Of a DNA stretch of 31,799 nucleotides, positions 1 through 31,799 are shown in pieces. The notes below the pieces were generated by a model. The model was not told where the DNA came from. It saw only the letters and a program-made list of their open reading frames with translations, and did no database searches. Position numbers and translations under genes: made by a program. Origin of the DNA: Candidatus Thorarchaeota archaeon SMTZ1-45. Lineage in GTDB: Archaea; Asgardarchaeota; Thorarchaeia; Thorarchaeales; Thorarchaeaceae. Positions within the stretch are counted from its first letter, which is position 1; each line of letters begins with the position of its first letter. Where the stretch lies: contig LRSL01000107.1 in the NCBI GenBank assembly GCA_001563335.1, positions 1 through 31,799 on the forward strand. Direction: 5' to 3'.

Positions 1-1358
1 TCTCTTCGTTCCTCAATGTGAAACATATTGTCAATTGCTTCTCTATACCCGCCATAAATCCCAGTTCCAACTGTACCTAAAACTGCAGCACCAATAACAG
101 TGGAATCTCTTACTTTGGGTAGAACAACAGGTTTGTTGATGCAGTCAGCTTGTATCTGACGCCACAATGGAGAATTCGCTCCGCCGCCCCCAATCCGAAG
201 TTCTTTGAACTCAATATCAAGCATTCCCTCCATCATTTCTAAGTAGAATGAGAGAACATATCCATTCGCCTCCAATATTGCTCGTGCAACATGCGCTTTT
301 GTATGACCAAATCCAAGATGGTAAAATATTCCCAAGTTATAAGCCATGAAGGGGAACATTATTAGACCATCGCTACCAGCTGGAATGGATGCTGCAGAAG
401 CCTCGATTATTTGATAAGCATCTTGTTCTGTTTGTGAAGCCAAAGCCATTTCGGGTTCACAATACTGGTCACGATACCACTTGTATGTAAGTCCAGTTCC
501 AGGAGTCACACCTTCAAGAATCCATTTTCCTGGTATCGCGGAGGGATTACAGAATAGCACGAATGACTCTTCCAAGTAATCGTCAAGATGAGTTATCACA
601 AAAGTTCCAGTTCCCGTTGTTGCTTTCACCAGGCCAGGTTCGATGACGCCCATACCTAATGCAGAACATTGTTGGTCCCCGCTCCCCAGAATAACAGGGG
701 TTCCTTTTAGTAGAGATGTTGCTTTCGATGCAGCAGAACTTATTTCACCAATTGTTGAACCAGAATTCCTGATTTCAGCTAGTTTGTCCATGGGTATTCC
801 TGTAGCTTCACATAGCTCACCAGACCATCTAATGGTTTCATGGTCGATTGGACCATATCTTGCATCAGCTGGAGAAGTGATTGGAGCACCACAAAGTCGG
901 TTGTTGAGGAATGCATCGAGCTGAAGCCATTTATGTGACTTCTTGAATAAATCAGGACGATTCTCCAGGAACCACATTAATTTTCTGACAGAGCTTCGGG
1001 GACCAATTTCCTCAGCCATCTCCTTGCTTTTCTTAGTTGATCTATTATCAACCCAAGTCACTGTAGGAGCTAAAGCATTGCCTTCTTTGTCAATCGGAGT
1101 AATCGAGTCTCTGGTCGTTGAAACTACCACTCCTACAATTGCTGCGGGTCCATGTTTACAGCCTGCAAGAGCTCTTTGCATTGTGTTGGCTGATGTCCGC
1201 CAGAATGTGTCTGCAACCTGCTCATGTATCTTGATATTCTGTGGTTTAGGTGGATATTCCTCATAGGCCTTACTCACCTCACGACCTTCTTCATCCACAA
1301 TGACAGAACGCGTTCCTGTTGTACCTATATCAAAGATTGCAAAGAGACGGTCACTCAT
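1..1358 (-). CDS. FGGY-family carbohydrate kinase (xylulokinase-like), 3' end runs off the window; absent from the ORF track
   Basis: Manual translation from ATG 1358: MSDRLFAIFDIGTTGTRS (phosphate-1 motif), GSGDQQCSALG, ATTGTG, ELRIGGGGANSPLWRQIQAD; GGTGAT RBS upstream. Confidence 0.92.
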   Translation of the reverse strand, partial: MSDRLFAIFDIGTTGTRSVIVDEEGREVSKAYEEYPPKPQNIKIHEQVADTFWRTSANTMQRALAGCKHGPAAIVGVVVSTTRDSITPIDKEGNALAPTVTWVDNRSTKKSKEMAEEIGPRSSVRKLMWFLENRPDLFKKSHKWLQLDAFLNNRLCGAPITSPADARYGPIDHETIRWSGELCEATGIPMDKLAEIRNSGSTIGEISSAASKATSLLKGTPVILGSGDQQCSALGMGVIEPGLVKATTGTGTFVITHLDDYLEESFVLFCNPSAIPGKWILEGVTPGTGLTYKWYRDQYCEPEMALASQTEQDAYQIIEASAASIPAGSDGLIMFPFMAYNLGIFYHLGFGHTKAHVARAILEANGYVLSFYLEMMEGMLDIEFKELRIGGGGANSPLWRQIQADCINKPVVLPKVRDSTVIGAAVLGTVGTGIYGGYREAIDNMFHIEERR

Positions 1359-1388
1359 TAGTATCACCAATACTCAATGCTAGTACAA

Positions 1389-1406
1389 GACAACATATAG
1401 GTTGTC
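1389..1406. promoter_or_regulatory. Inverted repeat GACAAC-N6-GTTGTC in a divergent intergenic region, possible operator
   Basis: Perfect 6-bp arms between the divergent kinase and MBL hydrolase starts. Confidence 0.3.
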
Positions 1407-1448
1407 CTACCATGAGAGTTTTATTAACATTAAAACATCCTAATTGTG

Positions 1449-2384
1449 ATGGCAGACTATCCAACTCATATACAGATTGAACCACATATCCATATGATCA
1501 GAGGTGCAAACGATGCTCGATTCCCAGAGGCAAATACACTACTAATCGATGATGAGATTCTCACACTTGTGGATGCTGGTTCCCATCCTGACCAAGTCTT
1601 TTCAACTCTTAGAGACCTTGGACATCAACCAGAAGACCTCGAACGTATCATATTGACGCATTATCATGCAGATCACAAAGGATACGCAGCATATTTGCGA
1701 AGTATATCCGAATGTGAAGTGTTGTGCCATCCCTTAGCCAAAGAAGGAGTCGAAAGCTTTCAGGCAATGATGAAATTCATAGGAATCAACAACCTAGAAA
1801 CAAAAGAGCATTGGTTGAACTTGCTGCAAGCTAGATTACCTCATGTTCAGGAGGATTACATTGTAGATAGTACCTTCCTTGATGACAAGCCAATAGATTG
1901 TGGTGAGATCCAACTCATCCCTCTTCATTCCCCAGGTCACACTCATGACCATACATGTTTTGGTATCAATGGACTTGAAAAGGTACTTCTTGTCGATATA
2001 GACCTAACAGAATTCGGACCCTGGTACGGGAATACTGTAAGCGACATCATGGATTTCAAGAAGTCAATCGAATATATTATTGATTTACAACCAAAAATGG
2101 GTATCAGCAGTCACCTTTTAGATCCTGTGACAGAAAATCTTGCAGAGAAATTAAAATGGTATCTGGAATTCTTTCAGAAACGTGATGAAGAAATCCTCCA
2201 TTATATCACAGCAGGTATAAACACAATATCCAAGCTTGCTCAAATACCAATAATATATCCTCGAATTCCTCACCCAGCCTATTTCATTTTTGAAGAATTG
2301 ATGCTCGAGAAGCACCTTGAACTCTTGTCTAAGAATGATCTTGTTATTCTACATGATGGGCAATTTCAGGTTCTAAGAGCTTAA
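1449..2384 (+). CDS. MBL-fold metallo-hydrolase with C-terminal winged-helix-like extension
   Basis: LVDAG, THYHADH (HxHxDH), HSPGHT, downstream Asp. Confidence 0.9.
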   Translation: MADYPTHIQIEPHIHMIRGANDARFPEANTLLIDDEILTLVDAGSHPDQVFSTLRDLGHQPEDLERIILTHYHADHKGYAAYLRSISECEVLCHPLAKEGVESFQAMMKFIGINNLETKEHWLNLLQARLPHVQEDYIVDSTFLDDKPIDCGEIQLIPLHSPGHTHDHTCFGINGLEKVLLVDIDLTEFGPWYGNTVSDIMDFKKSIEYIIDLQPKMGISSHLLDPVTENLAEKLKWYLEFFQKRDEEILHYITAGINTISKLAQIPIIYPRIPHPAYFIFEELMLEKHLELLSKNDLVILHDGQFQVLRA

Positions 2385-2406
2385 TTCAATCACAACTGCG
2401 AACATG

Positions 2407-3192
2407 CTACTTGTGTTTGAATTCAGGTTTTCGTTTCTCAAGGAAAGCTGCTACACCTTCTTCCTTATCTTCAGTATCGAATGTTTGACAAAATACATCA
2501 AGCTCAAATGCAAGACTATCACGTAGAGATTGTTGCCAAGCATTGTTCAGTGATTGTTTTGCCAACTTGATTGCCACTCCAGGTTTCTCAACCAACTTAA
2601 CTGCAAGTTCTTTAACACCTTCATGGAGAGCTTCAATGGATTCAAACACTTTGTTTACAAGACCAACGCGTAATGCTTCATCAGCCTTAATCTGATCTCC
2701 AGTGAATACTAACTCTTTTGCAATACCTAGACCTACAAGTCGTGGAAGTCTAACTGTACCACCATATCCTGGGATTATACCCAGAAGAATCTCTGGTTGC
2801 CCAAATCTTGCATTTGCAGATGCATATCGGATGTCGCAAGCCATTGCAAGCTCACAGCCACCTCCCAGTGCAAAACCGTTTACTGCAGCAATTACTGGTT
2901 TGCTCATTGATTCTATGAATACACTGAGGTCTTGTCCAGCCTTGGCAGCTGGGCGTATTTCAGTCGAGTCCCTTCCTGGAAACCCTGTGATGTCAGCTCC
3001 TGCAGCAAAAGCTTTCTCACCTGCACCAGTAAGAATGACAACCCTTACAGAATCATCCTCTTCAGCTTTCTTGAAGAAATCACTTAAAGCATCTCTCACC
3101 GCCATGTTCAATGCATTGTATTTCGTAGGTCGATTGATTGTGATGGTTGCAATTCCATCAACCACTTCGTAGAGAACTTCCTGTTCAGACAT
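2407..3192 (-). CDS. Enoyl-CoA hydratase/isomerase (crotonase)
   Basis: AFAAGADI, ALGGGCELAMACDIR, FGQPEILLGIIPGYGG, C-terminal FLEKRKPEF; start moved to MSEQEV behind a GGAGG RBS. Confidence 0.95.
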   Translation of the reverse strand: MSEQEVLYEVVDGIATITINRPTKYNALNMAVRDALSDFFKKAEEDDSVRVVILTGAGEKAFAAGADITGFPGRDSTEIRPAAKAGQDLSVFIESMSKPVIAAVNGFALGGGCELAMACDIRYASANARFGQPEILLGIIPGYGGTVRLPRLVGLGIAKELVFTGDQIKADEALRVGLVNKVFESIEALHEGVKELAVKLVEKPGVAIKLAKQSLNNAWQQSLRDSLAFELDVFCQTFDTEDKEEGVAAFLEKRKPEFKHK

Positions 3193-3323
3193 AGCATTTC
3201 CTCCTAGATAGCATTCGCTCAGGCTCAATGGTGAGTAATAAGCCTTCGCGCGTATGACGCTGGCATCACTTAATGTTTAATTACTTGTTTTCCCCTAAAT
3301 TAATAGAAGCCCCCGGAGTGAAT

Positions 3324-3680
3324 ATGATGGTTAGCTCTGACAAAAGAGATGTATGGAGAGAGAGTCTCGGTGCTATGAAAGCATCTCTTGAGAAGTCGTA
3401 CGAGTTCAAGACTATTGTTCAAGAAGAAGAGCAACTTATTCAAGGGCTTAGAGACATTAGCAAAAATTATGTCGTATTCTCAGGCTACAGGCGGAATGAT
3501 GGCAAAAGAAGAATGAATGACATAAAAAGCATGATTGATAGTGCCATAGAGGAGATTGATTGCTGTGACTCGAAGGAAGCATCTTCCATATATCTACAAA
3601 CTCTGAAGGCCATCACAATGCAGACCCGTTGGGCATCAATACTGGAAGATCTTTCAAAGTATTATCACAACTTTGGTTGA
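3324..3680 (+). CDS. Hypothetical all-helical protein
   Basis: Open frame with amphipathic helices; GGAGTGA RBS before ATG 3324/3327. Confidence 0.7.
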   Translation: MMVSSDKRDVWRESLGAMKASLEKSYEFKTIVQEEEQLIQGLRDISKNYVVFSGYRRNDGKRRMNDIKSMIDSAIEEIDCCDSKEASSIYLQTLKAITMQTRWASILEDLSKYYHNFG

Positions 3681-3754
3681 GAATCCATGTCATTAAACTA
3701 TCATTCATATTACTATATTGTTCAAATAGTATCAAAATAATCCGGTGATTTAAC

Positions 3755-3958
3755 ATCCCAACAATAATAGATGACACCTGCTGTGATGGATGTGGAACCT
3801 GCTTAAAGGTCTGTAGATATGGGGTATATGAGAAACTAGATGAGAAACCACAAGTTGCCCATGTCCAATATTGTAAGGAATGCGGAAATTGCATTGAAGA
3901 GTGTCCGAATGGATGTATCACATTTAGAAACTGTATTAATAAGAGATTAGAGAAATAA
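3755..3958 (+). CDS. 2[4Fe-4S] ferredoxin (67 aa), absent from the ORF track; no canonical start codon
   Basis: (I/M)PTIIDDTCCDGCGTCLKVCRYGVY...YCKECGNCIEECPNGCITF: two CxxCxxCxxxC motifs; GGTGAT RBS at 3744-3749 precedes ATC 3755. Confidence 0.88.
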   Translation: MPTIIDDTCCDGCGTCLKVCRYGVYEKLDEKPQVAHVQYCKECGNCIEECPNGCITFRNCINKRLEK

Positions 3959-3982
3959 ATAGAAAGGAGAGCCCGAAGGCTC
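3950..3982 (-). terminator. Stem-loop (cUUCGg tetraloop) plus U-rich tract after the DUF35 gene
   Basis: Minus strand GAGCC-TTCG-GGCTC followed by TCCTTTCTATTTATTTCTC. Confidence 0.7.
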
Positions 3983-3990
3983 GACCTTAC

Positions 3991-4404
3991 CTAAACTAGC
4001 CACTTATAGGTGACCATTTTTTCATGATGTTCAAAAGCCAGCTTGAGGGGCATACCCACAGTGGGTGGGCCCATTGGATTGGTAATATGCGCAGTCAACC
4101 TCAGTCCAGATGGAAACTCGCCTATTGCTACAATATATGGTTGCTTCGAGGAAAGGCTCGCTGGAGCAAAATCCACAATGACAAATGAGTAGAGCTTTGC
4201 TTCTCTCTCAGTAAACTCAGTCAGTTCGCACTCATTCATGTCCTTCTGGCATTGTTGTCTTGGAGGAAGGTACTCAGCTCCACACTTTGTACACTTACTC
4301 TTCATGAGTTTCCCTTCATCTAGTGCTTCAAGAAATTTCTGGAGAAAGGGAGTTACAGCCTTGTCTGAAGAGTAACCCAGATAGATCTCTTTGTGTTCCG
4401 CCAT
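3991..4404 (-). CDS. DUF35 Zn-ribbon/OB-fold protein, thiolase partner
   Basis: KCTKCGAEYLPPRQQCQKD, then OB-fold (LYSFVIV...PYIVAIGEF..GLRLTA); 3 bp downstream of the thiolase. Confidence 0.92.
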   Translation of the reverse strand: MAEHKEIYLGYSSDKAVTPFLQKFLEALDEGKLMKSKCTKCGAEYLPPRQQCQKDMNECELTEFTEREAKLYSFVIVDFAPASLSSKQPYIVAIGEFPSGLRLTAHITNPMGPPTVGMPLKLAFEHHEKMVTYKWLV

Positions 4405-4407
4405 TCT

Positions 4408-5574
4408 TTACCAACCTCTCTCAAAGATGAACACATTGACGAATTGGCCTGACTGCCCAACATTATGTGCAAGACCATATTTGACATCCTTAATTTGTCG
4501 AGACTGATTCTCAGCTTCTCCTCTCATCTGTGTCAGGATCTCATAAGCCATTGAAAGACCAGTTGCACCAAGAGGATGACCTTTACTCTTAAGACCACCA
4601 TCGCAGTTCACAGGAATTCGACCATCATGATAAATTTCTTTATTCTCTACGAGTTCTCGACCTTTTCCTGGTTCTGCAAAACCTAAGTCTTCATATGCAA
4701 TCATTTCAGCTATACTGAAACAGTCGTGTACTTCAGCCATGTTTATATCATCAGGTTTGAGCCCAGCCATAGTATAAGCAGCTTTTGCAGCACGTTTTGC
4801 ACCAGGTATTGAAGTAAGTGAGTTTCTATCTTGAATCATCATTGCTGAGGCTCCTGCACCAATACCTTTGATCCACATTGGTCTATCTGTGAATTCTTTT
4901 ACACGATCTTCAGCTGCAATCACAACACCTGCTGCGCCATCTGTGATAAGACTACAATCATAGAGATTTAGCGGCCTACATATTGGTACAGAGTTATGTG
5001 CTTCTTCGAGAGTAACCTCTTTTGGAAGATGCGATTTAGGATTTTGTGCACCATAATGATGAGATTTTACAGAGATCATTGAAAGAACCTCATGGGGGAG
5101 ATTATACTCATGCATGTACCTTGATGCCATGAGAGCATAGAATGCTGGGAAGCTGATTCCATAGGGATATTCCCATCGCATGTCTCCAGCTTGCGACATA
5201 TATTCAGTTGCAGTTGCTGACGAAACTCTGTTCATTTGCTCTACTCCAAGTACCAACATAACATCATAAAGCCCTGAAGCCACCATTCCCCACGCTGCTC
5301 TTAGACTTGCAGTGCCTGTAGTACAAGCTGATTCAACTCTTAGGTGAGGTTTGTCTTGAAGTCCTAGATAGTCTGCGATTAGAGCAGAACCAGCTCCTTG
5401 ACCTGTGAATTGCGATGCCGCATAAGAGAGAACTGTTGCATCAATCTTGTCTTGCGTAATTCCGTCATCATAGATTGGTTTGTATGCTTCTGCACAGAGC
5501 TCTCTCATAGTTGCATCATATCTTTTACCAAACTTGCTGTGGCCACCAGCGACAACAGCAACCTTCCTTGCCAT
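4408..5574 (-). CDS. Archaeal/SCP2-type thiolase (acetyl-CoA acyltransferase)
   Basis: ESACTTG catalytic Cys, AEVHDCF, KGHPLGATG, LAHNVG. Confidence 0.95.
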   Translation of the reverse strand: MARKVAVVAGGHSKFGKRYDATMRELCAEAYKPIYDDGITQDKIDATVLSYAASQFTGQGAGSALIADYLGLQDKPHLRVESACTTGTASLRAAWGMVASGLYDVMLVLGVEQMNRVSSATATEYMSQAGDMRWEYPYGISFPAFYALMASRYMHEYNLPHEVLSMISVKSHHYGAQNPKSHLPKEVTLEEAHNSVPICRPLNLYDCSLITDGAAGVVIAAEDRVKEFTDRPMWIKGIGAGASAMMIQDRNSLTSIPGAKRAAKAAYTMAGLKPDDINMAEVHDCFSIAEMIAYEDLGFAEPGKGRELVENKEIYHDGRIPVNCDGGLKSKGHPLGATGLSMAYEILTQMRGEAENQSRQIKDVKYGLAHNVGQSGQFVNVFIFERGW

Positions 5575-5686
5575 TTCATATCCTCCATGGGAAGAGTCAG
5601 ACCTGTGAATCCAGAGTCTGGCTCATATTGTTTACAGTGTGTAACCTTTCATCAAATACGTGGTCTTAAGGTTGACGATTGGCCAT

Positions 5687-5721
5687 AAAAAAGAGAAGAA
5701 AGACCCCGGAGGACCGGGGTC
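5687..5721 (-). terminator. GC-rich stem-loop plus U tract after the second crotonase
   Basis: Minus strand GACCCCGG-TCCT-CCGGGGTC followed by TTTCTTCTCTTTTTT. Confidence 0.8.
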
Positions 5722-5735
5722 AAATCAAAAATATA

Positions 5736-6548
5736 CTATTCTCCTGTGAATTTCCCACGTCTTTTCTCAAAGACTGAGGCGATTCCCTCACCAAGATCCT
5801 TTGTGTGGAAACATTGAACACCGGCGTCGGCTTGAAACTCGAAATTTTGCTTATAGTCACTCTCGAAAGCCATATGAGTTGCCTGTTTTGCAAGCTTCAA
5901 AGCTACTGGTGCATTTCCACCAAACTTTGCTCCGAACCACATGGCTTGGCTCAACAACTCATCCTTGCTAACGACTTTGCTCACAAGTCCCATATTCAGA
6001 GCCTCTTGCGCTGTGACCTGTCCGCCAGTTAGAATCATCTCCATCGCCTTTCCAAGTCCAACAATTCTGGGGAGTCTACAGCATCCTCCCCATGCGGGAA
6101 TTAATCCTAGGTTGACCTCAGGTGATCCTATTTTCGCTTCAGTATCACAGATTCGAACATCGCAAGCGAGAGCAAGTTCGAAACCACCACCAAGACAGAG
6201 TCCATTAATGGCCGCGATTACTGGTTTAGAGAGCTTTGCAACAGTATCGATAGCTTCGATTCCTTGCTCCAAAAGCGGTCGGACTTCATCAGGTGTGCTC
6301 AGGAGTGCTTGCGCCTCCTTAAGATCTGCACCAACGCCAAACACCTTTTCATGGGTTGATGCAATCACAACAGATCTAACCTCTGGGTCCTTTTCCGCTT
6401 CCTGTAGAGCAGCGACAAGATCATTGAGGATAGTTGCGTTGAAGGCATTCATTGCATCAATGCGATTCATCTTAATTACGGCAACATTCTTTGCAGGAGA
6501 AAGAAACGAACCTTCTTTTGAGTAAAGTATTGTTTCATATTCTGGCAT
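5736..6548 (-). CDS. Enoyl-CoA hydratase/isomerase (second paralog)
   Basis: FGVGADL, CLGGGFELALACDVR, GSPEVNLGLIPAWGG. Confidence 0.95.
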   Translation of the reverse strand: MPEYETILYSKEGSFLSPAKNVAVIKMNRIDAMNAFNATILNDLVAALQEAEKDPEVRSVVIASTHEKVFGVGADLKEAQALLSTPDEVRPLLEQGIEAIDTVAKLSKPVIAAINGLCLGGGFELALACDVRICDTEAKIGSPEVNLGLIPAWGGCCRLPRIVGLGKAMEMILTGGQVTAQEALNMGLVSKVVSKDELLSQAMWFGAKFGGNAPVALKLAKQATHMAFESDYKQNFEFQADAGVQCFHTKDLGEGIASVFEKRRGKFTGE

Positions 6549-6644
6549 TTGTATCCACCTTGTTGGAGACTATGCAAGATTCGTGTGAGTGACTGACTTA
6601 TAAATCTCATTTATCATCGATTGAAACTCATCGAAATTTAATAT

Positions 6645-6689
6645 TCAAAACAAGAAATAGGCAGGGCTTGAGCCCCTGCCTCTTTTTTT
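6645..6689. terminator. Stem-loop with U-rich tracts on both strands after the 3-hydroxyacyl-CoA dehydrogenase
   Basis: AGGCAGGG-CTTGAGC-CCCTGCCT (6659-6681); T run follows on +, ATTTCTTGTTTTG follows on -. Confidence 0.75.
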
Positions 6690-7811
6690 TTATCCTAGAT
6701 ACTTTGGTATTGAGTAACAGTCACCGAACTCTTCATGGAGTTTCTTGATGAAATCACGAACCTTGTCAATACCAAAATGGTCGAGCATTTCAAATGGTCC
6801 CATAGGCCAGCTTGCTCCTAGCTTCATTGCCATGTCGATGTCTTCTTTGTTCGCAATGTCATCATCAACAAGAATCATCGCTTCTCGTATAGCAGGTATG
6901 TTGATACGCTCTACAATCCATTGAGGGTCAGCACCTTTCGGTGGTTCAGGTTCTTCTTCCTCTTTACCATACGAGTAAAAGCCCTTCTTGGTTTTCATAC
7001 CGAAGTTTCCTGATTCAACAAGGTTCTTCAGAGTTTCTGGAGGTTTAAAGCAATCTCCAATTTCTCTATAAAGCGTCGACATGGCATTGTATGCAATATC
7101 AAGCCCAACAAAATCACCCAGTGAAAAGGGACCTGCAGGAGCCTTACCTATACTGACCATTGCGGTATCAATCTCTTCTTTCGTCGCTTCACCACGTTCC
7201 AACATGAGAATTCCTTCACGCAGTGCGGGATTAAGAATACGATTAACAATAAACCCAGGACTGTTCTTAGCTCTAACGGTTTTCTTGCCCTGAGTTTTAC
7301 CCACTGATTCAACGGCAGCAATTGTTTCATCACTCGTCTTTTCTCCTATTACAAGCTCCAAGAGCTTCATGGCTGGGACAGGTGAGAAGTAGTGCATGCC
7401 AATGAATTTGTCAGGTCTCTTTGTAGCTGTTGCCAATTCATCAATGCTCAATGACGATGTGTTTGTTGCGAGAATCGCATGAGCTGGAGCAGCGGCATCT
7501 ATCTTAGCGAAGATTTCCTTTTTAACATCCATATTCTCAAAGATAGCCTCTATGACCAGGTCAGCCTCCTTGACAGCTTCCTCAAGATTAATTGTCGGAC
7601 TCAGCCTACTCATTAGACCCTCAGCATCACTCATGGAGATTTTTCCCTTGTCTATGCCAGTCATAACATCAGTACGAATACGTTCCATACCCTTCTCAAT
7701 GAACTCTTCCTTGGTGTCAACGATACTCACATTGAATCCATTCCATGCCGAAACATAGGCAATTCCTGCACCCATGAGTCCAGCACCTATTACTGCAATC
7801 TTGTTTACCAT
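6690..7811 (-). CDS. 3-hydroxyacyl-CoA dehydrogenase with duplicated C-terminal domain
   Basis: GAGLMGAGIA Rossmann motif, EAIFE, NTSSLS, GMHYFSP..LLE, PGFIVNR; second copy DIDMAMKLGASWPMGPF; GGAGG RBS favours ATG 7811 over 7817. Confidence 0.95.
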   Translation of the reverse strand: MVNKIAVIGAGLMGAGIAYVSAWNGFNVSIVDTKEEFIEKGMERIRTDVMTGIDKGKISMSDAEGLMSRLSPTINLEEAVKEADLVIEAIFENMDVKKEIFAKIDAAAPAHAILATNTSSLSIDELATATKRPDKFIGMHYFSPVPAMKLLELVIGEKTSDETIAAVESVGKTQGKKTVRAKNSPGFIVNRILNPALREGILMLERGEATKEEIDTAMVSIGKAPAGPFSLGDFVGLDIAYNAMSTLYREIGDCFKPPETLKNLVESGNFGMKTKKGFYSYGKEEEEPEPPKGADPQWIVERINIPAIREAMILVDDDIANKEDIDMAMKLGASWPMGPFEMLDHFGIDKVRDFIKKLHEEFGDCYSIPKYLG

Positions 7812-7823
7812 TATCATAACCTC

Positions 7824-8183
7824 CTACATAGCCCCCATCATGACTGCAAGAATCAGATTTGCCAAAGGATCGCTCTCATGAGCATTTCCAATCACTTCCA
7901 GACGCCCATCCTTCATTGTGTCTCTGAATGGAACCTCTCCAGTGAATATACCTAGTAATATTTCTGAGTTGGCCTTATAGATGACATCAGGACTTGGGTA
8001 GACACCATCGAAGATCTCAATCTTGTCCTTTGTCACCACCATGTAACTTGGACCTTCCTCAGTATAAACCTGGAGGATTTTGCCATGATAAGGACCAACC
8101 CAAGCTTCGAGTTGTTTCTTTAGATCATCTTTTGTGTTGCATTGGGTCATCAAGAACTTGAAAAATTCTTGTAGTTGTGACAT
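7824..8183 (-). CDS. SCP2 sterol/lipid-binding domain protein
   Basis: PDVIYKANSEILLGIFTGEVPFRDTMKDGRLEVIGN matches the SCP2 pattern; lipid-catabolic context. Confidence 0.8.
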   Translation of the reverse strand: MSQLQEFFKFLMTQCNTKDDLKKQLEAWVGPYHGKILQVYTEEGPSYMVVTKDKIEIFDGVYPSPDVIYKANSEILLGIFTGEVPFRDTMKDGRLEVIGNAHESDPLANLILAVMMGAM

Positions 8184-8187
8184 CTAT

Positions 8188-8715
8188 TTATTCCTCCTTC
8201 GCCATCCAATCATCTACAGCTTCATGCATCACAGCATCCACAGTGGTTGCCCAGAAGTTGCCCTTTCTGGTTTTTACCTTGTCTAGAAATGCGTCATACT
8301 TGTCACCATCCATTAAGACAACAACACGACCCTTTCTATCATTAATGAATGATTGGTGAATCATCTTCTTGGTGTTCCAATACTCATGTTGGATGTCACC
8401 ATCCTTGAGTCGCGGATAGAATGGCCATGCACCTGTTGGATGTGTTCTATAGGATTTTCCACCAGACTTCCATTTCTTCACTTTGTCGCCTGTAGCTTCC
8501 TTGAAACCAGGTCGGAAAGGCCATTGAGGGACATAGCGAAAGCCTTTCTCACCATCCACCTCTCCACCCGTCCATCGACCCGTATAGACTCTTCCACCAG
8601 TATTATTACAAAACTGCTCCATGACTACTTCGATGAAACCTTCAAGAGTAAGACCAGATTCTTCAGCCATTTTCCTCATGTTCTCAAGTGTTTCACCTTC
8701 GAAATTGACATCCAT
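8188..8715 (-). CDS. Hypothetical protein with ribbon-helix-helix-like segments at both termini
   Basis: Tightly packed in the operon with GGAGG RBS; strand-helix-G-helix pattern at N- and C-termini. Confidence 0.75.
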   Translation of the reverse strand: MDVNFEGETLENMRKMAEESGLTLEGFIEVVMEQFCNNTGGRVYTGRWTGGEVDGEKGFRYVPQWPFRPGFKEATGDKVKKWKSGGKSYRTHPTGAWPFYPRLKDGDIQHEYWNTKKMIHQSFINDRKGRVVVLMDGDKYDAFLDKVKTRKGNFWATTVDAVMHEAVDDWMAKEE

Positions 8716-8716
8716 C

Positions 8717-9478
8717 TTATTTGTCCTCCTTTCTGAATGCTAGCCTTTTGTATGGATTACCCCAACGCTCGTCATACATGAGCCCCTCCAAAGGCGCTCT
8801 GCTAGGACCTAATGCTCTTGGAGATACACGTTTTCCAATACAAAATGCTGTCAGTGGTTCCCAGATTGGGGGTATTCCAAGTCTGTCTCTGATGAGTTCA
8901 GCATGTCGAGGATCTGAACAGACAAGAGCCTCGTATCCACAACCATATCCAAGTTCAGTAGCTACTAGCCACATGTTCATTATAGCCATTCCACAGACAA
9001 CAGAACCGAATAGGGAATTTGGATAGAGATAACCTGCGTCATGCCATGCCTCACTTGCACAGACAATAATACAAGTATCGCTTTTTTCGGGATATCTAAA
9101 CAACTCTCCATCTCTTAGTCTAGCGTAGACAGCCGCCCTGTAAGGATCAGTAATAAACCAGTTTCTTCCACTTGTTAGTTCAAATGGAGCTCCTCCAAAA
9201 GCTGTCTGAGCCATCTCTTGCGCTATATCAGCAAGAAAGACCTTAGTTTCTTGATCATCTCGTATCACTACAAAACGCATCATAAGCATATTCTCAGGAC
9301 TCGGCGCATGTCGCGCTGCTTCCAGTATCAACTCAATGTGTTCATCAGGTATTTTTTCGCCGGTGAATTCTCGGATGGAGCGTCTCTCTCGAATCCACTT
9401 TAAGGACTCAAGCTCTTGTGTGGTTTTCACTCCTTCTTCAGCTTCACCAGCTGCTTTACTCTCTGCATCTGAAGCCAT
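8717..9478 (-). CDS. Nitroreductase-family FMN protein
   Basis: RRSIREF, AARHAPSPEN, NMWLVATELGYG, AFCIG. Confidence 0.9.
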   Translation of the reverse strand: MASDAESKAAGEAEEGVKTTQELESLKWIRERRSIREFTGEKIPDEHIELILEAARHAPSPENMLMMRFVVIRDDQETKVFLADIAQEMAQTAFGGAPFELTSGRNWFITDPYRAAVYARLRDGELFRYPEKSDTCIIVCASEAWHDAGYLYPNSLFGSVVCGMAIMNMWLVATELGYGCGYEALVCSDPRHAELIRDRLGIPPIWEPLTAFCIGKRVSPRALGPSRAPLEGLMYDERWGNPYKRLAFRKEDK

Positions 9479-9759
9479 TTATACACAACCTCAACAATTC
9501 CTATTGTTGAACGGCCTCGCTTAGCATCAGCTAGCATAAATGTATTCCGAGAAGCCAAAAAATCGTTCACAAAAGGCTTCTTCAAACCATCTTTTGAATT
9601 AACAGAGAATAAAAACCTGAATTATATTCTGAGCAGTTCTCTATCATACTCTGAGCATGAACCTAGTATTGGCAGCAACATACAAGCTAACATATGGTTA
9701 TACTCATCAAGTATCCAAAGCGCACATTGCTCCTCCCGGCGTTGTGCGTTTGTTTCTTT

Positions 9760-9785
9760 ATGAAAAGGGAGCTAGAATGCTCCCT
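9760..9785 (-). terminator. Stem-loop plus short U tract after the DRTGG gene
   Basis: AGGGAGC-N6-GCTCCCT (9766-9785), followed by T residues on the minus strand. Confidence 0.6.
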
Positions 9786-9798
9786 GCCTTCTCTCTAC

Positions 9799-10863
9799 CT
9801 AGCTGAGGATTTTATCCATATCCAATGATTCTCCAACTATTTTCTCAACAATTGCCAGCTTCTCTTTATTTTCAGCCGTTACTGTTCCAATTAGATTGTC
9901 AACAATTTGACCTGTGGTATAGGTATCATGAGCAGTCATCATAATTGGTACACCTAATTCACGAGCACGAGCTATGGTTCCAATTTCAGGACCCATTCCG
10001 CCAGTTAGGATAAGGAGGTTCGTGTCTGTTTCGAGTGCGGCAAGACAAATATCAGATCTATCACCGCTTGTAATAACAGCTTTATCGGAAGTTCTTCTGA
10101 ACCATTTCAATGCATTCTCTGGAGCCATACTACCAACCATGAATTTCTCAATAAGAATATCCATTTTTTCAGCTCCTGTTATCATCTCCCCTTCAAGCGC
10201 TTTTTGAATTTCTCGAATAGTAGGACTAAACAGTTCACGGTGAAGATATAGAACTCCAACAAGCCCAACTCCTTGCTTTTCAAGAAAAGGACCAATCTGT
10301 TCTGAAACAGTTCTTTTCAACATCGGAGGAACCATATTGAGAATTATACTTACTTTTTCAATTCCCTGATGCCTAAATAGTTCTATCTGAAGAAGGACAT
10401 CATCAATGGCTTCAATATCAGGGAAGTTCACTAGACATATAACAGATGCATTGAGTTCTTTTGCTATCCGTGGTGTTGATAGATCTACATGTAAAAGGTG
10501 CCAAGATGCTTTCGTGCCTTCGATAAGGACATAGTCTAAATTTGTAGAGATCTCCGTATAGCAGGTTTTGATTTTCTTCAACAAATTTTCGTGGCCAATA
10601 TGCAGCAACTCATCAAAACTTGACTTAGTTCGAACGATAGGACTAATAGATGAAAGAGGATGTTTCAGTCCAAGAAGTTCTTTCATTATAGCTGCATCCT
10701 CATCAACATCTTCGGTGCTTGTACTGTATTCATAGCTTTTTGTCCCAACAGGTTTGAAGTAACCAACGGAGTTGTTTCTGTCCTTTAGCTTAGCTGCTAG
10801 AGCTATAGCAACCATAGTCTTTCCAGTAAGTGTATCTCCACTAATTACAATGTTAATAGTCAT
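9799..10863 (-). CDS. Phosphotransacetylase N-terminal-like (BioD-like P-loop + DRTGG domain) protein
   Basis: TGKT, VGYFKPVG, LIEG, ITSGDRSD, LILTGG; no Pta catalytic domain; start at MTINIV behind GGAGGGTGA. Confidence 0.9.
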   Translation of the reverse strand: MTINIVISGDTLTGKTMVAIALAAKLKDRNNSVGYFKPVGTKSYEYSTSTEDVDEDAAIMKELLGLKHPLSSISPIVRTKSSFDELLHIGHENLLKKIKTCYTEISTNLDYVLIEGTKASWHLLHVDLSTPRIAKELNASVICLVNFPDIEAIDDVLLQIELFRHQGIEKVSIILNMVPPMLKRTVSEQIGPFLEKQGVGLVGVLYLHRELFSPTIREIQKALEGEMITGAEKMDILIEKFMVGSMAPENALKWFRRTSDKAVITSGDRSDICLAALETDTNLLILTGGMGPEIGTIARARELGVPIMMTAHDTYTTGQIVDNLIGTVTAENKEKLAIVEKIVGESLDMDKILS

Positions 10864-10867
10864 ATTA

Positions 10868-12982
10868 TCACCCTCCAATCGTTATCTTAACATCAACTGC
10901 TGTGACTCCATTTCCTTTTTCATATGCAAAGGCAGGATTAATGTCGAGTTCAACAATTTCTTCAAAATCCGTGACTAGTTGACTTATCTTAAGAATAGTA
11001 TCCTCGATAGCTAAAAGATCGCTAGGTGCCTCACCTCTAACACCTTTCAAAAGAGTCCCTATCTTTGTTTCAAGTATTAACTCACTTGCGTCTCTATGGG
11101 TCATAGGGGCGAGACGAAAAGATATGTCTTTCAGATAATTGACAAAGACTCCACCAGCCCCAAACATTACTAAAGGACCGAACTGTACATCCCTAGAACA
11201 ACCAATTATCAATTCCTTACCTTTCTTAGCCATCTCTTGCACATCCACACCATAAATCAGTGCATTTGGGACATGAGCCTTAACATTGTCCAGGATTTGT
11301 AAGAAAGCTTCTTCAACCTCCTCAGGCGTTTCAAGTCCAATACGAATTCCTCCAATGTCACTTTTATGCACGATGTCAGGACTTGCAATCTTCAAGACAA
11401 CTGGATAACCAAGTTCAGCCGCAAGGAGCTTTGCCTCTTTTGAGCTCGTTGCGAGTTTGATTTTTGCTACAGGGATTCCATAAACTTCGGCAATCGCATG
11501 AGCTTCGTTTCCGAGGAGAACACGACGGTTGTCTTTTCGCACATTCTCTATTATTTCAGCAGCTTTTTTCTTGTCGATTTTGAAGGTAGGTATTGATTCT
11601 TCCTTTAAGCTATCTCGAATGACTGTATAATGATAAAGTTCTGCAATTGCATGAACTGCACGTTCTGGAAAATCGAAAATAGGAATTCCGCCCTCAGTGA
11701 GTACTATTCTTGGATATACCATGGAGTTACCACCCATAAAAACAGCAATCAATGGTTTGTGAGGGTACTTCTTATGAGATTCTACTATGACTTGTGCAGT
11801 TTCAGTTTCTTTTGTCATCGCTTGAGGAGTTAATAATACAAGTACTGAATCCACATTCTCATCTTGAAGCGAGGCATCTATACATAACGCATAGTCTTCA
11901 GGTTGTGCAGTTCCAAGAGCATCAATAGGATTGTAAACGGAAGCAGCTGGTGGTAAGTTCTTTTTTAGAAAATCTATTGTTTCCGACGACAGTTGGGCGA
12001 TCTCCAGTCCACTCACTTCACATGCATCAGTTGTAAGAATGCCAGGACCTCCTGCATTTGTCACGATTGCTACACGATTACCAGATGGCAGATGCATATC
12101 ATCAAATACCGAGGCAACATCGAATAAAGCCGCCATATTGCTTGCACGTCTCACACCGCATTGTTTGAACGCAACAGAATAAGCGGTATCGCTTCCAGCC
12201 AATGAGCCAGTATGCGAAGTTGCCGCTCGAGCTCCTGCCATACTAACACCTGATTTTACCACAAAGATTGGTTTTTTTGGAATAACTTTTCTACATGCTT
12301 CCATGAACTTGCGACCATCAACGACAGACTCAATATAGAGAAGAATGAATGTAGAATCAGGGTCTCTTCCGAATGCTTCTATAAAATCAGATTCGTTCAA
12401 ATGTGCTTTATTACCCAGACTAACAAATTTCGAGAATCCAATCTTTTCCATAAGGCTCCAGTCAAGAATGCCGGTCATTAGAGCACCAGATTGAGATGCA
12501 AACGCGATTTTACCCTTTCTTGGAGTTCCTGCTGAGAATGATGCATTATATGGAACATTTGTGTTTATGATGCCAAGGCAATTCGGACCTTGAATAACCA
12601 TCTCATACTTTTCTGCAAGCTCGACCAGTTTCTTTTCAGCTTCTTGACCTTCATGACCGATCTCTTTGAAACCCGCAGTTATAATTACAAGTGCTTTCAC
12701 ACCTTTTTTTCCACATTCTTCTACCACAGGAATTACGTGAACTGCTGGGATAACAATGATACCCATATCAACATGATTAGGGATCTCAGAAACAGAACGA
12801 TACGCTTTAAGTCCCAGAATCTCGCCGCCACGAGGATTCACAGGATAGATTCGACTATTGAATCCACTCTCAATCAGATTTCGAAGAACATCATTACCTA
12901 GTTTCCCCTTTGTTTCAGATGCACCAATTACTGCAATTGAACGCGGGTTGAATAGGTGATCAATTCCCTTCTGACGATTCAC
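10868..12982 (-). CDS. acdAB: ADP-forming acetate/acyl-CoA ligase (ACD), fused alpha-beta
   Basis: SIAVIGAS, GPNCLG, SQSGAL, SHTGSLAG phospho-His, NPID, HKSDIGG, ELDINP. Confidence 0.93.
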   Translation of the reverse strand: MNRQKGIDHLFNPRSIAVIGASETKGKLGNDVLRNLIESGFNSRIYPVNPRGGEILGLKAYRSVSEIPNHVDMGIIVIPAVHVIPVVEECGKKGVKALVIITAGFKEIGHEGQEAEKKLVELAEKYEMVIQGPNCLGIINTNVPYNASFSAGTPRKGKIAFASQSGALMTGILDWSLMEKIGFSKFVSLGNKAHLNESDFIEAFGRDPDSTFILLYIESVVDGRKFMEACRKVIPKKPIFVVKSGVSMAGARAATSHTGSLAGSDTAYSVAFKQCGVRRASNMAALFDVASVFDDMHLPSGNRVAIVTNAGGPGILTTDACEVSGLEIAQLSSETIDFLKKNLPPAASVYNPIDALGTAQPEDYALCIDASLQDENVDSVLVLLTPQAMTKETETAQVIVESHKKYPHKPLIAVFMGGNSMVYPRIVLTEGGIPIFDFPERAVHAIAELYHYTVIRDSLKEESIPTFKIDKKKAAEIIENVRKDNRRVLLGNEAHAIAEVYGIPVAKIKLATSSKEAKLLAAELGYPVVLKIASPDIVHKSDIGGIRIGLETPEEVEEAFLQILDNVKAHVPNALIYGVDVQEMAKKGKELIIGCSRDVQFGPLVMFGAGGVFVNYLKDISFRLAPMTHRDASELILETKIGTLLKGVRGEAPSDLLAIEDTILKISQLVTDFEEIVELDINPAFAYEKGNGVTAVDVKITIGG

Positions 12983-13100
12983 TTCTCTGCACGACCCGAG
13001 TTTGGTCTAAGTCGGTCGTCAAAGTTAGTTGGTTATAAGATATCGGTTTTGACAATGATAAAACATCAATTAGACATTATTCCAAGTTGATTATCGACCT

Positions 13101-13109
13101 AGTATTACT
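13101..13109. promoter_or_regulatory. Palindrome AGTA-T-TACT upstream of the RHH gene, candidate autoregulatory operator
   Basis: 9-bp palindrome about 50 bp upstream of ATG 13159; resembles the recalled aCcr1 box. Confidence 0.4.
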
Positions 13110-13158
13110 CACAATCATATTCAGGTATGACAGAGAACATACTTAGGTGAATACCGAG

Positions 13159-13299
13159 ATGAAGCTCGTTACCTTACACATTCCTGAAACGTATGTGGAC
13201 GGATTGGAGAAGCTTGTTGAGAATAATCTCTATCCAAATAGATCAGAAGCCATCCGAATTGCAATTCGCGACCTACTCAAAAGAGAGCTGTGGGGTTGA
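13159..13299 (+). CDS. Small ribbon-helix-helix (CopG/Arc) regulator, CdrS/aCcr1-like, 46 aa; below the ORF-track size cutoff
   Basis: MKLVTLHIPETYVDGLEKLVENNLYPNRSEAIRIAIRDLLKRELWG; AGGTGA RBS; own terminator. Confidence 0.92.
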   Translation: MKLVTLHIPETYVDGLEKLVENNLYPNRSEAIRIAIRDLLKRELWG

Positions 13300-13305
13300 T
13301 TTCAT

Positions 13306-13335
13306 AATGGAGCCCCACAAGCTCCATTCTTTTTT
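13306..13335 (+). terminator. Stem-loop plus U tract after the RHH gene
   Basis: AATGGAGC-CCCACAA-GCTCCATT followed by CTTTTTT. Confidence 0.8.
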
Positions 13336-13455
13336 CCGAACATCCTAGATTCATTCAAATGCGAAATTAGAGTCGGGACAATAATGAATCGCCACCACGT
13401 TCGGGGTGGAGTACGTACCTAGCTGTGTCTTAAGAATTGTCCAGAGGCTTTTCGT

Positions 13456-14406
13456 TTGAACACTGACCCAAATATTCTCCCAGATGAACATGTTCATCTT
13501 GTGAGAGGCTGTCCTTGCTACAGAGAATTTGGCGAAGAGAAGGTTTGCTTAAACAGCGATAGTGTTTTTCCAATAAATGCAATCTCAGTCGATCCGAGTT
13601 TTTTCGTCAAACTTGTTTCAAAAGATCAGTTGGGTGCTTTTCAGAGTAACAACAAGAATATGTGTTACCTTTTGATGTTGCTAGATCGGAATGAAGGATT
13701 TTGCTATTGTGTGAGTCAGAATCAGCGAATTAGTATAAATAAAAAAGATGTCAAAGTATCTGAGATTGATAGTGCATTGCAATTCGTTACATCTACCGAA
13801 AAGAGCAGAGATGGTGTGCTTTGCTCAGATTGCCTCTATAGGTATCTAAGAACCTTAGGTGAGAGTTCTGTCGACTTCTTGACAGATAGCGAAAGAGAAG
13901 AGATTATTGCAACCTATGTTCGTGAGTTAGCAACTAATTTGGCAGTACAGCTGAGTAATTATGAAACGAGTGAGGGAGTTTCAGATTTCAATGATCATCT
14001 ATGGAAGTATCTTAGGGAGATAAACAGAAGCAGATCCCACTGGGCATCGATGATTCTTAACCTAAAAAAAACAGAAGCGGAAGATGAGTTGGTTGAGTTG
14101 ATAGAAGCCTATAGTACGCTCGCTCGCTTAGAATCGGTTTTCATATTTCAGGTATTATCTCTTGATGATCCAGATAACGAAACAGACCCGCTTAGCTCCC
14201 TTCGGTTCATGGTAGGAACTTCTGAAAAGGTCATATCTGTCAGCAATTCGATTCGAGAGCTAACGAATAGATTAATGGAACTTAATGCATTACCAGACAA
14301 AATCCAAGAAATGCTCTCTAAACATTCCGAGGCAAGAAAGGCAACGGAATACAAGTTCAGCAATCTTGTTTCAGCACTTCATAAAATAGATGCACGTACT
14401 ACATAA
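13456..14406 (+). CDS. Hypothetical Cys-rich N-domain plus helical bundle protein (paralog A)
   Basis: 316-aa ORF, TTG start, alignable by eye to the next gene. Confidence 0.85.
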   Translation: MNTDPNILPDEHVHLVRGCPCYREFGEEKVCLNSDSVFPINAISVDPSFFVKLVSKDQLGAFQSNNKNMCYLLMLLDRNEGFCYCVSQNQRISINKKDVKVSEIDSALQFVTSTEKSRDGVLCSDCLYRYLRTLGESSVDFLTDSEREEIIATYVRELATNLAVQLSNYETSEGVSDFNDHLWKYLREINRSRSHWASMILNLKKTEAEDELVELIEAYSTLARLESVFIFQVLSLDDPDNETDPLSSLRFMVGTSEKVISVSNSIRELTNRLMELNALPDKIQEMLSKHSEARKATEYKFSNLVSALHKIDARTT

Positions 14407-14492
14407 TAAGTGCTAAATGGCTACCAGATTTAATCAGGCATGCTTTGTGAACGTTTTGCAGAATGTTCGTTTGAGTTGGAGAAAAAAATACT

Positions 14493-15461
14493 TTGTTAGA
14501 CACTAACAAACAAGAACAAAAATCCACAATAAAGCTAGTTAGAGGTTGTCCAGTCTACAAAGTATTTGGTGATGAAAGACTCTGTGTTAATGATGATAAA
14601 GTCCTTGAGATTGAAGCTATTGAGATTGATCCATCAATATTTTCATTCCATTATGATAAAGAGAGCATGGAGGAAGAGCGAGCGACTGAAGGGACTGTAT
14701 GTTATGCATCAATCTATATCAATTATCCAAACAATAAGGTCTATTGTATCTCACAAGGATGGGTTTTGAGAATACATGGTAAAGATGTCCCTGGAAATGA
14801 TCTAGAAGATGCAATGCAGTTTCTATCAACAAAAGAAATCACTAGTAATGCAGAAATCTGTTCTGAGTGCCTCTATAAATTCATCTTAACACTAGGGGAC
14901 ACTTTTACAGATCTATTAACAGAGAAAGAAAAAACTGAAGAAGTGAAGAGATACGTAGACAAGTTTTCCCTCATGATTGCAGTGAAACATAGTCAAACTG
15001 ACCAGATGATGGAACCAATAGGAACAGAAGAAGACATTGAGAATGGTGTGGACCATTTCCAATTTCTTCGTAGCTATTTAGTACAACTTCTTGATCAACA
15101 GAGCTATTGGTCACGACTTGGACAGGAACTAGAAGGTGAAGGAGCTGACACTTGGATACGCAATCTCGTTGCAATGAGGGAAAAACTTGCTAGATTAGAA
15201 TTCCAATTCTATAGTCAGACACTCCAGCTTCGCGATATCAATCAGTTCAACATACTCATCAAAATGCTTCAATATGTTCTGAAAACTTCTGATGAGATAA
15301 TTGAACTAAATAATACAATTCATTCTGAGATCAGGTCCAATCGATTTAGTCAACTATTAGAGAGAGATGATAGATTAGAGATTCTCTCAGGGTATGGTGA
15401 AAAGAGTCGGACTATTGAACACAATTTTGGAAATATCCTCCAGATTTTGACCAAACTCTAG
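14493..15461 (+). CDS. Hypothetical Cys-rich N-domain plus helical bundle protein (paralog B)
   Basis: 322-aa ORF, TTG start, shares LVRGCP.Y..FG and CSxCLY with the previous gene. Confidence 0.88.
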   Translation: MLDTNKQEQKSTIKLVRGCPVYKVFGDERLCVNDDKVLEIEAIEIDPSIFSFHYDKESMEEERATEGTVCYASIYINYPNNKVYCISQGWVLRIHGKDVPGNDLEDAMQFLSTKEITSNAEICSECLYKFILTLGDTFTDLLTEKEKTEEVKRYVDKFSLMIAVKHSQTDQMMEPIGTEEDIENGVDHFQFLRSYLVQLLDQQSYWSRLGQELEGEGADTWIRNLVAMREKLARLEFQFYSQTLQLRDINQFNILIKMLQYVLKTSDEIIELNNTIHSEIRSNRFSQLLERDDRLEILSGYGEKSRTIEHNFGNILQILTKL

Positions 15462-15466
15462 TCTGT

Positions 15467-16072
15467 CTATACTGTGAATCTGGGGTCTGAGAGAATTGTT
15501 TCTACTAGGCGAATAGCTGTTGGTTTCTCTTGTTTTGTATTCCATTCCTCTGCAAAGTCATTAAACAATGAAAGGTCCTCTAACAGAATGATAGCTAGCT
15601 CCCTTAGATCCGGGATTACGACCTCAGGTCCACTACCAAGTCCAGGACAGATGTCTTTGAGAGCACTCAACCCCCAGGTTATATCATCACCATTGCTTTG
15701 GAACACGAATGGAAATGACATGCAGACACCTGGTCGTATCAGATGTATCATACAGAGATTATCCTTTAAGAAAACGCATTCTCCATTCTCCATCTTTTTG
15801 ATGGCTACATACGCTTGCCCTTTCTCAGTATTGAAAGATGGAATATCTCGCAGACCTTTAGGTAGGACTGCATTCGATATTAAATAGAAATCAAGGGCTT
15901 TTAACACATCATTCGATTCAAGACCCAAACCTGTTGAAAGCCGAGCTATATCACGTCCAGTAACAGTGACTAATAACGAATCAGTTCGACAGCATGTGCC
16001 ACATTTTGTACATTCAAATCTAATGCTGTCATTTTTAGGATTCACAGGATAATCCTCCATATGAATAATCAT
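15467..16072 (-). CDS. YkgJ-family cysteine-cluster protein
   Basis: FECTKCGTCC, CVFL...CMIH..RP.VCMSFPF, CPG; start may be ATG 16060. Confidence 0.9.
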   Translation of the reverse strand: MIIHMEDYPVNPKNDSIRFECTKCGTCCRTDSLLVTVTGRDIARLSTGLGLESNDVLKALDFYLISNAVLPKGLRDIPSFNTEKGQAYVAIKKMENGECVFLKDNLCMIHLIRPGVCMSFPFVFQSNGDDITWGLSALKDICPGLGSGPEVVIPDLRELAIILLEDLSLFNDFAEEWNTKQEKPTAIRLVETILSDPRFTV

Positions 16073-16077
16073 GAGCT

Positions 16078-17256
16078 CTAGATTAGTGAGAGAAGAAACT
16101 CTGCAAGTTTGCCAAGACCTTCCTTAATCTCTGACAACTCAGTAGCATAGGAAAAGCGGAGGTGACTATCGTAATACTTCCCAAACGATATTCCGGGAGT
16201 TGATGTAATGCCAACTTTCATGAGTATCAACTCAGCAAGAGTGTTACTACTAAGACCGTATGTTGAAAAATCTGGGAATACATAAAATGCCCCCTTTGGA
16301 TTCACACACTGGACACCAGGCATATTGCAGAAAATACTAGTGATTGCATCACGACGTTTTTGATATTCTGTGGTCATATTTTCTATTGAGCTCTGATCAC
16401 CCTTGAGTGCTTCAGAACCAGCATATTGTACGAAAGAGGTGGCACAGGAAGTAGTATTCTGCTGAATACGAACCATATTATTGATAGTTTCCTCATTCCC
16501 TACAGCAAATCCCAATCGCCAGCCAGTCATCGAGTATGTTTTGGAAAACCCATTGATGACCAGGGTGTGTTCCATATCCGTGTCGATTTCCAACATAGAA
16601 GTTTGTTTGAATCCATCATAGACTAGCATCTCATAGATCTCGTCAGAGAAGACGACAAAATCGTGATCAATTGCGAGATCATGGATTAGTTTCATATGGT
16701 CCTTCTCGAGAACCCCACCAGTCGGATTATTTGGTGTGTTAATCACAAGAGCTGTCACAGATTTCGAGCAAGCGTTTTTGAGTTCTTCTTCATCAAGTAC
16801 ATATCCAGGAAATGTAGGGACATCAACCGGTTTAGCACCAACTGTTCTTATCATGACTCGATAAGTTGGCCAAGCGGGGGAGAGTAGCAGCACATCATCT
16901 CCTGCATCAATTGTACTGAGAAATCCTTGAAAGAGTGCCATCTTTGCACCTGGAGTCACAATGACATTTTTTGAACCATCAATGTTTATTCCGCGATTAG
17001 CATAGTGTTTCTCAATACCATCAAGGAGAGGTGGAATACCTCTTGCAGGAGTATATCTTGTAAAACCATGATTTAGGGCTTCAATCCCTGCAGCAACTAT
17101 GTTATCAGGAGTCGGAAAATCAGGTTGACCAATATCAAAATGATAGATACGCCTACCTTCAGCTTCTAAACGTTTTGCTAATTCAAACATCCTGAGTGTA
17201 CCGGAAGCAGGAATCCGCTCCATTGTATGAGATGTCCAATCCATAGGATGCACCAC
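16078..17256 (-). CDS. Class I/II PLP-dependent (aspartate-type) aminotransferase
   Basis: IGQPDF, GAKMAL, NTPNNPTG, SDEIY, GFSKTYSMTGWRLG, GAFY; start may be ATG 17244. Confidence 0.95.
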   Translation of the reverse strand: MVHPMDWTSHTMERIPASGTLRMFELAKRLEAEGRRIYHFDIGQPDFPTPDNIVAAGIEALNHGFTRYTPARGIPPLLDGIEKHYANRGINIDGSKNVIVTPGAKMALFQGFLSTIDAGDDVLLLSPAWPTYRVMIRTVGAKPVDVPTFPGYVLDEEELKNACSKSVTALVINTPNNPTGGVLEKDHMKLIHDLAIDHDFVVFSDEIYEMLVYDGFKQTSMLEIDTDMEHTLVINGFSKTYSMTGWRLGFAVGNEETINNMVRIQQNTTSCATSFVQYAGSEALKGDQSSIENMTTEYQKRRDAITSIFCNMPGVQCVNPKGAFYVFPDFSTYGLSSNTLAELILMKVGITSTPGISFGKYYDSHLRFSYATELSEIKEGLGKLAEFLLSLI

Positions 17257-17341
17257 AAGTTACAAATTGTAGACATCAATTAAAGTGCCTTTGAGGTCTA
17301 ATCGCTGTTTTTTACATAATGATAAAGTCTTTCCTAATGAG

Positions 17342-18166
17342 CTATTTATTGAGAATTCTTGATAGTTCCTCTTTCTGATGTTCAGTACCTCGGACCAATA
17401 TTCTGTCAGACAACACTTCACCCATTCCAAGACTAGTAGCGATTCTAAGATAGTTTACTTTCAGTGGATCAATTCCAAGGAGACTAGAACAGAATGAATC
17501 GACTGCAACAGGGTCTAATCCAACTACAACTCCTCCAATTTGTTTCGTGCGACCTTCAGTCCGAGACCCAATTACAACCTCTGTTAAGTCAATCACTGTA
17601 AGATTTGGTCTGTATGCATCTAGCAAGTCCATCAAGACATGGTCTATTGATGTGTGGTAAATACTCTTATCCAATTCAGGTAGAAGGCCAAACAAGTTCT
17701 TAATACCTGCACCGACTGTGCAAATTTCAGGTTCTGCTTTTAAGGTGGCAATATTAATCAGGAATATATTGTCATGCAGGATACCTGGCATTTTCCGACT
17801 TTGAAAGAAATGCCCTGCGAATTTTATGGATGTCAATTCCGAATCAGAGAGATTGAGCAACTCAGCTCCCTCATCCTCAAGCTCTAAATAGCCACATCTA
17901 GCAAATGCATCCTTTGCCATCCTCAGGGGATTGTCACTTTCTACAACACATATAGGTCCTATTGAACGAAACATATGAACCACAGATCGAACAACATTAA
18001 CGTTTGTATTCCCAGGTAGGTCAGGGTCATAGATAGAGGGTTTGATGACAACTCTTTGCACATTTCGAGGTGGAACTAGTGGTTCATTCAATCTTGAGAG
18101 AGCTGTTCGTAATGCTTCGTGAGGATTTCTTCGAACACCAATAGCTACTTCAGAAATTGATGCCAT
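17342..18166 (-). CDS. DUF362 domain protein
   Basis: VVIKPS, VVESD, GIKNLFGL, LTVID, DPVAVD, GMGE. Confidence 0.85.
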   Translation of the reverse strand: MASISEVAIGVRRNPHEALRTALSRLNEPLVPPRNVQRVVIKPSIYDPDLPGNTNVNVVRSVVHMFRSIGPICVVESDNPLRMAKDAFARCGYLELEDEGAELLNLSDSELTSIKFAGHFFQSRKMPGILHDNIFLINIATLKAEPEICTVGAGIKNLFGLLPELDKSIYHTSIDHVLMDLLDAYRPNLTVIDLTEVVIGSRTEGRTKQIGGVVVGLDPVAVDSFCSSLLGIDPLKVNYLRIATSLGMGEVLSDRILVRGTEHQKEELSRILNK

Positions 18167-18225
18167 GATTACAATTCTTTCATGTCCAAGGTTTTAAGTG
18201 AGTCCCCGTGTTCATAATCCAAGGC

Positions 18226-19257
18226 ATGAAGCTCACGGACAAACAAAGAGAACGATATTCACGAATGCTAGCACTTCGTGATTTTTCGGATGATGATATG
18301 GAAACTATCATGAACACAACTGTAGCTATGCTTGGTGCAGGTGGACTTGGAAGTCCATCGCTTCGTCTTCTTACTGCCATCGGGTTTGGTAGGATCAGGA
18401 TTGTGGACCGAGATATCGTTGAACTTTCAAACATACAGAGACAGACAGTATTCAATACTCGGGATATTGGCAAACCAAAGGCAGAGGCAGCAGCTGAAAA
18501 TCTCGAGCTGATGAATCCGGAGGTTCAATTTGATCCAATCTGCGTTTCAATAGATGATGAAAATGGAATTGATGTGCTAAAGGGAGTTGACATTATTTTA
18601 GATGGGTTGGACTCATTCAAAGCTCGAAGAGCAGTCAACAAAGCAAGTCTTGAGTTGAAAATCCCATATGTTTTTTCGGGCGCTGTTGAGTATTATGCAA
18701 ACCTTACAACATTTGTACCAGGAAAAACAGGTTGTCTGCAATGTGTAATGGGCGATGCTCAAGACAATCCGGAAAACACATGTGCTCAGGTAGGAGTGTC
18801 ACCAACATTACTCTCCATCGCTGCGGCAGTTGAAGTAAACGAAGCATTGAAACTTGCACTAGGAAGAACGCCAGATCTAATGAACCGTTTAATGACAATT
18901 GATACAAGTACGTTAAGCATTGATTTCTTTGATATTGGTAAAGCTGAGGATTGTGAAGTTTGTTCACAACCGCAAAAGAAAGCCACAGAAAAGAAAAACG
19001 AACTCTCAGTGACTCAACTTTGCTCTCAAAGTTTCAATATTTCACCAGGAAAGACATTGAATCTTGATCTTGACACTCTAGCAAGTAATCTAGATTCAAT
19101 GTATTCTGTACAACGCAGAAAACGTTTCCTGATTGTGCATGTTGATGATAATATTCGAGTGACAGTCATGCCAGCCGGGAATCTTATTGTGAAGGGCATA
19201 GCTACCGCTGAAGAAGCAACCAAGCTCTTCCAAGACATTATAGGTGACGATAATTAA
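18226..19257 (+). CDS. ThiF/MoeB/HesA E1-like adenylyltransferase with C-terminal extension
   Basis: ERYSR, GAGGLG, VDRDIVELSNIQRQ, DGLD, CLQC and CEVC Zn ligands, TCAQVGV. Confidence 0.92.
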   Translation: MKLTDKQRERYSRMLALRDFSDDDMETIMNTTVAMLGAGGLGSPSLRLLTAIGFGRIRIVDRDIVELSNIQRQTVFNTRDIGKPKAEAAAENLELMNPEVQFDPICVSIDDENGIDVLKGVDIILDGLDSFKARRAVNKASLELKIPYVFSGAVEYYANLTTFVPGKTGCLQCVMGDAQDNPENTCAQVGVSPTLLSIAAAVEVNEALKLALGRTPDLMNRLMTIDTSTLSIDFFDIGKAEDCEVCSQPQKKATEKKNELSVTQLCSQSFNISPGKTLNLDLDTLASNLDSMYSVQRRKRFLIVHVDDNIRVTVMPAGNLIVKGIATAEEATKLFQDIIGDDN

Positions 19258-20177
19258 TCACCGAAGAAGAGTCTTCGAGCTCGACGTCTTCGCTCTTCTT
19301 CATCCTCATCACTCTCTGGAGGTGGGGGTGGAGGCGGTGGTTCTGTTATTTTTGGAGGTGCTTCTGTTTCATCTGTATCCTCTTCACTAATGGAAATACG
19401 TTCAAAATCATGTATTGGAACTTCGGGAGGTTCGAATATACTCTCTTTCTCAGATGGTTCTTGTGTGAACTCCAAATCAACTGGTGCTGGAAGCTCAATA
19501 TCTTCATCTTCATCACCAAATTCTGAGTCCTCCTTTTCAGGAGTCACTGCTTTTTCATAATCATCCCAAGTGAATGATGGTTTGTGGACAGTATCCTTGG
19601 ACACATCTTCCTCAATTTTTGATTCTGGAACTGAAGAAACCTCGTCACTAGCTTGAGTGCCATCTACAACTAATTCAGTAGGCTCTATTAGCTCAAAATC
19701 CGTTGAAAACTCGCGAGGTGGTCCATCTATTGAAATATCTTCAATTTTCTCCTCCTCAATATGTTCCACCTCATCAATGCTTATAGCTTCTTCTCCAGTT
19801 TCAATTGGTACACTTGAAGAATCAGGTGATAAATCCTCAGGAGTGACTTCAAACGTATCATCGGATGGCTCATCAACATGGGAAGTGTCTTGGGATAGTC
19901 TCGCCTCATAACCAGAGGGCACAGATTCAACTTCTAGTGATTCATCGGGTGATTTCTCTTCATCAGAAAATGAAAGACCCAGTTCGTCTTTCAAACATGA
20001 CTCACATCTTTTTGCCGCAGCAACTAATCCATTATGAATGAAATCATCCAATGGTTTCGCACGACCTTCATTTCTACGAGCCCATTTGATGAAACTATCA
20101 ACCATTCTTAATGCATCACGGACACCCATCCAATATTCATCTGATCTCTTCTTCTCTGAGTCCACTACTGACACCAA
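19254..20177 (-). CDS. Hypothetical protein: helical N-domain, long acidic disordered linker, polyproline and basic C-terminal peptide
   Basis: 307-aa ORF, D/E-rich, EPPPPPPPPESDEDEEERRRRARRLFFGD. Confidence 0.85.
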   Translation of the reverse strand: MVSVVDSEKKRSDEYWMGVRDALRMVDSFIKWARRNEGRAKPLDDFIHNGLVAAAKRCESCLKDELGLSFSDEEKSPDESLEVESVPSGYEARLSQDTSHVDEPSDDTFEVTPEDLSPDSSSVPIETGEEAISIDEVEHIEEEKIEDISIDGPPREFSTDFELIEPTELVVDGTQASDEVSSVPESKIEEDVSKDTVHKPSFTWDDYEKAVTPEKEDSEFGDEDEDIELPAPVDLEFTQEPSEKESIFEPPEVPIHDFERISISEEDTDETEAPPKITEPPPPPPPPESDEDEEERRRRARRLFFGD

Positions 20178-20220
20178 GCTGGAAAGATGAGGGAAGTGAA
20201 AAAAAGCTTCGTGTTACGTC

Positions 20221-20775
20221 TCATTTTTTCCTTTTCTTCTTCTTGTCCTTCTCTTTTTTCTTTGTTTCCTTTTCCTTCTTCTTTTCTTTTGCCTTGTGCT
20301 CCTTTTCTCGAAGGGCAAGAATCTCCTCTATCAAATCATCTGCGCAATGATGAATTTCGTTACGCTTGAACTCATCGAGTGAAGACTCAATTGTGACTAC
20401 ACGCGTAGGAACTTTAGTACCAAGATTTTCACGGATCTCGTTTCTGTATATAGTTTCTAATTCAGGATCGGGTTCTCTCAGAACAATGATCACAGCACTT
20501 GCACCTCTATATGTTAGAGATAGAAGAATGTCAAGTGCGGCGTGCCTTGGTGACATGAAAACTGCCCGTACTTCTGAATCATCTGTAAAGTGATCAGCTG
20601 ACACAATTCGTATTCCATCGACTTTCACAACAGGATCAAAAGTAGAAAGGACATCTTCAAGTAGTGAATCTTCTGGACCCACAACTGTTATCTTAAAGAG
20701 ATATTTTGATTTTGGCTGCTTTTTGGTTTCTGTCATCTTGTCTGTCGGAGTCATCCAATCAAACCCCCACACCAT
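20221..20775 (-). CDS. Degenerate Rab/Ras-like small-GTPase-fold protein with poly-Lys tail
   Basis: YLFKITVVG (beta1) and TYRGASAVIIV (RabF4/beta4) retained; G1, G3 and G4 motifs absent; start may be ATG 20736. Confidence 0.7.
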   Translation of the reverse strand: MVWGFDWMTPTDKMTETKKQPKSKYLFKITVVGPEDSLLEDVLSTFDPVVKVDGIRIVSADHFTDDSEVRAVFMSPRHAALDILLSLTYRGASAVIIVLREPDPELETIYRNEIRENLGTKVPTRVVTIESSLDEFKRNEIHHCADDLIEEILALREKEHKAKEKKKEKETKKKEKDKKKKRKK

Positions 20776-20936
20776 GCTAAATAATCGTGGTTGATTACTA
20801 CATTGGTGGCTAGCGGTAATTCATAGATTTCTGTTGTTGATATGTCTTATGGGCGTTTTCTGTATAGCATATTTGATGTTTTGAGCCATAGTTTAATAGG
20901 CAGTAACTAACTCGAGCTTGAAACAGACATAACATA

Positions 20937-21308
20937 GTGGTTCCAAGATTCACTGGAGAGTTGCATTTGAAATATAGAGAGGTATACCTTATCACTGTTG
21001 GATTCATCATCCTTGGTTTAGGTGTTGCTCTCTTGAATATTGGAGAAGAGAGTACTTTCTTCATTTTTCCGTTCTTTTTCACAGGACCTCTTGCTCCAGT
21101 TATGATGATATCGACACTCTTTGTTATCATGATGTGCTTTTGGTGGGTAAACAAGAATTGGGTTGAGGATGCTCGTTATGCACAAATAGACAACTCTAGA
21201 TTGGTCTACCTTCGTGTAAATGCTGTTTGTCGCTTCTGTGGGAATCCTCTTCCTGAAAATGCAGTCTATTGTTATTCATGTGGGAATTCAGTTGAGGAGC
21301 AGTTCTGA
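20937..21308 (+). CDS. Small membrane protein with C-terminal zinc ribbon
   Basis: Two hydrophobic segments; CRFCG...YCYSCG. Confidence 0.8.
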   Translation: MVPRFTGELHLKYREVYLITVGFIILGLGVALLNIGEESTFFIFPFFFTGPLAPVMMISTLFVIMMCFWWVNKNWVEDARYAQIDNSRLVYLRVNAVCRFCGNPLPENAVYCYSCGNSVEEQF

Positions 21309-21351
21309 AAAAACCAATCTATTTTGGATTAGGGAGGAATGAATTGATTCT

Positions 21352-21810
21352 ATGATAAGAAGAGTGCAATTGAATGATATCGATGACATCATGGTAATCG
21401 AACGACAGAGCTTTCCAATACCTTGGGAATATTCAATCTTTCTTAATATTTGCCTACATTGTGGAGAAAAGACATCAAGTAAATCGAAAGCACTCTTCAT
21501 GGATGTCATGGAAAAGAATGGAAGAGTAATTGGATATGCTGTATGGGAATTGGATTCTAGCAAATCTAGAGGTCACATTCTTAATTTAGCAATTCAACAA
21601 GATGAAAGAAGAAGAGGAAATGGTAGAATCTTGTTAACACATGTAATCAATCATCTTAGGTCCAATGGTATTCGCTTATGCCGTCTTGAGGTTCGAGAGA
21701 GCAATATTCCAGCTAGAGCACTTTATGAGGGATATGGATTCATCGTTTCATCAAAGATTTCAGAGTATTACTTTGATGAGGATGCTATTGTGTATACACT
21801 ATATCTGTAA
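21352..21810 (+). CDS. rimI: RimI-like GNAT N-acetyltransferase
   Basis: IERQSFPIPW, GHILNLAI..RRRGNGR.LL, LEVRESN..ARALY...GF, EYY..EDAIV. Confidence 0.88.
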   Translation: MIRRVQLNDIDDIMVIERQSFPIPWEYSIFLNICLHCGEKTSSKSKALFMDVMEKNGRVIGYAVWELDSSKSRGHILNLAIQQDERRRGNGRILLTHVINHLRSNGIRLCRLEVRESNIPARALYEGYGFIVSSKISEYYFDEDAIVYTLYL

Positions 21811-24800
21811 CTTGCTAGAGTTGCTTTGAATCAACCTTGGTCCTAGGACATCATGGAATAGCTTGACATATGCTGCGTCCTCCGATATAATGGATAGTTG
21901 ATTATCTGAACCTCTTGACCCTCCAACGAGAATCTCACGATTATCGATGATTGTGAGAAGCATTGGTGTCTTGGTCTGCCAAATACGCCATCCATCCAAT
22001 GCTTCAAGAGCTGGGTCTAAGTCTTCTGTTTCAGGGATAATGAGTACTCTTCGCTTGGGGGTCTTTATCCGAGCTAGTTTCTTTAAATCTAGGCAAGAAA
22101 TTTCGTGAACTGATATAACCACGGATTCTAGAGCTCTATTGGCCATATCACCGATATGAGTGCATGCTTCTTCAGTTCCACTAAGGTACCAAGTTCTTTT
22201 AGTTGGAACGTCTAACAGTTTTTCACTTGCAAGATGAATTGCGTTGAGTGTGTCAACTGTCTTGTTTGTCAAAGAAGTAACTCCAGTAATTGTATTATAG
22301 ACATTCTCATTTAATGTCACTAAATCCTTCTTTTGTGTATTCGACCATCTTCTGAGTGATTTATCCACCTGATCACTAAACTTTGAAAGGACATCGCTTC
22401 GTGCTTGCCGAAGTTCTGTGAGTTCCTCACTGGATCGATTTCTTGCATCAGTGACAGTTTCAGTTAGTTTAAGATTCTTGGCCGCTACATCAGATTGGAA
22501 TTTGTCGATTAATGTAGAGGATTGAGTACTAAGTTGAGTCTTCAGCTCTAATCCAATTGTTTCCAATTTTCTTGCTGCTTGTTGATTTGTGAGAATCGCG
22601 CTTTCTTGTACAGCTTTGATTGCTTCATTTCGCTTCTCTGTGGTTTGGATCGAGGATTGCTCAAGCAAGTTTCGAAATTCTTCCGATGCGGACTCGTATG
22701 TTCGCTTAAACTCAGTAAAGGAAGAGGCTAATTTTTCGGTCACCATACTATAATGCTGATTTGTTTCTTCAACAAGCCCCTCATCCACCTCTGCGATTTT
22801 CTCTGCCATAGAACTTGGCAATGAAGTGAATGCATTATTTCCTTTTGCCAGTGAAGTAGCGCAACTACCTCCAAAATCGTCAATTCTAGACCGAATTTTC
22901 GATTCTGCATCTTCGAAGAGTGTTGTCGTAATCTCAGCAAATTTCGCAATGTCAGCATCTCCACGTTCAGTAATGGATACCGAAGCTTCTTCACCGGTTT
23001 TTTGAAGGTCTCTTTGCAATAAGGTGAGTTCATTACCTAGTTTTGTGCCAAAGGTTTCTAGAGATGTCGATACATTAGCTACTGTTGAATCAACCCATAT
23101 TGATGCAGCGTCAAACGCCTGAGTGACTTCTGCCCTTCTAGCCTCAACAGCTTGAATAACTTCCTCTTTTGCAGAATTTCTACTTTTCACACCACTAGTT
23201 TCACGTTCAGATAACTCTGAATGGAATTCTTCTATTTGTTGAGTTGAAGCTTTTACACGTTTCGTAATTAGTTGATTTATCTTTTTACTTGTATCAGCCA
23301 AATAGCGTTGCTTGATATCTCTCTGTGCTGAAACAAATGAATCAGCCGCACTTTTCGCAGCGTTAGTACTCTTCTCTAATGCATCGTTTGTTACTGTCTT
23401 AACATTGCTCAACCTTTCAGTTATTGTGTCTCGTGCACCATCAATTGTAATGTTGAATTCTTGAGTTACTTGATCAAAATTCTCTGTAAATTGTTTGATG
23501 ATGCCAGTTTCCATATTTCGTAGATTGTCCTCTGTGCTAACTATTGACTGTTCGAGTTTAGCAAGGGCATTAGCCATACTTTCTGACATCTCATATCTCT
23601 TTTGCACTGCAAGTTCATCCAAAGATTGCTTGACTGAGGCTACAGAGGAAGCGACTTCATCGATTTTGAGTCCAAGCTCTGCTGAATACTCTTGTTGCAA
23701 TTTCGAAGAGTCTTCCTTGAGACTTGTCATCTCAGATTTCATTGTGTTTTTGAATTCAGTATGAGTTGATGCGATTAGATCACGAGCTTCAACAGTCTGG
23801 CTAGATAGAAGACCATTGAAGGTGGCTTCCATACTTTGAGTGAGAGTAATGAATTGGCGTGTTATGTCTTCTAGGTGAGTATGAAATTCTTCACGAATGC
23901 CCAAGGTATGTTGATCAATGCGATCGACTTGTTGCTTGATTATGACATCAATTTCAGCATCTATCTTATCAGCTTGAGATGTAATTGCAGTAACACTTTG
24001 AGTCATTCGTTTATCGAGTCGGTCTCGCAGGCCTTCATAGAGCTTCTTAGAATCAAGAACTTGTTTCTCTGTTTTTGTAGCAAAACTGTTGATCAACTCT
24101 TCCAATGTTGAACCTACACTTGATTCAAAATCATGTGTTGTCTTCTTGATGGAAGTAATCAATGCCTCATTCTTTGTAGATGTGGTCTTTATGATTGAGC
24201 TGAATGCAGATTTCAATCTACTATTCATTGCATCAGCAAGAGTATTCAACTCACTTGATTCAGTATCGAGAATATTAGAAATGTCCTCAGAAGTTGACTT
24301 CAAGTTTGACTCGATGGATTTCAGAGTACCTTGTACCCATTTGTCAAGTTCTGAGTTAAGAGTTTTTGAAGCTTCATCACATCCAGCTTGCTCAGTTTTA
24401 TTCTGTTTTTGTAAAAGATCAAGAACCAAGGCACGTGTTTCAGCAAGTGTTGTTTCAGATTCGCTTCCAAGACTTGTTGCAAAATCCTGAACCTGATCAT
24501 ATTCCTCACTGATTGATGCATTTAGTTTTTCAATATGTGAAGTGAGTGTGTTTTTCAATACTTCTATGTAATTCGAGTCTGTGGAAGCGACTTGATTGAG
24601 TTGGGAGGTCACAGACTGGGATGCCACATCCATTAAGCTAGAAACTTCTGCCTTCCAGTCGTCAATATCTCCACTAACTGACTCTACAAATTCTGCCGCT
24701 GCGAATATCTTGTTCTTCGAAAAGTCACCAAATTCAGCAGGGATTTTTTTGGTTTGATCTAAAACTTCTCGGAGAGATGCCTGACCAGTCAAGTATGTCT

Positions 24801-25704
24801 GACTAAGTTCACCTTCAAGATGAGCAAGGAGTTGAGTGAGATCTTCTGACACTGAATTGAGAATCTCGACACCATGATCCGAAGCAGAGGAGGTCATCGA
24901 GGTCAGTGCCTTTGTCATTCCTTGAGTGATGTTTTGCAGTGCACTAGAAGATGTTTCTAGCGCTTTATTAACTGCATTACGTGCAACTTCAATGAGAGCT
25001 TGTGCTCTTGTTTCAAACTCAGCAATAGAGGTCAGTGTTGTTTTCCTTTCGACTTTTAACCATTTGTCAAATTCACGGGAAATACGCTTGACATCTTTTT
25101 CCAGCTGAACCTGACTCTTGTCGATTTCACCCTGTAGTTCTGTAAGTTTAGCACCCAATCTGTTGTCTAATGATGTGTCAAGTTTGTTCATGATATCTTC
25201 AACTTCTTCAGAAACAGACCCCATAACTGCACTAGCAGTAGTTTTTACCTGATCAATACGGCCACTGACAAGCTCTAACATATCATCTTCGTATTTCGTG
25301 AGAGATTTTCTGATCGTTTCCAATGATTTAGCTTGGGAGCTGAGAACCTTCTCTATATTATCATCAATCTCTTCAGACTTGGAGGTAAAGGTCTTCTCAG
25401 ATAATTCAATCAGTTTCCTTATCTCATTCAGGCTTGTCGATAGCTCTTCTGATAGTGCTAGATTTGGTGGTACTGAACGATATACTGGTACTATACCATC
25501 AATTTCCTTTATCAGACCCTTCTTCACAAGTCGTTTTAGTGCTTTCTCAACTGTGGATAGGTTCTCACCGGACATAATAGAAACCCCACCCGCAGTCATG
25601 TTTCCACCAAGGTATACTGGGAGTATAGTCTTGGACTCAACATCTGTGATGTCAAGATTCTTTTTCAAAACGGATACTACTTCCGTAACTGCTTTATCAC
25701 TCAT
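21799..25704 (-). CDS. Giant (1301 aa) protein: TrmB-like winged HTH, about 1100-aa amphipathic helical insert, TrmB effector/PLD-like C-domain
   Basis: N-term MTAGGVSIMSG..LSTVEKALKRLVKKGLIKEIDGIVPVYRSVPP; Pro-poor helical middle; C-term RALESVVIS...LLTIIDNREILVGG. Confidence 0.85.
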   Translation of the reverse strand: MSDKAVTEVVSVLKKNLDITDVESKTILPVYLGGNMTAGGVSIMSGENLSTVEKALKRLVKKGLIKEIDGIVPVYRSVPPNLALSEELSTSLNEIRKLIELSEKTFTSKSEEIDDNIEKVLSSQAKSLETIRKSLTKYEDDMLELVSGRIDQVKTTASAVMGSVSEEVEDIMNKLDTSLDNRLGAKLTELQGEIDKSQVQLEKDVKRISREFDKWLKVERKTTLTSIAEFETRAQALIEVARNAVNKALETSSSALQNITQGMTKALTSMTSSASDHGVEILNSVSEDLTQLLAHLEGELSQTYLTGQASLREVLDQTKKIPAEFGDFSKNKIFAAAEFVESVSGDIDDWKAEVSSLMDVASQSVTSQLNQVASTDSNYIEVLKNTLTSHIEKLNASISEEYDQVQDFATSLGSESETTLAETRALVLDLLQKQNKTEQAGCDEASKTLNSELDKWVQGTLKSIESNLKSTSEDISNILDTESSELNTLADAMNSRLKSAFSSIIKTTSTKNEALITSIKKTTHDFESSVGSTLEELINSFATKTEKQVLDSKKLYEGLRDRLDKRMTQSVTAITSQADKIDAEIDVIIKQQVDRIDQHTLGIREEFHTHLEDITRQFITLTQSMEATFNGLLSSQTVEARDLIASTHTEFKNTMKSEMTSLKEDSSKLQQEYSAELGLKIDEVASSVASVKQSLDELAVQKRYEMSESMANALAKLEQSIVSTEDNLRNMETGIIKQFTENFDQVTQEFNITIDGARDTITERLSNVKTVTNDALEKSTNAAKSAADSFVSAQRDIKQRYLADTSKKINQLITKRVKASTQQIEEFHSELSERETSGVKSRNSAKEEVIQAVEARRAEVTQAFDAASIWVDSTVANVSTSLETFGTKLGNELTLLQRDLQKTGEEASVSITERGDADIAKFAEITTTLFEDAESKIRSRIDDFGGSCATSLAKGNNAFTSLPSSMAEKIAEVDEGLVEETNQHYSMVTEKLASSFTEFKRTYESASEEFRNLLEQSSIQTTEKRNEAIKAVQESAILTNQQAARKLETIGLELKTQLSTQSSTLIDKFQSDVAAKNLKLTETVTDARNRSSEELTELRQARSDVLSKFSDQVDKSLRRWSNTQKKDLVTLNENVYNTITGVTSLTNKTVDTLNAIHLASEKLLDVPTKRTWYLSGTEEACTHIGDMANRALESVVISVHEISCLDLKKLARIKTPKRRVLIIPETEDLDPALEALDGWRIWQTKTPMLLTIIDNREILVGGSRGSDNQLSIISEDAAYVKLFHDVLGPRLIQSNSSKLQI

Positions 25705-25759
25705 TTAGGCATCCCACCACTGACGAGATTCGCCAGACCTCAATATGGCAAATGTCAGT

Positions 25760-26617
25760 CTACTCTTGCTTCTCAAACTTTGATACACGTATGAATAGGT
25801 CTCTCAATTGACCAACCTCAAGAGATGAAGAATCATCTCCAGCAATTACCTCTGCATGGATTTTGACTAAATCTTCAATCTCGGATGTATAGACTGCATC
25901 AAAGCCTTTTAGAGACCCTGCTTTCAATTGACTCTTTACGCTGCTTAAGCTATGTCCCTCAATTTCAATAGAGAGGAGCCACCAGTTTATAGTCAGGTCA
26001 GTAACAATAGTTTTCAAACCATAATAGTTGGAGAATATCTGGCAATAGAGATTGAAAACCTCAAAATTCTCTAATCGATCATTTCGTGGATTGAGTGTGA
26101 CAATGCCTCTCGCAAAATCGAAGTGGAATATCAGACTATCCCCTTTGACTATCAGAACATTCTCTTCATGTGCTGACGAGAAGCCTTTCCATTCTTTCTT
26201 AAATTTGGTTGTGAAGTGACGAATAGAACTCACACCAAGTGTTGAAAGCAAATCCTTGATGGGAATTCGTCTATCAGTCATTTCCCGTCCTTTCTTGTCG
26301 AGAATGAACCGTCGAATCTGCTCAAGGTGTTGGCTATAACAAAACGCTGGGAGGTCTTGTGGATTGACACCTATCTCAATAAGTGCATTGAGAAAATTCC
26401 TATTCATGCATGCTGGTCTCACAGTGCAACCAAGTCTATCCTCTTGACATACTGTGCACTTCTTCTCATGTAACTCAATTAGTTCAAACGCCAATTGATT
26501 GTCAGCCGGAGTGTCAAGAAGCTCCATCCTTGAGGCAAGCTCTTGTTTATGTTTCTTGAGGTTCATAATCGTCAAATCCACTGGAAGGTTATTTCTGAAA
26601 GAGATGGACCAATCCAA
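25760..26617 (-). CDS. Hypothetical protein with N-terminal His/Cys cluster
   Basis: HEKKCTVCQEDRLGCTVRPAC...FCY; start uncertain (TTG 26617 or a downstream ATG). Confidence 0.8.
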   Translation of the reverse strand: MDWSISFRNNLPVDLTIMNLKKHKQELASRMELLDTPADNQLAFELIELHEKKCTVCQEDRLGCTVRPACMNRNFLNALIEIGVNPQDLPAFCYSQHLEQIRRFILDKKGREMTDRRIPIKDLLSTLGVSSIRHFTTKFKKEWKGFSSAHEENVLIVKGDSLIFHFDFARGIVTLNPRNDRLENFEVFNLYCQIFSNYYGLKTIVTDLTINWWLLSIEIEGHSLSSVKSQLKAGSLKGFDAVYTSEIEDLVKIHAEVIAGDDSSSLEVGQLRDLFIRVSKFEKQE

Positions 26618-26729
26618 CTCTATGGTAATAACTGAATCACTGAAAGTGAGTCATGTTGCGCATTGTGGTTTGACAGAGATAAACCTTGTTTTATCAAACC
26701 ATATTGATCGCACCAAAAATCAACAGAAT

Positions 26730-27623
26730 TCAATTATTATTAGCCATTTCTTTGAGTTTACTCTTCCATGATTTTATTTCTCGACTTAGACTCGCGATAT
26801 CATTCTCATTCAAAGTAGCAGTGGGGGGATAAGACTTCAGTTCACGAGCACGTTTTCCAAATTGAAAAAGGACTGGAGTATGTCCCTTAATCATTGTAGT
26901 AAGATTATCACGTACTTCTTCAAGTGCCTCTGCCATTTCTGTTGCTTCAGTCTGCGGCACAACTAAACTCATCAAGTTGTCCATTAATGCGTCTATTGTT
27001 GAAGGTAGACTAGTCTTATCTGGAGGCTTAACCTTGGGTTTCTCCTCAATTTCTTCCTCCCTAGAGGGTTTCTTATCGGGTTTCGAAGGTTCAGCAGATT
27101 TTGCATCTTGAGCTTGAATGAAGTCAGAGAGCAAATCGACAGCTTCTGTGACTTTATCGATTGCTAGATTATATTTCCGCTCAATATCATCCAGCTGGCG
27201 TACAATTATGCCTACTATCTCCTTGGTTTCCTCAAACTGTCCAGCGAGATCTTGAACCTTATCCTCCATTGTTGACAGACCAGCAATGTAATTCTGAAGA
27301 TCCTCGAGTTTCTTTGGTATTGCATCACTATCAGCTAAGGACACCAAAATATCGTCTAACTTCTTTATTATGACTGTAGATTCTTTTGAATCCACAACTT
27401 CTTTGACCGCTGAGTCAATGTCTGTGACTGATTTTGCTATGTCATCAAGTTTCTTTGAATCAATTCCCTTCAGAGACTTAGTCAAATCATCTATTTTCTT
27501 ATCCATATCCGGCAAAGAATTGAACTCTTTTAGCTCCGCATGTAGAGTAGCCAGTTCATCAGACAGCTTGTCTACTTTCTCTTGGATTTCCTCAATAACT
27601 GCATCTATCTTCTCTGTGACCAT
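26730..27623 (-). CDS. Coiled-coil protein with P/K/E linker and C-terminal helical domain
   Basis: Heptad-like pattern over about the first 170 aa; AEPSKPDKKPSREEE linker. Confidence 0.85.
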   Translation of the reverse strand: MVTEKIDAVIEEIQEKVDKLSDELATLHAELKEFNSLPDMDKKIDDLTKSLKGIDSKKLDDIAKSVTDIDSAVKEVVDSKESTVIIKKLDDILVSLADSDAIPKKLEDLQNYIAGLSTMEDKVQDLAGQFEETKEIVGIIVRQLDDIERKYNLAIDKVTEAVDLLSDFIQAQDAKSAEPSKPDKKPSREEEIEEKPKVKPPDKTSLPSTIDALMDNLMSLVVPQTEATEMAEALEEVRDNLTTMIKGHTPVLFQFGKRARELKSYPPTATLNENDIASLSREIKSWKSKLKEMANNN

Positions 27624-27749
27624 AGCATCCCCTACTGAGGTGGCGATAATATCCGTTCTGTGTCAGGAAGCGTAATTAGCCTTTCGGGAATGTAGTCCCT
27701 GCATTTAGAATGACATATTTCTGTGAAGATAGCAGTTCCTAGCACAGAA

Positions 27750-28583
27750 TTATGCATTCTTGGCGCGAATTATAGCGATATTTGCATCTTCAAGCATTGG
27801 AAGGATATGTGCTTTATTCTCAGCATTCATACCTTTCCAGTCTATGATAGCAGATACAATCGGGTTAGTTGAACGAGAAAGCATCTGATCCAAAACATCA
27901 ACTGTCAGGTCATTAATTGCATATTTAGGAGCCATATGGCCTATCTTGTAGTTGCGGTCAAGTACAAGCTTGTTGAATTTACTGGCATAGTGAGTGCCAC
28001 CAAAACCTATCACGGCATCGCCAGAGAGTGGTTCATGAACGCAAGCCATAACCGCAGCAGCTACAGCTCTGGCACCACCCTGATGAGTCCAATGTTTTTC
28101 TGAGCTTCCAAGTTCCACAAACACAAGAGGTGTCTTCATTGATGTAGGACCATGGTGTGTCACTTCGAGAGAAACATCGAATTCGTCCAATCCGGTTTTA
28201 TTTCGTTCTTCATATAATCTCTTGAGAGCAGCAGAAACAAGTGAAGGAGCTGAAACAGAAAGCTGATGTGGCTCACCACCAAAGAGAGCTTCAGAACCAA
28301 GATTCCCAGTACTATGAACTAGTAAGGCGGGCTTTTCTGATTCAGCACGATGTCTTGAGCAAAATATGAAGACCTCCGTTTCAAAATAAGATTCAAGATG
28401 ATCACAATGAATCATGTTCCTGGTTGTTGTTATTAGTTGGACATCATCGCCTATTGAAAAAATAGGATTTCCTTCAAAATCTTCATCAGATTGAGTAAAG
28501 TCATATTCATCAATAAGAATGCCTTTTATTGTGATGCTAGCTATATCCTGCTCTGAAGTGACTAAGACCCTCAAGACCTCCAT
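27750..28583 (-). CDS. dtdA: D-aminoacyl-tRNA deacylase (archaeal DTD2/GEK1 family)
   Basis: DIAS, SRHRAES, LLVHSTGN, EVTHHGP, FVELGS...W, GFGGTHY, GHMAPKY, IDWKG. Confidence 0.95.
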   Translation of the reverse strand: MEVLRVLVTSEQDIASITIKGILIDEYDFTQSDEDFEGNPIFSIGDDVQLITTTRNMIHCDHLESYFETEVFIFCSRHRAESEKPALLVHSTGNLGSEALFGGEPHQLSVSAPSLVSAALKRLYEERNKTGLDEFDVSLEVTHHGPTSMKTPLVFVELGSSEKHWTHQGGARAVAAAVMACVHEPLSGDAVIGFGGTHYASKFNKLVLDRNYKIGHMAPKYAINDLTVDVLDQMLSRSTNPIVSAIIDWKGMNAENKAHILPMLEDANIAIIRAKNA

Positions 28584-28593
28584 CCCCAGCTCA

Positions 28594-29823
28594 TTAGACT
28601 TCGCACATCTCGAGTAATGGTTCTAAACTTACTTCAATCTGAATCGTGACCTTCTCATTAAAGGCAGAAAGAATCTCGGACTCTATGCGACTCTTGAACT
28701 CATTTACCTTGTCGATCTGTCTTTTGATATCATCTCTAATTCGCAGCATATCGTTACGATGATATTCCAAATTCTTTTTTGCTTCATTCAGAGCATCTTG
28801 GAGTTGGCTATTAGTTGAATAGACATCAGACCCAGCGTAAGTATGCCGCTTATTCTCTATCTCTTTTGCTTGGTTTTGGAGCTTTTGCAATCCGCCATTC
28901 TGAATCGCTATTACTTCTTCAATAGCCCTTCTGGCAAGACGGTCTTTAAGTGGCAATTTTCCTCTCTCGATGGCTTCCTGCAACCCAGCTAATCCTTCAT
29001 TCAGTACAGGATAACCTTCTTGTTCTTCTACAATTGCTCTATAGGGATCCTCAAAATAATCAGTCAATGCTTTCTGACCCGCAGGGCTCACTCGTACACC
29101 GGTGTCGTGCTGGAAGAATTTCTTTACCTGTTTCTTCAAGGGATTGAGTTTCATTCTCAGAAGACTGCCAATGTGTTCAGCTTGTTCATCAAGATTAAGA
29201 AGTTCTGCGACATTTGATGTTTCAGTGAATTCACCATATTTTGTCCTTGCTGAGTCATATTCAGTCCGAGCAGTTTGAATCTTCTGGCGAACTTGGCGTA
29301 TCTGTTCTTCAAATATTTCCTTACTAAAGGTCAAATCGTGGAGGGTATCAATGCGACCTCCAATCCGTTCTAAATCTTTAACCCAACTGAATTCATACAA
29401 TAGTTTGCCTATCTTGTTCATTTCCCTAGCAAGTTCCTTCATATAGGTGTCAAGAGATTTGATTACATTCTTGTATCGTTTATCCATCCTTCGTATCCAT
29501 CGGGCACCTGCTCCCCATAATTCTTGTATGAAGCGTTGGGTCTCATTCTGCATTGCTTCTGTGTTCTCATATGTTATCTCTTTATCAACATAGAAGTCAG
29601 AAACAATCTCCCCAATTTTTTGTGCGAATCTTGCCGCAATGCTTCCAGACTCGAGTTCCTCATCTTCTTCATCTTTGAACTCCTTTGTTAATTGCTCAAT
29701 GTCCTTTAGAGCAGTTTCAACAATTTTATAGCTCTTCTCAGCTTGCTTGATGAAGTCTTTGGATTTGTTTCTAAGCTGCTTTCTATACCATTTTTGAAGT
29801 TGTTCGACATTGAGGTTTGTCAT
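28594..29823 (-). CDS. Hypothetical long helical/coiled-coil protein
   Basis: About 409 aa, charged amphipathic helices, no Walker motifs; GGGTG RBS favours ATG 29823. Confidence 0.85.
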   Translation of the reverse strand: MTNLNVEQLQKWYRKQLRNKSKDFIKQAEKSYKIVETALKDIEQLTKEFKDEEDEELESGSIAARFAQKIGEIVSDFYVDKEITYENTEAMQNETQRFIQELWGAGARWIRRMDKRYKNVIKSLDTYMKELAREMNKIGKLLYEFSWVKDLERIGGRIDTLHDLTFSKEIFEEQIRQVRQKIQTARTEYDSARTKYGEFTETSNVAELLNLDEQAEHIGSLLRMKLNPLKKQVKKFFQHDTGVRVSPAGQKALTDYFEDPYRAIVEEQEGYPVLNEGLAGLQEAIERGKLPLKDRLARRAIEEVIAIQNGGLQKLQNQAKEIENKRHTYAGSDVYSTNSQLQDALNEAKKNLEYHRNDMLRIRDDIKRQIDKVNEFKSRIESEILSAFNEKVTIQIEVSLEPLLEMCEV

Positions 29824-29958
29824 GTGAAAACGCACCCAGATGTGTCACGGAATTGTGAGTGGTTTATCAACTTTATGAAGCATGAAACACTGAATTATAT
29901 CATGATGTTTATATCAGGAGGCACATATCTTTCAGTAGCATAGGTAGCGTGAATGCTG

Positions 29959-30762
29959 ATGTCTGAGACCTTGGAAACCGGCAACCGGAAGCCGAGGCTG
30001 GATCTCACATACTGTGTCGAGTGTGTAACCTGAGGACGAGGTAGCCTGGGTTTCTTTATGAAGCGCCTCAGTCTGATAGATTCCCGCGGAAAGGATCGTC
30101 TGCTACTTCGGAATCCTGCAGGGTACAAAGGCGGATTCTGGTTGACGTACTATGTAGATGAAATGTTCTGCATGGCCGCGTCTACCGAGAATGACTCCTT
30201 CTCTGTGGTCAATGAGGAAACTGGAAAAGGGATGTTGGAAGTATCCCTTAGCCATTCACCTATGTTGGATGGAGTGCCAGCGATAAGAACAGACATTCAG
30301 GTCTGGAGTCACAATAAACCGATCATGCTGATACGACACAAGACTACGAATGTAGCGGAACAAATCATCAAGAATATGAAACTCTATGAGTTCATGGATT
30401 TTGATGTGGGAGGTCCAGCTAGCTATAAAGACGATAAGGGTGTATACGATCAAAATAATGGCCTTATGTTGGTGTATGATGGAAACCCCTTACTTGTAGC
30501 GCTAGTGTCTCTTCCTCAACCAGACCGATGGGAAATAGCACCACCCACGAAGCTAAAAATCAGTGAAGAATACCCAGATCTACAGAATAACCTTGAGCTC
30601 GGACCAATGGACGTCGCGATTGGACTTCAGTGGAACCTTGGAAACTTGAATCCTGGAAACAGTTCAATTGTCGATATTGTCATTGCATCAGCGACCAGTC
30701 TTGAAGAGATCAAAGCACTCATCCCTGATGGATGGAAGCTTTTCAACAAGAAGATTCGATGA
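29959..30762 (+). CDS. Putative selenoprotein (267 aa): N-terminal CxxCxxU motif plus predicted beta-sandwich domain
   Basis: In frame with ORF 30058-30762: MSETLETGNRKPRLDLTYCVECVT[TGA 30031-30033]GRGSLGFFMKRLSL...; SECIS at the 3' end; alternative start ATG 29953. Confidence 0.85.
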
Positions 30763-30800
30763 AGCAGGAACGTAAAGCAAGGCAGTTCTTGTTGAGAACT
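30752..30800 (+). promoter_or_regulatory. Eukaryote-type SECIS element
   Basis: UUC-GAU-GA / GA-GAA kink-turn; AUGA 30759-30762, 11 nt paired with 30782-30793 (one bulged A), unpaired AAA 30774-30776. Confidence 0.85.
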
Positions 30801-30837
30801 GGGAAGCACCCAATGTCTTCTGTTGAAAGCCTATCGG

Positions 30838-30869
30838 AAAAAAGAGAGAAGGGGACATAGAAGTCCCCT
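30838..30869 (-). terminator. Stem-loop plus U tract after the wHTH gene
   Basis: Minus strand AGGGGAC-TTCTAT-GTCCCCT followed by TCTCTCTTTTTT. Confidence 0.75.
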
Positions 30870-30872
30870 ATT

Positions 30873-31313
30873 CTAAAGATTATCCTCTAGGTAGTCTGCG
30901 AGCATCCGGGCCTCATTCGTTAAACAGGCAAGCTGTCCCTTACTACTAAGATTTCCACCAGTTAGCAGTCCCATGTCCTTCAAAGAGCGTAAGTTCCATT
31001 TCACAGTACTATATGGAACAGTACTTCGACGCGAAACTTGGTCTGCAAGAGCTGTCAGTGTTAGTTCATGAAACTTTAACAGCTTATGACTCATTCTCAG
31101 TACTTGCTTCTGAGTATCGCTCAACCTAGCTTCAGCTAATCTGAAGAACGATGCAGCAAGACTTTGAAAAGAAGTAGTCGAGACCTTACGGTCACTTAAG
31201 AACACATTCACCTCGTGACCTAATTTGGCAGTCACCTGCTGGATGGTAGTCACCTTTTGTGTTCGAGACCCGATATCGATGGGCAGTCGATGTTGTTTCA
31301 GTACCCATTGCAT
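30873..31313 (-). CDS. Winged helix-turn-helix protein
   Basis: LSDTQKQVL...TLTALADQVSRRSTVPYSTVKWNLRSLKDMGLL...LTNEARML; GAGGTGA RBS. Confidence 0.8.
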   Translation of the reverse strand: MQWVLKQHRLPIDIGSRTQKVTTIQQVTAKLGHEVNVFLSDRKVSTTSFQSLAASFFRLAEARLSDTQKQVLRMSHKLLKFHELTLTALADQVSRRSTVPYSTVKWNLRSLKDMGLLTGGNLSSKGQLACLTNEARMLADYLEDNL

Positions 31314-31400
31314 TTTTCACCTCGTTAGTTTTGGGTCAGTTTCCGCGAATCTTTAATCGTACTTAAGGTTTGCCAGTAACGCGAAATTCAACCAGAGTTA

Positions 31401-31799
31401 CTATTCAAGATCAGGCATCTCAAGACCCATTCTTCTCAACTTACCAAATCCTTGGCTAAAGAGACTCATGTGATGTCGAATACTCTCTTCAGTGTCTGCT
31501 AGATCTGTTAGAAAAGGCATTATTTCCTCAAAACCACCAGATTCGTGTTCTTCTTTCATAGAGTGTATCGTATCGCTCATTCCAAGCATTTCATCAGCTA
31601 TAACCTGCGTTAAATCAATCATTGATTGAACAACTTCACGGGCTGTTGGATCTGGCATATATGGCAGGAAATCCTCGAAGGCAACTCCAGCATTCCTGCA
31701 CTTATCAACTCGACCAGGGATGATCTCATCATACATTGATTGCATCCAACTAATACGTTCCATACTGGTAAGGTCCCTTAGATTCTCAAGAGAGAAATA
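31401..31799 (-). CDS. Hypothetical helical protein, probably 5'-truncated by the window edge
   Basis: Frame stays open from ATG 31763 to the window end (YFSLENLRDLTS-MERISW...). Confidence 0.75.
   Translation of the reverse strand, partial: YFSLENLRDLTSMERISWMQSMYDEIIPGRVDKCRNAGVAFEDFLPYMPDPTAREVVQSMIDLTQVIADEMLGMSDTIHSMKEEHESGGFEEIMPFLTDLADTEESIRHHMSLFSQGFGKLRRMGLEMPDLE

Follow-up and report, generated by a model that had tools for sequence, protein, structure and literature searches.

The segment from 29959 to 30762 on the forward strand of contig LRSL01000107.1 from Candidatus Thorarchaeota archaeon SMTZ1-45 (positions 1–31,799, that is, the entire window of 31,799 nt analyzed here) very probably is a single gene for a 267-residue selenoprotein, in which the UGA at 30031–30033 would be read as selenocysteine (Sec) by virtue of a SECIS hairpin at 30755–30798, with a redox function proposed for the Sec residue. 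Comparison of orthologous sequences indicates that this single UGA "stop" is almost certainly a mis-annotated selenocysteine codon, and actual Sec insertion is predicted on the same basis. The proposal of an earlier note on this DNA that the TGA encodes Sec is supported by the conservation of the UGA, its replacement by a Cys codon, coding constraint, a covarying SECIS and the presence of Sec machinery in the genome. The relevant features, all on the forward strand, are:

29943..29952, +, putative ribosome-binding stretch, 7 nt 5' of the conserved start
29959..30762, +, coding region of the predicted selenoprotein, with 267 codons, one of them for Sec, followed by the UGA stop; orthologs align from residue 1–2 to residue 266–267
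30022..30033, +, C22-V-T-U25 motif, with the Cys codon at 30022–24 and the predicted Sec codon, TGA, at 30031–33
30058..30060, +, ATG of the 234-aa table-11 ORF (30058–30762), the start in standard annotation; here, an internal Met codon
30755..30798, +, predicted SECIS of the Asgard eukaryote-like type I, assigned from the fold, covariation and the criteria of Huang 2024 (PMC11227280) as given in the available part of that paper
30800..30812, +, second small hairpin with a 4-bp stem and a 5-nt loop, followed by a pyrimidine-rich stretch

The 234-aa ORF extends upstream as described in the earlier note, with ATG codons at 29953 and 29959, and the 267-codon frame that opens at ATG 29959 and closes with the UGA stop at 30760–62 crosses a single in-frame TGA, the one at 30031–33. 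With respect to the two starts considered there, 29959 is conserved in orthologs and 29953 is not a conserved start. A GGTA..GTGA(TC) stretch upstream, which might be a Shine-Dalgarno site, keeps the same distance to the start ATG in the majority of 23 orthologous loci. The annotated start, ATG 30058, is kept in just 8 of 25 orthologs, the other 17 having ATA, ATC, TTC, CTC or CTG.

Exactly one TGA is present in 60 of the 61 full-length orthologs from the taxonomic family of the studied genome (hereinafter f1), down to 38% identity, the exception being the Cys-form gene of genome G025. The inspection of 25 orthologous f1 loci identifies TGA at the Sec site in 24 and TGT (Cys) in one, so that position 25 is TGA or Cys in all 25, with conservation on both sides. 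In the ortholog alignment, conservation is highest over the first 24 residues of the protein, and it continues in frame from the TGA to Met34. In the part 5' of the TGA, orthologs show 126, 67 and 218 codon differences at codon positions 1, 2 and 3, respectively, with 154 synonymous and 136 non-synonymous differences; these codons evolve as coding sequence. Contigs of two other public runs cover 30031–33 and contain no difference there; among 7 variants near the TGA in these contigs, 6 are synonymous in this frame (codons read by eye).

The minimum-energy fold of 30745–30815 (UUC / GAUGA / 11 paired nt / loop opening with AAA / GA / GAA) reproduces the SECIS-like structure previously reported at 30752–30800, with its AUGA, 11 paired nucleotides, unpaired AAA and GA. 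The lower stem pairs 30755–57 with 30796–98, and the upper stem, 30764–71 with 30785–92, consists of 8 perfect base pairs; the AUGA at 30759–62 includes the stop codon of the gene, the 3' GA occupies 30794–95, and the apical loop of 13 nt (30772–84) starts with GUAAA, with the AAA at 30774–76. The claim of exactly 11 paired nucleotides is correct for the minimum-energy fold, but the first of these pairs is standard in just 7 of 25 sequences, and the stem supported by covariation in the 25 sequences comprises 8 bp and two apical pairs. In the 25-sequence alignment of the hairpin, 88.6% of the cells are paired, compared with 38–54% when the partners are slid; the covariation score was reached by none of 500 shuffles; and 10 of the 11 upper-stem pairs show compensatory changes, with both sides changed. 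Conservation of the hairpin in orthologs, on which the earlier proposal depended, is therefore evident. The C-G pair that closes the kink-turn and the AAA of the apical loop are each invariant in 25 of 25 sequences. In the same number of sequences (alignment A1), the UGA of AUGA is invariant as is the A of the 3' GA, the G being present in at least 90%. Under a strict scan, the perfect 8-bp stem is found at the studied locus and in 16 of the 25 orthologs, and the loop sequence GUAAAGC...GCA is conserved in 21 of the 24 Sec-form sequences (alignment read by eye). In one Thor ortholog, L035, and in another Asgard family, f16, the stop codon is a UAA within the apical loop rather than the UGA of AUGA.

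In the available part of Huang 2024 (PMC11227280), the type I model of Asgard eukaryote-like SECIS elements consists of a core 5'-GA...[G/A]A-3', an upper stem of 7–15 bp with at most 2 mismatches, and an apical loop of 8–20 nt with unpaired adenines at its start; the core of the present element, formed by GA 30761–62 of the AUGA and GA 30794–95, its upper stem and its apical loop all agree with this description. The resemblance to the published type I elements, so far as these are presented in the accessible text of Mariotti 2016 (PMC4989117) and Huang 2024 (PMC11227280), extends to the AUGA...GA kink-turn core, the upper stem of 8–9 bp and the 13-nt loop. Furthermore, the loop opens with GUAAA, which conforms to the G[U/G]AAA published for frhA genes of Thor, and the element sits where the coding sequence ends, with the stop UGA within AUGA as described for Loki VhuU.1 in the part of Mariotti 2016 (PMC4989117) that could be consulted. 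Unlike the Asgard SECIS published in these sources, insofar as they are available, the element analyzed here has a family-specific loop and is accompanied by a second conserved hairpin. Thus, the designation "eukaryote-type SECIS" in the earlier note is apt in the sense of the Asgard eukaryote-like type I, but no Rfam model of eukaryotic SECIS was matched: a search of 29500–31300 at E-values up to 10 yields three chance-level matches and no SECIS family. The same holds for the Loki elements, which are described without a significant match to eukaryotic SECIS models in the accessible part of Mariotti 2016 (PMC4989117). The euryarchaeal hallmark, an asymmetric GAA_A bulge flanked by a GC-rich lower and a short GC upper stem, is absent from the inspected fold and alignment, in which the stem is AU/GU-rich.

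A covariance model built from 24 orthologous hairpins (R1) scores its own element at 61.1 bits and, when searched against the whole genome, detects no other SECIS, the next matches having E-values of 4 and 6; hence the element is family-specific in sequence, and R1 is useless as a general detector of Thor SECIS. The fold energy of the single sequence is unremarkable (z = -1.33, with 24 of 200 shuffles folding equally well), and a strict AUGA-stem-AAA-GA descriptor matches the genome 5 times and the reversed genome 3 times; given that 3 of the 5 matches are within ordinary coding sequence, the descriptor alone is no evidence. Co-transcription of the SECIS with the gene is assumed from its position, overlapping the stop codon. 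The second hairpin, at 30800..30812, starts 2 nt 3' of the SECIS lower stem and shows 95.9% paired cells, with both-side changes in 2 of its 4 pairs; with just 4 strict matches genome-wide, it does not qualify as a general motif.

The genome encodes the machinery that this prediction calls for, namely tRNA-Sec (60.2 bits), SepSecS (468 bits), SelB (302.8 bits, within cluster C29), a PSTK-like protein (128.5 bits, below the curated cut-off of 290.5) whose gene is in the same cluster and adjoins tRNA-Sec, and a SelD with one in-frame TGA, i.e., a Sec-containing one; apart from the sub-cut-off score of PSTK, the machinery expected in the earlier note is accounted for. A small VhuU-like Sec gene of the same genome has an in-frame stop as well, and its own stop codon also lies inside an AUGA. 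The genes of the FlpD/VhuD type (10 matches) and those for NiFe large subunits contain no in-frame stops in the matched parts, and no type I hairpin of this kind is found in the 3' region of SelD. Across f1, 65 of the 73 genomes with SepSecS have a TGA-bearing copy, either whole or as a piece at a contig end, whereas just 1 of the 13 without SepSecS has an intact TGA form. Two of these 13 (G013 and G020) have no true SelD and sub-threshold tRNA-Sec matches; their copies of the gene are, in one case, deleted and frameshifted and, in the other, a 72-residue remnant. The Cys-form G025 retains a Sec-type SelD, so that loss of the machinery does not account for the Sec-to-Cys change in that genome.

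Under the resulting model, translation would start at ATG 29959, and the UGA at 30031–33 would be decoded by Sec-tRNA(Sec) together with the archaeal SelB/EFsec, as directed by the kink-turn hairpin at 30755–30798, 728 nt 3' of the UGA. The stop UGA inside AUGA would still terminate translation, being probably too close to, or inside, the SECIS for recoding; this is the explanation given for Loki VhuU.1 in the available part of Mariotti 2016 (PMC4989117).

The family extends beyond Thor-type genomes, with matches in 204 of the 400 Asgard genomes sampled. In the Loki-type family f9, 16 of 18 sampled loci have TGA at the equivalent site near the N-terminus, and all 18 have a SECIS-like hairpin; in the f9 genomes G264 and G235, the site reads AGA and the N-terminus is disrupted, yet both the SECIS-like hairpin and SepSecS are kept. 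TGA is present at the site in 3 of 3 loci of f16, 2 of 2 of f30 and the single locus of f28, all other Asgard families, although the hairpin descriptor matches neither of the two f30 Sec forms. In another such family, f29, all 5 loci encode CxxC, and the SECIS-like hairpin is found in none of them. SepSecS is present in 5 of 5 tested genomes with the Cys (f29) or Arg (two f9) forms, so that machinery loss is no explanation for these substitutions either. Among more distant homologs, in which a CxxC is aligned with the motif, Cys is found at the aligned Sec position in P0124, P0141, P0123, P0159 and P0121, with the alignment register to the motif taken from one MAFFT run.

The CxxCxxU motif noted earlier is indeed present in the 267-aa product as C19, C22 and U25, but only C22-x-x-U25 is conserved: Cys is found at position -3 from the Sec site in 22 of 23 aligned sequences, whereas C19 is restricted to close relatives of the studied gene and is replaced by N, E, T, A or S in other orthologs. 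Sec25 is predicted to reside in an E-C-x-x-U-G turn flanked by two beta-strand-like segments in the N-terminal region, the rest of the protein being probably beta-rich. The C-x-x-U arrangement, in which Sec takes the second position, behind a beta-strand-like segment and ahead of a Gly, resembles the redox selenoproteins of the thioredoxin-like/Rdx kind, SelW, SelT and SelH; the family was also compared with the Loki Prx-like proteins, which contain UxxC. However, the protein matches no Pfam family of thioredoxin-fold, Rdx or peroxiredoxin proteins, and its motif lies 19–25 residues from the N-terminus of a different domain of about 240 residues. Sec25 is probably the catalytic redox residue and would form a selenenylsulfide with a resolving Cys. 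This would be the -3 Cys in Thor-type proteins and, in most f9 homologs, a Cys at the very C-terminal end, given that the -3 Cys is usually absent from f9 whereas the C-terminal one is conserved. Neither a fold nor a family match backs a particular enzymology, and the Thor ortholog L035 contains Sec but no Cys anywhere in the protein.

The most serious alternative, although an unlikely one, accepts the selenoprotein but takes the (C)xxU/CxxC turn for a metal-binding knuckle, for example, a ligand of Zn, Fe or Ni, or a sensor, rather than a redox-cycling catalytic center. The C-x-x-C/U-G turn presumably resembles the knuckles of rubredoxins or zinc ribbons, and metal coordination by Sec is established for NiFeSe hydrogenases and formate dehydrogenases. 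Compatible with this reading are the CxxCxxC motifs of some distant homologs (P0124, P0141 and P0123), the location of one f28 homolog next to HypD, and a weak PDB match (E = 0.03) that places the motif on the Cys-rich insert of aIF2-gamma. However, the family contains one or two conserved thiol/selenol residues, too few for a mononuclear Cys4-type site; the second Cys shifts between lineages from -3 to the C-terminal tail, which is typical of resolving cysteines rather than metal ligands; and L035 combines Sec with the lack of any Cys.

It is highly improbable that the UGA is instead read by a near-cognate or suppressor tRNA as Trp, Cys or Arg, with the hairpin being a terminator or a stability element. 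The position of the hairpin would suit a terminator, two f9 loci encode Arg (AGA) at the site, and the public record P0111 has W there, for which a TGA=W gene caller is the likelier cause. However, TGA functions as an ordinary stop in these genomes, being the terminal codon of this very gene in 24 of 25 loci, and the hairpin contains the AUGA/GA kink-turn core, the AAA of Asgard SECIS and the invariant closing C-G pair. Furthermore, such a hairpin is absent from the 5 Cys-form f29 genes and present in 18 of 18 in f9, and the TGA forms of f1 track the presence of SepSecS. Least credible of all is the possibility that TGA 30031 is a true stop, whether separating a 24-codon upstream ORF from a 234-residue protein started at ATG 30058 or marking a pseudogene, since, even though standard annotation calls the 234-aa ORF and the public records found are truncated, ATG 30058 is missing in 17 of 25 orthologs, the stretch from the TGA to Met34 shows in-frame conservation, TGT replaces the TGA in one ortholog, and neither the retention of one TGA at identities down to 38% nor the different appearance of the truly broken copies is compatible with pseudogene behavior.

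Searches for relatives of the proposed selenoprotein identify 0 Pfam families at E-values up to 1, nothing meaningful in NCBIfam and, for a distant-homolog profile compared with PDB, nothing below E = 0.5. The candidate aIF2-gamma, the sole match of a PDB profile search, over its Cys-rich insert and the following strand, was rejected as a relative because of the marginal score and the different fold context. Residues from about 105 to 260 match an unnamed domain located N-terminal to Transglut_N/Transglut_core, with E-values from 1e-15 to 1e-4, and, according to a Pfam search, the matched part of P0122, P0135 and P0136 is immediately followed by Transglut_N. These multidomain proteins have 400–4000 residues and are matched in the unnamed domain only, a domain without a Pfam model.

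Seven families of Asgard selenoproteins are described in the available part of Huang 2024 (PMC11227280), namely SelD, FrhA/VhuU, HdrA, FrhD/VhuD, Prx-like, an AhpF-N-terminal homolog and DsbA-like, all inherited from or shared with other prokaryotes; according to the same text, that search used previously known selenoprotein families only. The present family shares with these seven the Sec machinery, the SECIS type and the existence of Cys homologs, but shows no sequence relation to any of them. The suggestion in the earlier note that the family is undescribed thus agrees with its position outside the seven, as listed there, and with the lack of Pfam, NCBIfam or PDB relatives. No description of the family was found in the literature available in full text, although the supplementary tables (S3–S5 of Huang 2024 and S1 of Mariotti 2016) might list candidates.

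The gene is present in most f1 genomes, has Sec homologs in several other Asgard families and has no known relatives; judging from this distribution, it would rank among the more widespread Asgard selenoproteins. A well-covarying SECIS series of the Thor and Loki types on one orthologous gene should be useful for studies on the origin of eukaryotic SECIS. Every public record found for the gene is truncated by annotation: the 103 proteins found are all 128–238 aa long, and the cluster members are all named "hypothetical protein". It is conceivable, although decidedly doubtful, that this gene is the founding example of an Asgard-wide selenoprotein family, with a single catalytic Sec near the N-terminus and a lineage-shifting resolving Cys, and that the protein serves a eukaryote-signature small-GTPase module as its selenium-dependent redox partner or regulator. 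There is no Ras-like GTPase on the studied contig, so the GTPase linkage is not valid for this locus; it is a feature of f9 and f29, in which the gene is located directly 3' of a Roadblock/LC7-Ras small-GTPase gene on the same strand, with a gap of about 25 nt in one f29 locus and a longer, AT-rich gap in f9.

Translation of the window reproduces the 267-residue product from ATG 29959, with C19, C22 and U25, that the earlier note had proposed. The features of the frame and its neighbors are the following.

29950-29952, plus strand: TGA immediately before ATG 29953
29953 to 29959, plus strand: candidate starts of the gene, ATG 29953, then CTG, then ATG 29959
30031-30033, plus strand: single in-frame TGA, interrupting the frame opened at ATG 29959
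30058, plus strand: ATG of the 234-aa ORF (translation table 11), internal to the longer frame
30760-30762, plus strand: stop TGA, ending both the 234-aa ORF and the read-through frame
28594-29835, minus strand: upstream neighbor, divergently transcribed, a 413-aa coiled-coil protein
downstream, opposite strand: a 146-aa TrmB-like winged-helix protein and a 120-aa ORF

The earlier note had left the start between ATG 29959 and ATG 29953; comparison of orthologs shows that the former is conserved and the latter is not, and in the orthologous loci a conserved GGTA..GTGA(TC) stretch precedes the start at ATG 29959. Given that the genes on both sides lie on the opposite strand, the selenoprotein gene is a stand-alone plus-strand gene.

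A six-frame search of 61 related genomes with the read-through product as the query identifies matches in 33, and 25 full-length loci were oriented and extended for comparison. All 25 align from a conserved Met-Ser-Glu start, with the lowest identity to the window's protein at 38%. The Sec codon site is TGA in 24 of them and TGT in one (L028, genome G025), in agreement with the expectation of conserved sequence on both sides of the TGA and of Cys or TGA at residue 25. Conservation within the protein is highest in the 24 residues that precede the UGA; the invariant positions include T7, G8, P12-D15, Y18, E21 and U25. For the 22 codons preceding the UGA, 524 comparisons with the window yield 234 identical, 154 synonymous and 136 non-synonymous codons, with 126, 67 and 218 differences at codon positions 1, 2 and 3, respectively; the frame is coding across the UGA. 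Only 8 of the 25 loci have an ATG at the codon of 30058 (ATA, ATC, TTC, CTC or CTG in the others), so that most orthologs are unable to start there. A sequencing error at TGA 30031-30033 is excluded because contigs from two other public runs span these positions and are identical to the window there; 6 of their 7 nearby differences are synonymous in this frame (codons read by eye). A 119-aa public metagenome record (P0111) has Trp at the Sec position, most likely because the gene caller used a code with TGA=Trp.

A profile of 23 ortholog sequences matches 204 of 400 genomes of the phylum, including 69 of the 85 other genomes of the window's family (f1). In 60 of the 61 full-length f1 rows a single TGA is the sole stop, and G025 has none; for 36 of the 61, which were not extracted, this is a stop count only, the codon position being established in the extracted loci.

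The stop codon of the gene is embedded in a predicted SECIS, the RNA signal for Sec insertion, with the following elements in the alignment of 25 orthologous gene ends (all on the plus strand).

30755-30757 with 30796-30798: lower stem
30758-30762: G-A-U unpaired, then G-A (AUGA preceded by G)
between AUGA and the upper stem: one mostly unpaired position
30764-30771 with 30785-30792: upper stem, 8 bp
apical loop: 13 nt, starting with GUAAAGC and ending with GCA
30793-30795: N-G-A

In this alignment, 88.6% of the cells are paired, compared to 38-54% when the partners are slid by 1-3 columns, and 93 cells are changed on both sides versus 36 expected, a value reached in 0 of 500 shuffles. Compensatory changes occur in 10 of the 11 upper-helix pairs among the 25 sequences. 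Of the exactly 11 paired nucleotides described in the earlier note, the first forms a standard pair in only 7 of the 25. The pair closing the lower stem, adjacent to the tandem G-A positions, is C-G in all 25 sequences. The C begins the last sense codon (window 30757-30762) and is paired to the invariant G that follows the 3' GA, and the encoded amino acid varies (Arg, Gln or Pro). An invariant C under a variable amino acid points to a constraint at the RNA level, and the RNA structure thus appears to shape the end of the coding sequence at 30757-30762. The arrangement of AUGA, GA and the stems is the textbook kink-turn layout.

Taken alone, the hairpin is statistically unremarkable: the fold z of the single sequence is -1.33, there is no Rfam SECIS match, and a descriptor scan yields 5 matches in the genome versus 3 in the control. 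The case for a SECIS rests on covariation, position and context. The window's hairpin shows every feature of the type I 'eSECIS-like' model of Huang 2024 (GA...[G/A]A core, upper stem of 7-15 bp, loop of 8-20 nt; PMC11227280) and, together with the covariation, this bears out the eukaryote-type SECIS placed near 30752-30800. According to the same paper, the SECIS loop of Thor frhA genes starts with G[U/G]AAA, as does the window's loop (PMC11227280). The same features were described for Lokiarchaeota in Mariotti 2016, including the case of Loki VhuU.1, whose AUGA also supplies the UGA stop codon; a UGA at such a short distance from the SECIS is argued there to be beyond recoding (PMC4989117).

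A small VhuU-like ORF of the window's genome (G000) lies on the minus strand of contig C57, directly after the NiFe hydrogenase large-subunit gene (~22174-23274), and carries an in-frame TGA within the Cys-rich stretch C-D-C-U-x-x-C. The stop TGA of this ORF is embedded in the AUGA of a SECIS-like hairpin, which continues with a 9-bp stem and an A-rich loop. By its sequence, this is a putative second selenoprotein gene of G000 with the same stop/SECIS overlap.

The Sec machinery anticipated in the earlier note is present in G000, which is 87.7% complete. Contig C29 (24054-28294) carries, side by side, the genes for a PSTK-like protein (128.5 bits), tRNA-Sec (60.2 bits), SepSecS (468.4 bits) and SelB (302.8 bits); the tRNA-Sec score exceeds its cut-off, and that of the PSTK-like gene falls short of the curated one. 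SelD with one in-frame TGA is encoded on contig C75. Counts over the 86 f1 genomes, which are related and incomplete MAGs, are descriptive and not a statistical test: SepSecS is present in 73, of which 65 have a TGA-containing copy of the gene (59 full-length and 6 pieces at contig ends); SepSecS was not found in 13, and only one of these (G385, 65% complete) has the intact TGA form. A true SelD is likewise missing from two of the genomes without SepSecS, G013 (93% complete) and G020 (90%), and their tRNA-Sec-like matches are sub-threshold (46.0 and 37.6 bits). Their gene copies are wrecks, with an internal deletion of ~130 codons and a C-terminal frameshift in G013 and only the last 72 codons remaining in G020. 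In both, the distance of the weaker tRNA-Sec-like match from the same SelD-like paralog is similar, which looks like decay of the Sec-machinery cluster. G025, with the Cys form, retains a Sec-type SelD, so that its Sec-to-Cys change is unconnected to loss of the Sec trait; its hairpin keeps AUGA...GA with an altered loop.

The family is wider than the earlier note supposed. A profile search of 1.84 billion representatives yields 115 matches of three kinds: the close ones are truncated records of 220-238 aa, another is the 119-aa record P0111, and the distant ones are proteins of ~250-320 aa with homology over residues ~30-265 (hhalign probability 100%, E = 5.8e-39). When the N-termini are aligned with MAFFT, Thor C22-x-x-U25 falls opposite CxxC in the distant homologs in which this region is present. 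Thus, the C-x-x-U part of the originally described CxxCxxU motif is shared and C19 is lineage-specific. Reading through 29 loci fetched from other Asgard families gave the following tallies.

f9 (Loki-type), 18 loci: TGA in 16, ~13 codons after a strong GGAGGT ribosome-binding site, and AGA in 2; Loki-type SECIS-like hairpin in 18/18, 2-32 nt after the stop
f16, 3 loci: C-x-x-U in 3/3; SECIS-like hairpin in 2/2 loci with 3' sequence, overlapping the coding end, with the UAA stop within the apical loop
f30, 2 loci: C-x-x-U in 2/2; SECIS-like hairpin in 0/2
f28, 1 locus: C-x-x-U in a longer, fused ORF; hairpin scan without 3' sequence
f29, 5 loci: CxxC in 5/5, TGA in 0/5; SECIS-like hairpin in 0/5

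By these tallies, the RNA element accompanies Sec genes and not Cys genes; the f30 Sec forms stand apart.

The two f9 loci with AGA (Arg), L103 (G264) and L104 (G235), have a disrupted N-terminus and keep the SECIS-like hairpin and SepSecS; they represent either a recent Sec loss or a Sec-free variant. In f9 loci such as L094, L101, L108 and L113, the strong GGAGGT site lies ~40 nt upstream of the TGA, and 8-11 nt beyond it stands ATA-GTA in the place of the GTG or TTG of other genera; L108 also has an in-frame TAA, two codons ahead of the ATA. Given this TAA and the ATA-GTA at the usual place of a start, the f9 start codon may be non-standard, such as ATA.

The published selenoproteomes do not appear to include this family. 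In Huang 2024, more than 400 Asgard genomes were searched only with previously known selenoprotein families, and seven Asgard families are reported (PMC11227280); Mariotti 2016 reports five in Lokiarchaeota, with no further candidate from a SECIS-first search (PMC4989117). A 2026 review gives the same seven families and a 2022 review states that Thorarchaeota may have unknown selenoproteins. No description of the family was found in searches of the main text of full-text papers, and the gene is taken to represent a new selenoprotein family that relies on the Asgard Sec system already known.

The protein has no sequence relatives in Pfam, NCBIfam or PDB; an unnamed domain, which precedes Transglut_N and transglutaminase-core domains in large proteins, is related to its C-terminal 150 residues. 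The second Cys sits at complementary positions in different lineages: Cys at -3 is present in 22 of 23 Thor proteins and in the f16 proteins, both without the C-terminal Cys; in f9 it is mostly absent, and a Cys within the last 10 residues is found in 18/18; f29 (5/5) and f30 (2/2) have a C-terminal Cys as well. One Thor ortholog (L035) has no Cys whatever. A movable partner of an invariant Sec or Cys is the pattern of resolving cysteines in thiol-dependent redox enzymes. Because the second Cys moves in this manner, a role of Sec25 as a catalytic redox residue is favored; the main rival explanation is that the turn at Sec25 would form a metal-binding knuckle.

The f1 loci share one strict gene order: D-aminoacyl-tRNA deacylase, the 413-aa coiled-coil gene, the selenoprotein gene, the TrmB-like gene and the 120-aa ORF. 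The coiled-coil and TrmB-like genes are present at every f1 locus whose fetched flanks extend to them, and the outer two were missed at a few loci. The coiled-coil protein, for which there is no Pfam family, adjoins the selenoprotein in all sampled f1 genera with 58-87% identity, above that of the selenoprotein itself. In 23 of 23 f9 and f29 loci (L090-L114), a Ras-family small-GTPase gene lies directly upstream of the homolog on the same strand; where the full gene was fetched (L092, f29), the GTPase has an N-terminal Roadblock/LC7 domain and the gap to the homolog is ~25 nt. No such GTPase gene lies on the window's contig. In the f28 locus (L112, G179), the C-x-x-U homolog is the N-terminal part of an ORF of more than 600 codons, and a HypD hydrogenase-maturation gene is nearby.

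A second small hairpin (30800-30812, plus strand) is found 2 nt beyond the lower stem of the SECIS, with a pyrimidine-rich run behind it. It is conserved in the 25 orthologous loci with compensatory changes, and could be a terminator, a kink-turn helper or a protein-binding site. By eye, the f9 homologs and the VhuU-like gene of G000 apparently also have a small hairpin just after the SECIS.
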